IMG/VR virus record: IMGVR_UViG_3300014208_000023
Coordinates: 320,001-384,000 of that record
Length of the DNA: 64,000 bases
DNA from: a virus
Lineage: Duplodnaviria > Caudoviricetes
Reading direction: 5' to 3' (one strand)
Shown here: positions 1-64,000 of the stretch, piece by piece
Position numbering within the stretch: position 1 is the stretch's first letter
Layout: the number at the start of each line of letters is the position of its first letter
Translations under genes and position numbers: made by a program
Notes under the pieces: model-generated
What the model was told of the DNA's origin: nothing
The model's input: the letters and a program-made list of their open reading frames with translations, nothing else
The model's database searches: none

Positions 1-173
1 TCCGTTCTTTTTAAGAACAGAAATTTGACGATCCAACTGATCGATAGTTAGGCTGCTAAAGACTGGGCTTATCTCGTCTCTCTTAACTGAGAGTCCATTT
101 ATAGTTAATAGATCCTCAATTATCTGAGCAATTACATTTTCGCCTTCGTGACTAGATATTGTTATTTCCATTT

Positions 174-509
174 TTATATCGCTCTTCTAATGTTATTATC
201 GCCAAATATAAGTGGCTGATACTCAATAGGCCTAATTCCAACTTCTACATCCTGTAGCTCAACAGCTTGATTGGCCTCAGCCATTTGAGCAACCCGTAAT
301 TCTGATCTAATTTCTTTTATAGTTTTAACTAAAGCTTTTGGGCCAATTTCTGCGCTTATCTTTACTCTTTGAAAAAGAAATAAGTATTCAAAAGAAGAAT
401 CTTTTGCCTTAAAGTAATCACAAATTTCAATATATGCCGCAGGGTTCGATAACAATGTATCGCAGAATTCGTGAAAATTCTTTCTCTCTTCTAAAGTTAG
501 CTCACTCAT
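174..509 (-). CDS. hypothetical protein
   Basis: 111-aa ORF in a tightly packed minus-strand gene run. Confidence 0.7.
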   Translation of the reverse strand: MSELTLEERKNFHEFCDTLLSNPAAYIEICDYFKAKDSSFEYLFLFQRVKISAEIGPKALVKTIKEIRSELRVAQMAEANQAVELQDVEVGIRPIEYQPLIFGDNNIRRAI

Positions 510-981
510 TGTAATTGACCTTAAGTTTTCTTAATTTTTTAGAGGCCTGTTCAAAATCTTCTTTTGCTTTGGCAATTTTTCTGCGACGATCTTCAACCTT
601 AAACCAAGCACTAAATGCCTTTTTCTCTTTAAGGTAAATAGCCATTTCTGTTTGATATTTAATCATTTTTTTATCGTAAAGCTTTTGCTTACGAGCATAA
701 CTTTTCATTTCAAGATCAAAGCTATCATTCGATATAGATTCAAAATATTCAAGAGACGAGCCGCCATCATCACACTCATCTTCATAAGAATTAATTATAT
801 TTGCTTTTTCTAGCGGATAATTATTTGGCAACATTTTAATTATGTTGGAAATACTTATTGTTTGATCGTCTAAAGACCTATAACGAGGAAACTCTATGGT
901 TTTAGATGGTGCAGTTAATTTGTATGGATGAGTTGGATGAATTGGTTTCTTAGGTTTTTTCATAGAAATTTCTTGGATCAA
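502..981 (-). CDS. hypothetical Lys-rich protein
   Basis: 159-aa ORF overlapping both neighbours by a few codons. Confidence 0.7.
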   Translation of the reverse strand: MIQEISMKKPKKPIHPTHPYKLTAPSKTIEFPRYRSLDDQTISISNIIKMLPNNYPLEKANIINSYEDECDDGGSSLEYFESISNDSFDLEMKSYARKQKLYDKKMIKYQTEMAIYLKEKKAFSAWFKVEDRRRKIAKAKEDFEQASKKLRKLKVNYNE

Positions 982-1429
982 TAATTTTTATCTCTTTATT
1001 TTTGCTTTGGGCATATCGAACACAATTGCCTGTTCCGCCCTTTTGTGAATCATCGTAGCAAGCCAAAACCATATCGCAATTATCAACCAGATAACGGTTT
1101 CTAATTTCCATCTTCCAGGCTTCGTATTTGCCTTCTGATATAATAATCACCTCCTGGGCTTTTGTCAAGTATCCATCATATCGCTTTTGGCTTCTCAAGG
1201 GCCACATACTCTCTTGGCCTTTAAAAGGAACGGCAATCTGATATGGGATATGTAGAGCAATTGCGGCATCTATAATTAAAGAATCGAATCCTAATGCTCC
1301 ACCAGAAATAATTTTCTCTGGATTTACCTCTTCCAAAATTCGGACAACTTCAGCACATATAGGATTCCATATTTTATGAGGATAATACTTATTGAATATT
1401 TTTCTATGTCCAGTCCCGGAAATAATCAT
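950..1429 (-). CDS. SLOG-superfamily (YspA/DUF1273-like) protein
   Basis: N-terminal TGHR, ISGGALGFD, IAVPFxGQ, RNRYLVD and GGTGNCVRYA motifs typical of the YspA-like SLOG fold. Confidence 0.8.
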   Translation of the reverse strand: MIISGTGHRKIFNKYYPHKIWNPICAEVVRILEEVNPEKIISGGALGFDSLIIDAAIALHIPYQIAVPFKGQESMWPLRSQKRYDGYLTKAQEVIIISEGKYEAWKMEIRNRYLVDNCDMVLACYDDSQKGGTGNCVRYAQSKNKEIKIIDPRNFYEKT

Positions 1430-1460
1430 TTAAAACTCCATAATTCGAGATATATCACAG

Positions 1461-2384
1461 GTGGAGGAACTGATGGATTTAATTAACGAGGAAATATATG
1501 CGTATCTGGCTGGGTTTTTAGATGCTGACGGAAGCATCACAATTGTAAATAGAAACATTAAAGGAAAACCTACTCGTTATAGAGTGCAAATATGTGTATA
1601 TAACTGCAATATACTTATCATTAATAAATTAAAACATTTATTTGGAGGCAAAATACGGTCAAATAATGTTAATAGCTCTTATTCTAAATGGCGAAATTGT
1701 TTCGTATATAGTTTATCAGATAGCCAGGCAATTAATGTAATTAAGAATATTTATCCATATCTTATAATTAAGAAACGGCAAGCAGATATAGCGCTACAAA
1801 TAGCGGAAGTAAGATCAGAGGCAAATCCAGCAGAAAGACGATGGAACAAAGAAATTGCCAATAAAATTAATGATTCTATGCTTAGACTTAAAGCAGAAAT
1901 TAATAAATTAAATATTCGTGGAACAGAAAAAATATTCTCAAAAATAGATGTAAGCTCTATACCTTACAATAAGCATTATTTAGCAGGATTTTGTGATGCT
2001 GACGGATCAATTATGATTACCAAAATGGGAAAAGGCGTAGCGGCAAGAATTACATTTACTAATACTGACAAAAATATACTTGAATGGATTCGTTTTCACA
2101 AAGGCGGAGCAAACATTGAAACAAGAAACCATGGTAATGATAAATGGAATTTAGGATATTCTTTAAGATTTTACCCCAAAACAACATATCTTTTGGCTCA
2201 AGAATTATATCCGCATTTAATTTTAAAAAAAAGACAAGCCAAATTAGTATTAACTCTTGGAAAAATTAGAAAACTTTATTCTTCTGTTGAACTTCAAAAT
2301 AATATAAAACTTAATGAACGATGCCACTCATTAAATGAGAAATTAAAAACTATTTGTTCTAAATTAAATAAACGATCATTTTAA
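1461..2384 (+). mobile_element. free-standing double-motif LAGLIDADG homing endonuclease gene
   Basis: Two motifs YLAGFLDADGSI and YLAGFCDADGSI, each followed by YPxLxxKKRQA; antisense to both flanking genes. Confidence 0.9.
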
Positions 2385-2704
2385 TAACCAACACTCTTTT
2401 TACACCCACAAGAAGAAGTTTGATTGGGATCGGTAAAAATAAATCCAGTCTCCATTAAGCTATTTTTATAATCCATAACGGCTTCCGACATATACTGGCT
2501 TGAAATTTCATCAATAAAAACTTTTATTTCATTAAATTCAATAATAGTATCATTTTCTCTAGGATTTTTTTCAAATTCTATAGATCTTATTAGGCCGACA
2601 CAACCACCTCCGGCTAGCTTTATTCTTACCGAATAATAGCCAATACCTTCTTCATCAGAGATTTTTTTTATCTGTTTCGCGGCTTTTTCAGTTATTGAAA
2701 ACAT
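2381..2704 (-). CDS. iscA: HesB/IscA-family Fe-S cluster assembly (A-type carrier) protein
   Basis: ITEKAAKQIK start, GGGCVG, C-terminal SSCGC; three conserved Cys. Confidence 0.85.
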   Translation of the reverse strand: MFSITEKAAKQIKKISDEEGIGYYSVRIKLAGGGCVGLIRSIEFEKNPRENDTIIEFNEIKVFIDEISSQYMSEAVMDYKNSLMETGFIFTDPNQTSSCGCKKSVGY

Positions 2705-3144
2705 TTTATATCTCCAACAGACATATTTAATGCGTACGCAATATCTTTTATTACGTCCTTAATGTTAAGGATGCATTCATCATTCATTTGCTGATCAAAT
2801 TCAGTTCCCTGACCACCATTTTGTTCTAGCCCACTTAATTCATAACATGCGAACTCAAGTCTTTGATGAAGACCATTTTTTTGAACTATTGAATGATGGC
2901 CGGCTCCCATAAATAACTTTTTTCTTATTGGATCTTTACGAGAAAAACGATTATCTTTAGTGTCTCTGTAAAAATCATAGTTGCTTGACTTACTTATTAA
3001 TTCGCCAAGAAGATTTTCTTTTATTTGATTACACTCGCCAATATCTGTGGGAGAAAAATCATCATGCGTGTCGGCATAGTTTAAAACTAAAGCCTTAATT
3101 AGGCATTTCGCCTCATTATCAGTCAGATCTAAAACTATTGACAT
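2692..3144 (-). CDS. hypothetical protein
   Basis: 150-aa ORF in operon-like run. Confidence 0.7.
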   Translation of the reverse strand: MSIVLDLTDNEAKCLIKALVLNYADTHDDFSPTDIGECNQIKENLLGELISKSSNYDFYRDTKDNRFSRKDPIRKKLFMGAGHHSIVQKNGLHQRLEFACYELSGLEQNGGQGTEFDQQMNDECILNIKDVIKDIAYALNMSVGDIKCFQ

Positions 3145-3278
3145 GCTTCCATTTCCTCAGCTTCTTGAGCCAACAGGGATTCTAATATCCAATAAAAAAG
3201 GTCTGGCTCCATAGAATTAATATCATCTATGGTAATGTGCAGCCTATTCTGGACATAATATACTTCATCGCTTCCCAT
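3135..3278 (-). CDS. small hypothetical protein (47 aa)
   Basis: Manually translated MGSDEVYYVQ...EEMEACQ*; fills the gap between neighbours. Confidence 0.45.
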   Translation of the reverse strand: MGSDEVYYVQNRLHITIDDINSMEPDLFYWILESLLAQEAEEMEACQ

Positions 3279-3287
3279 AATAAATCT

Positions 3288-3578
3288 TTAGCTTTCTTTA
3301 TCTTCTGGAGACACTCTTGTTTGAGAAAACAAATCTCCTGGCGGCCTACAAATCATTGGAATGTCCAAATCCTCAACTCCCAATTCATGCACCAGTCTAA
3401 TCACTCGTTCGCCCCTAGTTTCTTGTGGGGCCGGAACAAGTTTGCCATCAATTTCTAAAAATGGCTCGAAAGAATGAGAGCATCCGTAACACCCAGCGTC
3501 ACAATGGCGCTTGGCATCATCATCGGATTTTAAGCAATAACATCCGACACACATCATGATTTCATCAGATCGAGCCAT
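3288..3578 (-). CDS. hypothetical Cys-rich protein
   Basis: CVGCYC and CDAGCYGC clusters, possible metal binding. Confidence 0.65.
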   Translation of the reverse strand: MARSDEIMMCVGCYCLKSDDDAKRHCDAGCYGCSHSFEPFLEIDGKLVPAPQETRGERVIRLVHELGVEDLDIPMICRPPGDLFSQTRVSPEDKES

Positions 3579-3587
3579 TTTACACCA

Positions 3588-3878
3588 TTATTCCGTAATA
3601 ACTGCTAGGATGTTATATTCTTGAATCATCAAGAAATCCTGACCCTCAAACTTCAGCTTGATGCCGCTCTGTGGTGGGACGAGCACGACATTGCCTGGCT
3701 TTACCGACATCGGAACAAGCTGGCCGCTCTCAAGCGTTCGTCCGGGCCCTACGGCTAAAACCTCGGCTTCCTGCGACTCGCTCTGACCGGTGCCAGGAAT
3801 ATGTAGTCCTCCTGGGGTCATCTTGTTTTCTTCTCTGCGTTTGATTAGAACATTGTCATTCATTGGTGATAGTTTCAT
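3588..3878 (-). CDS. groES: co-chaperonin GroES
   Basis: MKLSPMNDNVLIKR, TPGGLHIP mobile loop, VLAVGPG, ILAV; start moved to internal ATG at 3878 (96 aa). Confidence 0.93.
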   Translation of the reverse strand: MKLSPMNDNVLIKRREENKMTPGGLHIPGTGQSESQEAEVLAVGPGRTLESGQLVPMSVKPGNVVLVPPQSGIKLKFEGQDFLMIQEYNILAVITE

Positions 3879-4077
3879 TTGTTTCTTCCTCTTCTTTATA
3901 ATTAAGTAACTCAAACCACGTATCAGTTGGCATCACCGCATAGATGCTGCCGTCCGCATTATAAATATATACCGTACCGATCTCATCCTCTTCAGCCCAG
4001 CCCCCTGTTTCAGTGTCTAAAAAATATTCGTTTAGAACTGAATCAATTATTTCCAAATCAGGAGCTTTATTTTTCAT
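3856..4077 (-). CDS. hypothetical acidic protein
   Basis: 73-aa ORF in gene run. Confidence 0.6.
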   Translation of the reverse strand: MKNKAPDLEIIDSVLNEYFLDTETGGWAEEDEIGTVYIYNADGSIYAVMPTDTWFELLNYKEEEETNETITNE

Positions 4078-4564
4078 AAATACCTAAAACCTCTTTTTCT
4101 TTTGAAGTTAGATTTAGATTCTTGATCTTGCGAAGAGCTGCTTTGCGAATGCTTTGCCGCTCTCGCTCTATCTCTTCATCTTTGATGCGCATCTTTTCAC
4201 AATATGCATCGTCTATAGCCTGATCTTTACAGTCAGCTATTTGCTCATAAATTGGACTAGCCAAACCAGCAATTAGGGCTTTTTTATATTTTTCTAGCAC
4301 ATAGTTTATTGATGCACTAGAAGCTACTGCCTTTTTAACTTCTGAAATGTTCAGCTTCATTGCTGCTAAATCTTGGTCTGAAATTTTCAACCTAATACAA
4401 TCGCCCTCAATATCTGAATCGTTACAATCATACCACTGATCAATAACATATTCTTTATCTGGTTGAAATGATTTAACCTGCGCATCAACTAATTTTTGTA
4501 GAATATTTTCTTGTATCATTTTTTGTCTCTCCAATATATCCATATTGAACATAGTCTTCCGCAA
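4067..4564 (-). CDS. hypothetical protein with C-terminal LxLTxx[QE]K motif
   Basis: Ends LNLTSKEKEVLGIYEK after a charged coiled-coil. Confidence 0.7.
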   Translation of the reverse strand: MRKTMFNMDILERQKMIQENILQKLVDAQVKSFQPDKEYVIDQWYDCNDSDIEGDCIRLKISDQDLAAMKLNISEVKKAVASSASINYVLEKYKKALIAGLASPIYEQIADCKDQAIDDAYCEKMRIKDEEIERERQSIRKAALRKIKNLNLTSKEKEVLGIYEK

Positions 4565-4788
4565 AACTTATCTTCAATAACCTCAAACCCACAATCTCTT
4601 AGGTTTGAGATGATAAATTCTGAACTGCCGTCCAAATCATAAACATGGTCTGCAGTCAAAATACACAAATCTTTTCCTTTATCAGCAGACTTCTCTATTA
4701 AGAATTCTGCCTTTTTAAGGTCATTGAATTTTGAGTTCAATTTCGCAGTCGAGGCCTTCGCTTTAATTGATTCTATTGAAAATTCCAT
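4516..4788 (-). CDS. small hypothetical protein, tandem paralog 3 of 3
   Basis: Shares IExxAxxG...LxxxGF...W pattern with the 4789 and 5047 ORFs. Confidence 0.65.
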   Translation of the reverse strand: MEFSIESIKAKASTAKLNSKFNDLKKAEFLIEKSADKGKDLCILTADHVYDLDGSSEFIISNLRDCGFEVIEDKFCGRLCSIWIYWRDKK

Positions 4789-5043
4789 TTACCACCTAAT
4801 ATTATAATGGCACAATAAACTATCATTGTTGCCGACAATTTGTGAAGCCTCAAAACCTTCTTCTTTGAGCTTTTCAATTACATATGTGCCATAACCATTT
4901 AGATTAAGGCCAAGAGTAGAAGTAGAGTTTTTTCCTAAACGGGCAGCGTCTAAAATAATATTCTTAATATCTAACATTGCCTTATTTCTAATTCGTAATT
5001 TTCCTATTTCAGATTGTCTCTTTACTTTTTGTAAGAATTCCAT
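4789..5043 (-). CDS. small hypothetical protein, tandem paralog 2 of 3
   Basis: ILDAARLG...LKEEGFE...IRW. Confidence 0.65.
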   Translation of the reverse strand: MEFLQKVKRQSEIGKLRIRNKAMLDIKNIILDAARLGKNSTSTLGLNLNGYGTYVIEKLKEEGFEASQIVGNNDSLLCHYNIRW

Positions 5044-5046
5044 TTT

Positions 5047-5280
5047 TCACCAACTAATTTTAGAGCCAACAATTTTAAATCCCTGCTCAATTAAATATTC
5101 TTTAATGTATTTAATATGCTCTTTTGAGTAGGACGTTTGCAAATAGGCATGACTCATTCCGGCATTTGCGCAATCTTCTATAATTTTAATTACGTTTCTT
5201 AAGCACGCATCTCTTTTGGAGATTAGGGCTACTTGCGTTTTTTTTCTAATGCTGGCAATATAATTCTGTTCCATGATCAT
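5047..5280 (-). CDS. small hypothetical protein, tandem paralog 1 of 3
   Basis: IEDCANAG...LIEQGFK...ISW; start moved to internal ATG. Confidence 0.65.
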   Translation of the reverse strand: MIMEQNYIASIRKKTQVALISKRDACLRNVIKIIEDCANAGMSHAYLQTSYSKEHIKYIKEYLIEQGFKIVGSKISW

Positions 5281-5918
5281 ACCGCCAATTTCTTTAGAAT
5301 TGCTTTTTGCGAAGCAGTTAAGCAAAGAGAATCTAAAAGCTCTTTGTTTTTATTGGCAATTTTTTGCTCACGCAAGGCCTTTCGTAAAGCTTTTTGCTTA
5401 TTCTTTTCTTTAATCTCATCAAGCTTGGCTTTTCTGATGGCAGCTTCTTCCGCTCTCTTTTTTCTAGCGGCAGCCTGATTCTTTTCGGTTTTAATTTTGG
5501 CTAATCTTTTCTTTTCAGCCTTAGCGTGCTCGGCTGCGGCCTTCTTCTCTCTATCTTCAATTAGTTGATTTGAGACCTTAAGAAATTCATTTACAAAATT
5601 AAGCTGCATTGTGGTTAGAAGCTTTTTGACTGCCGGAATTTTTCCGGCCTCTTCCAGAGAGGCCTCTGTTACCTTATCCAACCCTCTTGGATTTAGGTAA
5701 TGAACAACATTTCGTATCTGATGCTCTTCAACAGGGATATTTTTATAACGACTATAGCCATAGCCATAATAACTATATCTTCTAGAAGAAGACCATCTCT
5801 TGTACTTTATTGATGGCGCAACCCATTCTGCTGGAACTTTGGAAGTTACTGCATTAAAAGACTCTTCAATTAGCTTATTAGTATCTGCTTTGACTGGAAT
5901 TATTGTTTCTGTAATCAT
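5277..5918 (-). CDS. hypothetical coiled-coil protein with C-terminal LxLTxxQK motif
   Basis: K/E/A-rich helix, ends LCLTASQKAILKKLAV. Confidence 0.75.
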   Translation of the reverse strand: MITETIIPVKADTNKLIEESFNAVTSKVPAEWVAPSIKYKRWSSSRRYSYYGYGYSRYKNIPVEEHQIRNVVHYLNPRGLDKVTEASLEEAGKIPAVKKLLTTMQLNFVNEFLKVSNQLIEDREKKAAAEHAKAEKKRLAKIKTEKNQAAARKKRAEEAAIRKAKLDEIKEKNKQKALRKALREQKIANKNKELLDSLCLTASQKAILKKLAV

Positions 5919-6382
5919 TGTCCATCTACCATTTTCTTTAAAATTAATTTTTGTTCTGGAGTTAGTTTTAGTTGTGTAAATATATTGCCGGATTGCACTT
6001 GGTCTCTTACGCGCTTATCAGCTTCTTGTTGTTTTCTAATGCGTTCCTCTTGTTCCTTGGCAAATTTTGCTTGTGCTGCCTGATGGGCCTGCTTGATCTT
6101 TTTTTGCGCCGCCCTCAATATTTTTGAGCGTTTAACTTGCAATTTTAAATCTGAAATTATATTTTTCTCAAAATCTTTGATTAGATTTGAAATTGGTTCA
6201 AACTTATACATCTGCTCTTGCAGCTCTTGCGCCGGAGTATTTGATAGATAATCATCTAAAGCATTTATGCTTTTATCAGGCATTGACCGCAATTTGCTTG
6301 AGTAAAACCACTCCATTCTTGTAGATTTTTTTCCAATAACTTTTCTCATTGGAACTTCAGGTAACGGAATTTTTTTAATCAT
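5915..6382 (-). CDS. hypothetical coiled-coil protein with C-terminal LxLTxxQK motif
   Basis: Ends LKLTPEQKLILKKMVDGQ; ATGA-coupled. Confidence 0.75.
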   Translation of the reverse strand: MIKKIPLPEVPMRKVIGKKSTRMEWFYSSKLRSMPDKSINALDDYLSNTPAQELQEQMYKFEPISNLIKDFEKNIISDLKLQVKRSKILRAAQKKIKQAHQAAQAKFAKEQEERIRKQQEADKRVRDQVQSGNIFTQLKLTPEQKLILKKMVDGQ

Positions 6383-6816
6383 TTTGATCCGACCATTTTC
6401 TTTAGAATTTCTTTTTGCTCTCGCGTAAGATTTAGTTTAGCAAACATACTTTTAGCATTTTTCTTGGCCTCAATCTCTCTTGCTTTTCGCTCTTCTATTA
6501 ATCTTTTTCTTTTTCTGGCCAAAGCTAGGTCTGCCTTTTTTCTTTTTATGGTAGCTTTAACGGCTTTCTTTAGGCCATTAAAGATGCTGGCCTTATAAGC
6601 GGCCATAGCATCATTCATTACCTTAAGAGAAGATAATTTTTGTATATCATCATTTGATATAGACAAAACTCCTTCGCTAAAAAGCTCAATATCTTTATTT
6701 GACATTTTTCTCATTATGTTATCTAGCGAATATGATAAATCATATGGCTGAAATTTTGTCAAAACATTTGTAAAAACACTGTTAAACTCGGCTGTCTCGG
6801 TGGCTCTTGCGGTCAT
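6379..6816 (-). CDS. hypothetical coiled-coil protein with C-terminal LxLTxxQK motif
   Basis: Ends LNLTREQKEILKKMVGSK; ATGA-coupled. Confidence 0.75.
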   Translation of the reverse strand: MTARATETAEFNSVFTNVLTKFQPYDLSYSLDNIMRKMSNKDIELFSEGVLSISNDDIQKLSSLKVMNDAMAAYKASIFNGLKKAVKATIKRKKADLALARKRKRLIEERKAREIEAKKNAKSMFAKLNLTREQKEILKKMVGSK

Positions 6817-7391
6817 TATAATACTCCTTCCAGTAATCCTATTAGTGCAAATCCTTGACCTACCGGATAGTCAGGATGCGTGAAAACATCTTCTAAAGTC
6901 ATTTCTAGAAATCGGTAGTCATAGCCCTCATAGTCAATCAAAACAATGTCCTGCTCAGAGGTCTCATATAACTCTTTTAGAGTCTCGAATTCCTTAGTTT
7001 TGACGACCGCTTCCTTATATAATGGAAGAAAGATTTCATTCTGAGCCTCAAGCCTATTAAGCTTTCTGCCTTTCCACCAATGATGAAGGCATTCGTTCCA
7101 GGCACCTAAAGGATATTTGATTGGTTTCTTATTTTCCCAACCAGCCTTCGCCCACTTCCAATAGTTATCGTTTGGCTCGCCCTTATCGTTACTATACTGT
7201 GCGTATATTTTGGCGAACTGATAGCCGTTCTCAAGATTATGGGCCCAATATCCATCATAAAGATTAACTGGCCCAACATTAAACGGGCTCAGCATTCTTC
7301 CAAACGAGTCTGAATATGATGTTACATTTATGATAATGCTATCTTCTGGAACCTCATGTTTAAAAGAAAGATTGTAAAGAACTGGTTTCAT
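6816..7391 (-). CDS. conserved viral hypothetical protein (DUF6939-like)
   Basis: INVTS...LSPF...ENGYQFAKIY pattern recalled from a phage family; start at ATGA overlap. Confidence 0.5.
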   Translation of the reverse strand: MKPVLYNLSFKHEVPEDSIIINVTSYSDSFGRMLSPFNVGPVNLYDGYWAHNLENGYQFAKIYAQYSNDKGEPNDNYWKWAKAGWENKKPIKYPLGAWNECLHHWWKGRKLNRLEAQNEIFLPLYKEAVVKTKEFETLKELYETSEQDIVLIDYEGYDYRFLEMTLEDVFTHPDYPVGQGFALIGLLEGVL

Positions 7392-7672
7392 CTCTTTTCT
7401 TTTAGTTCCATAATCCATTCCTGAATTAATTGGGCGGATTCTTTTGACCTATCGCCTTCATGTAGAGGAATTAGATCGTGATGAACTTCGTTCATCCAAG
7501 GGTGAGAAACCAATCCCTTAAGATAAGCGTCCCCTCCATTCAATTCAATTACATTTCCATCCATAAACTCAACCAATAATTTGGTTCCGCCAAATATGCG
7601 GAAAGCAAAACACTTGCTGCCTATTGGATATGGGCCGTATTGTTTTGTAGTCAAATATAAATGCTTTTTCAT
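7388..7672 (-). CDS. hypothetical protein
   Basis: 94-aa ORF in gene run. Confidence 0.65.
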   Translation of the reverse strand: MKKHLYLTTKQYGPYPIGSKCFAFRIFGGTKLLVEFMDGNVIELNGGDAYLKGLVSHPWMNEVHHDLIPLHEGDRSKESAQLIQEWIMELKEKR

Positions 7673-7677
7673 TTGTG

Positions 7678-7959
7678 TTATTTAATAATTTCAACAATAT
7701 CTGCTTCAGCAACCTTATGATAGCCCTCAAAAGCTACAATTGAATCGCCTACTTTTATATGCGTCCAAAGATGGGTATCTAGAGGAACTAGGGTAGCATC
7801 AGTCATTTCGCCTGGGTTAAGTAAAAAATCAGCGTCATCAAAAAGAATTACTCCGGCTTCTTGGGCCGTATCTTTTGGAATCCTCCAATTAAACTTATTG
7901 TCACTATAAAGCCCACCTTTACGGGCAGGCATCAGATGCAGTGATACTTTAAATTTCAT
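7678..7959 (-). CDS. stand-alone protein resembling EF-Tu domain III beta-barrel
   Basis: KFxxxLxLxxxxxGG...LxPG...GDxxxxxEGxxxVAxxxIxEI aligns by eye with the EF-Tu C-terminal domain. Confidence 0.55.
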   Translation of the reverse strand: MKFKVSLHLMPARKGGLYSDNKFNWRIPKDTAQEAGVILFDDADFLLNPGEMTDATLVPLDTHLWTHIKVGDSIVAFEGYHKVAEADIVEIIK

Positions 7960-7960
7960 A

Positions 7961-8389
7961 TTAGTTCAAATGCCTCATGTCCTTTTTGGGAGCATTAGAT
8001 ATTAACGCCTCGACTGGCTTGCTGTCTGATGACTCGCCTTCTTCGGCGGACTTGTCTTTATTTCCGAAATGATCGCTCATTTCTTTTAGAAAGAAAGCCG
8101 TTTCATTCTCCTCTATAAATATAGATGAGCTTGCTATCTGATAGGCTCTTTCCAGAATCATCTCTCCAGTTGCCGAGTTTTCAAAAAGAAACTCCGCCTT
8201 TTCCTCATCAGAGCCTAGGGTTTTGACGTGAGCAATGGCTTTTTCAGCTTCCTCAAGACGCTCCTGCTCTTCTTCATTTTCCGGCTCCTCATTAACTCCA
8301 TTTTCCAAAAAATCATCTAAAACAATATGTTCGGCCATATGTATGGCTCTTTCCTTATCGGTATCTGATAGTGTCGAAAATAGCTTCAT
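7961..8389 (-). CDS. hypothetical acidic protein
   Basis: 142-aa ORF, first gene of the leftward run. Confidence 0.7.
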   Translation of the reverse strand: MKLFSTLSDTDKERAIHMAEHIVLDDFLENGVNEEPENEEEQERLEEAEKAIAHVKTLGSDEEKAEFLFENSATGEMILERAYQIASSSIFIEENETAFFLKEMSDHFGNKDKSAEEGESSDSKPVEALISNAPKKDMRHLN

Positions 8390-8484
8390 TTTATTCTCCG
8401 TTTATTCTTCGTTCGTTCGTTACGCTCAATGTTACTAGTGATTTTTGCCTTCTCGACAACTTTATATCTATAAAGCGGTATATA

Positions 8485-9126
8485 ATGGGCGGTTCCCTGA
8501 GGATTGTGGCGTTATTACTAGCTGTTTTTTTTATAGTCTTTAGCGGGACTTGCTGCATCCTCCAACACAAATCGAAGCAGCCAGCAATTTGGCTTTCCGA
8601 ACCCATTAAGAAAACCGTCTGGATTGACGCATCCTTTTCCGAAGAGGAAAAGAATGATATCGTTAGGGCCTATAAAAGGCTAGAATGCAGCACAAATCAT
8701 TCCATAGTTCAGTTTGAATTCATTACCAACGCTAGTGTTGCGGACTACTATCAGATGAGAATAAGTCCAAGCATAGTGATTATGAGTGTAGATAGTAAGG
8801 ACCCAAGAATTAGAGCGTCAGATAGAAGACTAGCAAAGGAACATAAAGGCAAACAAACTGCCGGACTCTTCTTGAGTCAAGAAGAAATTCCAACTGTTCT
8901 TTTGCCAAGAGATAGGTTAATTAGAAGCACATTTTATGAAGTTGCCTTACATGAAGCCATTCATTCTTCGTTAAATATACTTGACCATAGCGAAAGTAAA
9001 AGTGCCGTTATGTTCTATGCTATGGATGAAACATCAGCCCACGACATCTCTAAAGATGATTTGAAATTTATTTGTGAATATTACCAGTGTGACGCCGAAT
9101 CTTTTAATGTATGTGGTGGAGAATGA
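8485..9126 (+). CDS. exported matrixin/metzincin-like Zn metallopeptidase
   Basis: N-terminal hydrophobic segment; HEAIH...DH zinc motif plus AVMF Met-turn; start moved to ATG 8485. Confidence 0.75.
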   Translation: MGGSLRIVALLLAVFFIVFSGTCCILQHKSKQPAIWLSEPIKKTVWIDASFSEEEKNDIVRAYKRLECSTNHSIVQFEFITNASVADYYQMRISPSIVIMSVDSKDPRIRASDRRLAKEHKGKQTAGLFLSQEEIPTVLLPRDRLIRSTFYEVALHEAIHSSLNILDHSESKSAVMFYAMDETSAHDISKDDLKFICEYYQCDAESFNVCGGE

Positions 9127-9899
9127 AAATGCTTAAAAAAATAATAGTTCTATTGATGCTGATTGCTGGTCCAATATCTTGTATGAAACCTCCTGCCAGG
9201 CCGGAGGCTAGCCTACCTACAAGGCTAATTGAGCAAACTGTTTCGCTGGTTGGATATAACTCCAATAAAGGATGGGGAACATATTGCACCGGAGTGTGGG
9301 TTGATTCTCGCCATATACTTACTGCATACCACTGTGCCGCTGCCGCTAAAGTTATGAGCCTTCCAGAAGACGACCAAGAATCTGCTGAAGATAAAGGTCA
9401 AAAACTTGATGCTATTGGCGCCCCAGTGTATTATTCAACAAAAGACTCTTTCAATAATGTTGTTCATCACGGACCAATGAACTATCTCAGCGCTAAAGTT
9501 GTTGCTGGCGATGGAGCACACGACATAGCCTTAATAGAAGTTAATGGTAGCCCGTTGGTCCATCGACATGCCGTATTAGCTGATTTTGAGCCGGCTGTTG
9601 GAGATGACATAGTAGTCATGGGCCATCCAGCAAAGATTGAATATACATTCACGCGCGGGTATGTGTCTGCATATAGATCGGATATCGACCAGGACGCAAT
9701 AGATATTCATGGGCCTTTCATGCAGATAAACGCCGGAATTTCTGGCGGAAATAGCGGTGGAGGAGTGTTTGATATGGGCGGCCACCTCGTTGGTATTATA
9801 TCTTTTTGCAACTCAAGAATGGCAGTTCAGGCCTTTACCGTTCCAATGGGGTCTATAAAAAGATTTTTAGAAGAATACAATAAAAACAAAAAAGGCTGA
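9123..9899 (+). CDS. exported trypsin-like (S1) serine protease
   Basis: Catalytic triad motifs TAYHC, DIAL, GNSGG; signal peptide ending in Cys; ATGA-coupled to the upstream gene. Confidence 0.88.
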   Translation: MKMLKKIIVLLMLIAGPISCMKPPARPEASLPTRLIEQTVSLVGYNSNKGWGTYCTGVWVDSRHILTAYHCAAAAKVMSLPEDDQESAEDKGQKLDAIGAPVYYSTKDSFNNVVHHGPMNYLSAKVVAGDGAHDIALIEVNGSPLVHRHAVLADFEPAVGDDIVVMGHPAKIEYTFTRGYVSAYRSDIDQDAIDIHGPFMQINAGISGGNSGGGVFDMGGHLVGIISFCNSRMAVQAFTVPMGSIKRFLEEYNKNKKG

Positions 9900-9903
9900 A
9901 ATC

Positions 9904-10614
9904 TTACATTATTATAACGTATTTTGCTAAGCGATGACTTTTTGTTATTTTGTATAGCTTCTTAATTTCTTCAAAATTTTCCGTAGCAATTATTCTATTC
10001 TCTATCTTTTCTAGATTAGCAAATGGAAGTGTTGCTATAAGCCTAATATAGTAATTGCTTTTATTTTTTAAAAGCAGATTTTCGATAATTTCAAATTCTG
10101 CTTTATTTTTGGCTAGCGTTGCACATTTGTATAGATACCTCGATTTTTTCGAGCGAATCAAAATCTTCTTATGCTTCTCTATTTGAGAGTTTTTATGAAA
10201 ATTAATGAATATATAGGAAGCTTTTGCATTCTCCGCATTAAGAATGAGCCTCTCTATGGCAGCAGTATTTGAATATGGAACCTGTGAAAATTCCGCCAAA
10301 AGCTCTGCATCATTGATTTCCAATACCGCCTTTTCTAGGTTGGAAACGTTGGCTCCAATAATGTTTAGCGGAAACAAAACAAGATAGCGAAGGTTAAATC
10401 TGGACCTATTCGCTATCTTGATTATATAGTTTTCTAGCTCTGATGTTGGAAAGCTCCTTCTATCCAGTTCCAAAGCTAATCGGTATGGATAGAAGGAGTT
10501 TGTTTTGTCAAAAGCTTTATTTATTAGGCGGCGTGCTTTTTGTTCATATAATCTCTTGTTGGAGGTTTTTGATAAATCATCTACCAATCTCAAAAAATCA
10601 TATTCTGCTGCCAT
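9904..10614 (-). CDS. alpha-helical tandem repeat protein
   Basis: About 25-aa repeats such as ANVSNLEKAVLEIND, SNTAAIERLILNAEN, ANLEKIENRIIATEN. Confidence 0.65.
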   Translation of the reverse strand: MAAEYDFLRLVDDLSKTSNKRLYEQKARRLINKAFDKTNSFYPYRLALELDRRSFPTSELENYIIKIANRSRFNLRYLVLFPLNIIGANVSNLEKAVLEINDAELLAEFSQVPYSNTAAIERLILNAENAKASYIFINFHKNSQIEKHKKILIRSKKSRYLYKCATLAKNKAEFEIIENLLLKNKSNYYIRLIATLPFANLEKIENRIIATENFEEIKKLYKITKSHRLAKYVIIM

Positions 10615-10644
10615 CTCATAAAGATGCTTTAGATTTGATAGTCG

Positions 10645-11742
10645 TTATCGGAGATACTGTTCTATTAGCTCTATTGAGAGGCCGTCTATTTTTTTGATGT
10701 CTGGGCAATAAGGTAGAAAATCGCAGGTTTTATAGAGATCATTCAATTCCCTATCTTCCCTTTCTGCCCATTCTATTAAATAATCAACTTCCCAAAGACC
10801 AGAACGAATTTCTAGAAGTTCTTCTCGGTCAGCTATTCGTTTAACACGAACCTCTCCGGTTGTTAAAATCTCACGACACATGCGTAACAAGCGAACTAAA
10901 TGATATGCGTGCTTGCAGTCGTATCCAAATTTGGCCTCAATTGCTGCCCTTTCTGGATTTCTTTCTAGCTTCCACTTAAGATACTGCTCCCATTCTCGTT
11001 TTTTACCTAGATACTCCCGTTCTCTTTGGAGAAGATGAATAAAGTTCTCGTCTAACCCAGAACGTCTTGCGCTAGATAACCAACGATCGTCTGACGTAAT
11101 CTTTGCGTCAGCCATCATTTCCGCCATTACATTGCGGATACCTATTTTTTCAGCCTCTTGAAGGTCTTGAAGCCAATCAAAATTGATACGATCCATATCC
11201 TTCTGGATCATGGCCATCGTAGCTTCTAACTGATTCTTCTCAATCAGAGGTTTTTCTTCTAGCCCAAACTCTTTACGAGATGGTGGGCAGAGCATTGGAT
11301 TGCGGAGATATTTTCGATGGTTTTTTATGCGGTTAAGCTGACTAACCGCATATCCGGCAAAGCTCCACCTTACTCGTTTAGAAAGGAAAATATTCCTGTT
11401 TTCAAGGATTTTTTCTCCTGCCTTGGAGACGAAAATATGGTCAGAAGGATCTGTGAAAAGAACCTCTATGCAGTTAGGGTTGCAGTTGGATAGCAGGCTA
11501 AAAAACTTACGTAGCTCGTAAATTACCGTATCTGGCTCATTGAACTCTTGCTGCTCGAACTTTTTAGTAACGCCGAAATAGTAGTCTTTCGTTGGAATGG
11601 CTACTCCCTTATAGTCGTCGTCACTGCCTTCGATGTTTGTTCCATAAGCTTTAGATCCGTGGCGGGTAAGGTAGATTACGCCATCAGATATGGGAGATTT
11701 GATCTCCTTAAGCTTATCGAAAATTATATGATTAGTCATCAT
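10645..11742 (-). CDS. DNA polymerase beta-superfamily nucleotidyltransferase (RlaP-like)
   Basis: GSKAYG...SDDDYKGV catalytic motif, NPNCIEVL, GYDCKHAYHLVRLL. Confidence 0.85.
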   Translation of the reverse strand: MMTNHIIFDKLKEIKSPISDGVIYLTRHGSKAYGTNIEGSDDDYKGVAIPTKDYYFGVTKKFEQQEFNEPDTVIYELRKFFSLLSNCNPNCIEVLFTDPSDHIFVSKAGEKILENRNIFLSKRVRWSFAGYAVSQLNRIKNHRKYLRNPMLCPPSRKEFGLEEKPLIEKNQLEATMAMIQKDMDRINFDWLQDLQEAEKIGIRNVMAEMMADAKITSDDRWLSSARRSGLDENFIHLLQREREYLGKKREWEQYLKWKLERNPERAAIEAKFGYDCKHAYHLVRLLRMCREILTTGEVRVKRIADREELLEIRSGLWEVDYLIEWAEREDRELNDLYKTCDFLPYCPDIKKIDGLSIELIEQYLR

Positions 11743-12034
11743 CGTCTTCTTGTGATTCTGGATAAAAGGGGTTATACCTCATTCGATTAGAATAAAGACA
11801 TATGGCCTCTTGTTTTTTTAGAATTTCTTTTTCATCAACTTCACATTCAGATAATGGCAGTATTGTTTCCCACCCATCGCCACTATCTGCCGGAGCAATT
11901 TCTACGAATGTTTCTTTTTCTATTTCAGTAATGGCTAATCTTTCGCCAGTTTCAGTGCAGCCATTAAACTCAATATAAACATCTGCTTCTTGATTTTCTT
12001 TAGAAAGAAGTTCTATTAATTCTTTGATTTTCAT
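11732..12034 (-). CDS. hypothetical protein
   Basis: MKIKELIELL start typical of small phage proteins. Confidence 0.65.
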   Translation of the reverse strand: MKIKELIELLSKENQEADVYIEFNGCTETGERLAITEIEKETFVEIAPADSGDGWETILPLSECEVDEKEILKKQEAICLYSNRMRYNPFYPESQEDDDD

Positions 12035-12035
12035 T

Positions 12036-12233
12036 TTACTTGTCTCGTATAGGAATGTGGGCATCAAACCCTTCGCATTGGCAGTGCATATCTATACCGT
12101 GAATATCTTTGGCATTACATTTGCCTGGTTCGCCGCCAAAAAGAACTCCCATAATCCACGATCTTTTGCTTAAATGCTCGTGCTTCCAGTGCATGCATTC
12201 ACATATGTTCTTTTCGCTAAATTTAGTAGTCAT
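12036..12233 (-). CDS. small Cys/His-rich hypothetical protein
   Basis: CECMHxxxxH...C...CQC pattern, possible zinc finger. Confidence 0.55.
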   Translation of the reverse strand: MTTKFSEKNICECMHWKHEHLSKRSWIMGVLFGGEPGKCNAKDIHGIDMHCQCEGFDAHIPIRDK

Positions 12234-12391
12234 TAGTTTCTGCGGCCAAAAATTAATGAGAGAGCTCCTAATACTAGGAAGACAAAGAATAGGATTTTGG
12301 CAATACCCGCTGAAGCTCCGGCAATAGCGCCGAAACCTAATACTGCTGCGACAAGTGCGATAACGAAAAAGATGGCTGAATAATATAACAT
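12233..12391 (-). CDS. UPF0391/DUF1328 small membrane protein
   Basis: Manually translated [52 protein letters not shown]. Confidence 0.85.
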
Positions 12392-12421
12392 TTTATGTGT
12401 CTTTCTATTTTTAGTTTAGTA

Positions 12422-13591
12422 TCAATTAGTCAAAAATTCAAACGGATCCATAAGCCGTGTATTAGGCTCTTTTGGCGCCAGGCTTATAACATCTTCGGGC
12501 TTTACTCCGGTTGAAATATATTCAATAGGGGTTTTAGTGAAAGACTCGACATACTTCAAAAAGGATCTTGTTTGATTGGCGTCTTTAGAATCTTTCCAGC
12601 AAGGCAAATCAAGATAGGTCGGATTTACATTATTGAAGTCGCTTGGAGAGAATACCTCTTTGCCATATGAGACGCAAGTTTTGATGCTTCTCTGGCCTTC
12701 AGGAATATCCATCTTACATACAATTAGGTGTGTGATTCCGCCTTTTTGAATTCCGTATTTGAGCATTGGCAAGTCGAGATAGCCAATTCTACGAGGCTTT
12801 CCGGTTGTTGCTCCAATCTCTCCGCCAAGCTCTCTCCACTGAATAGCATCTTCCGATGACATTTCAGTTGGCAAAGGGCCTGGGCTTCCAGCCTTGGTTA
12901 CATACGGCTTCATCATTCCATAAACCCTATCCAGCTTAACGAAATTAAAGCCAGAGGCAGCTATGCCTGAAACGGTGCAGTCGCCAGCGGTAACATACGG
13001 GTAAAGCCCAGCATTAATGTCGAGCATTACTCCTTGGCTGCCTTCAAAGAGGAGTCTTGATTTCTCAAATTCTTCTTTCATAGCCAAGACCGTAGTAAAT
13101 GTAACGCCAACCGCCTTTAGCTTTTTGATAACTTCAGCATCATCGTTCATGTAGTTATACACGCGACTACCATTGCGGCTGTATTTACTAACCGCTGCTG
13201 GCCCAACACCTTTGCCAGTAGATCCTACTCCTGTGTTGTGGGCCTTATCAAGATCAATGTGGCCAGAGCTAATAGTAAATGCGTCCATATCCACGTATAT
13301 GGACTCGCCTACTCCTGGAAAATCTTTCTCAAATAAGAGGATTTCGGCCAATAGATTTTCTAGGTTAATATACATTCCCGATGCAAGATAGGATTTTACC
13401 GTCTTACATCTATAATCTGCCGATGGAAGATAATGATGGGTGTATTTCTTGCCATCACGATAGATGACGTGACCACAATTTTCCGAGCCAGCATGACGAA
13501 TAACCCAATCATATTTGGGAGAGAAATGATGGGTGAAATGACCCTTACCATTGTCTCCTAAAAGACAATCTAAAACCGCTATATTTTTCAT
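12422..13591 (-). CDS. purA: adenylosuccinate synthetase
   Basis: GDNGKG P-loop, GSTGKGVGP, EGSQGVMLD, YPYVT, GATTGKPRR. Confidence 0.92.
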   Translation of the reverse strand: MKNIAVLDCLLGDNGKGHFTHHFSPKYDWVIRHAGSENCGHVIYRDGKKYTHHYLPSADYRCKTVKSYLASGMYINLENLLAEILLFEKDFPGVGESIYVDMDAFTISSGHIDLDKAHNTGVGSTGKGVGPAAVSKYSRNGSRVYNYMNDDAEVIKKLKAVGVTFTTVLAMKEEFEKSRLLFEGSQGVMLDINAGLYPYVTAGDCTVSGIAASGFNFVKLDRVYGMMKPYVTKAGSPGPLPTEMSSEDAIQWRELGGEIGATTGKPRRIGYLDLPMLKYGIQKGGITHLIVCKMDIPEGQRSIKTCVSYGKEVFSPSDFNNVNPTYLDLPCWKDSKDANQTRSFLKYVESFTKTPIEYISTGVKPEDVISLAPKEPNTRLMDPFEFLTN

Positions 13592-13592
13592 A

Positions 13593-13925
13593 TCATATTC
13601 CTAGTATTCGTTGTCTCAAGGCTCTAATTATGGCGTTATCACAACAAGAACAATTTTTGCTTCTAGATATAAATGGCTTGGTTCTTAGCGAAGGAAGACA
13701 ATCAGACTCATCTATTATTGAGTCGCCACCCTCAAATGATTTTAGACCACACCAAGTTTGGGTATCAGGCTCTCTACCATAATAGAGATATGAGTCGTAA
13801 CTGTTTCGACGAGAGTTGCCTATTCGTATATGGCGTTTTGGAGTTCTAGCTTTCAATTGTTCTCTCGCAATAATTGGTGACTTAACTATGTTTTTAGGAT
13901 TAGTCAGCCTTCTAATTTTTCTCAT
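13593..13925 (-). CDS. hypothetical basic protein
   Basis: 110-aa ORF. Confidence 0.6.
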   Translation of the reverse strand: MRKIRRLTNPKNIVKSPIIAREQLKARTPKRHIRIGNSRRNSYDSYLYYGREPDTQTWCGLKSFEGGDSIIDESDCLPSLRTKPFISRSKNCSCCDNAIIRALRQRILGI

Positions 13926-13944
13926 TTAAAATGAAGCCTTTTCT

Positions 13945-15861
13945 CTAATTAAGCATCTGATTTCGTTCTTTTTCATTTTCTTGAATTAGAGCAAAATCCT
14001 CTTCTATAATTTCGTTTTCCGTATCAATTTCTTGGGACTCCGGCAAATCAGCAACGGTATTTTTAATAACGTCAAAAATTCCACCCATTAGTGTATTGAC
14101 TGCCTCATTGCCAAGCGTGGTTATTCCTGAAACACGCAATTCTTTGGCTAGTTTTTGAGCCGTGTCGTTTGACTCCATAGCATATGTAAGAGTGACGCCG
14201 CCAATCATACTAACAAAACTGTTGCCTAGCTCTGATGATAGGAAGTCTTTTATTCCTTCGGCCTTATCTTTTGGAAGAGACTTTATGATGGCAGTTCTTG
14301 TTATGTTGTTTAACTGCTTGCCGGCAATCCTGCAGGCTGCCTTATGAACTTCAGACTCGAATTTGGTTTCTCCAAACCTATCAAATAGATCATTTAAAAG
14401 TATTTGGTCATTGTCCGTAATTGTATAACCTTCGTCTTGAGAAGAATCAAAATCACTATAGAAATAATTGTTGTTTGCCTGATCCTGAATGCGCCAAGCC
14501 TTCAATCCAGAATTAGTAATTATTCCTAGGGCAACATACTTATCTAAATCCTTTATTTGGATTTTTCCATTAGCCAAAAGACGATTAATCTTTTCAATCT
14601 CTTTAATATTTTTGGCTTCTTTTTTAGACACATGCGCGTGTGGGTCCAGCGGTATATCTTTAGTATCAATGAAATAAGGAATGTCTTTCTCCAAAACCTT
14701 ATCATTGGCTTTAGAAACTAAAGTTTTAATTTCAGAAAGCGTTGCAGTCATATCTCCTTTAAAATAAGAAGATATTCTTTGCGCAATCGTTATATGATCA
14801 CTGTCTGACCATCTTTCACATTTACTCATTTGTGTAATGAAGTCGTTTCTGTCAATGGCGTTAATATTGACAAGACGCCCAACAAAATCACTCATCTCGT
14901 TGTATGAGCCAGGAATGCGTATTTCTATATCTTTATCTTTTTTAGCCAAATCTTCTTTTATAAGATTTGCCTTCGCTTGTTCTTCTACTGTTCTGCGGGC
15001 AGCGGAACTATTTGCTATAAATATATGATCCGACACCAAAGCCTTATCTAGCTCCAATCCGGTATCTAGAAACTTTAGAAAAGCATTTTTTACATGATCT
15101 GCGCCAACATTTGACCAACTTAAAAAATCTTTTAGACTTACATTGAAGCCGTAACGATTAAGTTGATGAATATCTAAAGGAGGGGCTGAGCCGAATTTTT
15201 TCGCAATACGCTCTTTTGTAAGCTCCTCTACTTTTTTAGTAAGTTCCTCTATTTTTAGAATCTTCTGTTTTTCTTCTTCTTTTTTGGAAGCCGCTAGTCT
15301 TTCAGCGTCAAAAGCCTTGATAAATTCTTCGGCTCTTTCCTTTATTTGTTTTTGATATTTAGCATAATCAACTACGTTTTCTTCTGGCCAAGTCGGCTCA
15401 CTAACAAGCTCTTCTTTTGAGAAGGCGGCTTGCAATTCTTTTTCAAGAGGAAGAAAATCTGATTTAGCATCTACTTTTAGCGTAACTGTTTCAGAAATTG
15501 AACTGCCTAATTTATCCGCTCCAACTGATACTTGTTTTGACATGTCGGAAGCACTATAACGAGCCTTCATGTCGTTGAAGGATTTTTTTGCTTTTAGCCA
15601 CTGGTCGTATTCTATTTTGGATAGAAGTTCTCCATGAAGATAATAATTATCAGGAAGGTTAGCGCCATGAATAGACCCTCTGTTTTCCACGGCAGGCCCA
15701 TCTTCCCTATGAATAACGCCATGTGTAGAGGTTCTATGAAGAGCGGAGCCGTCAGGAAATTTTGTGACGGTTACTGGATAATCATATTCCCATTGTGCCG
15801 ATACAACAAGTTTTCCATTGGAACGGTATATTTTATACCCGGTGTCACTATAAGTAATCAT
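13945..15861 (-). CDS. multidomain protein: HREDGPA repeat, coiled coil, C-terminal R[IV]SG-family domain
   Basis: HREDGPAVE near the N-terminus; C-terminal KAACRIAGKQ...ELRVSGITTLGN. Confidence 0.75.
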   Translation of the reverse strand: MITYSDTGYKIYRSNGKLVVSAQWEYDYPVTVTKFPDGSALHRTSTHGVIHREDGPAVENRGSIHGANLPDNYYLHGELLSKIEYDQWLKAKKSFNDMKARYSASDMSKQVSVGADKLGSSISETVTLKVDAKSDFLPLEKELQAAFSKEELVSEPTWPEENVVDYAKYQKQIKERAEEFIKAFDAERLAASKKEEEKQKILKIEELTKKVEELTKERIAKKFGSAPPLDIHQLNRYGFNVSLKDFLSWSNVGADHVKNAFLKFLDTGLELDKALVSDHIFIANSSAARRTVEEQAKANLIKEDLAKKDKDIEIRIPGSYNEMSDFVGRLVNINAIDRNDFITQMSKCERWSDSDHITIAQRISSYFKGDMTATLSEIKTLVSKANDKVLEKDIPYFIDTKDIPLDPHAHVSKKEAKNIKEIEKINRLLANGKIQIKDLDKYVALGIITNSGLKAWRIQDQANNNYFYSDFDSSQDEGYTITDNDQILLNDLFDRFGETKFESEVHKAACRIAGKQLNNITRTAIIKSLPKDKAEGIKDFLSSELGNSFVSMIGGVTLTYAMESNDTAQKLAKELRVSGITTLGNEAVNTLMGGIFDVIKNTVADLPESQEIDTENEIIEEDFALIQENEKERNQMLN

Positions 15862-15865
15862 GTTT

Positions 15866-16891
15866 TTATATAGAAACATATGGCATACCACTATCTCTGT
15901 ATGAGCGGTATTTTTCTGGTAACTTTTTTACCTGTGGAGTAAGAGGTATTCCCCTAAAGTATTGTTTAATTTTCGACGCTTGTAATAATTTTTTACTTAT
16001 AAGTTTGGGCGACATGCTCTTATAAAAGATATTTGTATAGACATCTATATTGGCAGATCCTGAAGAAAAATAAGCGTATGGCCCCTCTATTACGAAGGCG
16101 CGCTTTTTCTTATCTTCTTCTGTGGCCTCTACATATTGGGTGTCTTTAAATCTGTGCATCGGTGCCGTAAGTCTAACTACGGCGCGAGCCAGCATACGCT
16201 CGCCATATTTGGCGTATGGCTTTCCATCAGTAATATACATTACGCCCATGTTAGGATCAATAATGGATCCTATTAAGCAAGTGGATTGTGTCTTACCCCA
16301 AGACTGGCAGGACTTTATGCCTCTCATGCTCATGGTGGCAATATCCCATGGGTGGGTAGAAAAAACTACCTCTAAATCGTCGTTCCAAGAAAGCTCTAGA
16401 TTGGCCCCATCAACTAATAGTTTTTTATATAGTGACAATTTCGCAGTATAAATGCACCCAAATTCCTCTAAATCTTGATAAAGCCTATTTAATAGATCAA
16501 GTAACGAATCGCCTTTTTGATAGGTAATCAACTTGCCACGGTAATAATTATTGACCTTAACTTCGCACGGCAAAACCAACATTCCATTCTTCTTAATAGA
16601 AGATACGGTTATTTTGCTTGCTAGATTAGCTAGCGAGCTTCTCATTAATGTAATGGTAGATGATAATAATAATGACCACCCTTCCCAATTACTAGTATAT
16701 TTTACTAAGGCAGACTTTAGGTTTTTTACATAAGTCTCCATAGAAATATTACACTTGTGTGTGCATGTCTCTCTATAATCGGAAATCTCAAAATCCTTAA
16801 AGCTTTTGATAATTTCGCAATTTTTGATGTGAGAATTGTTTCGAATAAATTCTGGATATTTTTTGTTTTTAAACGTTACTGGAATTTTCAT
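15866..16891 (-). CDS. SMRG-xxSC family protein (1 of 6 paralogs)
   Basis: FSTHPWDIATMSMRGIKSCQSW...LIGS...MLARAVVR...YRDSG. Confidence 0.8.
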   Translation of the reverse strand: MKIPVTFKNKKYPEFIRNNSHIKNCEIIKSFKDFEISDYRETCTHKCNISMETYVKNLKSALVKYTSNWEGWSLLLSSTITLMRSSLANLASKITVSSIKKNGMLVLPCEVKVNNYYRGKLITYQKGDSLLDLLNRLYQDLEEFGCIYTAKLSLYKKLLVDGANLELSWNDDLEVVFSTHPWDIATMSMRGIKSCQSWGKTQSTCLIGSIIDPNMGVMYITDGKPYAKYGERMLARAVVRLTAPMHRFKDTQYVEATEEDKKKRAFVIEGPYAYFSSGSANIDVYTNIFYKSMSPKLISKKLLQASKIKQYFRGIPLTPQVKKLPEKYRSYRDSGMPYVSI

Positions 16892-17316
16892 TACTTTACA
16901 TCTAATATGGATTTAAAGATTATTTTTTGTTTTGGAGTAAGACCCAAATCCAGAATTAGTTGTTTAATTTTCTTATTCTTTTCAACGGATTTTGATGCTT
17001 CCCGCTCATCAATTTCTTTGAGTCGCTTATCTTCTTCTTCTAGAAACTTAATTTCTTTTAGGCCTTTAATAAAGTCATCAACAAAACTATTTCTCATCTT
17101 AAAGAAGACTTGATTGACCGCTATGCTGTTTCGCAGTATTTCAGTTACCACTTTAGTATCTTGAGACAATAATGAAAATAATTCCTTGCAAGCAGGATCG
17201 TCCAAATTAGATTCCATTATCTCTGTCAAAATCTGATTTGATAATGTGCCATAATGGGTATGGTAGGCCCACATGAACTTTTCAAGTGCCGGCCCCAACT
17301 TATTGTTCTTTTTCAT
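16891..17316 (-). CDS. hypothetical protein with C-terminal LxLTxxQK motif
   Basis: Ends LGLTPKQKIIFKSILDVK. Confidence 0.7.
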   Translation of the reverse strand: MKKNNKLGPALEKFMWAYHTHYGTLSNQILTEIMESNLDDPACKELFSLLSQDTKVVTEILRNSIAVNQVFFKMRNSFVDDFIKGLKEIKFLEEEDKRLKEIDEREASKSVEKNKKIKQLILDLGLTPKQKIIFKSILDVK

Positions 17317-17783
17317 TACGTTCCTTCAAAGGCATTAATGTGCAGGCCTAGAGTGCTTAATACCTGCTTTTGTCTCGGAGTCAATCTGGCAGCTCTATAT
17401 AGGGCCTTATTTTCTATAGCCTTTTTGGCAGCCGTTTCTCTGTGTCTTTTAAGAGTTTTAATATTGGTCAAAGCCTTAACTACGTTTGGCGCAAATGACT
17501 TCGTGTTTGAATCAGTTATTCTCTTGAAGAATTTTGCAAGAGAAAACGACTCCTTCATAAGCCTATTTACCTCAATCTCATTTTCAGAGAGAGCGGTAAC
17601 AAACACCACCAGCTCATCTTCTGATAAGGATGAAGAAATGGCCAAACTAATATTGCCATCACTAACTAGCTGATAACATTCAGTATATGAATTATACTCT
17701 AGATAGCCGGTTAGTTGATCGTCTAAAGTCTTATAGACTTTAGCTATTAGTTTCTTAATTTCTGTTTCGTTAGATATCGGCAT
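17316..17783 (-). CDS. hypothetical protein with C-terminal LTxxQK motif
   Basis: Ends ARLTPRQKQVLSTLGL... Confidence 0.7.
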   Translation of the reverse strand: MPISNETEIKKLIAKVYKTLDDQLTGYLEYNSYTECYQLVSDGNISLAISSSLSEDELVVFVTALSENEIEVNRLMKESFSLAKFFKRITDSNTKSFAPNVVKALTNIKTLKRHRETAAKKAIENKALYRAARLTPRQKQVLSTLGLHINAFEGT

Positions 17784-17790
17784 ATTTTTC

Positions 17791-18927
17791 TCATATGAAA
17801 AATTTTAAATTGTTATTTTCTACTTCTTCTTGCTCTTTAAATGTAAGCAAGTGCGGTTCATTATGAATTGCAAGATAGACCGCTTCTTGCCATAATTGTT
17901 TCTTTACTTTATTAAGGTAATCGAAATCAATTTTCGATTTGTTATTAAGCTCAATAGTCCATAGGCGACGAGAAAGAGCTGCGTCTTTAATGAATTTTGA
18001 TTTGTTAGTTGTGGCTCCGAATGAGTTTCGGAGATTAAACCTCTGGGCATCGCGTCTCCAAGGAAGACGAACATCTATAAACCTTGTAGATAGAAGCTGC
18101 TTGAATGTTTCTTGTGACTTCGGGGCTTCCAAAGAAGAAAGCTCGTCAAAGCAAGAAATCGTTTTACCAATGATTCCTTCGATAAACTTCTGCGGGTTCT
18201 TGATATTGCATAGGACTTCGCCGGTTCTGTTGTCAAATGGAGCAGGCAGTAGCTCTCGGAAAAAGGAGGTTTTACCTACGCCGCCAGGACCGGTTAGGAC
18301 GAGGCAGCCGTCAAAAGCTACGCCTGGCTCCATCGCTCTTTTTGCCGTCCCTACAATCCATTTGCGGAAGAGAAATGTGGCATATTCGGCATCAGTCTCC
18401 AATGCCTCGCCATATAGGGAAGGAATGAAGTTTTCTATGATGCTTTCTTGAGAAGTGTCCCAGCCAGCAAAATGATCCTTAAACACCTTTGAGGTAAAAT
18501 CAGTTACGTCAAGAAGCTTGAGCGCACCATCAAAATGTGAATTCAGTGATGCAACCTTAATTCCGGTTTGCCTCATAAACTCATTGACTAAATCCATTTT
18601 CGTGGCAGGGTTCATCATTATCCCGTCCAGAAAGACGTGTCCGCTTTCTTCATCTTTAATGATTCTGCTTGAAACGAAAGGAGAATTGGTAAGCCATTCT
18701 CTAACGAAAACTACCGATGGTTTATAAACAATTTCTTGTTGTTTATTTACGGTGAAATGGCAAGTTGGATATCCAATTGTTTGTATAATTTCCGCCTTGA
18801 TTTGATCTGGCGATTTGGTCTTGAACTTCTGAATGAAGCTTTTAATACCGGCCTTCGCATTGCTTTGAAGAACGGAGCGAGCCAAATTCGTCGCTTCTTT
18901 GGCGAGAAACTTTTCTAAAAATGCCAT
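17791..18927 (-). CDS. VapE/VirE-family P-loop ATPase (primase-associated helicase-like)
   Basis: LVLTGPGGVGKTSF Walker A, FDELSSL Walker B, ATTN, SRRLWTI. Confidence 0.85.
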   Translation of the reverse strand: MAFLEKFLAKEATNLARSVLQSNAKAGIKSFIQKFKTKSPDQIKAEIIQTIGYPTCHFTVNKQQEIVYKPSVVFVREWLTNSPFVSSRIIKDEESGHVFLDGIMMNPATKMDLVNEFMRQTGIKVASLNSHFDGALKLLDVTDFTSKVFKDHFAGWDTSQESIIENFIPSLYGEALETDAEYATFLFRKWIVGTAKRAMEPGVAFDGCLVLTGPGGVGKTSFFRELLPAPFDNRTGEVLCNIKNPQKFIEGIIGKTISCFDELSSLEAPKSQETFKQLLSTRFIDVRLPWRRDAQRFNLRNSFGATTNKSKFIKDAALSRRLWTIELNNKSKIDFDYLNKVKKQLWQEAVYLAIHNEPHLLTFKEQEEVENNNLKFFI

Positions 18928-18939
18928 TGTTTTCTTTCT

Positions 18940-19218
18940 TTAACCGAAACGGACTATTTCTTGTGCTTCTTCAAGCTGTTTGGTCATGGACACTATTTTA
19001 TCTGCGGCCATCTTTTTAAGCTGATTATAAACGGATTGTAGTGCTACTTCTGGACTGTCAGAAGTATGGCTAATTGACTTTGCCGAACTATCTTGTGTAG
19101 CTCTAGCAATCCATTTGCCGGAAAATGGTAAGCTTTTGCAATCAACCCATTTATACTCAACAAATCTTCCAAGTTTTTCGGCCTGAATAAGAAGTTCTGT
19201 TGCGGAACGGTTTTCCAT
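18940..19218 (-). CDS. hypothetical protein
   Basis: 92-aa ORF, possibly paralogous to the adjacent 19224 ORF. Confidence 0.65.
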   Translation of the reverse strand: MENRSATELLIQAEKLGRFVEYKWVDCKSLPFSGKWIARATQDSSAKSISHTSDSPEVALQSVYNQLKKMAADKIVSMTKQLEEAQEIVRFG

Positions 19219-19223
19219 TTGAA

Positions 19224-19538
19224 TTATTCTCTTTCTAGAAGGACTTGGAGGTCTTTAGTAAGGTCTTGGAGAGCTTTAGTTTCTTCGGAAAGAACTTTCA
19301 ACTGTTTGACCGCCTCTTTCTTCATCTTCACAATAAGTCCTTCGAGGGCCGCCATAGAGGTTGGGCCGTCCTCAACTAAAGTTATTTTACTACAATTAGA
19401 GTCAAAAGCGGGAAAAGCAGACGCTCTCCAAACATACATGCATTCAAACATAGTTGGGCTAAGCTGAATGCTGGCTCTGCCTATGTGCCGAGCAAGTAGA
19501 TTGGCTGGGCCTATCAGTTCTAATGTAGGATCTTTCAT
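19224..19538 (-). CDS. hypothetical protein
   Basis: 104-aa ORF with C-terminal coiled coil. Confidence 0.65.
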   Translation of the reverse strand: MKDPTLELIGPANLLARHIGRASIQLSPTMFECMYVWRASAFPAFDSNCSKITLVEDGPTSMAALEGLIVKMKKEAVKQLKVLSEETKALQDLTKDLQVLLERE

Positions 19539-19575
19539 GTTTTCTTTCTATAAAAAAGGGCAATGTAATTAGAGC

Positions 19576-20073
19576 TTATTTAGATTGATAAGTTTTAAAT
19601 ACCTTATCAAAAGCCAAACTAAATATGCCGTAATTTTTACTCATATTTACGTGATGAATGTTGTGCAGTTCTTGCCAACGACTGAAAAAAGGAAGGCGCT
19701 GCCAAATAGATTTATTCAGATGAAATCCGTCGTGAATGTAATCGTGTAGCAATCCAGTTACAATCATTGATGCAAGCACACATGCACACGTCCATATAGA
19801 TATGCCTATCAGGAAGTGACTTGCTATTACCATAAGCATTATGGGGGAGAATGCAAGAGTAAAAATGAAGGCTGAATTATTTTTTCCAGAACTACGATAA
19901 ACATCGGAAGTCAAATTCCCTGGCGGATATTGAACTGTATGATGATCCATATGGGCCTGATACAAGGGGCCGCAAATTGGATTGTGAAATAATCTGTGCG
20001 TCCAGTATCCCAAAAAAGAAGTGAATAGTGCTGAGCCTGCAATTATAAGTGCGGTAAAAATCATATTTTCCAA
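19576..20073 (-). CDS. sterol desaturase / fatty-acid hydroxylase family membrane protein
   Basis: His boxes YWTHRLFH, HMDHH, HDYIH, LHNIHH separated by hydrophobic helices. Confidence 0.85.
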   Translation of the reverse strand: MENMIFTALIIAGSALFTSFLGYWTHRLFHNPICGPLYQAHMDHHTVQYPPGNLTSDVYRSSGKNNSAFIFTLAFSPIMLMVIASHFLIGISIWTCACVLASMIVTGLLHDYIHDGFHLNKSIWQRLPFFSRWQELHNIHHVNMSKNYGIFSLAFDKVFKTYQSK

Positions 20074-20771
20074 TTTATATTATTAACTATTTTATAGATG
20101 GCAGCCCTACTTACTCCGTATTCCTCACCTAGCTTAGCGTTGGAGTATTTGCCAGTAGCAAATTTTGCTCTTATTTCTTTAACTAAAGAAAAATTAAGTT
20201 TGGCTTTGCCATTTTTCTCACCAGAAACATCTTTGCTGTGCTGCACCTTCCAATTTTCTGGCTGGATTTTTCCGAAATTTGGATGTGCAGTACCTAACTT
20301 GCCGTACATTGGCCCATTTTTACCAGAAAGTGCTTTGCTTATTTTGCTTCTAGTTTCCTCAGAAATAGGCTTGCCGAACTTAGGGTGATTTTCTTTTTTT
20401 ATACCGAACAAATAGCTTTTATTGCCTCTGTGGGAGGCAGCTAATTTTTCCTTATGTTCATCTGAAAATTTCAATCCAGATAAGCCTTCTCCGCCTTTTG
20501 TTAAATTACATGCCCATTTGCCATTATTTTCGGGATCGGCAACATAAGTGCCATATTGGTTAATTAATGCCATCTCCATGTCAAGAGCAAATTTTTCGTC
20601 TTTAGTAGCCAAAACAATTTCTCTATTCATGCCATGTTTAGCGGCAACTCTAACCCAATAGTTATTTCTAGGCTTCCCATCAAACACGCGACCATATAGG
20701 CCTTTGCCCACATAAAATGTGTTACCATCATCGGTCTTATCTAGATAAAGATAGAAAACTTTTTTACTCAT
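20061..20771 (-). mobile_element. GIY-YIG homing endonuclease gene with NUMOD3-like repeats
   Basis: FYLY...FYVGKG...R, NLTKGGEG, SDEHKEKL and SEETRSKIS repeats, C-terminal HTH. Confidence 0.85.
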
Positions 20772-21415
20772 ACAGTAACCGTATTATTATCAGAATCATC
20801 TTCATAATATTCTGTATATACATCTTTTGTAAGACCAAAATCACGAAGAAGAGGCTTTCCATCTAACATGCCCCAAGAGCTAATTTTTATAGCATCACCC
20901 ACTTGAAGTTGTTTGTCTAAAATTAATTTAGATAAACACCTATATAGTGTATTTTTTACAATTTCATCATATTCTTCTGGCTTGCCTTCATGAACTTCAT
21001 TGTTAAATGTCCAATAAATTGCTTTACCAAAAGTTTTGAAACTTATGCCTACTGCATCTTCGAAATCTTCTTCAGTCATAGTTTCGGTCCATCTTACAAT
21101 AATCCATTTAGATTCCGTGTCAGCCGCCAATACGTTATTAAGGCATTCTCCTCTCATTGACATTTCTGCAGAATTTTGTGCTAAACCCTTATCCGAATGA
21201 GCAATTTTCAATACCAAACTATCTGAAATTTGAAATATTGTTCTAGATGAACCCTCGCCTAACTTATCAAAGCTCTCTTCAGCAAGCTCTACTCTATCGT
21301 CAAAATCCTTTAAAGAGCTGATTTCCTTGAGGATTTCATCGTTATTTTTAACGATTTTTCCTACGCTATCAGTAAGCTTCTCGAATTTTTCGGCGGCAAG
21401 AAGAAGATTTTTCAT
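20768..21415 (-). CDS. protein-kinase-like fold protein
   Basis: LGEGSSR glycine loop, VLKIA, QNSAE, DAIKISSWG, LRDFGL. Confidence 0.7.
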   Translation of the reverse strand: MKNLLLAAEKFEKLTDSVGKIVKNNDEILKEISSLKDFDDRVELAEESFDKLGEGSSRTIFQISDSLVLKIAHSDKGLAQNSAEMSMRGECLNNVLAADTESKWIIVRWTETMTEEDFEDAVGISFKTFGKAIYWTFNNEVHEGKPEEYDEIVKNTLYRCLSKLILDKQLQVGDAIKISSWGMLDGKPLLRDFGLTKDVYTEYYEDDSDNNTVTV

Positions 21416-21435
21416 ATCATAATGATGCGATTTTT

Positions 21436-21624
21436 TTATACGATTTTGATCTGAATCGTCCGGAAAACGATTTTAGTTTTGTCTTCTGGTGGAAGCTGAA
21501 GACTGTATAGTTTCGCGTATTTCGACGCATTCGCTTCATTTTCCTCAACCTCAACTACCTCTACTTTGGCAATATTTCTTGTGATTGGAGACATAGTTTC
21601 TTTGTAAATAACATTTGCATACAT
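21436..21624 (-). CDS. small hypothetical protein
   Basis: 62-aa ORF. Confidence 0.5.
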   Translation of the reverse strand: MYANVIYKETMSPITRNIAKVEVVEVEENEANASKYAKLYSLQLPPEDKTKIVFRTIQIKIV

Positions 21625-21633
21625 AAGTCTTAC

Positions 21634-22059
21634 CTATTTAAGTTTCAGCTTGCAGCGTTTAAGCTCTTCCTCGGTTGGAAGATGATGACCCAGATATTCC
21701 TTAAGAATAGATGCGTCGGATGGATTAAGAATTACGAAACGATCAATTGCTAATATCTCATATTCTTGATGATTTAAGAATGATAGCTCTATTTGATGAA
21801 TATGATGATTTAATCCAATTTCAATTCTAGAATCATCTCTAGATTGTAATTGGTGGTCTGTAGAAAATACCATTAGATCACGGCCTACCGTGAGGTTGCA
21901 TTTAGACATGGTATTACGTAATAGTTCTAGGTGCCTAGCCTTGTTTCTAATTATGAATTCTTGTGGAAGAAATGGGCCTTCAAGTTTAATTGCCTCTATA
22001 GGCTCCTCTTCAGGCGGAGGCGATAGCCCCAATAATTGTAGTAAGTGCATTGGGCTCAA
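21634..22059 (-). CDS. hypothetical protein
   Basis: 141-aa ORF. Confidence 0.6.
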   Translation of the reverse strand: MSPMHLLQLLGLSPPPEEEPIEAIKLEGPFLPQEFIIRNKARHLELLRNTMSKCNLTVGRDLMVFSTDHQLQSRDDSRIEIGLNHHIHQIELSFLNHQEYEILAIDRFVILNPSDASILKEYLGHHLPTEEELKRCKLKLK

Positions 22060-22135
22060 TCAGATGAGGTCTTATGCAGAGATGATTTAATGATCATTAT
22101 CTTTATAAGATTGCTGTTTATTTTTCGCTCCGCGT

Positions 22136-22597
22136 TTAGGAGTTAATTTGTGTTTCATAGGTCCCGCACTGGACCTCATGCTTGCCGCTAGAGCGAAGGG
22201 ATTTCGCGGCTTTAGCTTTTTCTTTTTTTTCTTTTTTTTCTTGTTCGCCATTGTATTTAATGACTTTCAAAATTCTTGTGCCACCAACTTCAGTTGGAAG
22301 CCAGAATATTTTAATAGAACTAATAAGTAGTAGTGGGCATATTTTTTTTGCTGTAACCAAATAACCATTCTTCTCGACTAGAGAAGGATAATGAAATGAC
22401 CGGTTAGGCTCATCTCCTTTTGAGACGTTTATACCCAAAAGGTATGCGTCGCTATATCTATTGTAGCCTACAACTCTACCTTTAATGTTTCCATGAAATT
22501 TGGTTTCGGCCACTATTATATCGCCTATTTTGATATTTGACCTGCAACTTAAATAGTTATCGTATTCTTTTTTTGAAGAGAAATTATTAGGGAACAT
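22136..22597 (-). CDS. hypothetical protein (SH3-like beta N-terminus)
   Basis: IKIGDIIV...GRVVG pattern. Confidence 0.55.
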   Translation of the reverse strand: MFPNNFSSKKEYDNYLSCRSNIKIGDIIVAETKFHGNIKGRVVGYNRYSDAYLLGINVSKGDEPNRSFHYPSLVEKNGYLVTAKKICPLLLISSIKIFWLPTEVGGTRILKVIKYNGEQEKKEKKEKAKAAKSLRSSGKHEVQCGTYETQINS

Positions 22598-22620
22598 ATT
22601 TATGTTATACCAAACAAATT

Positions 22621-22650
22621 GACCCCGTAGAACCTATATTCTACGGGGTC
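22621..22650. terminator. Rho-independent terminator, likely bidirectional
   Basis: Perfect 12-bp inverted repeat GACCCCGTAGAA-cctata-TTCTACGGGGTC, T-rich on both sides. Confidence 0.75.
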
Positions 22651-22656
22651 ATATTT

Positions 22657-22818
22657 TCATGAAAAACGACTTGAAATCCAAGCAATTACTTTTTGGAAAG
22701 TATTACCTATTGTGGTAATAACTCTTGCTATGATTCCTGTTGGGGCTAGTAAAACAAATCCAACCGATAGTATGATGGCTAGAATTAGCAAGCCTAAAGG
22801 CCAAGTAAGCTCATTCAT
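22657..22818 (-). CDS. small membrane protein
   Basis: MNELTWPLGLLILAIILSVGFVLL...; start overlaps upstream stop. Confidence 0.6.
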   Translation of the reverse strand: MNELTWPLGLLILAIILSVGFVLLAPTGIIARVITTIGNTFQKVIAWISSRFS

Positions 22819-23134
22819 TATTGTCCTCGTCTTCCTCTGCGTCCATATCAACGGCAGATGCTATCGCCGCAATGTTTTTGGCCGAATCAATTTTCGGGTC
22901 TATCTTGAATATTCCGCCGCCTCGGCCTGCTCGTGGCTTAACGCTGTCGCAGTTATTTACGATTAGGGCAGTGATTCCTGCCGCTACTGAAACTGGGACA
23001 TGAGTTTCTTCTACAATTTGATCTACAAAGTCTTTTGTAGTAAAGCGAGATCCTACTTCCATATTTTCAATTATTGACTCTGCAACTTTTGAGACCGTAG
23101 AGATTGTTTCTGCAATATTTTTTTCGTTAATCAT
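22811..23134 (-). CDS. putative winged-helix protein
   Basis: Helical region then PRAGRGGGIFKI wing-like hairpin; GGAG RBS before ATG 23134. Confidence 0.5.
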   Translation of the reverse strand: MINEKNIAETISTVSKVAESIIENMEVGSRFTTKDFVDQIVEETHVPVSVAAGITALIVNNCDSVKPRAGRGGGIFKIDPKIDSAKNIAAIASAVDMDAEEDEDNNE

Positions 23135-23205
23135 ATTTACTCCGTAATACATACACATAAGAAAGTCATTTTGAAAAGGATGACTCAAACCTAAGTTTAT
23201 AAGAG

Positions 23206-23985
23206 CTAGTCGTTTTTTAAATTAAAGGACCTCCCAAAAGGTGGTTTGAAAGCGGCGTTTAAAGAAGTTAGTATCCATAAGAATTGGGTTTCACTATTTG
23301 GTGAGCCTTTTTTATTAAGCTCTTCTAAATCGAAGATAGCGCCGTCCGTAAGTATCACTACCATATCGACCGGGCCGTATTCTTTTTCATACGAATAGAT
23401 CGTCGGAGCGAGGGCCGTGCCTCCTCCGCCTGTATATTGGATTTTGAGTAATTCCCCAAGCTCAGCGCTTTCGATATGTGTAGCCGTCTCGTAATACGGA
23501 ACGGTATCAAAGCAAACGACGTGCCCCTCAATGCTCAATCCTAAAACCTGTAATTGAGATACTCCGTAAGTGGCATCTTCTTTAGAAACCGAACCACTTC
23601 TATCCACTAGAACTAATACTTTAAATACGTTAAGTTTTTTCTTTGGAAGATACTGTCCATAAAATAAAGCCCTTGATCTTGGAGATCCCCAATCATTTTT
23701 GCCAATACCTTCTTTTTTAGAGCCCAAAGTAATGGCCACGAAGTCTTCCCAGGTCATCTTGGGGGCAATTAAGATTCCCAATTCCTCTTGAAGGCCAGGA
23801 CTCATCTTTGCGCCCATTCTGCGGGCACCCTCTACTGCGCTTTGGAATCTTTGCGCTAGTTCTTCTTCTGTGATGTTGGCGTCCATATGAACGTCGGTAA
23901 GGCTTCCTACCCCAAAGACATCAATTATCTCAACATCATCTCCATCACACTTGCACTTTTTTTCCGGTTCCGTATTCTTTGGCAT
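23206..23985 (-). CDS. VWA-like domain (C-terminal half of DUF2201 metallopeptidase), frameshifted
   Basis: VLVDRSGSVS MIDAS, GGGGT, ILTDG. Confidence 0.85.
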   Translation of the reverse strand: MPKNTEPEKKCKCDGDDVEIIDVFGVGSLTDVHMDANITEEELAQRFQSAVEGARRMGAKMSPGLQEELGILIAPKMTWEDFVAITLGSKKEGIGKNDWGSPRSRALFYGQYLPKKKLNVFKVLVLVDRSGSVSKEDATYGVSQLQVLGLSIEGHVVCFDTVPYYETATHIESAELGELLKIQYTGGGGTALAPTIYSYEKEYGPVDMVVILTDGAIFDLEELNKKGSPNSETQFLWILTSLNAAFKPPFGRSFNLKND

Positions 23986-24889
23986 TATGCTCTTGAATCT
24001 TCTTTAGTTTTCTTTTCATTTCCTGAACGTCTTCCGGCACCTTATAGCAAAAGAGTTTTCCGCACTCATCGCATCTTGGAACCTGACGCATTAAGTGATC
24101 ATATATCACTTCTGGTTGCGACATATCTTTGTGTAGATTCGGCTCGGCATAAAGAACGGTTGGCTCTACATAATTTGAATCAACATAGTCTGGAGCCAAC
24201 ATCCTCTGTATAGCTGACCGAGGCGAGAATGGCAGCATCTTTTCTGGTGGATTATATGGATCCCTAACGAATTGGGCATAATCTTCTAAAGTAACATAGT
24301 CGGCCAATTCCTTGAATAGAACTTCAGGCCGCTTAAATCCCCTCTGCCTCAAGTCATCAATCGTATTGAAATTGGCCTTAAAGTCAATTGATATATTCCA
24401 TAATGAAGGAATCCGATGCCCGCGTCTGTTTGGATGTAAGAGCGCTGCGTGCATTCCTTCATGTCCAACTAGGCACCTTACTCCTAGTTTGCTTTTTGCA
24501 GTAACAAATTGTGGTGCCCAATAAAAAACCTTACCATCAGTAGCGGCAGTCTCTACTATTTGAGGATATTTTTTCTTGTATTCTCTATATCTTATAATCG
24601 ATGCTAGGTCTTCTTCATTCAATGGAAGATTAAGGTCATCTTTCCTATCCGTCCTATCAAAAGCTTTTCTTAAAGGAATTAAGTCTATACCAGTAATATC
24701 ACAATAATGTGGCATTGGAGCCACTAGCTGCATTAATAATGGGTCTCCGCCGACTTTTGAGCCGAGCAGATTCATATTCCATCCAGTTGATAGTTCGGCA
24801 AAAACTTCCGAAAGATAACCTTGGCACCTATTGACTAGGTGCTCTTTTTCTTTTGAATCTATCTCTCCAATTATCTTGGTGAATTTCAC
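23945..24889 (-). CDS. DUF2201_N putative metallopeptidase (N-terminal half)
   Basis: TAATDG and GHEGMHAALLHPNRR zinc motif. Confidence 0.85.
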   Translation of the reverse strand: MKFTKIIGEIDSKEKEHLVNRCQGYLSEVFAELSTGWNMNLLGSKVGGDPLLMQLVAPMPHYCDITGIDLIPLRKAFDRTDRKDDLNLPLNEEDLASIIRYREYKKKYPQIVETAATDGKVFYWAPQFVTAKSKLGVRCLVGHEGMHAALLHPNRRGHRIPSLWNISIDFKANFNTIDDLRQRGFKRPEVLFKELADYVTLEDYAQFVRDPYNPPEKMLPFSPRSAIQRMLAPDYVDSNYVEPTVLYAEPNLHKDMSQPEVIYDHLMRQVPRCDECGKLFCYKVPEDVQEMKRKLKKIQEHNAKEYGTGKKVQV

Positions 24890-24950
24890 TTTTATTCCGC
24901 CGCAGCAAATATAATCATATAAATGATATGTGCAGTATAGACATACATCA

Positions 24951-26078
24951 TTAGATTGATGCGCCCTTCATTTGGTTGGCCAACTTCTCTATTAGTTTAT
25001 CGTATTCCTTAACCGCAAAGAGATGCTTGAACATTCTATCTTTACCAATTGCGTTCCTGATTCCTATCAACGCAAGCTCCTCGTCAATTTGAAGAAGGAA
25101 TTTGCCGACATTTCTAACTTGAACCGGAATCTCTTTCCTATTATTTGCAACCATCTCATCCAATAGATGAGCCACTCTTGTGCATAAGATGATTACCATC
25201 GTAATCTTCTTGCTTGGCGTAATTCCTTTGGAGAAGGGAGTTTTGGTTTTCAACCCATTAAGTATGTTTGCTATATCCGGCATTAGAACTTGATAATGCT
25301 CAAAATATGCCTGATATCTTATACCGGCCACCTTGCCTAAACAACCAGTTATTTTGGTTGTAATTAGCTCTGGTGACCACCCGTTAGCTTCTCCGTATTT
25401 GGCTAGTTTGGAGGCCTCTTCCCACATTCTAGGAGATGGTGTTCCAAAGCTTTCAGCGGGATTAATCTCTCCATATAAGTCAGATGGAACATCTGTCAAA
25501 TATGCGATAACGGATGGATGTAGCTCTCCATCACCCAATCCCCATTCTATGAAGTCCTTTATGGTCGGTTCAAGAAGATACTTTTCGGTTCTATCGAGAA
25601 GAGGCAGTATTGGACGCCGGCCTCCTTCGGCCGGCAGGTTTCCTGTCATCAATATTGATCGTAAGTTTTTAAACTTACGACCATTAATGCTGTGGCTGCG
25701 AAGAAACTCTAGTAGAGGAGCGTGAAGCTCTTTATCGGCCTTATCTACTTCGTCCAAGATGGCCACTACTGGCTCATCACCTTCTAATAGTGGTTTAAAA
25801 ATTAGCGGAAGTATGTATCTTACATACTCATCTTTTCTTGAGAAAGAAGAAATATCTGGAAATCCGGCAGCATCAACTCTCTCTAAAGTAGAGACGTTCC
25901 AAAAAAATGTCTTGCAACCACTTCTCTTAATTACTTGATCAAGTATTTCTGTTTTTCCGCATCCACGTCTGCCTACGACAAAACAATTTCCACCATATTG
26001 AATGGTGGCTTCAACTATTTTAGCATACTCTTTGGTGGAGATTGTCTTTAGATTAAAGTCAGAATGCGGTCTCTGCAT
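24951..26078 (-). CDS. MoxR-like AAA+ ATPase
   Basis: GRRGCGKT Walker A, ILDEVDKA Walker B, MTGN sensor, PSPRMWE; start moved downstream of the promoter. Confidence 0.85.
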   Translation of the reverse strand: MQRPHSDFNLKTISTKEYAKIVEATIQYGGNCFVVGRRGCGKTEILDQVIKRSGCKTFFWNVSTLERVDAAGFPDISSFSRKDEYVRYILPLIFKPLLEGDEPVVAILDEVDKADKELHAPLLEFLRSHSINGRKFKNLRSILMTGNLPAEGGRRPILPLLDRTEKYLLEPTIKDFIEWGLGDGELHPSVIAYLTDVPSDLYGEINPAESFGTPSPRMWEEASKLAKYGEANGWSPELITTKITGCLGKVAGIRYQAYFEHYQVLMPDIANILNGLKTKTPFSKGITPSKKITMVIILCTRVAHLLDEMVANNRKEIPVQVRNVGKFLLQIDEELALIGIRNAIGKDRMFKHLFAVKEYDKLIEKLANQMKGASI

Positions 26079-26093
26079 CAACGTCCTTACCCT

Positions 26094-26123
26094 ATAATAT
26101 AACCACGCACGCGCATGTGTCAA
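26094..26123 (-). promoter_or_regulatory. sigma70-like promoter
   Basis: TTGACA-N16-TATATT (or N18-TATTAT) just upstream of ATG 26078. Confidence 0.6.
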
Positions 26124-26158
26124 GGGCAATCGTGAAGATAAAAACGGATTATTGGTTT

Positions 26159-26620
26159 TTAGTTATGGCGATTCGGTTTAGTAGTCATGGCCGCTCGTAG
26201 GTAATTCTCCATTTCGTGGAGATTATCAAATATATTGGTTTTATAAGCCAATACCATCTCCGGTAAATTACTATGTTTATGGAATAGCTGATCAAACCCA
26301 GGCACCCATCTAACAAGATCGCCAAGCAAATCTCCAGAAGATTTAATCTGCTGTTTAGTTAGAACCGATGGCCTCATCAATTTTGGATCAATAAGCTTTT
26401 TGGCTTTTTCATCAAAAACCCGCTCGTCGAAAACTGAAAGCCAAATATTGAATAATTTCAGAAATGAAAAATTCAATAAGACGCCAGGCATACTACAATT
26501 CACTTTTCTATCAATGGATAGTTTAAAAAGCGAATCAGTAATTGGCATAAAAGTAACATCTAAAGCCACCCACTTAAATAGTGTGAAGATAATTTTGGTT
26601 GTGAAATGGTAATTTTTCAT
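26159..26620 (-). CDS. hypothetical protein
   Basis: 153-aa ORF. Confidence 0.6.
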   Translation of the reverse strand: MKNYHFTTKIIFTLFKWVALDVTFMPITDSLFKLSIDRKVNCSMPGVLLNFSFLKLFNIWLSVFDERVFDEKAKKLIDPKLMRPSVLTKQQIKSSGDLLGDLVRWVPGFDQLFHKHSNLPEMVLAYKTNIFDNLHEMENYLRAAMTTKPNRHN

Positions 26621-26814
26621 TAGACGCCATCTATCTTTCTCATTGCATCAAAAAGAACTACTGCCACTTTTCTATAATTATCCTCTGACTTCTTATCTCC
26701 AGATAAGTTGGCAAAATCTGCTTCTCCATCAAAGTTTTCTATAAGAGCCGAAACTATAGATAGTAAGCCATGCTCTTTTACTAGAGAGCTAATTTGCTGA
26801 TTTAATTTTTCCAT
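26620..26814 (-). CDS. small hypothetical protein
   Basis: 64-aa ORF, stop/start overlap. Confidence 0.6.
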   Translation of the reverse strand: MEKLNQQISSLVKEHGLLSIVSALIENFDGEADFANLSGDKKSEDNYRKVAVVLFDAMRKIDGV

Positions 26815-26818
26815 GTGT

Positions 26819-27019
26819 TTAATAAAACGTGTAGCCAGTTATTATGCCTTGTGAAATAGAAAGGTTTATTCGTAGCGGCACGAACGTATCTCCCAATTCA
26901 TTAGTGACACTATCAGTTTTGCAGATCCTGGGAATAAATCCTCGGCTCTTGATAATTGGCATGGCGTGCATTAGTTTTATTCCCAGCAATACTGGGAATG
27001 TTCTGTGAATATCATGCAT
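26819..27019 (-). CDS. small protein, potato-inhibitor-I/I78-like fold candidate
   Basis: LLG...RI...RINLSISQGII pattern, similar to the 60882 ORF. Confidence 0.4.
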   Translation of the reverse strand: MHDIHRTFPVLLGIKLMHAMPIIKSRGFIPRICKTDSVTNELGDTFVPLRINLSISQGIITGYTFY

Positions 27020-27872
27020 TTGGCTGGATCTCCTTAAATAATGATTTGGCCTTTTGTGGCTTCGCCTTATTTACCATTGCCTGAAACTTCGCAATTATGG
27101 TGCTTCTTTCGTTCAGAGAATCTTTGAATGGCTCCGTCAATATGATTAGCTCTTTCAACGAGATAATATCCATTTTGTCTATGATGATAAATTTCAATAT
27201 GACGTTGAGAGTATCTTTATCGAGATCCTTCTTATTCACATATTCTCTAATGTGATCTACGGCGCTTCCAGTTTTACCCTGTTTAACAAGGGCATATAGG
27301 GTATCGCAAAATAGCTCGCGCTCTTTGTATGATGTCCCATAAGCATTATTCAGTGTTCCAGCCCAGTTATTGTTAGACGATGAAGACGTGTATGGATAAT
27401 TCGGATTTGTTGATCTATGATAGCCCTGAGTATCATACGCTCTTTGCGGTGGCGGCTGAACCGGAGGAAGAAGTTTCTGAAAATCTCCCTTATACATTGT
27501 TACCAATTTAGACATTGGCGCAATTTCATTGGTCAATTCTGAAATGTTGTCTTCAATATATCTGAGGATATCGTCCTCAACTGCGGCCATCAATATCTCG
27601 CCGTCCTTTTCTCCAACTAAGGAGAAGTTTTTCGGAGAAATATCGTAGGCATAATATCTAACGCACTTGCTATTGTTTAGATCGACAAAAAGATATGACT
27701 TCTCTTTTTCTCCCAAAGCTTTAAGCGGGGGAGGCATTGTTGTCATTCTGGTAAGATCGATAATCATCGTCTTTTCATTTTCAGAAAGATAGAAATGCGT
27801 GCAGTTAAGGTTGGGTTTTGCATTAATTAGTTTGGCCCACTTAACAATACGATCGAACGATTCGGTGATCAT
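27012..27872 (-). CDS. hypothetical protein
   Basis: 286-aa ORF with Pro/Tyr/Ser-rich linker. Confidence 0.7.
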   Translation of the reverse strand: MITESFDRIVKWAKLINAKPNLNCTHFYLSENEKTMIIDLTRMTTMPPPLKALGEKEKSYLFVDLNNSKCVRYYAYDISPKNFSLVGEKDGEILMAAVEDDILRYIEDNISELTNEIAPMSKLVTMYKGDFQKLLPPVQPPPQRAYDTQGYHRSTNPNYPYTSSSSNNNWAGTLNNAYGTSYKERELFCDTLYALVKQGKTGSAVDHIREYVNKKDLDKDTLNVILKFIIIDKMDIISLKELIILTEPFKDSLNERSTIIAKFQAMVNKAKPQKAKSLFKEIQPNA

Positions 27873-27885
27873 TTATATTAACTTT

Positions 27886-28626
27886 CTACTGTTCTTGATC
27901 CGTAGCACGAGTCTTTTTTAATACCTTGTAAATGCAAGGTATTGATACTTTGTATTTTTCTGCCAAGTCCGTTACTTTAACGCCATTACCGTAATCTTTT
28001 TTTATCTCTACAACGTCATCTTTAGATAACTTAATTCTTTTAAGAACCCACTCCTGCTTATACTCCCTTGCCTGAGCTTTTTCTTTCATTAAAGCTATGG
28101 TCTCTTCGGAGTGTTTCTTGCCGTAGAAGGGATTGTTTTCGCCTCTATTAAAAGCTTTCTTCTTATTGGCGGCAGAAATCTTGGCCTTAGTCTCTTCGGT
28201 GTGATGCTGCCCATAAAATGGATTATCTGCACCAGAGTATTTGCCTTTGTTTAAATCTGATAACTTTTCTTTTGTCTCGGCCGAGTGAGTTCTACCATTA
28301 AATCCCCGTCCTCCAGCCGTTTTATTATATCCACCGTCGCCAAAAGTATTGTAAAACTTAATCCAATACTGTTCGCGTTTGAATCCAAATCTCTTTGGGC
28401 ACTCTTCTAAAACTTCAAAAGTGAAGCTTCCAACTCCAAAATCTAAAATGGCTTGGTGTAGGTCTCTAAAGCTACCATTAGTCATATATAGCGTTTTATT
28501 TTTTGAAATTAGAATATGTTTTTTCCATCTTCTAATTGGTTTGGCGTAGCTTGTCACGCCAATATATGACTTATTGTTCTTTATATTTGTTATCTTATAT
28601 ATAAAAGATGTAGATGATTTCCTCAT
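27886..28626 (-). mobile_element. GIY-YIG homing endonuclease gene with NUMOD3 repeats
   Basis: FIYKITN...YIGVT, RWKKH, YNKTAGG, HSAETKEKLS, HTEETKAKIS, HSEETIALM. Confidence 0.9.
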
Positions 28627-28764
28627 TCTAGAATGAGGTTTTATTACCTAATTTGAACTTTAAGTATAATTAGAGCTATCAGATAACTATCTGGCGTATT
28701 TACGCCAGTTATATGGCCAATATCATAGACCGATATAACTAGCCCAAATCTCTGGCCGCCAAGC

Positions 28765-29580
28765 TCAACCCTGGCGGGAGGCCTCTTGCTCTTCTTCGGC
28801 AGCTTTCTTGTCTTCAGCTTCCTGCTCAGCAATCATATATTTGAATGCTGGGGCTGACCAAATTAGCTCATCTTGAACCGATCTGCTTCCAAGCCAGGAA
28901 GTAGGAATTCTTTCCGACCTAATCTTTGGCTCTTTGCCATTAAGATCAATATCTACATAGAAGCTAGATGCGTTTGCTTCAGAGCAGATTCCCCTGAAAA
29001 GCTTTCCATCAACGAAGTGGAGCGCGGCGTCGTCCGAGATGGCGTAACCAGGCTTTATGCGCTTCTCAAGGATAGCGGTTTTATAGGCGGCTCTGCGCTC
29101 GTCTGAACGATAGTGCGGACAATTGCTGTATGGTAGGAATCCTAGTGCCGGCATTGGGGCCAGCTTACCAGCAAAGCTATCAGTAATGCATTCGTCAAAC
29201 CAGCAAACTGACCCGGCGCTTCCGCCGGCCATGATCGTGCCGTTATCATAAGCCTCCATTAGATATTCATGGACGCCCCACTCTTTCCAAACGCCCATCA
29301 TAGATTTTGACTGACCACCAGCAACTAGAATAATGTCCTGATTAAGGATAAACTCCCTAATGTTTTTCTCTTTGTTGCGGAACAATGGAAGATAATCCAG
29401 CTCGCAATGATGGCGGCGCATTATTCCATAGAATGTCCTTATTAGGTCTTCGTTATCTCCGCTTGCCGTTGGAAGAAGGCATACTTTTGGCTTCTCACTG
29501 CTAGACTGTGCCAGCATATAATAGTGAAATGGAATATCAGTTACCGCATCACCGCCAGCCGCAATTATTTGTTTAGTCAT
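28765..29580 (-). CDS. pepE: peptidase E (S51 family)
   Basis: LLPTASGD, VAGG, GGSAG nucleophile elbow, NCPHY catalytic His. Confidence 0.88.
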   Translation of the reverse strand: MTKQIIAAGGDAVTDIPFHYYMLAQSSSEKPKVCLLPTASGDNEDLIRTFYGIMRRHHCELDYLPLFRNKEKNIREFILNQDIILVAGGQSKSMMGVWKEWGVHEYLMEAYDNGTIMAGGSAGSVCWFDECITDSFAGKLAPMPALGFLPYSNCPHYRSDERRAAYKTAILEKRIKPGYAISDDAALHFVDGKLFRGICSEANASSFYVDIDLNGKEPKIRSERIPTSWLGSRSVQDELIWSAPAFKYMIAEQEAEDKKAAEEEQEASRQG

Positions 29581-29593
29581 TTTTATGATTACT

Positions 29594-29989
29594 TTATAGT
29601 AGGTGATTGAAATTGAATGAAAGATTTTGATGTTCAGCCAGCATTTTAAGATGTTTTGGCCAGTTAGCTGGCATAGAACGATCGTGAATTATCTGAAGTT
29701 CTTCTAGGAGCTTCAGGTGATCGCCATATTTCTTGTAAAGAGATTTGGTATTAGAAATAACATATCTTGCAGCTTTTGATTCAAAAAATGGATGATATTC
29801 TTCATCGGATATAAGACATCCTACCGCACATTTTAAATTGTCGCGGCCCCTATATGAACATATTTCATCGTCTGAATCGTTCGTGCTCGCCGGGCCTAAT
29901 GACTGTTTGTTTTGTGTAAGCAAGTGGTTACATACAAAATCAAAAACTTCTTGAGCAGAAGAAAAATCTAAATCTTTTAAAGTTATCAT
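29594..29989 (-). CDS. conserved phage hypothetical protein
   Basis: QEVFDFVxxHLLTQ...CxYR...KCAVGCLI...LQxxHD pattern. Confidence 0.65.
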   Translation of the reverse strand: MITLKDLDFSSAQEVFDFVCNHLLTQNKQSLGPASTNDSDDEICSYRGRDNLKCAVGCLISDEEYHPFFESKAARYVISNTKSLYKKYGDHLKLLEELQIIHDRSMPANWPKHLKMLAEHQNLSFNFNHLL

Positions 29990-29998
29990 TGCTTCTTT

Positions 29999-31435
29999 CT
30001 AACATTTACTTACCAAGTATAATTCATCCTTGGCACGAGTCACTGCCACATATTCTGCGTTTAGCTCTTCTTTGTTTTGGCCAAACGTCAGGGTGTATGC
30101 AAGGAAGAATACACGTTTTGCTTCTAAACCCTTAGCGCCATGAATAGTGTAAAGAGATACTATATTGTCAGTGGTCTTATTCTCAAAGAGAGACTTTATT
30201 GTATCAGTCAATTCATCTACCGTCTGAAGGCCTTCAGCCAAAACATTTAAGCACTCAATCTTATCTGCAAGTGTGCGTGTGCTTCTGTTTTTCGCCTTTA
30301 GTCTGGCGGCCTCTTGCGTTCCCCAAGCATCCAGCCAAACCAAAAATGACTTAATAGTTTTCTTTTTAGACTGCTTTATTACGCCATTCAGTATTGGGCC
30401 GAGATCCTTGCCTTTTAGGATGGCCGGAATCTTTTTCCGCCATAAACTAAAGCATATACTAATCAGTGGAGCATTGGTTCTAGATACTACGAAGTCTCCT
30501 GGCTGAATCATATCAGGCAGTTTGCTTTCTGTAATCTGAATTATCTTACCATCTTTGGCGTTCGGAGCATACTTGATATCCGGCACCATCTTCTGGGCTC
30601 TGAATACTATGTTCTTTCCGCAACGGTAGGAGATAGGAAGGTAAAGAATCTTAGCTTTTAGCCGTTCTTGAAGATTACTAATGGCATCAAGGTCGGCACC
30701 CCTAAACTTATAGAGAACCTGAAAATTATCTCCGAATGATATAATTCTACCATCCTTCTTGCAAGCGGTAAGTCCAAGATAAATCTGTGCTGGATTTAAG
30801 TCCTGCACCTCGTCAATCAAAACGCGGTCATACTTTTCTACCGGAAGATTAAGAACGAAAGGAAAATAGATCATATCATCATAATCTATAGTGTCTTTCT
30901 TTTTCTTACATTCTCCAAGAGCAATAATGACTGTTTGAATAAAATCTTCACGAGAAAGAGAGCCTTGGCTAATATCGAACTCATCCATAAGTTCATCGAT
31001 TTTGGCTGGCGTATCTATTATAAGACCTTTGCAAAGAGAGACGCATTTCTTCATCTCGAAGATTGTCTCGTAATCATCTTTGTCTTTAGGGCTGGCTTTA
31101 AGAGGCTCAAGTAATTTCTTGATTATCTTAAATGCCTTCTCAGTGTCAAGTTTTACCTTGCCGAGTGACTGCCTAATCAGTCTATATCCAAACGAATGGA
31201 GCGTGCAAATCTCTAGATTTGCATAGCTAGGTGCTCTCTCTTGTAGCTCTACTGCAATCTTTTTATTAAAAGCTACTACAAGTATTTTTTTATCTGGAGA
31301 AATATACTTTAGGGCTTCTAGTAGGGTGGATGTTTTACCACTGCCAGCTCTAGCTTCCACGATAGTATGCCCAAGACCTTCGCGAACGTCTTTGAAAATT
31401 GCTTTTTGATATTCTGAATAAACTAGATGGGACAA
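29999..31435 (-). CDS. UvrD/Rep-like superfamily 1 helicase
   Basis: ARAGSGKT, AFNK, TLHS, IDEVQD, GDNFQ, SYRC, TIHGAKGLE, YVAVTRAK. Confidence 0.93.
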   Translation of the reverse strand: MSHLVYSEYQKAIFKDVREGLGHTIVEARAGSGKTSTLLEALKYISPDKKILVVAFNKKIAVELQERAPSYANLEICTLHSFGYRLIRQSLGKVKLDTEKAFKIIKKLLEPLKASPKDKDDYETIFEMKKCVSLCKGLIIDTPAKIDELMDEFDISQGSLSREDFIQTVIIALGECKKKKDTIDYDDMIYFPFVLNLPVEKYDRVLIDEVQDLNPAQIYLGLTACKKDGRIISFGDNFQVLYKFRGADLDAISNLQERLKAKILYLPISYRCGKNIVFRAQKMVPDIKYAPNAKDGKIIQITESKLPDMIQPGDFVVSRTNAPLISICFSLWRKKIPAILKGKDLGPILNGVIKQSKKKTIKSFLVWLDAWGTQEAARLKAKNRSTRTLADKIECLNVLAEGLQTVDELTDTIKSLFENKTTDNIVSLYTIHGAKGLEAKRVFFLAYTLTFGQNKEELNAEYVAVTRAKDELYLVSKC

Positions 31436-31510
31436 ACTTTCCTTATTGAAAGCATAATAAAAGGCATACTAAAGTCTTTGCTTGAATATGCCTTTTAATT
31501 AGGCCGAATT

Positions 31511-31579
31511 TCAGCGATGAGAACGAATTACTTTGTAGATAACAACCGCTGCTACAACTGCAATAACTAGATTAATCAT
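31511..31579 (-). CDS. 22-aa single-TM peptide
   Basis: MINLVIAVVAAVVIYKVIRSHR* preceded by AAAGGAAA RBS. Confidence 0.55.
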   Translation of the reverse strand: MINLVIAVVAAVVIYKVIRSHR

Positions 31580-31599
31580 TGGATTTCCTTTCTTTAGGT

Positions 31600-31720
31600 T
31601 GGAGATTTCAGGCGGGCTTGGTGGTGCCAAACACTCGATCAAATGCCTGGCCAACAAGGCGATTAGTCACCTTGCTAACGTAAAGGCTAACGGCGAACTG
31701 TGTGGCGAACTTTGCAATAT
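31600..31720 (-). promoter_or_regulatory. structured 5' leader of the 22-aa peptide gene
   Basis: Minus-strand hairpin CAAGGUGA-CUAA-UCGCCUUG (31655-31674) and CAGGC/GCCUG-closed multibranch (31609-31649). Confidence 0.35.
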
Positions 31721-31722
31721 AC

Positions 31723-31986
31723 TTAAATGACGACATATTCTTTTTCCTCTCTTAATGTATTATAGTCTTCATGCCAATCGCCTCGGAGAATTGCTGTTTT
31801 TGCCAGCTTTAATTCAGAGACTAGGGTGGAGTTTTCTAATACTTGGTTTATTCTTCTATCTAGAAGACTAGTTATTGCTAAAGCAGCGACTTCAGCAATA
31901 TCAACTTCACAATGAGCGCAGATTGGTTTGGAACACTTATTTCTTCTGGAGAAGAAATTGCTGATGCCCTTAATTGACCGGAACAT
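31723..31986 (-). CDS. hypothetical protein
   Basis: 87-aa ORF with CxxxxCxxC. Confidence 0.5.
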   Translation of the reverse strand: MFRSIKGISNFFSRRNKCSKPICAHCEVDIAEVAALAITSLLDRRINQVLENSTLVSELKLAKTAILRGDWHEDYNTLREEKEYVVI

Positions 31987-32113
31987 AATGCGTTATGGCA
32001 TAAATGCTTAGCGCAATTACAAACACAAATAGAGTTAGTGGAACCCAGGCCTTTTTCAAATATTCTATCATTTGCTTATCCTTCTATATTAGACTTTCAA
32101 TTTCTACCGACAA

Positions 32114-32629
32114 CTACCATATCCTATTGCCGTATTCGTCGTGATATGTTTCTTCCGGCGATTTCTTTATAACATAATCAGAGGTAACGAGCATTTTCAT
32201 CTTGGTTTTACCATCAAGCACTTTTACCTGATCAAGATAATAGCGACTATCTGTCCTGCTTCTAGCTTTAATGTAATAAATGCCTAGACCAAAAAACAAC
32301 AATTGCTCGGCCTCTTCTACATTCTCTCTCGTCCAAGAATTGGATAGCCTAGAGCCCTTCAAAAAGGCTCTAAAAGCATTCATTTCTTGAGAAGAAATGC
32401 CATATTTCTTGGCAAAATCATTATAACAACCAGCTATGTTTTGCTCGCCAGCCATCATTACTGATATGGGATCTATCATATAGACGCCTGGAATGGCCTT
32501 GCTATGATCGTATTTTGTGCCAGAAAGCATAAATGCTTCATACGAAATTCTTATGTTGAGCTTCTTCATCTTGAAGACCGTGCATAGATAGCGCTGGAAG
32601 AAATTGCTCAACATAATATCACCTACCAA
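32114..32629 (-). CDS. hypothetical protein
   Basis: 171-aa ORF. Confidence 0.6.
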   Translation of the reverse strand: MVGDIMLSNFFQRYLCTVFKMKKLNIRISYEAFMLSGTKYDHSKAIPGVYMIDPISVMMAGEQNIAGCYNDFAKKYGISSQEMNAFRAFLKGSRLSNSWTRENVEEAEQLLFFGLGIYYIKARSRTDSRYYLDQVKVLDGKTKMKMLVTSDYVIKKSPEETYHDEYGNRIW

Positions 32630-33605
32630 AAAGGTAGTAGTCTTTTACGATTTCATGGACGTAGTGCATCGTATCGCGCGCTTCGTTGATTTCGATATAC
32701 TCGTTTGCTCCGGCGCCGAATGAATCGTGATAACCACAAGTCATATTTACGGCGTTTTTGCACATGTTTCTTGACTTAATCGCATACACGTCTGTGTGCA
32801 TGCCCGTGACTGGCGCCCTCATCTTACCCATCTTATAGGCAATATCAATCAATCGAGTGCCAACTTCGTAGGTGCAGAGAATCTCATTGTTAATCTTGGT
32901 AACAAGCTCGTTGCTTTTGTTACCTCTATCAACTTGAACTAGGATCTCAAACTCCTTAAGCTCTGGAATATCACAAGCCCTAGCTGACTTGAGACCAATT
33001 TCCTCGTCAGTTGGGAAATAAAGCCCCATGTCAAACCCAGTGTTTAGAGCGATCCACGTATTGATCGCAACACCAAGGCGGTCGTCTCCTCCAACCTGGA
33101 TTTTACATAGACGATCCTGGATAATGCGACGCTGTTTGCCGTTATGCATTACCGTCTTTACGACGGGATCGACTCGGTAAGGCTTGTCCTCTTTGATGAT
33201 CTCGTCCTTGATAAGCTGGTATTCTTCTTTTGAAACCTTCTTACCATCCCCAAGCCATTTCTGAAACTCCTCATAACCTTCGTTAGAAGGTCGCGAAGAC
33301 GTTTTTTCGGAATGCTCTCTGCACACGTCAGTATGAGCAACCAAACAAACGTCTGGGTTCTCGCCACGAATGGCTACAAGATTATGAATGTTGTCATAAC
33401 GTTTATCTTTATTCGCGCGTTCTGTTTTATAATTATCTTCGATAAATCTAAAGCCAGCACGGCCGAGCGTTTTCTTTAGCCACTTACGAAGCTCGTATTC
33501 CGGCGCTCGGCAACAATGAAGGATATGCTTCTCGAAGTTGCCATCAGGCTTGACGACATTAACTAGTTTCGCTATTTCTTCAGAAGACATTGATGTGATT
33601 GACAT
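32619..33605 (-). CDS. M28/M42-like co-catalytic zinc peptidase
   Basis: VAHTD, GGDDRLG, TDEEIG, QVDR, HTD, GYH metal-ligand motifs. Confidence 0.8.
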   Translation of the reverse strand: MSITSMSSEEIAKLVNVVKPDGNFEKHILHCCRAPEYELRKWLKKTLGRAGFRFIEDNYKTERANKDKRYDNIHNLVAIRGENPDVCLVAHTDVCREHSEKTSSRPSNEGYEEFQKWLGDGKKVSKEEYQLIKDEIIKEDKPYRVDPVVKTVMHNGKQRRIIQDRLCKIQVGGDDRLGVAINTWIALNTGFDMGLYFPTDEEIGLKSARACDIPELKEFEILVQVDRGNKSNELVTKINNEILCTYEVGTRLIDIAYKMGKMRAPVTGMHTDVYAIKSRNMCKNAVNMTCGYHDSFGAGANEYIEINEARDTMHYVHEIVKDYYLFGR

Positions 33606-33641
33606 AAACTATTTACCTTTCAAGAGTAATTCAGCAGAACT

Positions 33642-33929
33642 TTATTGGTCGCCCACTTTTGAGGAGTGGTATGTGAGTGAGCTTATTGCGAGACTAATAG
33701 TAGCTCCGCCAAAACCCCATAGGACGTGATCGATGATATTGTATTTTCCACTAAATGTTAGTAGATAAATTCCCAGCGCTACCCAAAATCCGAGGCAGAA
33801 GTAGCACTCTAGTAATTTGATAAAAATCGGGTGAATTCCTATCAACTTAATTCTAAGCCAATTCGTAAGATCACTTTCTTTTAGAAAGAAAGTTATTCCG
33901 AATGTAGCTATGAGATATACAAATATCAT
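33642..33929 (-). CDS. DUF1360-like membrane protein
   Basis: LLECYFCLGFWVA flanked by TM segments. Confidence 0.7.
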   Translation of the reverse strand: MIFVYLIATFGITFFLKESDLTNWLRIKLIGIHPIFIKLLECYFCLGFWVALGIYLLTFSGKYNIIDHVLWGFGGATISLAISSLTYHSSKVGDQ

Positions 33930-33957
33930 TATTTGCTATTTTCTTTGGACTAGTAAA

Positions 33958-34170
33958 TCAACGCCATCGATACCATATTATTTGGTATCTTAAAACGGGG
34001 GTTGTCTTTAGCAAAAGACAATCACCATTCATAACTGAACCGAAAGCGCTAACATCACCGATAAGAAATTGCTTTTTCTTATCATTAAGAAGAACCTCGA
34101 TTAATGTGCCTGGATTGTTTTTTTCTTGATTGCAAAAATCTGCAAAAGAACCGCTGAATTCCATCCACAT
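33958..34170 (-). CDS. small hypothetical protein
   Basis: 70-aa ORF abutting the 34171 gene. Confidence 0.55.
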   Translation of the reverse strand: MWMEFSGSFADFCNQEKNNPGTLIEVLLNDKKKQFLIGDVSAFGSVMNGDCLLLKTTPVLRYQIIWYRWR

Positions 34171-35727
34171 TTACGCGCCTTTACAAGCTATTAAAAGCTC
34201 TTTCTTAAGATCAGTGATTAGTGTCTCGTGAAATCTCTTTGAGGCGGCCGGGAATGCTTTCATCCACGAACCGGATTGTAGATTTTTCCAAGACTTTTCC
34301 TTGATCTCTTCTAGATTATTAACTAGATTTTTCAAAATCCAGATATCACAATCTTTGTTTGTTTCAAAAGGCTGATCCGTATTTCCTATTGCTTTGAAAA
34401 TCTCAAGCAAGAAAAACGAGGTAGGCTTATTTGTGGTTGAGTGTGGTCTATCACAATGAGCGAAGAAGTTCAAGGTGTTTTGAAAGGCATACTGCCCTTT
34501 CTTGAGGTCGTTAAAGGCTGGAGCTATCTCCGGCTTTTTACCTTCACTCAACTCTTTGAGATTTTTAGTGTATGCCGCTCTTTTATCAGATATAACCTTC
34601 TCTAGTTTTGAGAGGAAAAATCCTCTACGCTCAAGAAGCTTTTTGTTTTCTTTGCTAAATAGAATCGGATTCCTTCTTTTTTCGATATGCAGAGGGCTAT
34701 CCATGTAGGAAAACTCTCCCTCTCTCAAAAAGGATCTTGAAACTTCATCCAATAGATAATAGTCTCTCGTAACCATGTTTTTCTCTTCGGCAAAACTGGC
34801 AGAATAAACTACCAATCCGCTACGATCGTTCAGCGTTTTGCGAATTGCGGACATGATATCTGCATTATATGCAGGATACATGGTGTCCATATAAAGCGCC
34901 GGGGTGCCTGTGGCCCTATTAACTACCAGTCTAACCATCGACCGGAATATCATTTGCTTTCCGTATGGATGAAAGTCCTGTGTTCCAGATACGAACACAA
35001 CGCCTACATATTTAGAGGAGATAGAGCCGATTAGCCCTCTAGATTGAGCCGCCGTCCATGCCTGACAAGAAATGATTCCTCTCATTGAAGCAGTGGCAAT
35101 GTCCCAAGCGCCCTCTTCGCCAGATGAAGAGAAAGTTAGCTTGTATGCTTTGTTTGGAATATTTAGCTTACTAAACTCTTTGTAATAGTAATCGTTCTCA
35201 TAATTAACTTTAAGTGAGTTGTCTGGCTTAATTTCTGCTAGAACTAAATTAATCTTATTGAGAACTTTAAGAAAAGCCTCTCCCTTTTTAAAGACTGGAG
35301 ATGACGATGCCCCGCTGAAAATATCAGTAGGGATCGACATAACAACCTTATTCTCAACAACGGAGCATAATTCTTTACCTGACAAAGAATAGGTCAGCAT
35401 CGATATGATGTTGATTGCTGACTGAATGGCATTACATTTTTCGTTTCTTTCTTTGCCCGAGTCCAGCATTTCTTTCGCTAGCAAAGTTTTTAACGAAAAC
35501 ACCATCTCATTAAGAATGGAGAGCATTAAGTATACTAGCTGTCTAGCTATGCTTTTGGCTGACTCGGCCGAATATACCGTAATGTCTTCGGTGAAATTAG
35601 GTAGCCCTATGTGTGGGAATACTTTGTCTATTCTCGATAGGTTTTTGAAAACCCTATGTTCTTTGATCCAAGCCGGGAATGGCTTGGTGCTGTTGATAAT
35701 ATAGTTTATTCCTGGCATTTTAATCAC
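34171..35727 (-). CDS. SMRG-xxSC family protein (tandem copy 4 of 4)
   Basis: GAWDIATASMRGIISCQAW...LIGS...MIFRSMVR...MDTMY. Confidence 0.85.
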   Translation of the reverse strand: MIKMPGINYIINSTKPFPAWIKEHRVFKNLSRIDKVFPHIGLPNFTEDITVYSAESAKSIARQLVYLMLSILNEMVFSLKTLLAKEMLDSGKERNEKCNAIQSAINIISMLTYSLSGKELCSVVENKVVMSIPTDIFSGASSSPVFKKGEAFLKVLNKINLVLAEIKPDNSLKVNYENDYYYKEFSKLNIPNKAYKLTFSSSGEEGAWDIATASMRGIISCQAWTAAQSRGLIGSISSKYVGVVFVSGTQDFHPYGKQMIFRSMVRLVVNRATGTPALYMDTMYPAYNADIMSAIRKTLNDRSGLVVYSASFAEEKNMVTRDYYLLDEVSRSFLREGEFSYMDSPLHIEKRRNPILFSKENKKLLERRGFFLSKLEKVISDKRAAYTKNLKELSEGKKPEIAPAFNDLKKGQYAFQNTLNFFAHCDRPHSTTNKPTSFFLLEIFKAIGNTDQPFETNKDCDIWILKNLVNNLEEIKEKSWKNLQSGSWMKAFPAASKRFHETLITDLKKELLIACKGA

Positions 35728-37301
35728 CGATTAAGAATCGAGTAAGAGAGCTCTTTTTTGACGAACTCAACTATCATATCCGATAGGCTCTTGGAGAACG
35801 TGTCGATGCTGTAGTCTCTTGAGCAATGAAGCTTAAGTGCGGCATCGACGCGCGCCTTGCTGTAGAAGATCATATTTTTGCGCTGCAAGAAGCAGGCTTT
35901 TAGGTATTCCTTATTGTAAGAACGAACGCCATAGTGCTCGGTAGTTTTGGGAGCATTAAATCCTGCGAAGATTGCGGCAACTAGAGCGTCCGCAACTACA
36001 CTGAATGGCGCGGAAAGAGTGAAGTTATTCACCATCTTCTTTAGGTCCGAATCCGGCGGAGTAGCAGTATTGTTATACTGAATATCTTCAAACTTGGAAG
36101 AAAGAAAAAGAGAGAAATTGCTCTGAACTCTCTGGGCGTATTTTTCAAGCTCGGTCTGATTGTGAGTCAGTAGGTGCGCATCAAGCTCACACTTGGTGCG
36201 TAGCGCGGTATCCTGATACGATTTTTCACGAGCAGTGATCTTTGTCGTGATCTTTTCATTCGGGATATAGATGTGCCTAGTCTTATTCTGAAGACGAGGG
36301 CCGTAATAAACTGGAAGCTTGCTCTTTTCCGCAAGCGTATCCATGAACGTCTTTACGATCTCATCGTCCTCTGCTGGATACATTTTATCCATAACAAGAC
36401 AAGGAGTATTGGCGTCCTTATCGAAGGCATATCGAACAATGCTTCTACGCATCATCTTCGTGCCTAGACTTCCATGATTCTCAACCGGATCAGCGGCCAC
36501 ACCTGAAGTGAGGTAGATGATTCCAACGAACTTGGAAACAACCGAACCAATAAGACACTTAGGATACTCACCTTCCCAACGCTGGCATGATCGCGTGCCG
36601 CGCATTGACATGGTGATAAGGTCCCAGGCGCCTTCTTCTCCGTCAGAAGAAAAGACGATCTGATATTTCTTATTGGGAATATTTTCCTTGCTAAAAATCT
36701 TGTAGGATTCAATAGCGTCTAGGGCTATGATGGTGTTTTCTGGAACGCCATGCTCAATGCACTTATCTCGAAGCTGCTTATAGAGCCTAAAGATCGGAAT
36801 GCCGGCCTTGTATAGCACCTTGCCGTCTCCACCAATGATATTAGCGTGTAGTCGAAGATCGATCTTTCCGCCGTTTGAGCTTACAACACCATTAGTTGGG
36901 TGGAATGCCGAGGCCGCTCTTGGATCGCAAGTTTCAGCTAGAAATGAAAGCGACTGAACGATCTGCGCAACTTCATTTAGCTTCGCCTTCTTGGCGAGTC
37001 TCTCTTCTAGAGGAGCTAGGAACTGTGTCTTTTGAGACGAAAGGCCAATCTGCTCTTTAGCCCTATTACATTCAGAGCTAACGTCATGCAGAAGGTTCCA
37101 AACGTAACTGCCTTCTTTTTTTACATCAACCATGCATTTTGCAATGTTGGTTTCCTGCTTAAAGTTAGGCATTCCTATCGAGGAGAAAACTTTCGTTATT
37201 CTCGTAGGGGCGGTAAAAAGAGGATGCGCCTTAAGGAATGGCGGCAGAACTTTCCCTTTGAAGATATCCGTCGTGTTGAATACTGTTTTCTTGTCAACCA
37301 T
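35724..37301 (-). CDS. SMRG-xxSC family protein (tandem copy 3 of 4)
   Basis: GAWDLITMSMRGTRSCQRW...LIGS...MMRRSIVR...MDKMY. Confidence 0.85.
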   Translation of the reverse strand: MVDKKTVFNTTDIFKGKVLPPFLKAHPLFTAPTRITKVFSSIGMPNFKQETNIAKCMVDVKKEGSYVWNLLHDVSSECNRAKEQIGLSSQKTQFLAPLEERLAKKAKLNEVAQIVQSLSFLAETCDPRAASAFHPTNGVVSSNGGKIDLRLHANIIGGDGKVLYKAGIPIFRLYKQLRDKCIEHGVPENTIIALDAIESYKIFSKENIPNKKYQIVFSSDGEEGAWDLITMSMRGTRSCQRWEGEYPKCLIGSVVSKFVGIIYLTSGVAADPVENHGSLGTKMMRRSIVRYAFDKDANTPCLVMDKMYPAEDDEIVKTFMDTLAEKSKLPVYYGPRLQNKTRHIYIPNEKITTKITAREKSYQDTALRTKCELDAHLLTHNQTELEKYAQRVQSNFSLFLSSKFEDIQYNNTATPPDSDLKKMVNNFTLSAPFSVVADALVAAIFAGFNAPKTTEHYGVRSYNKEYLKACFLQRKNMIFYSKARVDAALKLHCSRDYSIDTFSKSLSDMIVEFVKKELSYSILNR

Positions 37302-37333
37302 TATCGTTCTCCCAAACTCTCTATGTATGTAAG

Positions 37334-38845
37334 TTAATCACTCGTGCGGGCATTGTCAAGGCGCCTAGCGGCGAAAAGTGCCTTGAGCTCTGCCTTGAGG
37401 GCGGCGTCCGCCCGCTTCATAACCTGTTCCATAATAAGGACAAAATCTCTCTTTGTAAGAGAGGATGTCTTTCTTAAGGCCAGCGCCCCATTCCACTGCG
37501 TTACCTGGCTAGAAATTGATTCTAATAGATAGTTCCTTTTGTGAAAGTAGTTTAGATACAATTTTATTGAGGCTGATAATTTATCAAAATCTCTCTCTTG
37601 AGAAATATCAATATTGCTTATAAGCAAATTACTGAATGTTCTAATTGAATTTTTGATCTGATCTTTGAAAATGAAATTCTTATTCTTGAGGGCAATAAGA
37701 GCATTGATTTTGTCTGAGGAAAATCTACTTAATTCAATTCCGGAAGTAGATGATTCCCTAATCAGAGTAGTAATGAATCTAGCCTTAATTAAAGAGATTT
37801 CTCTTTTTATAGAATCATCATCTAGTTTGGAAGGCTTATCTTTAATCGGATTATTTTGATAAGAGCAAATAGATTCTTCCTCTGGAAGAGGAGTCTGAAA
37901 TATCTCTTTTTCAGAATAGAAATTGAAAGAGTCTTTGATTTTACTTCTTGGTAGAAAATATCGCCCATTAATAATATCCTGTTCTTCATCAGAAGCCAGA
38001 ATCACTTTAAGTCCTGATTTTTCAGTCAGAAACTTTGCGAATAGATCAAAAATTTCAGGAAAGAACTCCGGATAAATATGATCTAGAATAAGAACTGGTT
38101 GTTTTTTTCTTATTGTTTTAGAATTATCTACCGCAAATCGCACTGTTGATCTATAAAGCATCTTTGAGCCATATTCAGTTGGCTTGCCTTTGCTTTCCAG
38201 AAACACTATACCAACATAGGGATCTAGCATAGATCCGATCAGGGATCGCCTATACTCTCCGTTCCAACTTTGGCACGTAGTAATTCCTCGCATGGACATT
38301 GTTGCGATGTCCCAAGGGTCCGTAGAAAAAGAAATTTGGGACGATGATAGAGGGATATTAAGTCGGCTAAAATCCTTGAAAGAATCAAAGGCGAAAAAAT
38401 TAGATACCCCTATCTTTTGCTCGATTGTTTTCTCTAGAAGAGAAAAAAGCGAAGATCCTTTTCTGAAAACTAGATTTCCTGAAGAGTCAGGAATATCTTC
38501 AGATAGGATCGCTGAAATTTTATTGTCTCTTTTTATTTCGATATAATCGGAATAAGAAAATCTATTAAAAAATTCAATTAGAGCCTCAATAACCGAGTTT
38601 GATTCGGTCATTGCTGTCAATTTTCCCTTCAAAAGGACTGATATAATTTCGCTTTCAAAACAAACATCCTTAATAAAACACTCAAGATATTGTTCGCCAA
38701 GTAATGTTATTAGTGGTGCAGAGGAATTATTAAGACCTTTCTTGGGAAAAATCTTATCATAAATAGAAACATCCTTGAAAATAGGGTGTTCAATTATCCA
38801 TTCCGGATACTTCTTATTTTCAAGGATGTTTGAAACGTTATACAT
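37334..38845 (-). CDS. SMRG-xxSC family protein (tandem copy 2 of 4)
   Basis: DPWDIATMSMRGITTCQSW...LIGS...MLYRSTVR...LDHIY. Confidence 0.85.
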   Translation of the reverse strand: MYNVSNILENKKYPEWIIEHPIFKDVSIYDKIFPKKGLNNSSAPLITLLGEQYLECFIKDVCFESEIISVLLKGKLTAMTESNSVIEALIEFFNRFSYSDYIEIKRDNKISAILSEDIPDSSGNLVFRKGSSLFSLLEKTIEQKIGVSNFFAFDSFKDFSRLNIPLSSSQISFSTDPWDIATMSMRGITTCQSWNGEYRRSLIGSMLDPYVGIVFLESKGKPTEYGSKMLYRSTVRFAVDNSKTIRKKQPVLILDHIYPEFFPEIFDLFAKFLTEKSGLKVILASDEEQDIINGRYFLPRSKIKDSFNFYSEKEIFQTPLPEEESICSYQNNPIKDKPSKLDDDSIKREISLIKARFITTLIRESSTSGIELSRFSSDKINALIALKNKNFIFKDQIKNSIRTFSNLLISNIDISQERDFDKLSASIKLYLNYFHKRNYLLESISSQVTQWNGALALRKTSSLTKRDFVLIMEQVMKRADAALKAELKALFAARRLDNARTSD

Positions 38846-40428
38846 TAGGATACTTTTTGTATTAGCTCAATAACGCTATCGTCTGGAAGAGGAAGTGATT
38901 TGCTGCCCTTGATTTTCTCGACCTTACCAACTAGCTTGGCCCGGTCCTTTTCAATTTCTTTTATAAAGGCTTCTTTTATCTTCTGCTTTAGAAGGCCCTT
39001 ATAGGTTGAGGATATTCCTTTTTTTGATCGTTTAGCATAAAGGTCTGTTACTTTTTGAGCAAAAAGCTCTGGAACATTTTCAGCAAAAACACTATCAAAA
39101 ACTTGAAGTGCTACTACTGGAACCTTAACATTCGTATCTTTTACATTACTAACGGCTTCTTCTATTGCTTGTCGTAGCACAAAAGTTGTTTCAGCAACTA
39201 CCGAATATATCGGAGAATCTATGCCTTTATTTGCCGCCCAAGTTGTTCTATCCACCGCATCAGATAGCTCTGATTTCTTAATCTTTCCTGACGCTATTCT
39301 AGCCTTGGCAGAATAGTGCGCTGGGATAAATGAAAGCGTATTTCTTACGCTTTCAAGATAAGAAGCTCTGTTGCTAATTAGTTGCTTGAATTGAATATCA
39401 CTATCTCTGTATGGATGAGCGTTATGCTCCAGCTTTGCCATAATAGGAGTTAATGGAATGTAAGCTTTTGATACGCCATTTCTAAAAATGAGCGAGCAGT
39501 TGGCAATTGGTAACTTGCCACCAGTTTTTTCTTTTAGAATGTTTAGAAACTGTTGTTCAACATCTTTGTTGTGAGCCGGATACATCCTCTCTAGGACTAG
39601 GCTGGGCTTATTGCCCTCATCAATAAGAAAGCGCACAATGCAGCGTCTCATCATCTTTGATCCTTTGCCCTCAAAATCAGAGCCGGTAGTGAGATACATA
39701 ATGGCGGTGAATGGATCTACAATCGATCCAACCAAATGAGTTGAATTTCCCTGTCCCCACGTTTGGCAGGACGAGATTCCTCTCATGCTCATAGTTGCTA
39801 TGTCCCAAGCGCCTTCAATTCCAGAGGATGAGAATACTATTTTTGATTCGCTTCCGGGAATATTTACGGCGTTATATTTTTTGAAAGCTGGAGCCTGATC
39901 TAGAGATCCAAGTGGTAGAAAATGAGCCTCTCTCAATAGCTCGTTTATTTTCTGATAGACCTTAAAAAGTCCTTCTCCACGCTTAAAAACCAGCTTCTTT
40001 TCGTCATCCATTATATCGGCTGACAAGTTAAGCGTTATCTTGTTTGTTTTTTCATTAAGAACAATGAATGACTTATATGACTTTGAAAGAAGCGCCTTGA
40101 ACTGTTTCAAAACATAAGAGCACTTCTTATACTTAACTTTTCTAGCAGGACCAAAAGCTTTAGAGTCGGCTGTCGGTGCCGTCTTAATCTCCGCATAACG
40201 AGTAAGCGAGCTTATTCGGGCATTTACTTCCGTAGAAATAAAGGTAATAACTTCTTCAGCGGCAGAGAGAAGCTCGGAAGAGTTATCTATATTGACTTTT
40301 TGCGTAAAGTTTTCAAGGCCGATTGCTGGGAATACCTTCTTAATTTCTAGGCCTGATGAAAAAATATGATGACTAGTAATAAACGCTGGAAATCTTTTAT
40401 CTGCTTTAATGTCGGCTACTTTAGTCAT
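38845..40428 (-). CDS. SMRG-xxSC family protein (tandem copy 1 of 4)
   Basis: GAWDIATMSMRGISSCQTW...LVGS...MMRRCIVR...LERMY. Confidence 0.85.
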   Translation of the reverse strand: MTKVADIKADKRFPAFITSHHIFSSGLEIKKVFPAIGLENFTQKVNIDNSSELLSAAEEVITFISTEVNARISSLTRYAEIKTAPTADSKAFGPARKVKYKKCSYVLKQFKALLSKSYKSFIVLNEKTNKITLNLSADIMDDEKKLVFKRGEGLFKVYQKINELLREAHFLPLGSLDQAPAFKKYNAVNIPGSESKIVFSSSGIEGAWDIATMSMRGISSCQTWGQGNSTHLVGSIVDPFTAIMYLTTGSDFEGKGSKMMRRCIVRFLIDEGNKPSLVLERMYPAHNKDVEQQFLNILKEKTGGKLPIANCSLIFRNGVSKAYIPLTPIMAKLEHNAHPYRDSDIQFKQLISNRASYLESVRNTLSFIPAHYSAKARIASGKIKKSELSDAVDRTTWAANKGIDSPIYSVVAETTFVLRQAIEEAVSNVKDTNVKVPVVALQVFDSVFAENVPELFAQKVTDLYAKRSKKGISSTYKGLLKQKIKEAFIKEIEKDRAKLVGKVEKIKGSKSLPLPDDSVIELIQKVS

Positions 40429-40439
40429 AAGTTAAGTTC

Positions 40440-40805
40440 CTATATTAGAATCGGAGGCGGTATGTAATTAAAGTTATGAAACCTGCATAGAAGGTGGCTA
40501 ATTTCTTTTATTCCAGTTTTTTTACTGACAATTCGCATATACTTGGCGCATTGAAAAGAAAGTGATTGGGATATTTTACGCTCCCAAAAATCACTCATTG
40601 GAATTGGGCCTCTCCATTGAATGATACCATTGCGGACGCAACGCATAACTACAATTTTGTTGGCGTTGAAAAAGAAATCGCATTCCCCATATTTCTTGAC
40701 GATATCTTCTGGCCATGAAGGATACGACGAAAGCATTACTTGCCTTCGTCCAAGTATATTGAGCATTTGGACCGACTGCTCAAGAGTATAAGATGAATTT
40801 ATCAT
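40440..40805 (-). CDS. hypothetical protein with C-terminal C...HLLx[KR]xH motif
   Basis: FQCAKYM...ISHLLCRFH. Confidence 0.6.
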   Translation of the reverse strand: MINSSYTLEQSVQMLNILGRRQVMLSSYPSWPEDIVKKYGECDFFFNANKIVVMRCVRNGIIQWRGPIPMSDFWERKISQSLSFQCAKYMRIVSKKTGIKEISHLLCRFHNFNYIPPPILI

Positions 40806-41119
40806 TGAGGTATGAATTCTAGTCTATGACATTTTTTAAGCAGATGTTCAAACCTAGGTATCTTATGTCTGATGGAAAGTGACATTAGATGTATTTTACA
40901 TTCGCTCAAAAGCTGATGATGAGCAAAATCAATTACTTTGGTTGGAGCTATAATTGGTTTCCTAGACTGAAAGTAATTGGAATAGAATTGGCCCTTATTA
41001 TTGCACGACGGCCACGATTTGTTTCCAAGAGTAACTTCGTGCATTAGAAGCTGCTCGTTATCTTTGTAAAGAAGAAACTCCATCATTCTTCTTATCTGGT
41101 TACACTTAATAGAGTCCAT
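40802..41119 (-). CDS. hypothetical protein with C-terminal C...HLLx[KR]xH motif
   Basis: SECKIHL...FEHLLKKCH. Confidence 0.6.
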   Translation of the reverse strand: MDSIKCNQIRRMMEFLLYKDNEQLLMHEVTLGNKSWPSCNNKGQFYSNYFQSRKPIIAPTKVIDFAHHQLLSECKIHLMSLSIRHKIPRFEHLLKKCHRLEFIPQ

Positions 41120-41441
41120 GATATTTCATTAGTAAATGGTGTAAATTTGGAAACTTAGCTCTATCCGCCTTTTCTTTCAGCATAAAGGCGCATCTCTTTT
41201 CTAGCTGAGAAATTCCTAGATCAAGCAAGGCCGGATGATAATTTCGCAGTCCAATTATAGAGTAATCCCTATGAAGGTAATTGATATTACCTCCCTCAAC
41301 TATATAGAACTTTCCGGGAGCACCATTATCTCGCATAACGCATGCGGTGTATAGCTTGGTCCAGCCGCCTTCTGGCGGAAGAATTTCTGAAAAATTATTT
41401 CCAGTAATGGCCAATAAGTGTGCCGCTCTTTGCTTACTCAT
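41106..41441 (-). CDS. hypothetical protein with C-terminal C...HLLx[KR]xH motif
   Basis: KRCAFML...LHHLLMKYH. Confidence 0.6.
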   Translation of the reverse strand: MSKQRAAHLLAITGNNFSEILPPEGGWTKLYTACVMRDNGAPGKFYIVEGGNINYLHRDYSIIGLRNYHPALLDLGISQLEKRCAFMLKEKADRAKFPNLHHLLMKYHGLY

Positions 41442-42247
41442 AGTGATGAGAACGTTTCCTTAAACGAAGACCAATATTTATCTACCAAAAAAGATTTGAA
41501 CTCCATTTTTTCAAACTCCTCTTTGAGAGCTTCAAAATTGGTGGTTCCTTGTGAAAGGATCATTTCTTCATCTGGAACTTGGCTCAATTCAATTAGTTTC
41601 TTGTTTAGGTTAAACGCGGCCTTGTTCTCTTCGATGGAGAGAAAATCTTCCAATAGTTTTGGATCGGATACCATAGCTAACGCTTTGGCGTCGCTCATCA
41701 GCCCCGGTATGTTGTCGGTCTTTTTATCGCCTCGAAGTATCTTCCATACCAAATAGTGGTATTTGGGTGGCTCCAGAAACTCTTTAGAGCCTGGATGATA
41801 CAACTTAACTTTTAAGCCGCGTTGAAGTAGTTGTATGAAATCGCTATCTGAAGATATAATCGTATTATTTTCTTCTTTTAGATTCTCACACAAAGTTCCA
41901 ATAACATCATCTGCCTCAAACCTTTCGGCATGAGCCAAAGTGATAGGCAGGTATGCAAGTAACTTAATTACTATGTCTCTCTGCCTATCAATGTCAGTAT
42001 TGTCTTTGGATGCCTTCTTTATTATTCTATTTGCCTTGTAGTCAGAAAAAAGACTATATCTAAAATTATTCTTTCCCTCCAAACAAAAGAAAACTTTTGT
42101 AGGATTAAAGCTACTTATCGTAGCTCGTAATGAGCGAAAGAAATTATAGACCACATGGAAAGATTGCTTGTCCGGATCTTGTGGGCCGAACTTAATGTTG
42201 CCCCTATGAATTGCGTTCAATCCGTCATAAAGCAATACTTCTTCCAT
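41438..42247 (-). CDS. 5'-3' exonuclease / T4 RNase H-like flap nuclease
   Basis: LLYDGLN, RYSLFSDYKANR, EADDVIG, SSDSDFIQL, GDKKTDNIPG. Confidence 0.9.
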   Translation of the reverse strand: MEEVLLYDGLNAIHRGNIKFGPQDPDKQSFHVVYNFFRSLRATISSFNPTKVFFCLEGKNNFRYSLFSDYKANRIIKKASKDNTDIDRQRDIVIKLLAYLPITLAHAERFEADDVIGTLCENLKEENNTIISSDSDFIQLLQRGLKVKLYHPGSKEFLEPPKYHYLVWKILRGDKKTDNIPGLMSDAKALAMVSDPKLLEDFLSIEENKAAFNLNKKLIELSQVPDEEMILSQGTTNFEALKEEFEKMEFKSFLVDKYWSSFKETFSSL

Positions 42248-43107
42248 CAGGTTCCTAGATATGCCATATTCTCAATGTGGTCTTCTTCTTCCGTAGAAAG
42301 ATAAGAATCCTTACCATCATGGAGACGCTCAATTAGATTGTTTTTCTCTGACCACTTCATTTTATGAGCCAACGTATTGATTGCAATACCGGCCCATACC
42401 TGATCGTCGTGAATGGCCTTTTTCAGAAGATTGGCAAATCGCTCATCATCTTTCACTCTCCAAATGCTAGAGAGCAGGAAGTGCGTGTTCGAGCATTTAC
42501 GCTCGATAAGCTTTGGCACTAGCGTAATTGATTTTTCAATATCAAAATATCTGATGCCATTGAAAGCCGCATTCCACCAATACTCATTACCTTGCTCCCA
42601 TAGTGCCGTCCAAAACGAACCAAGATTAGTGGATGGCATTTGACAATATGACAAGGCATTGATGGCATTAAGAAGGGTCCTTCTTTTTTCACCATCCATA
42701 GAGGTGAGGCCATCAACATTTTCCTTGACCCACTGGTATAGGTCATCAGAACACTGGCTTGCAACAAGCCGTTCAATTAGATGAAATACATCCTCAAGAA
42801 CATATGCAGTCAGCTTTACGTTCCTATTTACGATTTTCTTCATAATAAAGCCGAGCGCCTCTTTACAAAGATCGTAATCAGCGTATGAATTGATTACGAG
42901 ATCGTAGATAATTTCTCCGGGAGTTTCTGGCTTACTTACGGCTCTAGAAAGATAAGCCACCACTGGACCGTTGAGATTAGGCTCAACTAGCCTTTTCATG
43001 ATTAGTTTTTCCATCTCCTCAGCAGAAGGGGCGGAACAAAATTCCTTAACCCAAGGGTCGCCCTTTATAATTGAAGACGTTAGATAATCGTTAGTAGAGT
43101 TAGTCAT
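42247..43107 (-). CDS. hypothetical helical protein
   Basis: 286-aa ORF. Confidence 0.7.
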   Translation of the reverse strand: MTNSTNDYLTSSIIKGDPWVKEFCSAPSAEEMEKLIMKRLVEPNLNGPVVAYLSRAVSKPETPGEIIYDLVINSYADYDLCKEALGFIMKKIVNRNVKLTAYVLEDVFHLIERLVASQCSDDLYQWVKENVDGLTSMDGEKRRTLLNAINALSYCQMPSTNLGSFWTALWEQGNEYWWNAAFNGIRYFDIEKSITLVPKLIERKCSNTHFLLSSIWRVKDDERFANLLKKAIHDDQVWAGIAINTLAHKMKWSEKNNLIERLHDGKDSYLSTEEEDHIENMAYLGT

Positions 43108-43125
43108 GGTGGCTTTCTTTTGAAA

Positions 43126-43539
43126 TCAGTAGTTCTGAGCTTCGGCTCTTACACGAGCAAAATCGATGAAAATCTCAAACTCGGGAACGATATAGTTAAT
43201 GTCTATATCAAGCTCTCGTGGCTCACAAATGCAATCTTCTTTTTCTTTGATCTTCGAGAGCGTCTCAAGAATTTTTGTTCTAGTATTCTTGCGGTCCTCG
43301 AACTCTTTTTGCTTAGCGGCATGTGTATCCTGAGCGGTCTTTAGAAGCGCCTGGTTTTTCTTATCGGCGTCGTCATCACCCTCAAGGAGTTTGGGTCTAA
43401 CGAAGACTGGCTCTTCCTTAATTTCTGGAATAAGTTTATCCAGATTTGATTTGTCGGCCACAATCTCACCGAGAATTTCGGCATACTTATCTTTTACGTG
43501 GCGAATCTTGTCTTTGTCAGATAGCTCTATGAATTTCAT
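43126..43539 (-). CDS. hypothetical protein
   Basis: 137-aa ORF with GGAG RBS. Confidence 0.7.
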   Translation of the reverse strand: MKFIELSDKDKIRHVKDKYAEILGEIVADKSNLDKLIPEIKEEPVFVRPKLLEGDDDADKKNQALLKTAQDTHAAKQKEFEDRKNTRTKILETLSKIKEKEDCICEPRELDIDINYIVPEFEIFIDFARVRAEAQNY

Positions 43540-43557
43540 TGTTGTAATCTCCTGTAA

Positions 43558-43770
43558 TTAAAGGACGGTGTTTTTGATGAATGACCCAAAATCGGCAGTT
43601 TTATCTACTTCTGCCGTAACTGGGACTGGTTTTGAACTAGTTACAAGGGCATGAACGAAGTCATACTGCTTATCGTTCCAGCCATATGCTTTCATGGTGC
43701 AATCTCGACAACACCATTCAATGTTGATTTCATTTTCTACTTCATTAGCTTGAACTATGGCGATAAACAT
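43558..43770 (-). CDS. small hypothetical protein with CCxxC motif
   Basis: WCCRDC; start moved to ATG 43770. Confidence 0.5.
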   Translation of the reverse strand: MFIAIVQANEVENEINIEWCCRDCTMKAYGWNDKQYDFVHALVTSSKPVPVTAEVDKTADFGSFIKNTVL

Positions 43771-43849
43771 TATTGTAATCCTTATAATAAACGAGTGACT
43801 ATCGGGACGCCTCTCAAGCAACCTAATTAACAATTAATTAGAATCTAAT

Positions 43850-44098
43850 GGTCGCTTCTTTGCAAGAGACCGATACCAATAGATCGTAATCAATCTACTT
43901 TTCCCGAATGGTTGCTATATAGTAACTAGCAGTATTAGGTCGCTCTTTTTGAGTTAGACCCAAACGCTTGTGATTAACCGAGGAGTTTTGCACATGAACA
44001 ATTAGGGACACGTATAAGGTATTAGTTTATACTAGCCTTCCGGCATGCCATAGTGCTGTCTAGTCACTCAAACCTAAACGTAGACACTTCGGCACTAC
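43850..44098 (-). ncRNA. candidate multi-hairpin structured RNA downstream of gltX
   Basis: No ORF; stems at 44050-44098, 43938-43960, 43879-43898 and 43850-43871, with G-U pairs mostly favouring the minus strand. Confidence 0.35.
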
Positions 44099-45546
44099 TT
44101 GTCAAGACCAGTAAGGCGGGACGCGCCTATTTCCAGCCTTTTGATTGACGAGCGGCGGCCGAGGGTCGCCATCACCTGGAATAATTCGGGTGAATGAGAC
44201 CTGCCGGTCAGTGATAGCCGCATGAATCCACCCAGCTCCTTTAGTGATAGGTCGTTTTCGACCAACCAGTTTTTGGTCAATTGCCGAAGATGATCCTCTC
44301 CCCAAGCCGGGTCTGAATCAAGAGCGGTAATTAGTGTGGATACTTTTTCGCGAACCTTCATAGAAACATCCTTGAAATCAGGATTCTCTATCGTGTCAAT
44401 TACGAACGGCATCATTTCGTCTGCCGCCTCAACTAGAGTATGTGCCCTAGCTCTCACCAAAGGCATTGCTGCTCGTAGCTTGGCCGAAGTAAAAGCGTCT
44501 TCTACCAACCCCTTTTTCTTTAGGAAAGGGAGAAGCATTTTCTCATACTCGTCAGTTGATGTAAGAGCCTCACTTTTAAGATGCTCATACTGCACTGAAG
44601 TGAATTTCTTCATGTCGAATTTGCCATCGTTCTTGCCGCAATCTTCAATTGCGAAAAGATCAATCATCTGGTCAAGAGAAAATATCTCTTGATCTTTATG
44701 AGACCATCCAAATCGAACAAGGTAATTAAGAATTGCGTGTGGAGTAAATCCCATCTCTCTAAACTCTGCGACCGACACTGAGCCATCTCGCTTTGAGAGT
44801 TTTCCACCGGCCGCGTTCAGAAGCATTGGGAGGTGACAATATATCGGACGCTCTAGTTTTAGAGCATCAGCAATCATTACCTGTTGCGGAGTATTTTTAA
44901 GATGATCTGACCCGCGGATAACGTGAGTAATATTGTCGATGACAAGATCATCAATGCAATTGGCAAAATTGAATAGCGGGATTTCGCTGTGCCGGAGGAT
45001 AACAAAATCATAGTTCTCCTTATTTGGAACGCTTCTTTTACCAAAAGCAACGTCCTCGTAATCGGTGGTTCCTTCGGTTGGAGCCTTGAATCGGATTACG
45101 AATGGCTTATCTAGGCGCTCTTTAATATCCCTACATGTACCGGGATATTTGAATGGATGCTTTGGATTCTTTGCCATGGCCTCGTCTCTGGCCTTGGTAA
45201 GCTCCTCCTCGGTGCAATAACACCTATAAGCGTCTCCCTGCTCAAGTAGCTGCTCTGCATACTTTTTGTATGTAGGAAGCCGCTCCATTTGCGTATATGC
45301 CCCTGCTGGACAATTATCAGTTCCCCATCCCATTGTAGGAGTGAGTCCAAGCCAGTTTAGCTCTGATAGAATCTTTTCAGCACCCTGATCCACTACTCTT
45401 GCGGTATCAGTATCCTCAATACGAAGGACGAAATCAGCGTCATACTTACGAGAGAATAGGTAGTTGAAAAGAAACGTCTTGGCATTTCCTACGTGAAGGG
45501 TGCCAGAGGGTGATGGGGCGCAACGCACTCGGAATTTTTTCGACAT
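44095..45546 (-). CDS. gltX: glutamyl-tRNA synthetase
   Basis: RCAPSPSGTLHVGN (HIGH), LRIEDTD, YRCYC...YPGTC zinc motif, IRGSDHL, KLSKR (KMSKS), full anticodon-binding domain. Confidence 0.95.
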   Translation of the reverse strand: MSKKFRVRCAPSPSGTLHVGNAKTFLFNYLFSRKYDADFVLRIEDTDTARVVDQGAEKILSELNWLGLTPTMGWGTDNCPAGAYTQMERLPTYKKYAEQLLEQGDAYRCYCTEEELTKARDEAMAKNPKHPFKYPGTCRDIKERLDKPFVIRFKAPTEGTTDYEDVAFGKRSVPNKENYDFVILRHSEIPLFNFANCIDDLVIDNITHVIRGSDHLKNTPQQVMIADALKLERPIYCHLPMLLNAAGGKLSKRDGSVSVAEFREMGFTPHAILNYLVRFGWSHKDQEIFSLDQMIDLFAIEDCGKNDGKFDMKKFTSVQYEHLKSEALTSTDEYEKMLLPFLKKKGLVEDAFTSAKLRAAMPLVRARAHTLVEAADEMMPFVIDTIENPDFKDVSMKVREKVSTLITALDSDPAWGEDHLRQLTKNWLVENDLSLKELGGFMRLSLTGRSHSPELFQVMATLGRRSSIKRLEIGASRLTGLDK

Positions 45547-45547
45547 A

Positions 45548-45814
45548 TCAGGCCTCTGCTACTATTGAGGTGGCAGTATCTTTTTTAGCTGGCGTAACTT
45601 GCTCTTTGCTCTTAATGAACGAACAAATCAAGTCATTATCTGAAGCATTCAACTTCAGGTCAGTAGTTGCTCTAACGATCTTTTTCTCAATCGTGTCAAA
45701 CATAAATTTTCCGGTAGTATCGAAATCAGTTAATGATAACTGAATCAATTCTTTTGTCTTTTGTTTTGCATTCAAAACACAAAGCCCATTGCTTAAAAAG
45801 CATCTTGTTGTCAT
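45548..45814 (-). CDS. hypothetical protein
   Basis: 88-aa ORF abutting gltX. Confidence 0.55.
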   Translation of the reverse strand: MTTRCFLSNGLCVLNAKQKTKELIQLSLTDFDTTGKFMFDTIEKKIVRATTDLKLNASDNDLICSFIKSKEQVTPAKKDTATSIVAEA

Positions 45815-45825
45815 TATTTTGCCTA

Positions 45826-46152
45826 TTAGTTAAGGTGTTTTGGCTCAATAGTAACTGGTTTAAAGTTACTTCCGGCCCAAACCGAATCATATGAAAAACT
45901 GGTTATTATTATGGAATAATACTTGGCATGAATATCGGTTAGGGCTGCCGTCACTTCATCATAGATATCGGTAGATCGAACGTCTAGCCTGTCTAGTTGA
46001 AGAGATATGAGCGCCCCATCATACTCATCTGAGCGCATCGTAATGGTGCCTTGCCTAGCTGCCGGAGCAACTGAATAGCCACGCATAATTAGCTTATGCA
46101 CTAGGTCTTTTTCGTATGACCCTGTTGAAGTAGTTATATGTAGGTGGAACAT
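45826..46152 (-). CDS. hypothetical protein
   Basis: 108-aa ORF. Confidence 0.65.
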   Translation of the reverse strand: MFHLHITTSTGSYEKDLVHKLIMRGYSVAPAARQGTITMRSDEYDGALISLQLDRLDVRSTDIYDEVTAALTDIHAKYYSIIITSFSYDSVWAGSNFKPVTIEPKHLN

Positions 46153-46153
46153 A

Positions 46154-47176
46154 TCAACAATACGTCTGGTATTCTTCGGCTTCAGAATAGTTAGTGGTTT
46201 TTGCTTTCTTTAGATCTTCCAGAATAGCAACATGATTATTAGTTACTGCTTGTCCAGTAGTTCCTTCGGAAGCAACTATAGAAAATCCTTTTCTAGCTGT
46301 TTTCAGAAAACGCTTGTAGGCGGCCATGGGAGAGATTTTGAAGAATAGACAAATTCTTTTGATCTCGACCATCAACTCTTCCTGCTCACAAATGCGATCT
46401 GGAATCGTACCATCCTCTGTTTCAAAATCTGAATAGCCGGTTCTCTTATAAACCTTACCGCTTATTGTGTAGTAGCGCTCAAGGCTATCATAGGTCAGAT
46501 GAATTTGTAGTCGCTCTGACGCCTTGCCATATTGCGAACTAGAGCCGCCGACATATCCTGAGTTATAAGACGTAACGCTAGTCACATCTGAAAACCAGAC
46601 AATAAATGTGAAGTCAGAGTAGCGTCTATCTTTGGACGTTCCAGAGAACGCGCTAACGGCTTTTAGCTTGCGAAAATGAAAGTCTTCGGTATCCTTAACT
46701 TTAGAGGTCGGAATTGCGTATAGGAATTTTCTAACTTCTTCTGGCTCCACTTTAGTAAGCTCCTGCTTAATCGGTTCATGCTTAATTGGCTGATACCCAG
46801 AACTTGAATTTTTCACTACCGAATCTGCAACACGAACATTGGCTTCTTCTATGTGCCTGTTCTCAATGTGCATTCCGATATGGCGTGTCAAATAGTCCTG
46901 CCTCACGTCATGTGGGCAGAAATTACATTTGACAAATAGGGCCTTTGCGTCAGGAGAGTTCATTGTTTTATTTACCGTATCATTGTTTGATTCTGATAAC
47001 TTTATTCGTTCTAGTAGGGCTAATGGATCCGTAATTTGGCTGGAGGCAATCTTGTATAGATGCTCCTCGTCTCTCCATGCTTTTGGCATGGAATCAGTTC
47101 CGGCTAGCCACGTATTGGATCTATGGCTGCAATGAAAATATGACGAACATATAGGACAGCGGTTTTTTGTAATCAT
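46154..47176 (-). CDS. hypothetical protein with a C2H2-type zinc finger
   Basis: CNFC-x10-YLTRHIGMH-like spacing plus N-terminal CPIC...HCSH. Confidence 0.65.
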   Translation of the reverse strand: MITKNRCPICSSYFHCSHRSNTWLAGTDSMPKAWRDEEHLYKIASSQITDPLALLERIKLSESNNDTVNKTMNSPDAKALFVKCNFCPHDVRQDYLTRHIGMHIENRHIEEANVRVADSVVKNSSSGYQPIKHEPIKQELTKVEPEEVRKFLYAIPTSKVKDTEDFHFRKLKAVSAFSGTSKDRRYSDFTFIVWFSDVTSVTSYNSGYVGGSSSQYGKASERLQIHLTYDSLERYYTISGKVYKRTGYSDFETEDGTIPDRICEQEELMVEIKRICLFFKISPMAAYKRFLKTARKGFSIVASEGTTGQAVTNNHVAILEDLKKAKTTNYSEAEEYQTYC

Positions 47177-47215
47177 ATTCTTATATGCACCATTCGTGAC
47201 ATCAACGGCAGAGAA

Positions 47216-47428
47216 TCAAGAGTGTCCGACGCCAGAACACGACTGCTTATAAGCCTTAATGAAAAGCTCCGCAGACTCATATGTAATGCTATGAACCATT
47301 GATTCTTTAATGAAGAGACCGAACCTTGAATCAAGCTTCATTGCGTTTAGAATGCATGTGCGGCTTGGCTTTGAGGTGAAAAACTTTTCTTTTTCACAAA
47401 AATCTAGAATGATATCAGTTCGTAGCAT
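47216..47428 (-). CDS. small hypothetical protein
   Basis: 70-aa ORF. Confidence 0.5.
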   Translation of the reverse strand: MLRTDIILDFCEKEKFFTSKPSRTCILNAMKLDSRFGLFIKESMVHSITYESAELFIKAYKQSCSGVGHS

Positions 47429-47430
47429 AA

Positions 47431-47619
47431 TTACGCTCCTTCTTTTTCTTCGTTTTCAACGGACTCGACCGGATCCTGGCCGTTTTTACGGCAAGATGGG
47501 CAGTTATCCTCTAGATATTTCTGGCGCCTATCTTTGTCTGGATCAAGAACTTTTTTACCGCAATGCCTACAAATCACCGTATAGCAATAATCTATAGTTT
47601 TTTTAAGAAGGTGATTCAT
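47431..47619 (-). CDS. small zinc-ribbon protein
   Basis: CRHC...CPSC. Confidence 0.6.
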   Translation of the reverse strand: MNHLLKKTIDYCYTVICRHCGKKVLDPDKDRRQKYLEDNCPSCRKNGQDPVESVENEEKEGA

Positions 47620-47623
47620 TGTA

Positions 47624-47935
47624 TTAGTTATCTTTCACAAGAGAGTGCTCTTGAATATCGTGAATTAAACATGGGCCAATCATAGGTTCCGCCCACTTCT
47701 CGTATCTTTTAATTAGCTCTTTTAAATCCGCAATGGTTGGCTTATTTAGCCCATCAATAAAATCATCAAGCTCTTTTGAGCTTGGACAATCTTTTTGATT
47801 AATGTAGTCATTTTTGACATTACGAATTAAAACCTTGACTTCATCTAAAAGAAAAGGTGCAACTTTTTCTTCTTTGTGAAAGCCATGACTGGATACTAGT
47901 CCAGCATTTTTTCTGAAGTTAAGATACAAAAACAT
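47624..47935 (-). CDS. hypothetical protein
   Basis: 103-aa ORF. Confidence 0.6.
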   Translation of the reverse strand: MFLYLNFRKNAGLVSSHGFHKEEKVAPFLLDEVKVLIRNVKNDYINQKDCPSSKELDDFIDGLNKPTIADLKELIKRYEKWAEPMIGPCLIHDIQEHSLVKDN

Positions 47936-47937
47936 TT

Positions 47938-49599
47938 TTATCCTATGAATTTATGAAACTTATTTTTCTTACAGAAAGCCTTCCATTCCGAAGGAGAGCA
48001 ATTTGCTTCCTCAAGAAGACTCAACCAATCTGGCTGCTTGAAAATTTCCTTATCCAAGGAGTTTGCTAGCGCCAAAAGCTCAGTCAGTTTTGCTTTCTTT
48101 TTGGCCTTTGATTTAAAGCAGGTTAAAGATGGATCCATCTTCATTTCTGTTTTAATTTCTTCGATTCTATCCTTGCGAGTCTTTTCAAGCTCGACGGCAA
48201 TTAATTCATTCACCTCTTTGGTGGTGAGGTTCGGATTTTCTTCCTTAATCTTAATGATTGCGTTTGCTTTGGCTAGCTGATATCTGGTGCTTTTATTTCT
48301 CTCACGGTAATCTGCGAGCGTTTTTTGCAGATTTCTAATTGGAGTTTGCTCCTGATATGCCATTCTTCTGCCCTGCTCAACTCCCATTAAGAATAGTAGG
48401 CGCATGACAACATCGAACAAAGAACGATCGTATTTTTCCTTCTCACGCTTAAGGAACTTTTCAGTAAAATGCTCTTTAGCTGGAGGAAAAATCTTCTTCT
48501 CCTGCTTGCCAAGCTCATATCCGTTATAATCGAATTTCCATTCGTTAGCGTTTCGGATAAGACGATAACCCTTTTCTAGAATGTTCTTGAAAGGAGCAAA
48601 GACATCATTGTATAATGCAAGCTCGTCTGGCTCATCAGACCACTGCTTTACTTTATTTTTATCTTCGACTTTCTCTTCAAGTTTCTCATCAACATGACGC
48701 TCGGCCGCATTGACAATAACAATTGGAGACGGCGCAACGCTAGACGCTTCTTGCGTAACTGGCCGCATTGGCGTATTGTTTTCTACATATTCCATAGGTT
48801 TTGCTTCATTACTCTTACTGCGAACGGAATGTTCTACCTTTGATAGCGCCGCGTCGTTAAGATAATAATATTCTTCGCCATTTGGTAGGACCACCGCCGG
48901 CCCATCTAGCCTATGGCGTTTATTATTAACGAACCATTCTTTTGTTCCGTCAAGCCAAACTCTTGCTGGACCAACAGGATTATGAATCATATCGTTGATG
49001 CGGTGAAGGTGCAGTAGCTCCTTACCCATTCTTGGGGGACTAGCCTTTAGCGCCTTGGCTCTAGCTCTCCAAAGAACTTCTGGTTCCGTAGAAGGTTTGC
49101 CCATCCAATGCCACGCCACTATGGCTTTACCATTAATTGGAGATTTTCTCTCAATAGCGGGCCCATCTTCTCGATGTAGATTGCCCATGTAATACCATTT
49201 TGTAGTGCCGTTTATTAACGTTACTGCCGGAGCGCCTTCGCGATGAAGTTTTCCCTCGAAATACCATAGGGTATCTCCGCAGGATCTAATCACTGCTGGA
49301 CCATCTGCTCTATGATTCAAGTTATTGACGTAATATTCTTTGGTGCCGCTAGCGTATTCTACGGCAGGAAGAGAATTGTCTCTATGACGTTTGCCGTGGC
49401 GCCACCATTCAGTGGAACCATCAGCATGAATGATTGCTGGTCCGGTATCAAAATGAGTTAGTTTATCGGCATCAACGTGTCTAACGGCCGGCTTAAGGCC
49501 CGGAATGTCATATACCGAATCGCTTGGCGTTGAGCTTCTTACGTCTTCGACCATTCCTAGACGATCTACGAAAGCGGATAGTGACATTCCCTTGTTCAT
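47938..49599 (-). CDS. HREDGPA-repeat protein with C-terminal coiled coil
   Basis: About 7 repeats of H-R-x-D-G-P-A-V-x(4-5)-G-x-x-x-W/Y. Confidence 0.8.
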   Translation of the reverse strand: MNKGMSLSAFVDRLGMVEDVRSSTPSDSVYDIPGLKPAVRHVDADKLTHFDTGPAIIHADGSTEWWRHGKRHRDNSLPAVEYASGTKEYYVNNLNHRADGPAVIRSCGDTLWYFEGKLHREGAPAVTLINGTTKWYYMGNLHREDGPAIERKSPINGKAIVAWHWMGKPSTEPEVLWRARAKALKASPPRMGKELLHLHRINDMIHNPVGPARVWLDGTKEWFVNNKRHRLDGPAVVLPNGEEYYYLNDAALSKVEHSVRSKSNEAKPMEYVENNTPMRPVTQEASSVAPSPIVIVNAAERHVDEKLEEKVEDKNKVKQWSDEPDELALYNDVFAPFKNILEKGYRLIRNANEWKFDYNGYELGKQEKKIFPPAKEHFTEKFLKREKEKYDRSLFDVVMRLLFLMGVEQGRRMAYQEQTPIRNLQKTLADYRERNKSTRYQLAKANAIIKIKEENPNLTTKEVNELIAVELEKTRKDRIEEIKTEMKMDPSLTCFKSKAKKKAKLTELLALANSLDKEIFKQPDWLSLLEEANCSPSEWKAFCKKNKFHKFIG

Positions 49600-49859
49600 C
49601 GGCGTCTATTTCTCTCAAGATTTTTGAGCGCATTAATTAGCAGTGATGTCTTTTTTACTTTTGCAGACAACTCTTCTGGAGTTAGCTTATCGAGAACGGC
49701 ATAGTATTTATTCTGACCGTTTTCTGTTTGAGCATACTGAAGTGTAGTAGTTACTCCGCTGAATGTCTCTTGAGAGAGAGCGGTTCCGTATTCTTTTCGG
49801 AACTTCTCGTCTATATCCAAGGCCAACTCATAGGATCTATTGAATAAACTTTCAACCAT
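49596..49859 (-). CDS. hypothetical protein
   Basis: 87-aa ORF directly downstream of the RNA array. Confidence 0.6.
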   Translation of the reverse strand: MVESLFNRSYELALDIDEKFRKEYGTALSQETFSGVTTTLQYAQTENGQNKYYAVLDKLTPEELSAKVKKTSLLINALKNLERNRRR

Positions 49860-49880
49860 TATAGTTTCTTTCTATTAAAT

Positions 49881-49954
49881 TGGTGACCGACCCAGGGCAC
49901 GAATCTGGATTACCTTACCGAAGTAAAGCGTTCTAATCATTAAACTAGTCGGCC
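49881..49954 (-). ncRNA. non-canonical tRNA-Glu-like RNA, copy G (encoded CCA)
   Basis: GGCCGAC UA GUUU AAUGAUUA GAAC G CUUUA CUUCGG UAAGG UAAU CCAGA UUCGUGC CCUGG GUCGGUC A CCA. Confidence 0.85.
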
Positions 49955-49958
49955 GCAG

Positions 49959-50029
49959 TGACCCTCCCAGGGAACGAGCCTGGATTACCTTACCGAAATA
50001 AAGTGTTCTATTCATTAAACTAGAGGGCC
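49959..50029 (-). ncRNA. non-canonical tRNA-Glu-like RNA, copy F (no encoded CCA)
   Basis: GGCCCUC...CUUUA UUUCGG UAAGG UAAU CCAGG CUCGUUC CCUGG GAGGGUC A. Confidence 0.85.
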
Positions 50030-50084
50030 GTAAAGCATACTTGGAACACTAGGTATGCGAGCTAATAAAATCTAAATTGTTCCT

Positions 50085-50158
50085 TGGTGACCTGTCCAGG
50101 GATCGAGTCTGGATTACCTTACCGAAGTAAAGCGTTCTGAACATTAAACTAACAGGCC
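50085..50158 (-). ncRNA. non-canonical tRNA-Glu-like RNA, copy E (encoded CCA)
   Basis: GGCCUGU...CUUUA CUUCGG UAAGG UAAU CCAGA CUCGAUC CCUGG ACAGGUC A CCA. Confidence 0.85.
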
Positions 50159-50167
50159 GTAACTGAA

Positions 50168-50407
50168 TTATGAATCTTTACCCCACGCCCAAATAGCCCT
50201 AACATACATTACCATTATGAAAATGGACATAACAACCAATGCCATAGAGTGGGTCATTAGTCCCCACGCTACCCACATTGATTCTGCAATCAATGCGATA
50301 TAGAAACCAACCTTCTTTTTATCTCCAATTAAAGAGAGTGCGATAAGTAGAAGTATGCAGCCGCCCCAAGAAAGAATGTTTGGAACGGTGAAAATTGAAT
50401 TAAACAT
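50168..50407 (-). CDS. small PnuC-like membrane protein
   Basis: Three hydrophobic helices, K-x-x-G-F/W and AIWAW ending typical of phage PnuC-like half proteins. Confidence 0.55.
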   Translation of the reverse strand: MFNSIFTVPNILSWGGCILLLIALSLIGDKKKVGFYIALIAESMWVAWGLMTHSMALVVMSIFIMVMYVRAIWAWGKDS

Positions 50408-50430
50408 ATTTGCCTTTAACTAATTGTTAG

Positions 50431-50503
50431 TTGGGGATATAGGACTCGAACCTATAACTCGCGGATTCAAAGCCCGCTACTCTGCCAGTTGAGTTAATCC
50501 CCA
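50431..50503 (-). tRNA. tRNA-Gln(UUG)
   Basis: Canonical cloverleaf UGGGGAU/AUCCCCA, D-loop GG, loop CU-UUG-AA, GUUCGA T-loop; CCA not encoded. Confidence 0.9.
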
Positions 50504-50596
50504 ATAAGAGGAAATGCATCACTTAGTGATTGAGGATTTGATCCCTTAACAATTCCAATGCTACATTTTTATAGGTTTATATAGCGAACCATTTGT

Positions 50597-50815
50597 GTGC
50601 AAATCGGTTTTGGAGGCCGATCTGCACTTTTTACTGGTTTTGCAGGCCAACCAGCCAACCTAGATCGGGCTCCACTACTTTATCGCTCTGGTCCTTTTTG
50701 GTAGAGTTTAGGTGCTTCATTGCCCTCTTTGTTTGTATTCCGAACCAGAGAAGCAGGCCTCCAAAAACGGACATCTGCCTTACGCTTTGAGTCCGCCCGT
50801 TGGAGCGTAAAAACA
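50597..50815 (-). ncRNA. candidate ~220-nt multibranch structured RNA
   Basis: Long-range helix 50756-50769/50605-50618, stems 50742-50750/50686-50694 and 50662-50668/50617-50623, and 5' hairpin UUACGCU/AGCGUAA. Confidence 0.5.
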
Positions 50816-50818
50816 TAG

Positions 50819-50889
50819 TGACCTGTCCAGGGAACGAGCCTGGATTTCCTTACCGAAATAAAGCGTTCTGATCATTAAACTAACAGGCC
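50819..50889 (-). ncRNA. non-canonical tRNA-Glu-like RNA, copy D (no encoded CCA)
   Basis: GGCCUGU...CUUUA UUUCGG UAAGG AAAU CCAGG CUCGUUC CCUGG ACAGGUC A. Confidence 0.85.
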
Positions 50890-50896
50890 TAAATTG

Positions 50897-51082
50897 TTAT
50901 CCGATAACCACGTACTCTTTGCCATTAGCAATTTCTTCACAAGTCCCGCCCTTGGTGTAAGGGTTTCCCATTGGTGTCACTCCGGTGCATATGGATGCGT
51001 CTTCGGAATCTGCCGAATACGTGATGACTAGTGCGTCTTGGTTACACTTCAAGAGCTTTGCAACAATTTCTGATACTTTCAT
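50897..51082 (-). CDS. small hypothetical protein
   Basis: MKVSEIVAKLL...; lies between RNA copies C and D. Confidence 0.6.
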   Translation of the reverse strand: MKVSEIVAKLLKCNQDALVITYSADSEDASICTGVTPMGNPYTKGGTCEEIANGKEYVVIG

Positions 51083-51115
51083 TTTTTTTCTTTTCTTTCA
51101 TTTTAGTAGCGTTAG

Positions 51116-51186
51116 TGATCCTCCCAGGGAATGAGCCTGGATTACCTTACCGAAATAAAGTGTTCTATTCATTAAACTAGAGGACC
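51116..51186 (-). ncRNA. non-canonical tRNA-Glu-like RNA, copy C (no encoded CCA)
   Basis: GGUCCUC...CUUUA UUUCGG UAAGG UAAU CCAGG CUCAUUC CCUGG GAGGAUC A. Confidence 0.85.
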
Positions 51187-51491
51187 TAAAGATTTATTTC
51201 CTCAATGATGGTGAGGTTGTTATTTTCTTTTTTATAGAGAAGAAGGCTGTTAGCATTGATTTTTTCATTAAGAAAAAGAAGCTTAATTTTCTCACATGTA
51301 AGCTTGAATTTCAAAATTAAGAAATATTCATTTGCAAGAATGTTAATGTTATTTTCTTGCAACAGTCTTTCTAAGTCAAGATTATTGTTTTGGCGAGTGT
51401 CAGTTGTTAGGGAAGATTTGTAACGACTTATAAAGTCGCGCGCGGCTTCTAACGTGTATTCTCCAGTGAAAAATGGTCTATATAAAATCAT
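51186..51491 (-). CDS. AT-rich hypothetical protein
   Basis: 101-aa ORF exactly filling the gap between RNA copies B and C. Confidence 0.55.
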   Translation of the reverse strand: MILYRPFFTGEYTLEAARDFISRYKSSLTTDTRQNNNLDLERLLQENNINILANEYFLILKFKLTCEKIKLLFLNEKINANSLLLYKKENNNLTIIEEINL

Positions 51492-51499
51492 GTTTTTAG

Positions 51500-51569
51500 T
51501 GACCCGTCCAGGGATCGAATCTGGATTACCTTACCGAAGTAAAGTGTTCTGGCATTAAACTAACGGGCC
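51500..51569 (-). ncRNA. non-canonical tRNA-Glu-like RNA, copy B (no encoded CCA)
   Basis: GGCCCGU UA GUUU AAUGCCA GAAC A CUUUA CUUCGG UAAGG UAAU CCAGA UUCGAUC CCUGG ACGGGUC A. Confidence 0.85.
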
Positions 51570-51573
51570 GTAA

Positions 51574-51894
51574 TTATATCTTAAATTCTTTTACTATTTC
51601 AACTTCTAGGCCACCAAAAGGAATGCGTTTGGTACGGACGATATATATCGTATCTCCCGTAATCGATTGTGCGCGGGCCAGTCTATCTAAAGCGTCACAC
51701 TTTGCCGTAGCTCTAACTATGAAGCCATAGCCAAGTGCTCCTATAGATTTAGTTGAATTAATGATTTCAGTCATAGAGGTCGCGTTGGATAACGCTGGCG
51801 CTATATTAAAATAGCCCCTATTCTTCCTTATCCAAGATTCGGCGGCTTCTAGCGTTTTTAGTGACGATAAACTATAACTGGCATATATAAACAT
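51574..51894 (-). CDS. hypothetical protein
   Basis: 106-aa ORF whose ATG directly follows the CCA of RNA copy A. Confidence 0.6.
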   Translation of the reverse strand: MFIYASYSLSSLKTLEAAESWIRKNRGYFNIAPALSNATSMTEIINSTKSIGALGYGFIVRATAKCDALDRLARAQSITGDTIYIVRTKRIPFGGLEVEIVKEFKI

Positions 51895-51967
51895 TGGTGA
51901 CCTGTCTAGGGATCGAATCTAGATTTCCCTACCGAAGTAGAGCGTTTTGGCATTAAACTAACAGGCC
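51895..51967 (-). ncRNA. non-canonical tRNA-Glu-like RNA, copy A (encoded CCA)
   Basis: GGCCUGU UA GUUU AAUGCCA AAAC G CUCUA CUUCGG UAGGG AAAU CUAGA UUCGAUC CCUAG ACAGGUC A CCA; compensatory changes in the AC and T stems. Confidence 0.85.
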
Positions 51968-51972
51968 AATAG

Positions 51973-52070
51973 CGGCGAGGATGAGGAATCGAACCTTATC
52001 TACAATGTAGAGCGAACTGCTTTTTGCTTCATATCTTCATTGATCCTGGCTCCATACGAAGCTTCTCGCC
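51973..52070 (-). ncRNA. 98-nt tRNA-like element with no recognisable anticodon arm
   Basis: GGCGAG/CUCGCC acceptor, GCUUC-GUAU-GGAGC hairpin, GGUUCGAUUCC T-arm, discriminator G. Confidence 0.5.
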
Positions 52071-52077
52071 AAAGTCA

Positions 52078-52539
52078 TTAGCCTAGGGCGGGGGCTCCGT
52101 CGTCTGCTAGGCGGGCTTCAGAAGTTTCCGAAATACCTTTAACTTCGTGAGCCTTCTTTTTTGTTTTGGCGGCGGAGACCTTGAGCCAAAGGCGCGAAAG
52201 CTTCCATGCCTGACCGTTCTTCTTGCCAACGGTGCTGGCAAAATGCTCAATAATGGCCTTATTGATCTCGTGTCCCGTGGCGGCCTTCGTCTCCGTAAGA
52301 AGAGGGCTTTCATTGAGGCGCTTCACGGCCTCTTTAATTCCTTCTGCCTTGCTATAGTTCTTACTCTCTTCTTCGGGGTGAAGAATTGAATAGCCATATT
52401 TGATTGATCCTGTTTCAGCATTACGCTCGCTGACAAGGCAGATTACTGGACAACCACGCGAAGCTAGAGAAAACTCTCCATCTGAGGGATTGAAAACTAC
52501 TGCGCGCATGTTGCGAAGATAATAAATACGGTTAGCCAT
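52078..52539 (-). CDS. conserved phage hypothetical protein
   Basis: YGYSILHP...YSKAEGIKEAVKRL pattern. Confidence 0.65.
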   Translation of the reverse strand: MANRIYYLRNMRAVVFNPSDGEFSLASRGCPVICLVSERNAETGSIKYGYSILHPEEESKNYSKAEGIKEAVKRLNESPLLTETKAATGHEINKAIIEHFASTVGKKNGQAWKLSRLWLKVSAAKTKKKAHEVKGISETSEARLADDGAPALG

Positions 52540-52572
52540 TGCGAATTTCCTTTGTGAGCGGTTTCATCAAAT

Positions 52573-52601
52573 AACGTAATCATCGAGTCGGTATCTGTCA
52601 A
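52573..52601 (-). promoter_or_regulatory. sigma70-like promoter upstream of the RNA-array operon
   Basis: TTGACA-N17-TACGTT. Confidence 0.6.
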
Positions 52602-52615
52602 GCTGAGCCGTAGCG

Positions 52616-52993
52616 TTATGCTAGCTCTGCCGTAGCCGGAAGACTCTTATTTTTTACAATTCTATAAAATTGTGTTTTATCGCCTACACCAAAATTATAT
52701 GGTGTAGGGCTAATAAATTTGTAGTTTTTAGCTAGATGCCAGTTTTCAAGAAAATGATCTTTTAAATATGAAGGATATGATCTTTCAATTTGAGAGACTA
52801 TATCTTTATCAGAAGATGAGAACTGGCACCTACTAGGTAGTGTAACTATAAACCAATAGTTGGGATCCACACTATACGGCGGCAGATTTAAAACTCCAAC
52901 AACTAGCCCATCTCTATCTGGAGAGATAGAGTTTGGTCCAGAAAAAATTATACGATCTCCTGGCCTAATATTTTCTATACAACTAGCCTTCAT
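52616..52993 (-). CDS. hypothetical protein (SH3-like beta N-terminus)
   Basis: IRPGDRIIF...GLVVGV. Confidence 0.55.
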   Translation of the reverse strand: MKASCIENIRPGDRIIFSGPNSISPDRDGLVVGVLNLPPYSVDPNYWFIVTLPSRCQFSSSDKDIVSQIERSYPSYLKDHFLENWHLAKNYKFISPTPYNFGVGDKTQFYRIVKNKSLPATAELA

Positions 52994-53877
52994 TTCACTA
53001 AGCTATAAACCGCATTATCTCTGCTGAATGATGCGGATTGCATAGCCTCATAAATAGATTTGTATGGCCTATTAAATCCCATATCCTTCAAAAGCTGAAA
53101 GACATCTGCCGGAGATGATTGATTGTCAGGCGGAAGATTTCTAAACGCATCTATAACTAGACTTTGAAGTGAGGCGGAATCTTCTGCGTCATTCTCATCT
53201 TCTTGTCTAGCTATTGGTGCTGGCTTATTGTGTGGAATAAACCCTTTTCTGAGCTTGAAAGTTGCCCTGCTAACTCTGGTAAAAATAGCGTGGTTCCTAG
53301 TCAGTGTCCTATAAACAATGGCATAAGAATGATGAGTCTCAGAATTAATCGAGTCAGCTTTTTGGAGAGCCTCAATTATGGCAGATACATGAAGAGGATC
53401 TTTCACTTTTGAAAGAATCTTGAAGATTGAAGAGCAAAGAGTTTTATCCTTATAAGGCTTTACTTTTGTTCTAACAATCTTATATTTTTCTTCCTTCTCT
53501 TCTTCTTTTTCTTTTGGATAAACAATAAAAGGGTTTGGAACATAATCCCTTCTAGGACCTGGACCATAGTAAATATAGTCGCCAATCGGAATGCCTAGTG
53601 GAGCAGGATCTTTCTCGGCAACCTCTTTATGAGAGGAATAAACGTGCCCCATCTTATTCTTTTTGATGATGGAGTCAAACTCCTTTTCAGAATAACCACG
53701 GCTCGCCCGGAAGCGTTTTTTACTTTCTTCGTAAGGCTTACGCTTAGCCTTTTCAAGAAGCATTTTTTCAATTTCTTCTTCTTGCTTCTCGTTCTCATCG
53801 AAAGACCGGTTGGTCAAATCGCTATTACGAAGTATCTCTGATAGAGATGTATGTAACGATACTTTCTGACCTCGCAT
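52990..53877 (-). CDS. putative DNA-binding protein with HARE-HTH-like winged helices
   Basis: ILSKVKDPLHVSAIIEAL...VYRTLTR...FTRVSRATFKL and a second helical unit at the C-terminus. Confidence 0.55.
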   Translation of the reverse strand: MRGQKVSLHTSLSEILRNSDLTNRSFDENEKQEEEIEKMLLEKAKRKPYEESKKRFRASRGYSEKEFDSIIKKNKMGHVYSSHKEVAEKDPAPLGIPIGDYIYYGPGPRRDYVPNPFIVYPKEKEEEKEEKYKIVRTKVKPYKDKTLCSSIFKILSKVKDPLHVSAIIEALQKADSINSETHHSYAIVYRTLTRNHAIFTRVSRATFKLRKGFIPHNKPAPIARQEDENDAEDSASLQSLVIDAFRNLPPDNQSSPADVFQLLKDMGFNRPYKSIYEAMQSASFSRDNAVYSLVK

Positions 53878-54045
53878 AAATAACCGTCTTCCTATTAAAA
53901 TCCCAATTAGTTCCTTACCACAGCCACTTAAGAACGCAGCATAATTAATCGCTACTTGTAAATCAGCATCTCTATTTTAGCGCTTTATTTTGAAGAGCTT
54001 TCATTATGGTTCAGTGGATCATCGGAGTGGTTCTTATTTCGTTCT

Positions 54046-54261
54046 TTATTTTTGACTCAAGTTTTTCTTGCGACGATCAACCTCGGCCTGAAAGGCTTCT
54101 CTGGACCAACCTGACGCATCAATGATTGCGTCAATTTTTTGAGCATAGTCCATATGTTTGATTTGACTTTGCTGATATGCAAGAGAGACTTGACTCATCT
54201 TTTGAAGAGCATCCCTAAATCTTTCAGAATGTCTTACGTCTTCTTCTTTTGAAACGCTCAT
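54046..54261 (-). CDS. small hypothetical protein
   Basis: 71-aa ORF. Confidence 0.6.
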   Translation of the reverse strand: MSVSKEEDVRHSERFRDALQKMSQVSLAYQQSQIKHMDYAQKIDAIIDASGWSREAFQAEVDRRKKNLSQK

Positions 54262-54284
54262 TGGTATTTACTCTATAGTAATTG

Positions 54285-54551
54285 TTACTTTAAAGGAGTA
54301 AGAGATAGTTTCTTTTTAAAAGCTACTATCTCCGCTTCCCTGCTCTCATCTACCATACTAGAGAAGTCACTAGAATTTTCTTGAAGCCTTATTGTTTCCT
54401 TTACAGAACGGAGACGTTCTCTATTGAATACAAGAGAATCTTCAATTAAAGCAAGTTTCTTTTTTTCTATATGATAATTGTCCAGTTCCTTATCTATTTC
54501 TTTTGAAATTGAGTCGGCTTGAGCATAAAGGTCGCGAATATTAGGCATCAA
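54285..54551 (-). CDS. small coiled-coil protein
   Basis: 88-aa ORF. Confidence 0.6.
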   Translation of the reverse strand: MMPNIRDLYAQADSISKEIDKELDNYHIEKKKLALIEDSLVFNRERLRSVKETIRLQENSSDFSSMVDESREAEIVAFKKKLSLTPLK

Positions 54552-54575
54552 TGTAATGCCTATATATTCTTTATG

Positions 54576-56972
54576 TCAGCTAAAATCAACTTCACTAAAA
54601 TAGAGGGCATCGTTTTTGACGGAGATATTGACCGTGCTGCCTTCTTTGCAGACACCGGACATAATTCTCTCTGCCAAAGCATCCTGAACATGTTTCAGGA
54701 TCGCACGCTTAAGTGGGCGTGCGCCATATCCAGGCTCATAACCAATTTCAACCAAGAAGGACTTGGCCTCATCATCAATGATGAGCTTGATTTCTTTCGG
54801 AGAAAGCATCTTTTCCAGAAGATTGATCTGGATGTTTGCAATATCCTTAAGCATGCCCTTAGTTAGAGGACGGAAAATTACCGTCTCATCAATTCGGTTG
54901 AGAAGCTCTGGGCGAAGAAGCTTCCTAAGATCGGCCTGAAGACCGTTCTTAATGGCAGCAACTCCTTCAACAGTTTCAAACTGTTCAGGTGGTAGTTCAA
55001 GAATTGAGGCCGAGCCAATGTTGCTGGTCATAATAACAACGGTATTTGTGAAATCTACCGTCTTACCAAGACCATCAGTGAGTCGCCCATCGTCTAGAAC
55101 CTGAAGAAGAAGGTTGAAAACGTCGGGGTGAGCCTTCTCGATCTCATCGAAAAGAAGAACGCTATACGGCTTCTTACTAACGGCCTCGGTCAAGAGGCCG
55201 CCTTCATCAGCTTGAGCATAGCCTGGAGGAGCGCCAATAAGACGCTGAGCCATGTGCTTCTCCATGTATTCAGACATGTCCATACGGATCATGGCCTTAT
55301 CATCATCGAAAAGGAACTTGGCAAGAGCCTTTGCAAGCTCGGTCTTACCAACACCGGACGGACCAAGCATTAGGAAGCTGCCGATTGGCTTTCCCAAATC
55401 ACGCAGACCCAGGCGTGCGCGTCTGACTGACTTTGCAACCGCCTTAACTGCTTCGTCCTGACCGACAACTCGGCCGGAAAGAATGTCTTCCATCTTGGAA
55501 AGCTTCTCGCCTTCGCCTTCTAGCATACTATTGATCGGGATGCCAGTCCAGTCCTCAAGAACTGAAGCAATATCCTCTTCGGTTAGAATGCAATTCTCTC
55601 GCCCACCGCTGCGACGATTATGCTTTAGAGCCGCATAAACATCCTCAACATCGGGCCCGAGCTTTTCGATCTCTGACTCAAGTGCAGCTTTCGTCTTGAG
55701 ACTTGCCGGGTCATCATCGCCAATGAGACCGATTAGCTGGTTCTTCAGCGAAGAATACCTGCTCAACGTTACGTCAGCCTTGGCAGAGAGGCCATCTACT
55801 TCAAACTTCTTTCTAGAGGAAGCCTCATCTAGAAGATCGATGGCGCTATCTGGAAGCGCCCTCTTCTGGAGATAACGCTTTGCTAGCTTGACGGCCGCGC
55901 AGATTGCGGGGTCTCCAACACGAACGTTGTGGAATGTCTCATACTTGATGGCGATTCCACGGAGGATCTCAACCGTTTCCGCGTCCGTGGATGCGTCTAC
56001 GTTGATAGTCGTAAATTGCCGAGTAAGATTGCTATCCTTTTCGGTAAGCTTGCGAAGCCCCTCTGGGGTAGTAGAGGTGATCAGTCGAAGATTCTCTCGT
56101 GCAAGTAGAGAGGAAACTAGATCGCCAGACCCGGAAAGAACCGTGCTCTGATTAAAGAGCGAGTCAATTCCGTGAATGAAAAGGATCGTGTCTTCTGCCT
56201 TGATAGCAGAAAGAGCCTTCCTCATTCTTTCCTCAACATCCCCGCGCTGCTTTACGCCAGAAACTAGGCGGCCAGCGTCAAGATGCATAACCTTGACCGA
56301 TGAGAACTTGGAAGATACGTTGCCGGAAGCAATTTTCATTGCAAGAGCATTAACGATGCTCTTCTTGCCAACTCCAACCTCTCCAACGAGAATGGGGTGG
56401 TTCTTGTTTCGGCGGCCCAAAATCTGGAGAAGACGACGAACCTCGGCATTGCGACCGATAACCGGATCAAGCCGATTTGACTTGGCAAGCTCCGTAAGAT
56501 TCCTCATGTAAGAAGGATCTGTAGATACCTCCTCCTTCTTTACTTCTTTTTCCTTGGCAGCGATACGGTTCTTTAGAACGCCCGGACCAATACCAAAAGC
56601 CTGAAGAATTCGCAAAGCTGCACCCTTCTTTTCTTCGGCAAGAGCATGCAGAAGGTGTTCAATAGTAACGCCCTGACTTCCAGCGGCCTGCTCTGCCCGC
56701 TTTAGAAAATCAATCATCGCCTCCGACAGATAAGAAGGCTCCCTTGTTTCTTTTGGAAGACTCTGCAATTGAGTCTCCGTAAAAACTTCCATCTCCTTGG
56801 AGTCTACGTCAGCAGATTCCAGTAGCTTGACAATATCAGTCAAACCAAGGGCAACTGCCAAAAAGTGGATAGGCTCCACCTGTTTATGATTACGCTTGTC
56901 TGCAAGTGCCTGCGACTTGACGACAAGGTTTTTTGCTTCTGACGAATACTTATCAAGTGATAGTGAGGACAT
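54576..56972 (-). CDS. clpB: ClpB-like Hsp100 AAA+ chaperone with degenerate NBD1
   Basis: Clp N-domain, LDPVIGR, RRNKNHPILVGEVGVGK, LPDSAIDLLDEA, NBD2 GPSGVGKT / FDEIEKAH / GRLTDG / RPELLNRID / GARPLKR. Confidence 0.92.
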   Translation of the reverse strand: MSSLSLDKYSSEAKNLVVKSQALADKRNHKQVEPIHFLAVALGLTDIVKLLESADVDSKEMEVFTETQLQSLPKETREPSYLSEAMIDFLKRAEQAAGSQGVTIEHLLHALAEEKKGAALRILQAFGIGPGVLKNRIAAKEKEVKKEEVSTDPSYMRNLTELAKSNRLDPVIGRNAEVRRLLQILGRRNKNHPILVGEVGVGKKSIVNALAMKIASGNVSSKFSSVKVMHLDAGRLVSGVKQRGDVEERMRKALSAIKAEDTILFIHGIDSLFNQSTVLSGSGDLVSSLLARENLRLITSTTPEGLRKLTEKDSNLTRQFTTINVDASTDAETVEILRGIAIKYETFHNVRVGDPAICAAVKLAKRYLQKRALPDSAIDLLDEASSRKKFEVDGLSAKADVTLSRYSSLKNQLIGLIGDDDPASLKTKAALESEIEKLGPDVEDVYAALKHNRRSGGRENCILTEEDIASVLEDWTGIPINSMLEGEGEKLSKMEDILSGRVVGQDEAVKAVAKSVRRARLGLRDLGKPIGSFLMLGPSGVGKTELAKALAKFLFDDDKAMIRMDMSEYMEKHMAQRLIGAPPGYAQADEGGLLTEAVSKKPYSVLLFDEIEKAHPDVFNLLLQVLDDGRLTDGLGKTVDFTNTVVIMTSNIGSASILELPPEQFETVEGVAAIKNGLQADLRKLLRPELLNRIDETVIFRPLTKGMLKDIANIQINLLEKMLSPKEIKLIIDDEAKSFLVEIGYEPGYGARPLKRAILKHVQDALAERIMSGVCKEGSTVNISVKNDALYFSEVDFS

Positions 56973-57010
56973 GTTCTTATCTGCCGGGTGTGAGGTGATT
57001 GTTTAGAGGG

Positions 57011-57349
57011 TCACTTCTTTTTAGGAGTGAGCCACGTCGCTACTTTATGGAGAGCCCCGAGACCGGCCCTCTTTGCCTTATTGACCTTGAGATGCATTGA
57101 GAGACTTTGGGCAGTAGCAAACTGCTTTACTTTCCCAGCTTCTTCTTCTACCTTGAGACGGATTTTTGGAAAAGCCTTCGCCTCATCAGATTCAGTAGTA
57201 TCGGTGGCAACCTCTTTTTCTGAGGTTGCCTCTGATACTTCTTTTGTTACATCAGTGTCCGACTTTTCTGAAGGACCAAAAAGACTTTTTGCCTTTTTGG
57301 TTGATTCAGCCGGCTTAGACTTCGGCTCTTTATTCTCAGCTTTGACCAT
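57011..57349 (-). CDS. hypothetical charged low-complexity protein
   Basis: MVKAENKEPK...; start overlaps the upstream stop. Confidence 0.5.
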   Translation of the reverse strand: MVKAENKEPKSKPAESTKKAKSLFGPSEKSDTDVTKEVSEATSEKEVATDTTESDEAKAFPKIRLKVEEEAGKVKQFATAQSLSMHLKVNKAKRAGLGALHKVATWLTPKKK

Positions 57350-58232
57350 GACGGGCCACCTTCGTTTCTTCTTTCTCCAGATGAGCCTCCAAATCAGAGA
57401 GGTCGGCTTCAACTTCAATCTCCACTTCTTCAGAAGTGCTTTTATGCCCCTCCGTAGTCTGGCCGGACTCGGCCTCTGCGGGAAGAGAAGCAAGAGCGCT
57501 AGTGAGAACGGGAAGGAACTGCTTGAAAGCGGCTTCTACGATCTCATTTCCAACGGTAGTCATTCCGCTAATACGGAACTCTTCCGCAAGGCGCTTGACA
57601 CGAGGATCATCCTTTAGGCCCGGAACATAGTTGAGGCCATGTCCAGCAATGGTGCCTAGAAGTGCCGAGCCCCATTCGGTATCTAGGAATGCAGCAATAC
57701 CGGCGACATGCTCGTTGCTAGCTCCCTTTGATTTGAGCATTTCAACAATGGCGCTACGAAGGCCATTGTTGATCTGACGAGCGCCGACGCGGTAAGCCGC
57801 CTTGGTTGCGTCTGCCTTAATCATTCCCATTAGCGAACTGGTATCAGTAGATGACATTTTAGCGTCTTTCTGTGCGGGTTTCGATGCTCGGTTTCGACGA
57901 GCCTGTAGAATTGTCTTCACAACTGAAGCTGCATTTTCAGCATCTTCTTTCGCGTCACTCTCAAGAAGGTCTTCCATGTTCTTGAGAACTTCTTCTTCTC
58001 CTTCGAGATCCGTTTCTAGCTCATGGAGCTGATAGCTGCAAAGGCTTCCGTCAGGCCACTTGACCCAAATTCGATCCTTCGGCGTGTGGGTGCAATTATT
58101 ACGATCACAAGTCTTACCTCCGCTTCCAGTGGCCTTCACGCAAGTATTGAACTTAACGACACCTTCGCGTCGGTTCTCGTTTTTGCTGCCGTATGATCGG
58201 ACTATCTCGCCAATTGAAAATGTTGTAGCCAT
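57336..58232 (-). CDS. R[IV]SG-family domain protein with SH3-like N-terminal region
   Basis: DATKAAYRVGARQ...EEFRISGMTTVGN. Confidence 0.8.
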   Translation of the reverse strand: MATTFSIGEIVRSYGSKNENRREGVVKFNTCVKATGSGGKTCDRNNCTHTPKDRIWVKWPDGSLCSYQLHELETDLEGEEEVLKNMEDLLESDAKEDAENAASVVKTILQARRNRASKPAQKDAKMSSTDTSSLMGMIKADATKAAYRVGARQINNGLRSAIVEMLKSKGASNEHVAGIAAFLDTEWGSALLGTIAGHGLNYVPGLKDDPRVKRLAEEFRISGMTTVGNEIVEAAFKQFLPVLTSALASLPAEAESGQTTEGHKSTSEEVEIEVEADLSDLEAHLEKEETKVARHGQS

Positions 58233-58278
58233 TTGTGTTCCTTAACTTTCTTTATTTGATTTTAAGAGCAATCTAAAC

Positions 58279-58548
58279 TTAGCTGATTTTTACTAGCTTC
58301 CACGTTGGCTTCCGCCAAGTGATAGTAATAATGTCGGTGATAACCGGCGAGCCGTCATAACAACAACTGTAGCCGCTAGCGGTATTAATCGTTCCAAACA
58401 TTTGCTCGAAGAACGCAACAACAAGACCTTTTGGGTATGCTGATGGCTTCATATTCAAGGAAACTGTTTTATCCGACTTAATTGGAGTACCATTCACATC
58501 ATACTCATACACGGCATATGTGGTCAAAGAATCTTTATTGCAGGCCAT
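58279..58548 (-). CDS. hypothetical protein
   Basis: 89-aa ORF. Confidence 0.55.
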   Translation of the reverse strand: MACNKDSLTTYAVYEYDVNGTPIKSDKTVSLNMKPSAYPKGLVVAFFEQMFGTINTASGYSCCYDGSPVITDIITITWRKPTWKLVKIS

Positions 58549-58613
58549 ACTTTATTCCTTAATTTAAGCTATGGCGATTTTTGTAAATGGGAATCGCCTA
58601 AACCCCAGGCGAC

Positions 58614-58907
58614 TTACTTCTCTTCTTTTTCTTCCTTATTGGAGCCGACAAGGCGCTCAATAATGGCGTTACCCGCGCTAGCAATGCCGCTTATACGGAG
58701 AGCCGAACCAATAATCTTCACATGAGGATTATTGACCTGCGAAAGACCCATTCCAGCGGCAACCGAAAGAGCATTGATTCCCATTGAACCAACACCACGA
58801 TCACCGAGGACCTTGGTTGCTGCCTTACGCATAGTTGAGGTTACGATGCCATAACCAGCGGTAATGGCGTCTCTCTGAAGCATAGCCTTAATAGTTGAGT
58901 AATTCAT
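58614..58907 (-). CDS. minimal R[IV]SG-family protein
   Basis: LQRDAITAGY...ALRISGIASAGN; start ATG 58907. Confidence 0.7.
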   Translation of the reverse strand: MNYSTIKAMLQRDAITAGYGIVTSTMRKAATKVLGDRGVGSMGINALSVAAGMGLSQVNNPHVKIIGSALRISGIASAGNAIIERLVGSNKEEKEEK

Positions 58908-58961
58908 TATATATTCCTTTTCTGTTACGAGCACCACGAACGTCCAAATCACCTACCTCAT

Positions 58962-58989
58962 ATCATAACCACGGTGACGGTCGGCGCAA
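58962..58989 (-). promoter_or_regulatory. possible sigma70-like promoter
   Basis: TTGCGC-N16-TATGAT. Confidence 0.35.
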
Positions 58990-59018
58990 GTGGCAAACGA
59001 CCGTGGCACGATTTTTGC

Positions 59019-59645
59019 CTAGCTCCGTCGCACTAGCGGCGGGGCTTCTTGCAATTCAGAGTAATTGAACACCTCTTCTTCAATAGAAGAAGATTTTGCT
59101 TCAATTTCTTTGATATCAGTCTTCTCTAGGCTTTGTAGCGCAGAAGTGATTGTTGGCAACATGCTGGACATGAGAGCCTCTACGGCAGAATTACCAACCG
59201 TAGTCATACCGCTTACCCTAAATTCTTTTAGGATTCTTTGCATCTTGGGATGATTGGCTAGCTGCGGAATTTGCGATACTGCCATTCCGATGAATACCGA
59301 CATTAGTGCCGAGCCAATTTCAGTATCTAGCATTTCCGATAGCATACGGATTTTGCTTTCTTCGCTACAAGACTTGCGAAGATATTGCACCAAGAATGTT
59401 TTGGTCGCACTAATTAACTGCGTCGAACCTACTCGATACGCAGCATTAGTCATGTCTGACTTGAACTGGTCTTTGAAAGTCTTTGGCTTATCATCCATAA
59501 GCGGAGCTACTGTTTTGCCCCAAGCTTCGGATATCTGTTGCATAACTGATTCAAACTTTGACGGAGAGACTTCTCCGAGATCAAACACTTTGAATTGAAG
59601 TGGTGGAGGCGCAGTGCCTTTTGGACCTTGGGTGGAATGTTGCAT
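59019..59645 (-). CDS. R[IV]SG-family domain protein
   Basis: SDMTNAAYRVGSTQ...KEFRVSGMTTVGN. Confidence 0.8.
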   Translation of the reverse strand: MQHSTQGPKGTAPPPLQFKVFDLGEVSPSKFESVMQQISEAWGKTVAPLMDDKPKTFKDQFKSDMTNAAYRVGSTQLISATKTFLVQYLRKSCSEESKIRMLSEMLDTEIGSALMSVFIGMAVSQIPQLANHPKMQRILKEFRVSGMTTVGNSAVEALMSSMLPTITSALQSLEKTDIKEIEAKSSSIEEEVFNYSELQEAPPLVRRS

Positions 59646-59653
59646 TTATAATC

Positions 59654-59977
59654 CTAGTAAGCTAATGGTAGAAAATCTAGACCGTAGAAATGAACTAGGA
59701 GTTGCCTAATGCTTTTAACTTTGCTTCTTTTAGAAGCGGACTCTAGTTTAGCCAAGGCATCCCTAGAAAGATTCCTATAGAACACATTAATCATTTCTGT
59801 GGTTGGAGCGACCACCTTACTCATTAAGTTGTCAGTGAATGCTCCAGTGTCGGCCGTAAAACAATATGGGCCCTTAACAACAAAATAGATTATTTCTGTT
59901 TTGCCCAAAAAGGCCAGTAAGATACTTAAACGATCTACTTTTGTTTCTTCGTCATCGGAAAGGCATTTATTTATCAT
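59654..59977 (-). CDS. hypothetical protein
   Basis: 107-aa ORF. Confidence 0.55.
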   Translation of the reverse strand: MINKCLSDDEETKVDRLSILLAFLGKTEIIYFVVKGPYCFTADTGAFTDNLMSKVVAPTTEMINVFYRNLSRDALAKLESASKRSKVKSIRQLLVHFYGLDFLPLAY

Positions 59978-60869
59978 CTATACCTATCGTTTCATAATTG
60001 ATGCCACTATCTCTATAGCTCCTATGCGAATTAGGAAGTTTCTCTAGGCTATGAAAGTAAGGGCAAATGTATTCTGTTTTTACTAACGTTGCAGACGTTG
60101 CTGAATCTATTACTGGAATTCCAGTAGCAACCTTAAGATAGTTCTTGAATAGACTAGATATTAGCTCTCTTTTTTCAGAGGAGAGACCCTTATCTTCAAG
60201 ATAAAGCCTTTCTAATAGAAGCCTCATATAACCATCTTTATGTTTTACAATGCGTACTACCGCTCTTGCGGCCATTCCAGAGCCATACGTTATGGTTCTT
60301 CCGCGACGGAGCGTGTTGTCCGAAAGATAAATGATTCCGCAATATGGATCAAGTATTGATCCTGCTAAGCTGGCCGGATGACTGCTATGCCATGACATGC
60401 AAGAGGCAATCCCCCTCATGCTCATGGTCGCAATGTCCCAAGGATGGGCTGAAAATTCAACCTTCTTTCCTAGAAAGAAGTCCTTATCTTTTAGCTTTTC
60501 TTGTCTAGCAAGCTTAAACGCAGAAAATATATTATCTCTTTTGGTGCTTGAGACATATAACTCAATCGATCTAATTATTTGATAGATAATAGAGGACTGA
60601 ATGGTCGTTTCATTCAGTGACATTCCGCCATCAGGAAGGCCTATTTCATTAAATACTTTGACCACATCATTATATTTATTGACGAATAAGTATTTAACGA
60701 AATCAGGTAAATGAAGGCGCGCATCGAAACGATTAGTGTATCTATAATCGTCGTCGTAATGATTGCGCCTAGCATTAACGGGAGCCATGTCTTCCAGCTC
60801 AAAAGACTTGCTATAAAAGATTTCGGATAATGAATAGGTTTTATTCTCGCTGGTGGCAATGTCTTTCAT
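59967..60869 (-). CDS. SMRG-xxSC family protein (6th paralog)
   Basis: FSAHPWDIATMSMRGIASCMSW...LAGS...MAARAVVR...LERLY...YRDSG. Confidence 0.82.
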   Translation of the reverse strand: MKDIATSENKTYSLSEIFYSKSFELEDMAPVNARRNHYDDDYRYTNRFDARLHLPDFVKYLFVNKYNDVVKVFNEIGLPDGGMSLNETTIQSSIIYQIIRSIELYVSSTKRDNIFSAFKLARQEKLKDKDFFLGKKVEFSAHPWDIATMSMRGIASCMSWHSSHPASLAGSILDPYCGIIYLSDNTLRRGRTITYGSGMAARAVVRIVKHKDGYMRLLLERLYLEDKGLSSEKRELISSLFKNYLKVATGIPVIDSATSATLVKTEYICPYFHSLEKLPNSHRSYRDSGINYETIGIDDK

Positions 60870-60881
60870 TAAATGAAGACC

Positions 60882-61076
60882 TCAGCCTACCGATGCCTGA
60901 ACCACAATTCCTTTTTCTAGCTCAATCTTGACGCGATTCATGTTCATCATCATGTCAGACATGAGAACCTCATCATCACGACGAGTTACCTGAACCTCAA
61001 AACCTTTTGTAGCTTCGTTAGCCGCCGATTCGGTCATACCGACAAGGGACTTAATCAAATCTTCTGATAGCATCAT
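60882..61076 (-). CDS. potato-inhibitor-I / I78-like peptidase inhibitor
   Basis: LVGMTESAA...V...MMNMNRVKIELEKGIVVQASVG; GAGG RBS before ATG 61076. Confidence 0.6.
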   Translation of the reverse strand: MMLSEDLIKSLVGMTESAANEATKGFEVQVTRRDDEVLMSDMMMNMNRVKIELEKGIVVQASVG

Positions 61077-61101
61077 AACCTCGAAATTAAGAATAAGAAA
61101 T

Positions 61102-61127
61102 CCGGCCCATTCAAAAGAATGGGCCGG
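61102..61127 (-). terminator. Rho-independent terminator
   Basis: Perfect 11-bp stem CCGGCCCAUUC-UUUU-GAAUGGGCCGG followed by AUUUCUUAUU. Confidence 0.75.
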
Positions 61128-61134
61128 GTTGGTG

Positions 61135-61299
61135 TCAGCGCAGAACGACGATCGCCAATAGGACGGTAAAGACCATAAGCGCAACCATCATGCCATACTT
61201 CCAGAGTAGAGCGCGAAGCTGAGCCTTGACGAGCTTGTAGAAAAGCTCCACAAGCCTACCGCCCCACAGCTTAACGAGTTTCCATACAAGTGCCAACAT
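61135..61299 (-). CDS. small membrane protein
   Basis: MLALVWKLVK...MMVALMVFTVLLAIVVLR; AAGG RBS. Confidence 0.55.
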   Translation of the reverse strand: MLALVWKLVKLWGGRLVELFYKLVKAQLRALLWKYGMMVALMVFTVLLAIVVLR

Positions 61300-61360
61300 A
61301 TTAGTAACCTTTCTTGAAAAGGCAAGGCTCATTTATAGTCCTGCCGCTATTGGTGATATA

Positions 61361-62395
61361 TCAGCCGCCAGCGCTCTTGGAGCGGCGGGCAGGAGGAGCA
61401 ACAACTTCCTCCTCTTCTTCCTCAGAAGACTCGACAATGCGAGGCTTGCTGGCCTCCTCTGCCGGTAGAGCCTGAAGCGCTCCGGTTAGAACTGGAAGAA
61501 AGCTCTCCATGGCAGCGCCAACGATCGCATTTCCAGCAACGGCCATACCGTTGATTCGGAACTCTTCCGAAAGCTTCTGAATGCGAGGGTCATCCTTAAG
61601 GCCCGGAGCATAATTGAGACCAAAGCCAAGCAATAGCGCAATAAGGCTATCTCCAACTTCGCTATCAAGAACCTCCTTGAGCATGGTCATATGCTCGGAC
61701 TTTCCGCCCTTGCTCTCGAAAAGCTTGACTACTCCGACCTTTACGCCGTTCGTAATCTGCGTGCCGGCGACTCGGTAAGCAGCTTCCTTCGCATCGCCCT
61801 TAACCATCTCAACGATCTTATTTGACATTGTATTTTCCTTTGTTCGAGTTTTAGAGTCTAGAGAATTTTTGTGAAAGTGTAAGTTTGTATTAGAACTGCA
61901 AATGAATCTTCGCTTATCAACGTTGGGAATATTAAGTTTTGCAATCTCATCCCTAACTGACTGGCCCATATCTTTCAGAAGATAGCCGTACTTATTATCA
62001 TCAAGCATTATGATCGATGAATGACCAAAGATATTTGTATTCACTACTGTAGCAAATAGCTTTTCATCTTTACTCACTTCATTGGATAATAGTCTAGAGT
62101 CAGGTATAAAATTAGATTCATTGATAGTGAAACTAACTTTGGCTCCACACTTTACAATCTCGGACGGCGAGAATACTAAAGTAGGTCCGCCATCTATCTC
62201 ATTTACTAGATGAGTAAATCGTATGGCTTTCCAATCTTTATTTTTGTTTCTCGTAATAACGAGCGATGACTTATACTTACCGTCAGTAAGTGACGTTACG
62301 CGAGAATTAATTTCGCCTAAAACATACTCGTCATCTAGCGAAATATATACTTGAAGAGGCAAAGGCCTTCTAGCATCACAACCGGTTTTGATCAT
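61361..62395 (-). CDS. R[IV]SG-family domain protein with AT-rich N-terminal extension (internal start at 61828)
   Basis: GDAKEAAYRVAGTQ...EEFRINGMAVAGN; AAGGA RBS before MSNKIV at 61828. Confidence 0.75.
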   Translation of the reverse strand: MIKTGCDARRPLPLQVYISLDDEYVLGEINSRVTSLTDGKYKSSLVITRNKNKDWKAIRFTHLVNEIDGGPTLVFSPSEIVKCGAKVSFTINESNFIPDSRLLSNEVSKDEKLFATVVNTNIFGHSSIIMLDDNKYGYLLKDMGQSVRDEIAKLNIPNVDKRRFICSSNTNLHFHKNSLDSKTRTKENTMSNKIVEMVKGDAKEAAYRVAGTQITNGVKVGVVKLFESKGGKSEHMTMLKEVLDSEVGDSLIALLLGFGLNYAPGLKDDPRIQKLSEEFRINGMAVAGNAIVGAAMESFLPVLTGALQALPAEEASKPRIVESSEEEEEEVVAPPARRSKSAGG

Positions 62396-62414
62396 CGCCG
62401 CCTCGCTTGTTTAG

Positions 62415-62443
62415 AAGATAGGTCGCCGGTCGCGCGGTGTCAA
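62415..62443 (-). promoter_or_regulatory. sigma70-like promoter
   Basis: TTGACA-N17-TATCTT upstream of ATG 62395. Confidence 0.65.
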
Positions 62444-62609
62444 GGGCCAGGGCGACGAAGGCGCTATTCCCTGGCATTAGACGTACTCGCCGGCCAGTCA
62501 TCGGTGCCGGCCTGCAAAATAAACGCCTGAATTGAAGTTGCGAGGCTCGCTACGTCAAGAGATAGATTATCAAATAATATCGTTCTTGCGAAGAGAAACT
62601 AAAGAACGC

Positions 62610-62634
62610 TGACTGGCCTCCATTAGGCCAGTCA
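62610..62634 (-). terminator. probable terminator hairpin
   Basis: Perfect 10-bp inverted repeat TGACTGGCCT-ccatt-AGGCCAGTCA downstream of the 62674 gene. Confidence 0.55.
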
Positions 62635-62673
62635 ATGTATCATTTAGCCTCTTTCTCTCTTCAGGAGAGAGAT

Positions 62674-62862
62674 TCACTGCTTCTGCTCTAACTCAGAGAG
62701 ATTTTCGGGCTCTGTAGTCTCATCTACGAGCTTCTTGTTAAAGACCTTGTTCTTTAGGTAAATCGCTCCAAGAACAAAACAACATAGAACTGAATAGCCG
62801 ATCATTTTATCACGCATTACGAGCTCCTTTTCCAGCAGTTTTCTTGTCATTACAGTCCGCAC
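62674..62862 (-). CDS. small single-TM protein
   Basis: IGYSVLCCFVLGAIYL hydrophobic stretch. Confidence 0.5.
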   Translation of the reverse strand: MRTVMTRKLLEKELVMRDKMIGYSVLCCFVLGAIYLKNKVFNKKLVDETTEPENLSELEQKQ

Positions 62863-63043
62863 AAATCCACTTCATGGGAGATTCAACGCGAACCGATACG
62901 GTGGCGAATCCTTCTTTGCGAGCGTTTTCAGACGCCTCTCCAGCATCGATTCCAGGCTTCTTTAGTTGAGCCCCGCAGTAATCGCAAAGGCAGGTCCAAG
63001 TATGAGTTTTCCAAGCCGGAGCATTAAATTGTCGAATTGCCAT
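62810..63043 (-). CDS. small zinc-finger protein
   Basis: CLCDYC...WICADC. Confidence 0.65.
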   Translation of the reverse strand: MAIRQFNAPAWKTHTWTCLCDYCGAQLKKPGIDAGEASENARKEGFATVSVRVESPMKWICADCNDKKTAGKGARNA

Positions 63044-63053
63044 TTTGTTTTCC

Positions 63054-63203
63054 TTACCGAACTATATCTAGAACACACAATAGAACAAGAATTGATGTAG
63101 ATGATAGAACCAATGCTGAAAATATATCAGCTAACTTTTTATCCGGCTCATTTCTGACGGCAAAAAAAGAAATAATTCCAATCCATATAACAATAAGTAT
63201 CAT
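63054..63203 (-). CDS. small two-TM protein (49 aa)
   Basis: Manually translated MILIVIWIGIISFF...ILVLLCVLDIVR*. Confidence 0.5.
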   Translation of the reverse strand: MILIVIWIGIISFFAVRNEPDKKLADIFSALVLSSTSILVLLCVLDIVR

Positions 63204-63209
63204 ACTACA

Positions 63210-63752
63210 CTATTTTGGTGAATCGCAAAGCGCACATTCTTTTTCTTTGTTATGAAAGGAATGGTCGCATGAACCTTGTAAAAACTTTATTGCCGCGATT
63301 CCAGCCTTATCTAGGGTATCTCCTTTGCCGAACTTATCAGCAAACTTCTCTAATGAGGTTAGGGCTTTGGACATCTTGCGACCCTTAACAATATCTCTAA
63401 AAATCGGTTCAAGATAGGAACGATTATCAAGATAATATTGGACATATCCATTATTATAAATGATGGCAGGGCCGTCTTCTCTATGATACTGGCCATTCTG
63501 CATCCAATATTGGTTGCCTTCGGCAGTAATTACTGCTGGGCCACCTTCTCTATGTTGGCGACCTTTTAGCCACCACTCTTTAGAGCCGTTAGCATATTCC
63601 AACGCTGGCCCGTCTTCTCTATGAAGTCTTCCGACTATCGAGTATTTGATTGTTCCGGCAGCATCTACCGTTCTAACTGGAACTATTGGAGCTTTGACTA
63701 CTGGCTTCTCTTTTTTTGGTTTAAGAATTTTAGACATTAAGATTACTTTCAA
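63210..63752 (-). CDS. HREDGPA-repeat protein
   Basis: LHREDGPALE, QHREGGPAVI, YHREDGPAII repeats; C-terminal C-x-H...CxxC. Confidence 0.75.
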   Translation of the reverse strand: MKVILMSKILKPKKEKPVVKAPIVPVRTVDAAGTIKYSIVGRLHREDGPALEYANGSKEWWLKGRQHREGGPAVITAEGNQYWMQNGQYHREDGPAIIYNNGYVQYYLDNRSYLEPIFRDIVKGRKMSKALTSLEKFADKFGKGDTLDKAGIAAIKFLQGSCDHSFHNKEKECALCDSPK

Positions 63753-64000
63753 ATAAGAATAAGAATAAGTATAGCAAAGATTGTTACCACATCACAAGTG
63801 TCGGATTCAGAGACGCCCCACCAACGCGCTCTAGCCTTAGCCGACAAGGCCTTCCATCTAAAATGGAAGTTACCAACTGGTCACTTACCTAGCGTATTCT
63901 TGGCAACCCAAAGGCAGGCTACTACGTTTAGCATTGCCCAGACACGCATAATAAGAGTACCAAAGACGAATTGAGACTCACCTAGCCAAGCGGTCTGCAT

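Follow-up and report, generated by a model that had tools for sequence, protein, structure and literature searches.

The 64,000-nt window analyzed here encodes, at positions 44095..45546 on its minus strand, a 483-aa bacterial-type glutamyl-tRNA synthetase (GluRS; gene gltX, protein P0001) whose ORF spans ATG to stop. The product scores 426.5 bits against the NCBIfam model TIGR00464 (gltX_bact; cut-off 289.95) and matches the Pfam families tRNA-synt_1c (PF00749) over residues 5–315 (284 bits) and Anticodon_2 (PF19269) over residues 336–473 (75.8 bits), the latter corresponding to an all-helical anticodon-binding domain (ABD) encoded at 44128..44541 (minus strand). Directly upstream, at 45547..45565 on the same strand, an 88-aa ORF ends in a TGA stop (45548–45550) one base ahead of the gltX ATG, and a Shine–Dalgarno-like AGAGG sequence lies ~8 nt upstream of that ATG; from the sequence read directly and the ORF list, the two genes appear to be translationally coupled. 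Two related enzymes were rejected as identities for the product. Every GlnRS model fell below its own cut-off, as did all GluQRS models (best 199.6 bits versus 250). GluQRS (YadB) is a truncated GluRS paralogue that glutamylates the queuosine of tRNA-Asp; its catalytic domain is homologous to that of the phage protein, but it lacks the ABD, which is present here in full. Judging from these matches, the gltX product is an intact bacterial-type GluRS.

The HVGN, KLSKR and zinc motifs and the RAR segment of the anticodon domain, on which the preliminary description had based its reading of an intact full-length gltX, are all present by alignment, in agreement with the TIGR00464 and Pfam matches. 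The HIGH-type motif H18-V-G-N21 (45484..45495, minus strand) aligns to HVGG/HIGG of solved GluRS; its fourth position, Gly in bacteria, is Asn in 34 of the 37 members of the clade described below. A zinc-binding CxC...CxH segment is found in many GluRS, not in all. Alignment to E. coli GluRS places the predicted zinc-binding segment, C109-x-C111 ... C138-x-D140, at 45127..45222 (minus strand), where C109, C111 and C138 align with E. coli C98, C100 and C125, and D140 replaces H127. The three cysteines are present in 37/37 clade members, and the fourth position varies among D, N, S and T. The KMSKS-type loop K249-L-S-K-R253 (44788..44802, minus strand; aligned to 8i9i_A) contains S251, which corresponds to E. 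coli S239 and is Ser in 35/37 clade members, confirming that the Ser targeted by HipA is kept. Within the ABD, the segment R365-A366-R367 (44446–44454, minus strand) aligns R367 to T. thermophilus R358, a residue that binds nucleotide 36 (PMC12088422), and this position is Arg in 34/37 clade members. By alignment, R367 thus supplies the marker Arg of a discriminating GluRS, under a rule that depends on phylum (PMC3927822). Invariant or nearly so among the 37 clade members are H18, G20, K249-L-S-K-R253, the three zinc cysteines, R365/R367, R443, G448 and P453.

An AlphaFold2 model of the gltX product (pLDDT 91.3) gave TM-scores to E. coli and S. maltophilia GluRS of 0.84 by model and 0.86–0.88 by target. 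Compared at full length, TM-scores by model were 0.80–0.86 for monomeric GluRS structures (0.82–0.85 for 8I9I, 1J09 and 2O5R) and ~0.6 for the dimeric P. aeruginosa type. Residues 331–480 are modeled as ten helices. The T. thermophilus (1J09/1N78) and E. coli (8I9I) enzymes share with the phage protein a five-domain monomeric fold (TM by model 0.82–0.84), HIGH and KMSKS-type motifs, the zinc cysteines and the nucleotide-36 Arg, but they are only ~34% identical to it, and the phage clade differs in its HxGN motif and the phage protein in having Asp rather than His at the fourth zinc position. The predicted fold is that of a canonical GluRS, with the ABD in its usual extended arrangement.

The protein falls within a deep clade of metagenomic GluRS, 47–85% identical, whose sampled members lie on phage-like contigs. 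Complete genomes in the clade comprise the contigs of 134–430 kb that encode P0004, P0017, P0018, P0035 and P0037. In our tree, this clade (37–39 rows) is sister to the GluRS of Polyangia (Myxococcota), and the phage clade and Polyangia together split from other bacteria with a support of 100. The nearest cellular homologues (Polyangia/Labilithrix, 43–46% identity) belong to that sister clade but are cellular housekeeping genes. The ratio of ABD to catalytic-domain identity has the same value, 0.68, in the phage clade and in Polyangia; for Proteobacteria it is 0.52. Between the window and contig L137, the closest pair, pS is saturated at 0.74; overall pN is 0.10, with 0.05 for the catalytic domain and 0.19 for the ABD. 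Because synonymous sites are saturated while pN is low, the resulting dN/dS values (overall ≤ ~0.04; ABD ≤ ~0.09) are upper bounds. The gltX clade is under strong purifying selection, ABD included. The gene order gltX ... 5′-3′ exonuclease ... ~500-aa paralogs is maintained down to 48% identity. The preliminary description had envisaged an anticodon-tolerant enzyme and had proposed structure prediction of the ABD. These results do not support tolerance: the ABD is conserved as in bacteria and is under purifying selection, the nucleotide-36 Arg is kept in 34/37 members, the AlphaFold2 fold is canonical, and the identity ratio equals that of Polyangia.

Seven tRNA-Glu-shaped RNAs, interleaved with small ORFs, occupy 49881..51967 of the minus strand (repeat family D1, parsed copies, weak RF00005 matches), which is also the strand of gltX; they lie upstream of the gene, 4,335 nt from its start. 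The arrangement first described, with gltX ~4.3 kb downstream on the array's strand, is therefore borne out, and the strand, then unstated, is the minus strand. In these look-alikes, the anticodon arm is a 6-bp stem with a UUCG cap. One copy of the array occupies 50085–50158, and an eighth copy lies at 386817–386890 of the complete genome that holds the window (G000). Of these eight genomic copies, five encode CTA or CTG in place of CCA. We compared 17 copies from 7 sources. The pairs G1-C72 and G2.U71 are present in 17/17, pairs 3-70 to 7-66 vary freely, and A73 is found in 14/17. U11-A24 and U13.G22 are kept in the 17 copies (one has A22), the 4-nt N-A-A-U variable loop and UUCG are fixed, and the anticodon stem covaries. 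In a tRNA sample, the signature G1-C72/G2.U71/A73 occurs in 11/52 tRNA-Glu, 0/47 tRNA-Arg and 1/~370 other tRNAs. This count replaced a crude similarity ranking of a look-alike against tRNA isotypes, in which Arg, Thr, Pro and Glu were all near the top and which was biased by locus selection. The phage's own tRNA-Glu shares the signature. Polyangia tRNA-Glu(UUC) has U2-A71 and G73, in contrast to the G2.U71 and A73 of the phage tRNA-Glu and of most look-alikes; E. coli tRNA-Glu likewise has U2-A71 at the position of G2.U71. Sekine et al. are said to have assigned, in 1996, the identity of E. coli tRNA-Glu outside the anticodon to pairs 1-72 and 2-71, U11-A24, U13.G22..A46 and the lack of nucleotide 47. 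The look-alikes appear to be of glutamate type, with features in the acceptor stem and D-arm that a GluRS ligand would be expected to have, and their initial characterization as tRNA-Glu-like holds in the acceptor pairs, the D-stem pairs and the 4-nt variable loop.

Five contigs carry look-alikes on the gltX strand and upstream of the gene, at 4.3 kb here, 2.1–5.2 kb in L134, 4.5 kb in L136, 9.9 kb in L139 and 15.6 kb in G001, the G001 copy having a D-arm of the classic tRNA-Glu type. None was found in the complete or near-complete genomes of the related huge phages G003, G004 and G005, all with gltX, or within 10 kb of gltX in L140, L141, L142 and L002. An IMG/VR pattern scan with the look-alike core hit 55 loci, every one an ordinary tRNA (top score 58 bits, a tRNA-Arg(UCG)), and zero look-alikes; a metagenome scan yielded three further copies, on contigs of ≤3 kb that are too short for co-occurrence. 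The look-alike contigs with flanks were all found via gltX, an ascertainment bias.

G000, a virus record of 428,320 bp, has direct terminal repeats, is estimated to be 100% complete and carries phage helicase and protease PHROG families. Its 14 canonical tRNAs, nine of them reading A-ending codons, and its size (>200 kb) place it in the class of huge phages with translation genes. Among the 14 is a cognate, canonical tRNA-Glu(UUC) at G000 28189–28264, outside the window. The earlier statement, made for the window, that canonical tRNA-Glu is lacking and only tRNA-Gln(UUG) is present holds there but does not extend to the genome. That tRNA-Gln(UUG) (50430..50503, minus strand; ARAGORN; Rfam RF00005, 63.2 bits), the sole canonical tRNA within the window, sits inside the look-alike array, as it also does in L134. 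Codon use per 1000 is 37.9 for GAA and 22.2 for GAG. Searches for nine other aminoacyl-tRNA synthetase (aaRS) catalytic families across complete G000 found nothing, leaving GluRS the only aaRS found, and three of the nine were likewise empty in the relative G001. G001 (95% complete) has gltX and a single look-alike, and the only canonical tRNAs detected there are tRNA-Ile(UAU) and tRNA-Lys(UUU); because no canonical tRNA-Glu was detected when sought, the enzyme in G001 would have to use host tRNA-Glu or the single look-alike.

We also searched for enzymes that consume Glu-tRNA. GluTR/HemA (PF05201) was absent across complete G000 in a search whose controls matched, and a GluTR-linked pathway was rejected on that basis; GatB was likewise absent across the complete genome. 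LanB (PF04738, PF14028) gave no match across G000, a weak result, since the controls gave no match either. The preliminary description's report of no HemA or LanB is accordingly secure for HemA genome-wide and uncontrolled for LanB. Ten neighboring ORFs contain no Pfam family of Glu-tRNA-consuming type (GluTR, LanB/PEARL-type), no aminoacyl-tRNA transferase was recognized among the neighbors, and Atlas look-ups of three neighboring ORFs returned phage hypothetical proteins only. In distant relatives, gltX is preceded by an aminotransferase, of which the 340-aa ORF lying upstream here is not a diverged version. Rfam gave zero matches in the 260-nt gap that follows gltX, and the folding z-score of this gap is a mild −2.1. 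Megablast of the gltX locus against GenBank phages gave zero matches, as did an IMG/VR pattern scan from the single gltX sequence; relatives in IMG/VR required an alignment as the query.

Together, these data suggest that the gene probably encodes an ordinary, catalytically competent, discriminating-type bacterial GluRS, long inherited vertically in a huge-phage lineage and most likely making Glu-tRNA-Glu during infection. The enzyme would supply Glu-tRNA-Glu for translation in the infected cell, with the phage tRNA-Glu(UUC), reading the abundant GAA codon, and presumably host tRNA-Glu as substrates. Glutamate charging, and hence phage protein synthesis, would then be sustained if the host's own GluRS became limiting or was shut off or inactivated. 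This is what we infer to be the most likely activity, set of substrates and selective reason of the phage GluRS. Huge phages carry aaRS, including GluRS, that have been proposed to charge phage tRNA variants (PMC7162821), a precedent that supports the ordinary-GluRS reading. With neither GluTR nor GatB in the complete genome, there is no alternative consumer, which favors it further. Counting against it, a role as "translation booster" leaves glutamate-only charging unexplained, G001 has gltX but no canonical tRNA-Glu that could be detected, and the Glu content (6.0%) is unremarkable.

GluRS needs bound tRNA for glutamate activation, and an unlikely alternative is that the phage enzyme also, or mainly, recognizes the look-alikes, which would act as non-ribosomal Glu donors for some enzyme or as tRNA cofactors, regulators or decoys. 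The RNAs themselves are consistent with such pairing: G1-C72 and G2.U71 are invariant where the other acceptor pairs are free; U11-A24, U13.G22, the 4-nt variable loop and UUCG are retained over a covarying anticodon stem; the acceptor signature is almost Glu-specific in the tRNA sample and common to the phage tRNA-Glu; and the fixed positions match the identity sites reportedly defined for E. coli tRNA-Glu outside the anticodon. The same-strand placement upstream of gltX in five contigs and the G001 genome, with gltX and a look-alike and no canonical tRNA-Glu detected, point the same way. The proximity, however, may be inherited gene order, because the whole region is syntenic and unidirectional, and the flanked look-alike contigs were all reached through gltX. 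The ABD is neither relaxed nor remodeled and keeps its nucleotide-36 Arg, and the UUC bases are masked by a highly stable C(UUCG)G cap. The searches uncovered no enzyme that consumes Glu-tRNA (GluTR absent; LanB searches empty and uncontrolled), and the neighboring ORFs are without Pfam or Atlas family. Should the look-alikes be charged and serve outside translation, the template would be HemA/LanB-type pathways and dedicated non-decoding tRNAs such as staphylococcal cell-wall tRNA-Gly, but G000 has no GluTR gene; the known donor tRNAs of non-ribosomal pathways have a normal anticodon loop, unlike the UUCG-capped look-alikes. gltX is also older and more widespread than the look-alikes. Its presence without them in G003, G004 and G005 runs counter to the strict co-occurrence of gltX and array anticipated in the preliminary description, being the reverse form of the mismatch named there, and, with the normal tRNA-Glu(UUC) that the phage owns, it leaves a dedicated enzyme unsupported. 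A specific version, in which GluRS and the look-alikes would form a functional pair through G1-C72, G2.U71 and an augmented D-helix, either loading glutamate for a non-ribosomal acceptor or regulating or decoying charging, we regard as distinctly unlikely.

Quite improbable, and drawn by analogy, is counter-defense as the main selective reason: the phage enzyme would replace host GltX inactivated by a HipA-type kinase or abortive-infection toxin, or would avert the stringent response via charged tRNA-Glu. HipA phosphorylates Ser239 of GltX and thereby prevents the charging of tRNA-Glu, and Hip kinases have been put forward as effectors of abortive infection (PMC8262856). A lone aaRS in G000, with three other families empty in G001, would fit a specific vulnerability rather than general capacity. 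The target Ser is nevertheless kept in 35/37 clade members, so there is no obvious escape substitution. It is very improbable that a non-discriminating enzyme here loads Glu onto the adjacent tRNA-Gln(UUG), to be converted by the host amidotransferase; the tRNA-Gln(UUG) inside the array upstream of gltX, here and in L134, would fit, but the discriminating-type Arg is present as R367 (phylum-dependent rule, PMC3927822) and the phage has no GatB. Finally, the gene is almost certainly not a functionless passenger recently picked up from a host, given the deep clade, conserved synteny, saturated synonymous sites against low pN, and nearest cellular homologues of merely 43–46% identity.

Phage-encoded gltX has already been published (Al-Shayeb et al. 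2020, PMC7162821). The enzymes described there are likewise full-length bacterial-type GluRS from phage genomes of >200 kb with phage tRNAs, also related to, yet distinct from, cellular enzymes; the examples in the GluRS subtree of Extended Data Fig. 7 group with Bacteroidetes hosts, and huge-phage genomes can hold up to 15 aaRS (PMC7162821). Unlike those, the enzyme found here falls in a separate, deep clade whose sister is Polyangia, is the only aaRS found in its genome and is syntenic with look-alikes. On its own, then, gltX is one further, well-preserved phage-encoded synthetase of a class described in 2020, and worth keeping, besides the ligand-like features of the neighboring RNAs, is the deep phage-associated GluRS clade, whose sister relation to the Polyangia enzymes may hint at host range or an old gene transfer. 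Because GluRS is the sole synthetase found in the lineage, glutamate charging looks like a point of specific pressure during infection. A functional pairing of GluRS with the look-alikes, if true, would account for GluRS being the one synthetase kept and for G001 having gltX and a look-alike without tRNA-Glu, and charging of the look-alikes, if true, could open a new kind of phage tRNA biology.

The gltX ORF (44095-45546, minus strand) encodes a 483-residue protein, P0001, in which a Pfam search located a tRNA-synt_1c domain (residues 5-315) and an Anticodon_2 domain (residues 336-473). Against the NCBIfam equivalog TIGR00464 (gltX_bact), the protein scored 426.5 bits (cut-off 289.95); its scores with every GluQRS, archaeal GluRS, and GlnRS model fell short of the respective cut-off, and assignment as a GluQRS was rejected. 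Alignment to solved structures placed HVGN at residues 18-21, KLSKR at residues 249-253, with S251 opposite E. coli S239, and R365-A366-R367 opposite T. thermophilus R356-P357-R358. In these alignments, C109, C111, and C138 correspond to E. coli C98, C100, and C125, and D140 to H127. The gene starts one base past the stop of an upstream 88-residue ORF and is preceded by a Shine–Dalgarno-like AGAGG. An AlphaFold2 model built with 30 relatives as input (pLDDT 91.3, pTM 0.88) superposes over its full length on the monomeric GluRS structures of E. coli (8I9I), T. thermophilus (1J09), and T. maritima (2O5R), with TM scores by the model of 0.84, 0.82, and 0.85; the arched dimeric P. aeruginosa type fits poorly (TM about 0.6). 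These results bear out the preliminary description of gltX as intact and full length, with both signature motifs, the anticodon-binding domain, and its Arg-Ala-Arg segment; of the zinc motif, three cysteines are kept. The last residue of the HIGH motif is Asn (H-[ILV]-G-N) in 34 of the 37 members of the phage clade, and Gly in Polyangia and Proteobacteria; P0001 residue 21 (window 45484-45486) carries this clade signature.

The same description proposed that the enzyme may tolerate altered anticodons, and nothing in its anticodon-binding domain points to this. The ratio of identity in this domain to that in the catalytic domain is 0.68 in the phage clade, as in Polyangia (0.68), and 0.52 in Proteobacteria, and the LR-x-x-LTG...SP segment conserved in domain V is intact. 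R367 aligns with T. thermophilus R358, which binds nucleotide 36 (PMC12088422); of the 37 clade members, 34 have Arg at this residue and the other three Lys. Because Arg at this position marks discriminating GluRS by a phylum-dependent rule (PMC3927822), R367 points to the discriminating type without proving it.

A search of 5.8 billion proteins yielded a graded set of relatives, 85% to about 47% identical, many of them carried by contigs 80-430 kb long; the next tier consists of Myxococcota enzymes (Polyangiaceae, Pendulispora; 45-48%). Among species genomes, Labilithrix and Polyangiaceae hold the nearest cellular GluRS (43-46%), followed by Proteobacteria (35-39%). In a maximum-likelihood tree of 81 GluRS sequences, P0001 falls within a clade of 37 to 39 metagenomic sequences (supports 92-98) whose sister group is the clade of Polyangia enzymes; a split with support 100 divides the two together from other bacteria. 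Four further viral GluRS (L008, L017, L018, and L024) are placed elsewhere and represent separate acquisitions. Compared with the gltX of its nearest relative (85% protein identity), the window gene shows saturation at synonymous sites (pS 0.74), and pN is 0.10 over the whole gene, 0.05 for the catalytic domain, and 0.19 for the anticodon-binding domain. These comparisons indicate that gltX is old, vertically inherited, and under strong purifying selection.

Six sampled clade members lie on phage-like contigs that preserve one gene order: gltX is followed by several small genes, a 5′-3′ exonuclease, and then a run of paralogs of ~500 residues. A seventh member, L142, shares only an upstream aminotransferase and phosphoesterase. 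Four such paralogs stand in tandem downstream of gltX in the window (34171-40428, minus strand), a position kept in L134, L136, and L139-L141; they match no Pfam or PHROG family, and their Atlas matches are viral hypothetical clusters only (score 0.93). In distant clade members a class I/II aminotransferase (PF00155) precedes gltX (L139 8205-9206, L140 8222-9989, L141 8274-10000, L142 6917-9488); in the last three, a Metallophos phosphoesterase lies between the two, with an M50 peptidase further upstream. Unrelated ORFs take the place of these genes in the window, where a 340-residue ORF was rejected as an aminotransferase counterpart for lack of similarity (E 2.4). A noncoding gap of 260-310 nt follows gltX in the window (43834-44094, minus strand), L137 (2143-2453), L134 (11435-11722), and also L135. 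Partially conserved in sequence, with a folding z-score of -2.1 and no Rfam match, it may hold a terminator, a promoter, or a small RNA.

The window spans bases 320001-384000 of a single 428,320-bp virus record, which has direct terminal repeats and is estimated to be 100% complete; its PHROG matches, including a phage helicase and an ATP-dependent protease, are consistent with a phage. ARAGORN found 14 canonical tRNAs in the whole genome, nine of them for codons that end in A; GAA is one of the codons that the phage uses most. The 14 include a tRNA-Glu(UUC) at 28189-28264 of the record, far outside the window, so that the reported lack of a canonical tRNA-Glu holds for the window only. A genome-wide PF00749 search returned gltX alone, and nine other synthetase catalytic families, each with a positive control, had no match (PF00133, PF09334, PF00579, PF00750, PF01406, PF00587, PF00152, PF01409, and PF01411), so that GluRS is the sole synthetase detected. 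The whole genome also lacks glutamyl-tRNA reductase (PF05201) and GatB (PF02934), which upholds the earlier statement on HemA; its LanB counterpart is a weak negative, since two LanB families had no match genome-wide and their positive controls were also silent. A 389-residue ORF (12422-13591, minus strand) matches phrog_1211 (E 3e-63), whose annotation is a relative of PurZ-type adenylosuccinate synthetase; the ORF could belong to a pathway for Z-base (2-aminoadenine) DNA or be no more than a PurA-like auxiliary gene.

HipA phosphorylates GltX at Ser239 (PMC8262856), and the corresponding Ser of KLSKR is indeed retained as S251. By analogy, it is attractive to suppose that GluRS alone may have been kept in this lineage owing to a specific vulnerability of host GltX.

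Upstream of gltX, seven tRNA-Glu-shaped RNAs with sealed anticodons (49881-51967), and an eighth at 386817-386890 of the whole genome, form a cloverleaf-shaped repeat family in which the anticodon arm consists of a 6-bp stem capped by UUCG. Seven sources (this genome, L134, L136, L139, L199, L200, and the related huge phage G001) supplied 17 copies, in all of which G1-C72 and G2.U71 are fixed; the remaining five acceptor pairs differ by compensatory changes, and position 73 is A in 14 of the copies and G in three. In the D stem, U11-A24 is retained throughout, as is U13.G22 except for A22 in a single copy; every variable loop has the four-base form N-A-A-U, and the anticodon stem covaries freely beneath an invariant UUCG cap. 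The tRNA-Glu of the phage itself shares this acceptor end, G1-C72/G2.U71/A73, a signature found among 447 distinct tRNAs of the collected loci in 11 of 52 tRNA-Glu, none of 47 tRNA-Arg, and one other. The G001 copy has a classic tRNA-Glu D-arm, and the canonical viral tRNA-Glu(UUC) genes L150 and L194 share the GUUU...GAAC D-arm, with a U-UUC-G anticodon loop from which loss of one base would yield the sealed form. The acceptor signature, the D-arm, and this resemblance favour the view of the look-alikes as tRNA-Glu-like, as first described, over a derivation from tRNA-Arg. The positions fixed here match those outside the anticodon that Sekine and colleagues (1996) reportedly found to determine the identity of E. 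coli tRNA-Glu, although E. coli has U2-A71 rather than G2.U71. With this match, binding by a GluRS is plausible.

Other features of these RNAs are atypical (for example at window 50816-50889 and 51113-51186, and in L134, L136, and L139). T-loop position 54 is C, not U/T, in 13 of the 17 copies (CUCGNUC or CUCAUAC), and an A53.C61 mismatch stands instead in four of the eight in this genome; the elbow may be altered. Five of these eight encode a 3′ CTA or CTG rather than CCA, so these would have to be trimmed at the 3′ end and then given a CCA. Directly upstream of copy 7, a further tRNA-like piece of ~100 nt (51970-52072, minus strand) has an acceptor-type stem of 7 bp (GGCGAGG/CCUCGCC) and a hairpin resembling a T-arm (loop UUCGAUU), and its middle is remodelled; neither ARAGORN nor Rfam detected it, and its folding z-score is only -1.1. 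A different huge phage encodes another aberrant tRNA-like RNA (L038, G003:C1:119581-119653) in which the GUUU...GAAC D-arm described above occurs together with an anticodon loop of 8 nt and a noncanonical CCCGUAC T-loop.

In five contigs, look-alikes share the strand of gltX and lie upstream of it, although every look-alike contig with usable flanks was found by way of gltX, those found independently being at most 3 kb. Besides this genome (seven nearby, eight in total; 4.3 kb), these are L134 (GluRS 75% identical to that of the window; three copies, 2.1-5.2 kb), L136 (75%; at least two, 4.5 kb), L139 (54%; one, 9.9 kb), and G001 (58%; one, 15.6 kb). None was found within 10 kb of gltX in L140 (53%), L141 (48%), L142 (47%), or L002 (44%), or anywhere in the huge phages G003, G004, and G005, which are 97-100% complete and encode canonical tRNA-Glu(UUC) and several other synthetases; the GluRS of G003 and G004 (39-40% identity) belong to a neighbouring clade, and that of G005 is a separate acquisition. 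gltX is thus older and more widespread than the look-alikes, which argues against a dedicated pair, and gltX without the array is an outcome that the preliminary description had itself named as counting against one. The idea of a pairing is kept alive by G001 (406 kb, 95% complete), which has gltX and one look-alike with a 7-bp anticodon stem, only Ile-UAU and Lys-UUU as canonical tRNAs, no tRNA-Glu found, and no match to the three other synthetase families tested. We consider a functional tie between P0001 and the look-alikes unlikely.

The best-supported reading is that P0001 is a predicted ordinary GluRS of the discriminating type, which would sustain the supply of Glu-tRNA-Glu for phage translation. 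Huge phages carry synthetases, GluRS included, that are proposed to charge phage tRNA variants (PMC7162821). Phage-encoded GluRS is already known, and P0001 is new as a member of a distinct, deep clade.

What the first reader, a model, noticed from the sequence alone, without database searches (positions are those of the whole stretch)
49881..51967. Seven tRNA-Glu-derived RNAs with a collapsed anticodon loop: candidate non-ribosomal or decoy tRNA system
SEEN: Seven 70-74 nt minus-strand copies fold as cloverleaves. Acceptor stems covary: GGCCGAC/GUCGGUC, GGCCCUC/GAGGGUC, GGCCUGU/ACAGGUC, GGUCCUC/GAGGAUC, GGCCCGU/ACGGGUC. Copy A also has compensatory changes in the anticodon stem (CUUUA/UAAGG to CUCUA/UAGGG) and T stem (CCAG/CUGG to CUAG/CUAG), so structure is under selection. 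That covariation fixes a 6-nt loop YUUCGG, one nucleotide short and able to close as a UUCG tetraloop. All copies lack the D-loop GG, none has intact G53-U54-U55-C56-R57-A58, and all carry A51-U63; three encode CCA and four do not. KNOWN (recalled, verify): the GGCCCGU/ACGGGUC-A acceptor, U11-A24 and a 4-nt UAAC-type variable loop are features of bacterial tRNA-Glu, and UUC remains in the loop. Staphylococcal non-proteinogenic tRNA-Gly also loses GG/TPsiC and uses A51-U63 to avoid EF-Tu. INFERENCE: these are maintained RNAs kept off the ribosome. They could be Glu carriers for an aminoacyl-tRNA-dependent modification, or nuclease-resistant decoys against tRNA-targeting anti-phage effectors or the stringent response.
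Basis: partly seen in the sequence, partly recalled or inferred. Interest (0 to 1): 0.95.

Follow-up and report, generated by a model that had tools for sequence, protein, structure and literature searches.

The report
Anticodon-less tRNA-Arg mimics in jumbo phage
A 428-kb phage keeps eight copies of a tRNA-shaped RNA that descends from an arginine tRNA (not a glutamate tRNA, as first proposed) and has its anticodon loop sealed into a four-base cap, so it cannot read codons and is most likely a tRNA decoy or an RNA-processing signal.

Summary
Seven minus-strand copies lie in the window and an eighth lies 15 kb away. All fold as cloverleaves with a 6-nt Y-Y-U-C-G-G loop, which is a UUCG/CUCG tetraloop closed by a C-G, U.G or U-A pair.

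I found 18 more copies in seven related contigs from huge phages (neighbour protein 43-69% identical). Across 26 sequences, 97.4% of cells pair and 16 of 22 pairs show double-sided changes. Orthologous copies are 81-89% identical, against 57-77% for flanking genes.

The tRNA-Glu ancestry is not supported. The acceptor/D-arm signature occurs only in bacterial tRNA-Arg genes (62 of 62 called). The covariance model hits tRNA-Arg, never tRNA-Glu. The loop equals the tRNA-Arg(UCG) loop (CUUCGGA/UUUCGGC) minus nucleotide 38. G19 is always lost, and the main arginine identity base A20 is mostly lost.

No ArgRS or known Glu-tRNA-using enzyme family is encoded, so the link to the nearby GluRS is only synteny. 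No RNA data exist.

Best reading: non-decoding tRNA-Arg mimics acting in trans as decoys, target unknown. Main rival: RNase P/Z punctuation of small-gene transcripts.

I found no description of this family in the papers searched. Earlier notes of this scan report similar anticodon-less mimics in other phages.

The parts
51895..51967 (-). tRNA-like copy A. Acceptor GGCCUGU/ACAGGUC, loop CUUCGG, 3' tail A-CCA. The ATG of a 106-aa ORF follows directly.
   Evidence: R1 covariance model 92.7 bits; Rfam tRNA 41.6 bits; ARAGORN tRNA-?(Glu|Arg)(tc)
51497..51569 (-). tRNA-like copy B. Acceptor GGCCCGU/ACGGGUC, loop CUUCGG, tail A-CUA. A promoter-like TTGAAA-18-TATAAT ends 4 nt upstream.
   Evidence: R1 97.2 bits; ARAGORN; promoter scan. 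This copy plus the 106-aa ORF is missing as one unit in a wastewater relative.
51113..51186 (-). tRNA-like copy C. Acceptor GGUCCUC/GAGGAUC, loop UUUCGG, D loop AAUGAAUA (keeps A20, lacks G19). Its G1 is the last base of the upstream ORF's TAG stop.
   Evidence: R1 97.5 bits; sequence and ORF list
50816..50889 (-). tRNA-like copy D. Acceptor GGCCUGU, loop UUUCGG, tail A-CUA. A conserved ~310-nt non-coding stretch follows, then tRNA-Gln.
   Evidence: R1 101.4 bits; Rfam tRNA 41.3 bits
50085..50158 (-). tRNA-like copy E. Acceptor GGCCUGU, loop CUUCGG, tail A-CCA. Nearly identical to the out-of-window copy H.
   Evidence: R1 100.7 bits; Rfam tRNA 39.4 bits
49956..50029 (-). tRNA-like copy F. Acceptor GGCCCUC/GAGGGUC, loop UUUCGG, tail A-CUG. 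First member of a tandem pair that is kept in related phages.
   Evidence: R1 98.6 bits; tandem pairs in L003, L006 and L129
49881..49954 (-). tRNA-like copy G. Acceptor GGCCGAC/GUCGGUC, loop CUUCGG, tail A-CCA. Orthologues with the same acceptor stem occur in L003 and L006.
   Evidence: R1 97.6 bits; Rfam tRNA 36.7 bits; 86.5-89.2% identical to its orthologues

Best explanation
The elements are a conserved family of non-decoding tRNA mimics that descend from a tRNA-Arg(UCG) gene. Loss of nucleotide 38 turned the anticodon loop Y-U-U-C-G-G-N into a closed Y(UCG) tetraloop hairpin. The D loop lost G19 in every copy and A20, the main ArgRS determinant, in most. The T loop lost T54-A58. The tRNA core (U8, D stem, A14, A15, A21, A45-A46-U48), the top of the acceptor stem (G1-C72, G2.U71), R73 and a C-Y-A tail stayed fixed. 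Shown: ancestry, fold, selection for the fold, copy number and spread across a clade of 250-430 kb phages. Inferred: they are transcribed with the surrounding minus-strand genes, are cut out like the neighbouring true tRNAs and end in CCA. Also inferred: they are not charged and do not enter the ribosome, but accumulate as stable L-shaped RNAs that act in trans as decoys for a factor that recognises tRNA-Arg. The most likely target is a host tRNA-targeting defence enzyme. An anticodon-loop nuclease of the colicin D type, which cuts tRNA-Arg at 38/39, is an attractive but untested candidate.
For: Ancestry: a scan of 185,579 species genomes with acceptor positions 1-4 plus the D arm returned 118 stretches. 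Of the 80 loci fetched, all 62 called tRNAs were tRNA-Arg and none was Glu. The natural UCG isoacceptor loops are UUUCGGC and CUUCGGA, which are the element's loops plus nucleotide 38. A whole-genome scan of five Bacteroidota genomes with model R1 gave mostly tRNA-Arg as significant hits, with one tRNA-Gln and one weaker tRNA-Leu; the best hit in four of five genomes was tRNA-Arg (Arg(UCG), 54.4 bits, in one), and tRNA-Glu was never hit. Fold and selection: across 26 sequences from 8 phage contigs, 97.4% of cells pair, 16 of 22 pairs have double-sided changes and 0 of 500 shuffles reach the observed values. The loop-closing pair is C-G, U.G or U-A. The G.U pairs make the fold specific to the strand that carries the genes. 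Orthologues are 81-89% identical against 57-77% for flanking genes, and more conserved than the canonical tRNA-Gln. Non-decoding: the loop is 6 nt and its closing pairs covary. G19 is absent in 26 of 26 copies and the D-loop letters after G18 vary freely. A20 and C35 are the main bacterial arginine determinants (PMC9976931). Trans-acting dosage: there are 8 copies, including tandem pairs with no ORF between them, and these pairs are kept in three other phages. The fixed core and loop letters go beyond what a cleavage signal needs. Context: colicin D cleaves tRNA-Arg at 38/39 (PMC4307249). Unchecked first-stage notes report RtcB and CCA-type enzymes in this genome.
Against: There are no RNA data at all, so expression, processing, CCA addition and abundance are unshown. 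No target is identified. No colicin D nuclease or immunity domain is in the phage, and the host is unknown. Closing the loop might also abolish recognition by an anticodon nuclease, which would make a poor decoy. The tight placement between stop and start codons fits a cis-processing role equally well. All members come from one phage clade, so conservation is not independent across lineages.
Confidence: 0.4

Rival explanations
1. Cis-acting punctuation. The tRNA shapes serve only as RNase P and RNase Z/E cleavage signals that cut a polycistronic transcript into separate, nearly leaderless mRNAs for the small ORFs, as tRNAs do in mitochondrial transcripts. The excised RNA itself has no function.
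For: The elements lie on the gene strand, 0-9 nt after the upstream stop and often 0-6 nt before the next ATG: copies A, B and H, plus L003:7977, L003:9169 and L006:7979. The C-Y-A tail could pair with the GG of the RNase P RNA L15 loop (established knowledge, not tested here). The ORF content between elements varies between phages, and one element-plus-ORF unit is absent in a relative. Shine-Dalgarno use in the phage is weak.
Against: RNase P and RNase Z need only the acceptor/T minihelix, yet the D stem, the core letters and the U-C-G of the cap are invariant in 26 of 26 copies while the T loop/elbow is relaxed. The bacterial RNase P specificity domain contacts that elbow (recalled knowledge). 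Conserved tandem pairs have no ORF between them. Copy D is followed by non-coding RNA. Cleavage at G1 of copy C would remove the last base of the upstream stop codon. True tRNAs in the same region could do this job.
Confidence: 0.25
2. These are glutamate (or other amino-acid) carriers charged by the phage GluRS and kept off the ribosome, feeding an aminoacyl-tRNA-dependent modification.
For: A full-length GluRS (Pfam tRNA-synt_1c plus Anticodon_2) lies 4.3 kb downstream, and this synteny is kept in L003, L006, L008, L010 and L145. CCA or CUA tails are conserved. U11-A24, U13.G22, A46 and a 4-nt variable loop resemble the GluRS 'augmented D helix' determinants (recalled knowledge).
Against: The body is tRNA-Arg type and those D-helix features are ancestral to that class. 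R1 does not hit any tRNA-Glu, including the phage's own. UUC is replaced by CUC in five relatives. G2.U71 stands where E. coli tRNA-Glu has the U2-A71 determinant (recalled). LanB_N, FemAB, GatB_N, GlutR_N and Leu_Phe_trans are absent from the complete genome. The phage has a canonical tRNA-Glu(UUC) for its GluRS. The synteny comes from a single clade.
Confidence: 0.05
3. Working but unusual tRNA-Arg(UCG) decoders with a six-membered loop, reading CGA/CGG or promoting frameshifting.
For: U-C-G is invariant, is preceded by Y and is followed by G in 25 of 26 copies. R73 is kept. Rfam tRNA scores exceed the gathering score for several copies.
Against: The loop is 6 nt in all 26 copies, and the 31-39 and 32-37 pairs both covary, which argues for a closed tetraloop. 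One copy has U-A as the closing pair, so G37 is not fixed. G19 is always lost, while A20 and T54-A58 are lost in most copies. The phage has no ArgRS. CGA makes up only 4.0 per 1000 codons, too few to need eight genes.
Confidence: 0.05
4. Selfish or structural DNA repeats. These are decaying tRNA pseudogene copies that persist because they promote recombination and shuffling of small-gene cassettes.
For: A wastewater relative lacks exactly one element-plus-ORF unit, with the joint at equivalent positions of copies A and B. Gene content between elements differs among phages.
Against: Compensatory changes keep all four helices, including strand-specific G.U pairs. Individual orthologues keep their own acceptor stems across phages and are more conserved than the coding neighbours. 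Pseudogenes would not hold 97% pairing.
Confidence: 0.07

Closest known systems
Bacterial tRNA-Arg(UCG) of the type common in Bacteroidota (for example the genes in loci L046 and L064)
   Same: Acceptor positions 1-4 (GGCC), with the G2.U71 pair in part of the class. U8-A9, D stem GUUU/GAAC, D-loop start AAUG and A21. A 4-nt variable loop and A/G73, with A51-U63 common. Loop letters Y-U-U-C-G-G.
   Different: Nucleotide 38 is missing, so the loop closes as a tetraloop. G19 is always lost and A20 mostly lost. G53, T54 and A58 are not conserved. There are eight copies, in phage genomes.
Murine gammaherpesvirus 68 vtRNAs/TMERs
   Same: Eight clustered virus-encoded tRNA-like RNAs that are not aminoacylated. 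A single vtRNA has a trans function in vivo, and the tRNA part also directs processing of what lies downstream (PMC4337559).
   Different: Those are eukaryotic Pol III genes followed by miRNA hairpins, with no tetraloop-collapsed anticodon loop and no sequence relation. Here the elements lie among bacterial-type ORFs and expression is unproven.
Non-proteogenic tRNA-Gly of Staphylococcus aureus
   Same: tRNA variants kept out of translation. Their weak EF-Tu T-stem pairs include A51-U63 (PMC7826273).
   Different: Those keep a 7-nt anticodon loop, are charged by GlyRS and feed Fem transferases. Here there is no anticodon loop and no FemAB, and A51-U63 is simply the commonest state in the parental tRNA-Arg class.
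tRNA-Other, the pseudo-tRNA of Bacillus cereus
   Same: A tRNA-derived RNA that does not function in translation but has a cellular role (PMC3399842, abstract seen).
   Different: It is a single chromosomal gene, is reported to be aminoacylated (recalled), and has a different ancestry and loop.
tRNA punctuation of mitochondrial transcripts, and mascRNA-type tRNA-like processing elements
   Same: tRNA shapes abut coding regions and could define mRNA ends, giving near-leaderless mRNAs (established knowledge; the layout is seen).
   Different: Punctuating tRNAs are mostly functional tRNAs, and mascRNA-like elements do not conserve the D-arm sequence. Processing is untested here.
Engineered 'tRNA scaffold' RNAs, in which the anticodon arm is replaced by a closed helix
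   Same: The same design idea: a tRNA body with the anticodon loop replaced, giving a stable, nuclease-resistant, correctly processed RNA (recalled knowledge; also named in an earlier scan note).
   Different: Those are artificial. This would be a natural counterpart.

Membership tests
Canonical tRNA (Rfam RF00005) | Cloverleaf with four helices, scoring above the family gathering score | tested here: met
   Four window copies score 36.7-41.6 bits against a gathering score of 29. Copy H scores 39.4 bits. The other copies were not listed at the thresholds used.
Canonical tRNA (Rfam RF00005) | 7-nt anticodon loop with U33 and purine 37 presenting three unpaired anticodon bases | tested here: not met
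   The loop is 6 nt in 26 of 26 copies. The 32-37 pair is C-G, U.G or U-A, leaving a YUCG tetraloop.
Canonical tRNA (Rfam RF00005) | Elbow formed by G18-G19 with Psi55-C56, and the T54-A58 pair | tested here: not met
   There is a single G in the D loop of all 26 copies. Position 54 is C in 19 and position 58 is U in 18.
tRNA-Glu | UUC anticodon in a normal loop, and overall similarity to tRNA-Glu genes | tested here: not met
   R1 gives no hit to the phage tRNA-Glu or to tRNA-Glu genes in five Bacteroidota genomes. Five relatives have CUCG.
tRNA-Glu | Augmented D helix: U11-A24, U13.G22, A46 and a missing residue 47 | tested here: inconclusive
   These features are present in the elements, but the 4-nt variable loop is also present in 60 of 64 tRNA-Arg genes of the same class, so they do not discriminate.
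tRNA-Arg (bacterial) | Acceptor/D-arm sequence class | tested here: met
   All 62 tRNAs carrying the signature are tRNA-Arg. R1 scores them at 40-66 bits.
tRNA-Arg (bacterial) | A20, the main ArgRS determinant (PMC9976931) | tested here: not met
   The canonical D loop AAUGGAUA is found in 62 of 64 tRNA-Arg genes. In the elements the letters after G18 vary, and A20 can be aligned only in copies C and F.
tRNA-Arg (bacterial) | C35 and G/U36 presented in an open loop; A/G73 | tested here: inconclusive
   The letters C and G are invariant and R73 is kept in 26 of 26 copies, but C and G sit inside a closed tetraloop. Charging is not testable here.
UNCG/YNMG tetraloop hairpin | Four-base loop Y-N-M-G on a Watson-Crick or wobble closing pair | tested here: met
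   UUCG occurs in 21 copies and CUCG in 5. The closing pair is C-G in 16, U.G in 9 and U-A in 1. The YNMG consensus itself is recalled knowledge.
Aminoacyl-tRNA-dependent non-ribosomal systems (LanB, Fem, L/F-transferase, GatCAB, HemA) | A partner enzyme of a known family encoded with the tRNA | tested here: not met
   PF04738, PF02388, PF03588, PF02934 and PF05201 gave no match in the complete 428-kb genome, and the control genomes behaved as expected.
Anti-defence tRNA decoy (proposed kind, no defined family) | Binds and neutralises a tRNA-targeting host factor | not testable with these tools
   There is no host, no RNA data and no binding assay. Only indirect sequence arguments exist.

The most novel reading that the evidence does not exclude
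Huge phages encode multi-copy, uncleavable tRNA-Arg decoys. A one-nucleotide deletion at position 38, the site where colicin D-type nucleases cut, converts the anticodon loop into a hyperstable tetraloop. The RNA keeps the tRNA-Arg body that the host nuclease or another tRNA-Arg-directed immune effector recognises, so it soaks up the effector. This would be an RNA-only counter-defence against tRNA-targeting immunity.
Probability: 0.25. Interest if true: 0.9.

Novelty: new variant of a known kind. Interest (0 to 1): 0.72.

Why it matters
Phage tRNAs are usually explained by codon supply or by replacement of tRNAs destroyed by host defence. Here a tRNA gene has been turned into something that cannot decode, yet it is kept in up to eight copies under stronger constraint than the genes around it, across a clade of 250-430 kb phages.

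That points to a tRNA-shaped RNA with a job outside translation. It could act as a decoy for tRNA-directed immunity or as a processing device, and either role can be tested directly with small-RNA sequencing and binding assays.

The family also shows a simple evolutionary route: one deletion in a tRNA-Arg(UCG) loop produces a c(UUCG)g cap. Annotation pipelines discard such genes as 'tRNA-???', so they may be systematically overlooked.

Tried and rejected
1. INPHARED phages. blastn with the whole array and with one copy gave no real match. tblastn with the GluRS gave only matches of at most 37% identity.

2. IMG/VR. Pattern scans and protein-anchored scans with the 553-aa neighbour and with GluRS found nothing. 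The window's own record is left out of these scans.

3. My first metagenome pattern was mis-specified, with one N too many before AAT. Its zero result is therefore meaningless. The corrected pattern found two more contigs.

4. The genome search on the relatives' records failed because they are not held. Only +/-10 kb around the anchor gene could be examined in relatives.

5. RNA evidence. No RNA run holds the stretch, so expression is untested.

6. Partner-enzyme searches in the complete genome. There was no LanB_N, FemAB, GatB_N, GlutR_N, Leu_Phe_trans, ArgRS core, bacterial Pth, colicin D nuclease or colicin D immunity domain. A PTH2 hydrolase exists but lies about 360 kb away in record coordinates. 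This does not reproduce the PTH2 adjacency that earlier scan notes report for other phages.

7. Pfam and PHROGs on the small ORFs between the copies gave nothing informative. The two ORFs that follow copies A and B are not detectably paralogous.

8. Literature searches for six-membered anticodon loops, phage tRNA mimics or decoys, and tRNA-like RNAs of huge phages found no description of this family.

9. Shine-Dalgarno use and the taxa carrying similar tRNA-Arg genes hint at a Bacteroidota host, but this is weak and is not claimed.
Full report
WHAT IS THERE. The window is bases 320001-384000 of a complete 428,320-bp virus record with direct terminal repeats. On the minus strand between 49881 and 51967 lie seven 73-74 nt repeats. 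An HMM scan of the whole genome finds an eighth copy at 386817-386892, about 180 nt from tRNA-Gly(UCC). ARAGORN calls two of them 'tRNA-?(Glu|Arg)' with a two-base anticodon, that is, a six-membered loop. The Rfam tRNA model scores four window copies at 36.7-41.6 bits against a gathering score of 29. Single-sequence MFE folds give the cloverleaf in most copies, with the anticodon arm as a 6-7 bp helix capped by four bases.

IS THE FOLD SELECTED? On the eight copies in this genome, 97.2% of cells pair and six pairs show double-sided changes, and no shuffle out of 500 reaches these values. For independent sequences I searched with the 553-aa neighbour protein and found orthologues at 43-69% identity on huge contigs of 249-431 kb from JGI, NCBI and Logan. 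All keep the order ClpB-like, HARE-HTH protein, small-RNA region, 553-aa protein, GluRS. A covariance model (R1) finds 5, 4, 3, 2 and 1 copies within the stretches of five relatives that I could fetch. A corrected pattern scan of metagenome contigs added two more contigs.

The final set is 26 distinct sequences. In it, 97.4% of cells pair, 16 of 22 pairs have changes on both sides, and there are 87 double-changed cells against 18 expected. No shuffle reaches any of the five measures, and register-shifted controls collapse to 33-58% pairing. Invariant G.U pairs (G2.U71 in all copies, U13.G22 in 25 of 26) make the fold specific to the RNA of the gene strand.

Orthologous copies keep their own acceptor stems. 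For example, GGCCGAC/GUCGGUC is found in three phages. These orthologues are 81-89% identical, while the flanking genes are 57-77% identical at the DNA level. The elements are also more conserved than the neighbouring true tRNA-Gln. The elements are therefore under strong purifying selection as RNAs.

WHAT THE LOOP IS. In all 26 copies the loop has six letters, Y-Y-U-C-G-G, with one copy ending in A. The pair below the loop (31-39) covaries as A-U, U-A, C-G and G.U. The outer loop letters also pair, as C-G in 16 copies, U.G in 9 and U-A in 1. What remains is UUCG in 21 copies or CUCG in 5, a tetraloop of the UNCG/YNMG type (the consensus is recalled knowledge). No anticodon can be presented.

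ANCESTRY: ARGININE, NOT GLUTAMATE. I scanned one genome per prokaryotic species for acceptor positions 1-4 plus the element's D arm. This gave 118 stretches. In the 80 loci returned, ARAGORN tRNAs and all are tRNA-Arg: CCU 24, CCG 21, UCU 9 and UCG 8. Most are from Bacteroidota, with some from Patescibacteria, Thiothrix and Bdellovibrio-like bacteria.

That scan was anchored on the element's own letters. As an unanchored test I ran R1 over five whole Bacteroidota genomes. The significant hits are tRNA-Arg genes at 41-54 bits, one tRNA-Gln at 48.5 bits and one weaker tRNA-Leu. In one genome the best hit is tRNA-Arg(UCG). tRNA-Glu is never hit, although one lies in a fetched locus. The phage's own canonical tRNA-Glu(UUC) gives no R1 hit even at E = 10.

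Within the parental tRNA-Arg class:
- the variable loop is 4 nt in 60 of 64 genes
- A51-U63 is the commonest T-stem state (25 of 64)
- G2.U71 occurs in 13 genes
- the discriminator is A in 53 and G in 8
- the D loop is AAUGGAUA in 62
- the UCG isoacceptors have loops UUUCGGC or CUUCGGA

The element's loops, UUUCGG and CUUCGG, are exactly these loops minus nucleotide 38.

What changed relative to the parent is informative. Nucleotide 38 is gone. G19 is gone in all 26 copies. A20, the strongest bacterial arginine determinant (PMC9976931), can be aligned only in copies C and F. G53, T54 and A58 are relaxed.

What stayed fixed is G1-C72, G2.U71, U8, the D stem, A14, A15, G18, A21, A45-A46-U48, U55, C56, C60, R73 and C74, with Y75-A76 nearly fixed.

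CONTEXT. The array is part of a small-RNA island with a true tRNA-Gln(UUG), a conserved ~100-nt long tRNA-like element and a conserved ~310-nt non-coding stretch. Short ORFs of unknown function sit between the copies. Spacing is very tight. The upstream stop lies 0-9 nt before G1, and in copy C the stop codon's last base is G1 itself. Several downstream ATGs start 0-6 nt after position 76. A wastewater relative about 95% identical lacks exactly one element-plus-ORF unit and carries 73 other letters in place of the tRNA-Gln gene.

The complete genome has a full-length GluRS 4.3 kb away. It has no ArgRS, and no LanB, Fem, L/F-transferase, GatB or HemA domains. A PTH2 hydrolase is present but distant. 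No colicin D nuclease or immunity domain is found. CGA is a minor codon at 4.0 per 1000. No public RNA run holds the region.

HOW IT PROBABLY WORKS. Shown: this is a tRNA-Arg(UCG)-derived, structure-selected, multi-copy RNA gene family whose anticodon loop is closed. Inferred: it is not decoded, because it has no anticodon loop and no elbow pair. It is probably not arginylated, because A20 is lost and C35/G36 are locked in the cap.

I favour a trans-acting mimic or decoy (confidence 0.4) for three reasons:
- the whole L-shaped core and the cap letters are fixed, far beyond what a cleavage signal needs
- tandem pairs without intervening ORFs are conserved
- the copy number fits a dosage role

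The missing nucleotide sits where colicin D cuts tRNA-Arg (38/39; PMC4307249). This makes a tRNA-Arg-directed nuclease an attractive target, but it is only a lead.

The main rival (0.25) is punctuation by RNase P and RNase Z, giving near-leaderless mRNAs. The spacing supports it and the C-Y-A tail fits it, but the invariant D arm and cap, the relaxed elbow and the tandem pairs argue against it. The two roles are not exclusive.

The glutamate-carrier model (0.05), an odd decoder (0.05) and selfish repeats (0.07) are disfavoured for the reasons given under rival explanations.

COMPARISON AND NOVELTY. The closest sequence relative is bacterial tRNA-Arg(UCG). The element fails the membership tests for a working tRNA: the 7-nt loop, G18-G19/T54-A58 and A20.

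The closest functional analogues are:
- the eight non-aminoacylated vtRNAs of murine gammaherpesvirus 68 (PMC4337559)
- the pseudo-tRNA tRNA-Other of Bacillus cereus (PMC3399842)
- the non-proteogenic tRNA-Gly of S. aureus (PMC7826273)
- tRNA punctuation of mitochondrial transcripts
- engineered tRNA scaffolds

I found no description of this family or of natural tetraloop-capped tRNA bodies in phages in the papers I could search. That search does not cover subscription journals.

Earlier unchecked notes of this scan report similar anticodon-less, UUCG-capped tRNA mimics in other phages, some next to PTH2. I could not test whether those are homologous. I rate the finding a new variant of a known kind (non-decoding tRNA-derived RNAs), with interest 0.72.

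Noticed in passing
window 50504-50815 (-): A ~310-nt stretch between copy D and tRNA-Gln is conserved in L003, L006 and L008 (mean column identity 74%). Its indels are not multiples of three, and 19 of 64 predicted pairs are kept through double changes. It has no Rfam match. It is a candidate structured RNA.
   Followed up: partly
window 51968-52077 (-): A ~100-nt element directly 5' of copy A is conserved in L003, L006, L008 and L010. It has a GGCGAG/CUCGCC acceptor-like stem, a D-arm-like AGCU...AGCU and a good T arm (GGUUCGAUUCC). ARAGORN calls the L006 orthologue a 94-nt tRNA-Phe(GAA). It is either a long or interrupted tRNA or a second kind of tRNA mimic.
   Followed up: partly
window 50035-50058 (-): A hairpin GCAUAC-loop-GUAUGC lies just upstream of copy F. 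Similar hairpins precede elements in L003 (before 8426), L006 (before 8507) and L010 (before 1951).
   Followed up: no
window 51494-51893 and 50422-50499: Contigs of a wastewater relative (~95% identical) skip 398 bases, exactly copy B plus the 106-aa ORF. They also carry 73 different letters in place of the tRNA-Gln gene. This shows cassette-like gain or loss and tRNA gene swapping within the array.
   Followed up: partly
window 51186-51188 (-): The TAG stop of the 101-aa ORF ends on G1 of copy C. RNase P cleavage at G1 would therefore leave that mRNA without a complete stop codon.
   Followed up: no
window 51573-51602 (-): A near-consensus sigma-70-like promoter (TTGAAA, 18 nt, TATAAT; 11 of 12 matches) ends 4 nt before G1 of copy B. 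No equivalent was seen before the other copies.
   Followed up: no
genome 10115-10513 (-), outside the window: A PTH2-type peptidyl-tRNA hydrolase (90 bits) is encoded near the left-end tRNA genes. Earlier scan notes link PTH2 to anticodon-less tRNA mimics in other phages, but here the two are not adjacent.
   Followed up: partly
window 47938-49599 (-) and 34171-40428 (-): The 553-aa neighbour has repeats of a WY..G..HR.DGPA type, and its relatives carry PF20530. It has hundreds of metagenomic homologues. Four tandem 503-527-aa paralogues further downstream have no Pfam match.
   Followed up: no
window 44095-45546 (-): A full-length phage GluRS (catalytic plus anticodon-binding domains) is kept in synteny in all relatives examined. 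The phage also has a canonical tRNA-Glu(UUC) at genome 28189-28264 that shares the G2.U71/A73 acceptor top.
   Followed up: partly

Follow-up and report, generated by a model that had tools for sequence, protein, structure and literature searches.

The stretch of viral DNA analysed in this study (64,000 nt, hereafter the window) belongs to the complete 428,320-bp (428-kb) genome of a megaphage and holds seven tRNA-shaped RNA genes of ~73 nt, all on the minus strand, in an array whose RNA and protein genes are co-oriented. We believe, with about an even chance of being right, that this cluster consists of non-decoding tRNA-shaped RNAs (mimics A to G) that border one-gene modules, provide portable homology and probably mark where a precursor transcript is processed. 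The core module would be an RNA, then a gene of a ~100-aa protein family, and then another RNA. The earlier note on this DNA had recognised five copies, A to E; all five are present, but the array has seven.

Copies A (51895..51967), B (51497..51569), C (51113..51186), D (50816..50889), E (50085..50158), F (49956..50029) and G (49881..49954) scored 92.6, 96.9, 98.2, 101.3, 99.6, 99.2 and 97.8 bits, respectively, with the covariance model R1. With the Rfam tRNA model RF00005, four of the seven scored 36.7–41.6 bits (A, 41.6; D, 41.3) against a gathering score of 29, and the minimum-energy fold of mimic A is a cloverleaf. CCA is encoded by copies A, E and G; copies B, C and D carry CUA instead, and copy F carries CUG. 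An eighth copy, H, lies beyond the window (genome 386817-386890), 16.7 kb from the array. Encoded CCA is missing from five of the eight copies of this phage, which has an ORF of the PolyA_pol/CCA-adding type in the region of genome 234675-235067. Mimic G is the positional orthologue of the last copy in the relatives described below, and its nearest neighbours are their copies L024_3 and L009_4.

In the mimic cloverleaf, the helix formed by the 7-bp acceptor stem and the 5-bp T stem is intact. Cloverleaf pairing was found in 97–98% of cells, with 100% in the acceptor, D and anticodon stems and 89–90% in the T stem. In 25/25 copies, the place of the anticodon loop is taken by the 6-nt segment Y-UNCG-G, interpretable as an extended stem capped by a tetraloop of sequence UUCG or CUCG with Y-G as its closing pair. 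None of the 25 copies has a 7-nt anticodon loop with a 3-nt anticodon, and ARAGORN gave the mimic only a 2-nt "anticodon". G18G19, which would make the elbow contact, is absent from the D loop, which in every copy reads AAUG, 2–4 nt and A, with a single G. Double changes preserve six pairs among the copies of this phage and 13 pairs among those of the relatives, a result reached by 0/500 shuffles, and conserved G.U pairs are legible only on the gene strand. Because these G.U pairs are conserved together with tRNA-type tertiary positions, we believe that selection acts on the gene-strand RNA. The mimics are conserved, with many compensatory changes, in related megaphages of 420–430 kb, and copies from different genomes share 86–97% identity although the synonymous sites of these genomes have reached saturation (pS 0.7–0.8); this identity and these compensatory changes, despite the saturation, rule out decaying pseudogenes. 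A randomly dispersed MITE-like element was also ruled out, as all eight copies are confined to two tRNA-gene loci and point in the direction of transcription.

The acceptor end (G1-C72, G2.U71 and A73) is common to all mimics and to the tRNA-Glu of the phage, which is the only phage tRNA with the G2.U71 pair, and copy C shares GGUCC...GGAUCA with this tRNA. In overall similarity, tRNA-Glu is no closer to the mimics than other tRNAs are. Among the copies aligned from relatives, 7/17 have CUCG instead of UUCG, and the feature kept in the loop is the UNCG tetraloop, not a UUC anticodon.

The ORFs between the mimics are real genes. ORF106 (51574..51894, minus strand) belongs to clade I of the ~100-aa family, with homologues P0002 (61%) and L012_105 (35%), and ORF101 (51186..51491, minus strand) belongs to clade II, with homologue P0004 (75%). 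The intervening ORFs had been taken to be unrelated to one another, which is false for these two paralogues: a profile built from four outside proteins and compared with the 2348 ORFs of the genome picked only ORF106 (E 2.5e-8) and ORF101 (E 2.7e-14), the next best ORF being at 0.04. The family is uncatalogued. It forms nine clusters among 1.84 billion representative proteins, has no match in Pfam or PHROG, and gave only spurious designed-repeat matches when its sequences were compared with the PDB. Mimics bracket a family member in seven of the eight readable contexts (two in this phage, two in L012, and one each in L020, L023 and L024); the exception is the member in L021/L022, which has no RNA copy nearby. 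Mimics also flank genes outside the family, namely ORF61, ORF79, ORF87 and ORF123 of L026. ORF61 (50897..51082, minus strand) is a small gene with a 62% homologue in L009 (pN 0.25 vs. pS 0.74), ORF79 (50168..50407, minus strand) encodes a small membrane protein (PHROG 14697 and 2421; homologues of 57–72% in relatives; pN 0.17), and the conserved ORF87 (49596..49859, minus strand) closes the array, with homologues of 44–47% in L009 and L012 (pN 0.33 vs. pS 0.70). The observation that these ORFs lack obvious ribosome-binding sites applies to ORF106 and ORF101 but not to ORF61, ORF87 and ORF79. Purine-rich leaders of 33 and 24 nt, counted from the discriminator, precede ORF61 and ORF87, respectively, and ORF79 has AAGG ~10 nt ahead of its ATG.

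The gene–RNA junctions are as close as the earlier note described, and all six that it gave were correct. No nucleotide separates the ATG of ORF106 from the preceding CCA of copy A, and the stop of this ORF is 4 nt ahead of G1 of copy B; ORF101 starts 8 nt past the B discriminator, and its TAG stop shares its G with copy C, where it is G1; ORF61 and ORF79 end 7 nt from D and 9 nt from E, respectively. The gap from stop to G1 was −1 to 9 nt at ten junctions, and the gap from discriminator to ATG was 2–8 nt in 6/7 family genes. Nevertheless, the tight fit alone is nothing special, because the genome is compact (approximately 40% of the gaps between same-strand genes measure ≤10 nt) and genuine tRNAs are packed as closely: the flanking distances are, for example, 1 and 6 nt for tRNA-Tyr and 1 nt for tRNA-Ile. 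Since such spacing is the norm of the genome, also at real tRNAs, abutment by itself does not prove a role in processing. Promoter-like or terminator-like sites in the array were not above the shuffled expectation. An 11/12 match to TTGAAA-18-TATAAT ends 4 nt before G1 of copy B.

Other RNA elements are found in the same cluster. Element X (51970..52068, minus strand), a structured tRNA-like RNA of ~100 nt, lies 1–4 nt upstream of mimic A and has been kept in five lineages, with 14 pairs maintained through double changes. It has no match in Rfam, and ARAGORN called its L009 counterpart a 94-nt "tRNA-Phe(GAA)". A canonical tRNA-Gln (UUG; 50430..50503, minus strand) was identified by ARAGORN and scored 63.2 bits with Rfam, and the L009 cluster additionally has a tRNA-Met. 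Between mimic D and tRNA-Gln lies a conserved non-coding stretch of ~310 nt (50504..50815, minus strand), a candidate ncRNA with ~75% nucleotide identity to L009 and L012, in which all reading frames are broken by indels and stops. The 61-aa ORF at 50631-50816, whose ATG directly follows D, was rejected as a gene, for it meets a 1-nt indel and stops in L009 and L012.

These neighbours, together with the packing seen at real tRNAs, are what would be expected if the array were an ordinary compact phage tRNA region, where the RNAs have a job of their own, the genes are neighbours or hitch-hikers, the fit results from packing, and the region varies as plastic tRNA regions of phages usually do. The job could be that of acceptors for the phage GluRS, whose gene (assigned by Pfam families; 44095-45546) lies ~4 kb downstream, or that of decoys, and the acceptor end shared with tRNA-Glu fits such a role. 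We consider this explanation unlikely, though it deserves some weight, because it leaves unexplained why a rare protein family should have these RNAs on both sides in 7/8 contexts and at three kinds of locus, and why the homology breakpoints described next fall at RNA ends.

Relatives were reached via ORF153 homologues and the contigs that carry them. A blastn comparison of the region with the phages collection found no relatives, related-locus searches with ORF553, ORF153 and GluRS as queries found none, and RNA pattern scans gave nothing in viral_contigs (two scans) or in the first scan of metagenome_contigs. The second metagenome_contigs scan gave a real copy in a distant relative (L026) and an unrelated weak match (L025). 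A comparison of cargo across relatives had been proposed in the earlier note, and the gene content between mimics does differ. The segment ORF106-B-ORF101-C is missing from L009; L012 has ORF110 in its place, plus ORF105 where our phage has a 55-nt spacer. The 3′ ends of A and E mark where homology between our phage and L012 stops; it restarts with G1 of D and 6 nt ahead of F, all four breakpoints lying within 6 nt of RNA ends. At the site of copy H, L020 has RNA, gene and RNA, and our phage a single copy, that is, a gene+RNA unit is present or absent. Clade I genes (98/98 support) occupy slot 1 in our phage and slot 2 in L012 and L024, although this could reflect old paralogues that were differentially lost rather than movement. 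Within genomes, mimic copies are mosaics, of which L024_3 and L012_5 are examples, or have been homogenised, and in our phage C and F are 95% and E and H 99% identical. Two contigs terminate within a mimic copy, and the region is likely to be under-represented in phage bins because the repeats break metagenome assemblies.

Because relatives carry different genes between the same RNAs, we regard the RNAs as borders of exchangeable one-gene modules. The cargo, breakpoints, slots and mosaic copies of the relatives therefore support the proposal that recombination takes place at the repeats and that these delimit shuffled cargo. The further idea in this proposal, the capture of unrelated genes, holds in part, but the core cargo is one paralogous family, which indicates duplication of gene+RNA units. 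It is likely, on these comparisons, that the ~74-bp RNA genes act as portable homology, and that unequal exchange, deletion and gene conversion between them duplicate, delete and relocate gene+RNA units; a site-specific recombinase would not be needed. The complete genome has no match to Phage_integrase (PF00589) or Resolvase (PF00239), whereas control genomes do match. Because tyrosine and serine recombinases are thus missing, the exchange is likely to be driven by homologous recombination between RNA copies. Single promoter-less ORFs with structured ~74-bp repeats between them and variable cargo also resemble the layout of an integron, in which the repeats would be attC-like DNA sites and a site-specific recombinase would insert and excise cassettes. 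We find this extremely unlikely. The missing recombinase domains speak against it, as do the conserved G.U pairs and tRNA-type tertiary positions that mark selection on the gene-strand RNA, and the copies are confined to tRNA-gene regions and always point in the direction of transcription.

The second part of our reading concerns the transcript. A precursor transcript probably spans the whole cluster, and in it RNase P, somewhat more probably than not in our judgement, cuts each tRNA shape at G1, and the tRNA 3′-end machinery probably also cuts after the discriminator or the CCA. These cuts would free the small RNAs, separate the messages and leave leaders of 0–8 nt on the mRNAs of the family genes. 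Such punctuation by RNase P and RNase Z, yielding near-leaderless mRNAs, is plausible and fits the 7+5 bp helix and the 2–8-nt start spacing, as well as the absence of an encoded CCA from five of eight copies in a phage with a CCA-adding-type ORF; that the family-gene mRNAs would then be translated as leaderless messages is doubtful. The usual 3′ maturation of bacterial tRNAs consists of a downstream cut followed by exonuclease trimming. At the copies that encode CCA, this would destroy the next start codon, which counts against processing. An ATG also follows copy D and copy 1 of L009, where there is no conserved ORF, so the ATG after the copies may simply be part of the repeat unit. In some copies (L012_3 and L020_1), GGAGG in the 3′ acceptor strand lies 7–10 nt before the ATG, which would permit ordinary Shine-Dalgarno initiation on uncut RNA.

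In another explanation, the tRNA shape stays in the mRNA and acts in cis, either as a 3′ cap that stabilises the upstream message or as a fold that hides the start site and couples translation. Because stops lie −1 to 9 nt from G1 at the ten junctions, a terminating ribosome would melt the acceptor stem and could expose the next start, and Shine-Dalgarno-like GGAGG or AGGU occurs in the 3′ acceptor strand 6–10 nt before several ATGs. However, ORF106 is preceded by two RNAs (X and A), and coupling cannot serve it because there is no upstream ORF within 110 nt. The tandem copies without a gene (F-G; L012_4-5) would have no cis role at all, and RNase P is expected to cut an intact tRNA-like helix. 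We therefore hold a role in cis to be very unlikely.

Besides being a unit of recombination, the module might also be a unit of function, with the RNA and the ~100-aa protein as a pair in which the protein might bind or modify the tRNA-shaped RNA or be neutralised by it. Such a pair could, for instance, consist of a tRNA-directed effector and its decoy or antidote, by a logic like that of type III toxin–antitoxin systems. The gene–RNA linkage is strict across lineages and loci, and the family, which is very small, occurs only in this phage group. The AlphaFold2 model of ORF106 is confident (pLDDT 91), and its best matches by VIA-align are nearly all of the ADP-ribosyltransferase fold, among them EcPltA, IcmQ, TreX, Scabin, pertussis S1 and LT-A, although they are weak (Z 4.2–5.2, rmsd 3.0–3.8 Å over 76–90 residues), with Z ~5 within the chance range. 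Foldseek of the model against the PDB gave nothing at E ≤ 0.001, and the family has no sequence match. An x-x-Y-R motif is present at the N-terminus of 6/11 members, but its Arg is not kept in clade I; moreover, the L021/L022 member has no nearby RNA, and the RNA flanks unrelated genes too. A functional pair is thus quite improbable. We attach the same small probability to a new two-part phage system, a self-contained cassette of the RNA and a possibly ADP-ribosyltransferase-like protein, whose possible form is a tRNA-directed effector checked or guided by a non-decoding tRNA body. Here the flanking RNAs would have three roles, as processing signals, as start and stop context, and as homology for moving between slots and genomes.

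Several known systems resemble parts of the cluster. The punctuation of mitochondrial transcripts by tRNAs was reportedly described by Ojala et al. in 1981, and the t-elements of plant mitochondria are non-decoding tRNA shapes that serve as processing signals. Both subjects have been reviewed (PMC4394434, PMC8601606). As in mitochondria, tRNA or tRNA-shaped units abut coding regions with no room for a leader, and excision by RNase P and RNase Z would set the mRNA ends; unlike in mitochondria, the setting is a bacterial phage, there is one dedicated multi-copy UNCG-capped RNA family with one linked protein family, and processing is inferred. The tRNA cluster of phage T4 contains eight tRNAs and two functionally uncharacterised small stable RNAs, with small ORFs scattered among them; it is processed by host RNase P, and CCA is added where it is not encoded. 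Both are plastic regions of large lytic phages, with tRNAs, odd stable RNAs and small ORFs that are co-transcribed in T4 and probably in our phage, and some RNAs without CCA. To our knowledge, T4 has no repeated non-decoding tRNA paralogue bracketing a gene family, its RNAs being single-copy, whereas here such a paralogue brackets members of a gene family. Integrons with attC sites likewise consist of units with a single promoter-less ORF each, separated by structured repeats, and their cargo varies among relatives, but here there is no integrase, the repeat is selected as RNA, and paralogues, not genes captured from elsewhere, make up much of the cargo.

Non-decoding tRNA shapes on a longer RNA are also seen in the 3′ tRNA-like structures of plant RNA viruses and in the mascRNA of MALAT1, which are recognised by tRNA enzymes (the CCA-adding enzyme and synthetases for the viral structures, RNase P for mascRNA). 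Those are single, 3′-terminal, pseudoknot-built and eukaryotic, whereas the mimics are multiple, internal, true cloverleaves of a DNA phage. Type III toxin–antitoxin loci (ToxIN) also carry tandem structured RNA repeats beside a small protein gene on mobile DNA. The ToxI repeats are 36-nt pseudoknots that the toxin itself cuts into unit-length RNAs. The protein studied here is unrelated in sequence, and toxicity is a feature of ToxIN.

Should the RNAs serve both to cut the transcript and as homology for exchange, the cluster would represent, in a virus of bacteria, an equivalent of the tRNA punctuation of mitochondria and, at the same time, a recombinase-free way to build a gene-cassette array. 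Two uncatalogued families, a UNCG-capped non-decoding tRNA-shaped RNA and a ~100-aa protein, travel together in megaphages of 420–430 kb, and they offer an entry point to the tRNA-like molecules of huge phages beyond decoding.

The genome is that of a complete virus of 428,320 bp with direct terminal repeats, in which the window takes up bases 320001-384000, the minus strand carries nearly all genes and 14 ordinary tRNAs are encoded. Seven tRNA-shaped RNA genes of about 73 nt (mimics) were found within the window on the minus strand: A (51895-51967), B (51497-51569), C (51113-51186), D (50816-50889), E (50085-50158), F (49956-50029) and G (49881-49954). An eighth, H (genome 386817-386890), lies 16.7 kb off, beside tRNA-Gly. 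The earlier note had described small ORFs fitted closely between these RNAs, and every junction was borne out on minus-strand reading. The ATG of ORF106 (51574-51894) directly follows the CCA of A, and 4 nt separate its stop from G1 of B; ORF101 (51186-51491) starts 8 nt past the discriminator of B, and the G of its TAG is G1 of C; ORF61 (50897-51082) and ORF79 (50168-50407) end 7 nt ahead of D and 9 nt ahead of E, respectively. This fit is not special by distance alone, because 40% of same-strand gene gaps in the genome are ≤10 nt and several real tRNAs have neighbours 1-6 nt away. An ORF without a Shine–Dalgarno sequence is also common, since such a 4-mer precedes about 35% of long ORFs against a background of 12%. 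Two features go beyond chance: one rare protein family is linked with the RNA again and again, and the breakpoints coincide with RNA ends. Inside the end of ORF106, a sigma-70-like near-consensus promoter was seen at 51573-51602 (minus strand; TTGAAA, 18-nt spacer, TATAAT; 11 of 12 matches), and its -10 box ends 4 nt ahead of G1 of B; the overall number of promoters was not above chance.

Each copy folds into a cloverleaf. In the genome's own copies, 97% of the alignment cells pair and six pairs are kept through double-sided changes (13 when the copies of relatives are included); none of 500 shuffles matched this pairing, and slid registers collapsed. In the anticodon arm, a UUCG or CUCG cap closed by Y-G sits on a 6-bp stem, so the conserved loop feature is a UNCG tetraloop and not a UUC triplet. 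The D loop is without GG. Conserved G.U pairs at 2:71, 13:22 and 28:41 are meaningful only as RNA of the gene strand, and four copies scored above the threshold of the Rfam tRNA model. The acceptor end (G1-C72, G2.U71, A73) is the same as that of the phage's own tRNA-Glu, the sole phage tRNA sharing the G2.U71 pair with all mimic copies; taken as a whole, the mimics resemble tRNA-Glu no more closely than they do other tRNAs. This tRNA-Glu lies outside the window (genome 28189-28264, minus strand) and has the G2.U71 wobble, A73 and an encoded CCA. CCA is encoded in three of the eight own copies, and the rest read CUA or CUG. A PolyA_pol (CCA-adding/poly(A) polymerase) domain was present in a 565-aa ORF outside the window (genome 234675-235067, minus strand), which is relevant to the five copies lacking an encoded CCA.

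Relatives were reached through homologues of ORF153, which lies immediately upstream; these gave syntenic contigs from several samples, including L009 (NCBI, 430,963 bp) and L012 (JGI, 421,901 bp). The covariance model found four copies in L009 and five in L012 in the same region, and more in L019, L020, L023, L024 and L026. RNA orthologues by position were 86-97% identical across genomes, while synonymous sites between this genome and its relatives were saturated (pS 0.7-0.8). In the distant L026, the ORF153 homologue is followed by the RNA and then by an unrelated 123-aa ORF. The metagenome contigs L018 (10513-10542) and L023 (1-67) end inside mimic copies, which is expected of repeats at which assembly fails. 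The mimics evidently break short-read assemblies, and such arrays may therefore be under-sampled.

The array ORFs are real genes. Homologues of ORF61, ORF79 and ORF87 (49596-49859) showed pN of 0.17-0.33 against pS of about 0.7, ORF79 matches PHROGs for small membrane proteins, and homologues of ORF106 and ORF101 stand in the same order, one each, on a 7-kb JGI contig. ORF553 (47938-49599, minus strand) contains repeated units of about 23 aa (G-x-K/T-E-W/Y-...-H-R-x-D/N-G-P-A type), and by tblastn such units also occur in four or more further genes of this phage (about 3.3-4.3, 183.4, 335.7 and 383.5 kb). The earlier note had taken the ORFs to be unrelated to one another, which does not hold for ORF106 and ORF101, two paralogues from a single family: BLAST gave no similarity between them, hhalign aligned them (P 1.4e-4), and a profile built from four outside members only retrieved, among 2348 genome ORFs, exactly ORF101 (2.7e-14) and ORF106 (2.5e-8). 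Among 1.84 billion representatives, the family profile matched nine clusters only, full-length and all of 96-110 aa. No matching sequence family was found for these proteins. The AlphaFold2 model was confident (pLDDT 91), and its best structural matches were weak (Z ~5) and nearly all ADP-ribosyltransferase-fold proteins; we regard such a fold as a lead only.

Mimic copies bracket seven of the eight family members with readable DNA: ORF106 and ORF101 here, L012_110 and L012_105 in L012, P0016 in L024 (ORF80, RNA, gene, RNA, RNA), P0017 in L020 and P0020 in L023. The ATG of P0017 lies 2 nt past the discriminator, and the last base of its TAG doubles as G1 of the copy that follows. The one exception is P0018 (L021/L022), which has no mimic in its vicinity. 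Some 0.35-0.45 kb downstream of the family gene, a gene of the DOPA-dioxygenase family (PF08883) was seen in L020 (1305-1697), a relative with mimics, as well as in L021 (1020-1376), a more distant phage without them.

Comparison of cargo ORFs, which the earlier note had suggested, showed that the content between repeats differs among relatives. Homology with L012 runs through copy A, halts at its 3' end and returns exactly at G1 of D; a second break runs from the 3' end of E to 6 nt ahead of F. Between A and D, this genome holds ORF106-B-ORF101-C-ORF61, L009 only ORF61 and L012 a unique ORF110, and at the equivalent of E to F, L012 and L024 carry a family gene where this genome has a 55-nt spacer. 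The family tree groups the genes in the first slot between RNA copies of this genome and the 7-kb contig with those in the second slot of L012 and L024, as clade I (98/98 support). Ahead of the same membrane-protein gene at the tRNA-Gly locus, L020 carries a gene between two RNA copies, versus the single copy H here. Copies L024_3 and L012_5 are mosaics, with the acceptor of one type and the anticodon arm of another, and copies are homogenised within genomes (here C and F 95%, E and H 99% identical). No tyrosine or serine recombinase was found in the complete genome.

Other RNA elements lie in or beside the array. Element X (51970-52068, minus strand), 1-4 nt ahead of the first mimic in most lineages, is a conserved RNA of about 100 nt, in which a long hairpin that covaries occupies the centre, alongside an acceptor-like stem and a T-arm-like hairpin; it has no Rfam match and is absent from L026, and ARAGORN reads its L009 version as a 94-nt tRNA-Phe(GAA). 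Between D and tRNA-Gln, about 310 nt (50504-50815, minus strand) are ~75% conserved in L009 and L012, with every reading frame broken. We regard this stretch as a candidate structured ncRNA, which tRNA-type processing on both sides would free. An extra tRNA-Met directly follows tRNA-Gln in the L009/L010 lineage (L009 11607-11682, plus strand) and is missing there in this genome; the 132-aa ORF called at this site in L009, which overlaps the two tRNAs, is probably spurious.

At the DNA level, we believe that the duplication, loss and relocation of gene–RNA units are best explained by homologous recombination and gene conversion between the ~74-bp RNA genes. At the RNA level, RNase P would likely cut at G1, because the acceptor/T helix is intact, and the CCA-less copies would be substrates of the RNase Z type; the two cuts together would release small RNAs and mRNAs with leaders of 0-8 nt. 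Two caveats apply. An ATG also follows copies without a conserved following ORF (D and L009_1), and GGAGG stands at Shine–Dalgarno distance in the 3' acceptor strand of some copies, so RNA left uncut or opened by ribosomes could be translated too. No description of such an array was found in the literature searched. The array would act in the manner of mitochondrial tRNA punctuation or plant t-elements; its mixed content recalls the T4 tRNA region, and its layout the integron. Unlike all of these, it is without a recombinase, has a dedicated, multi-copy, non-decoding tRNA shape and is tied to one protein family.
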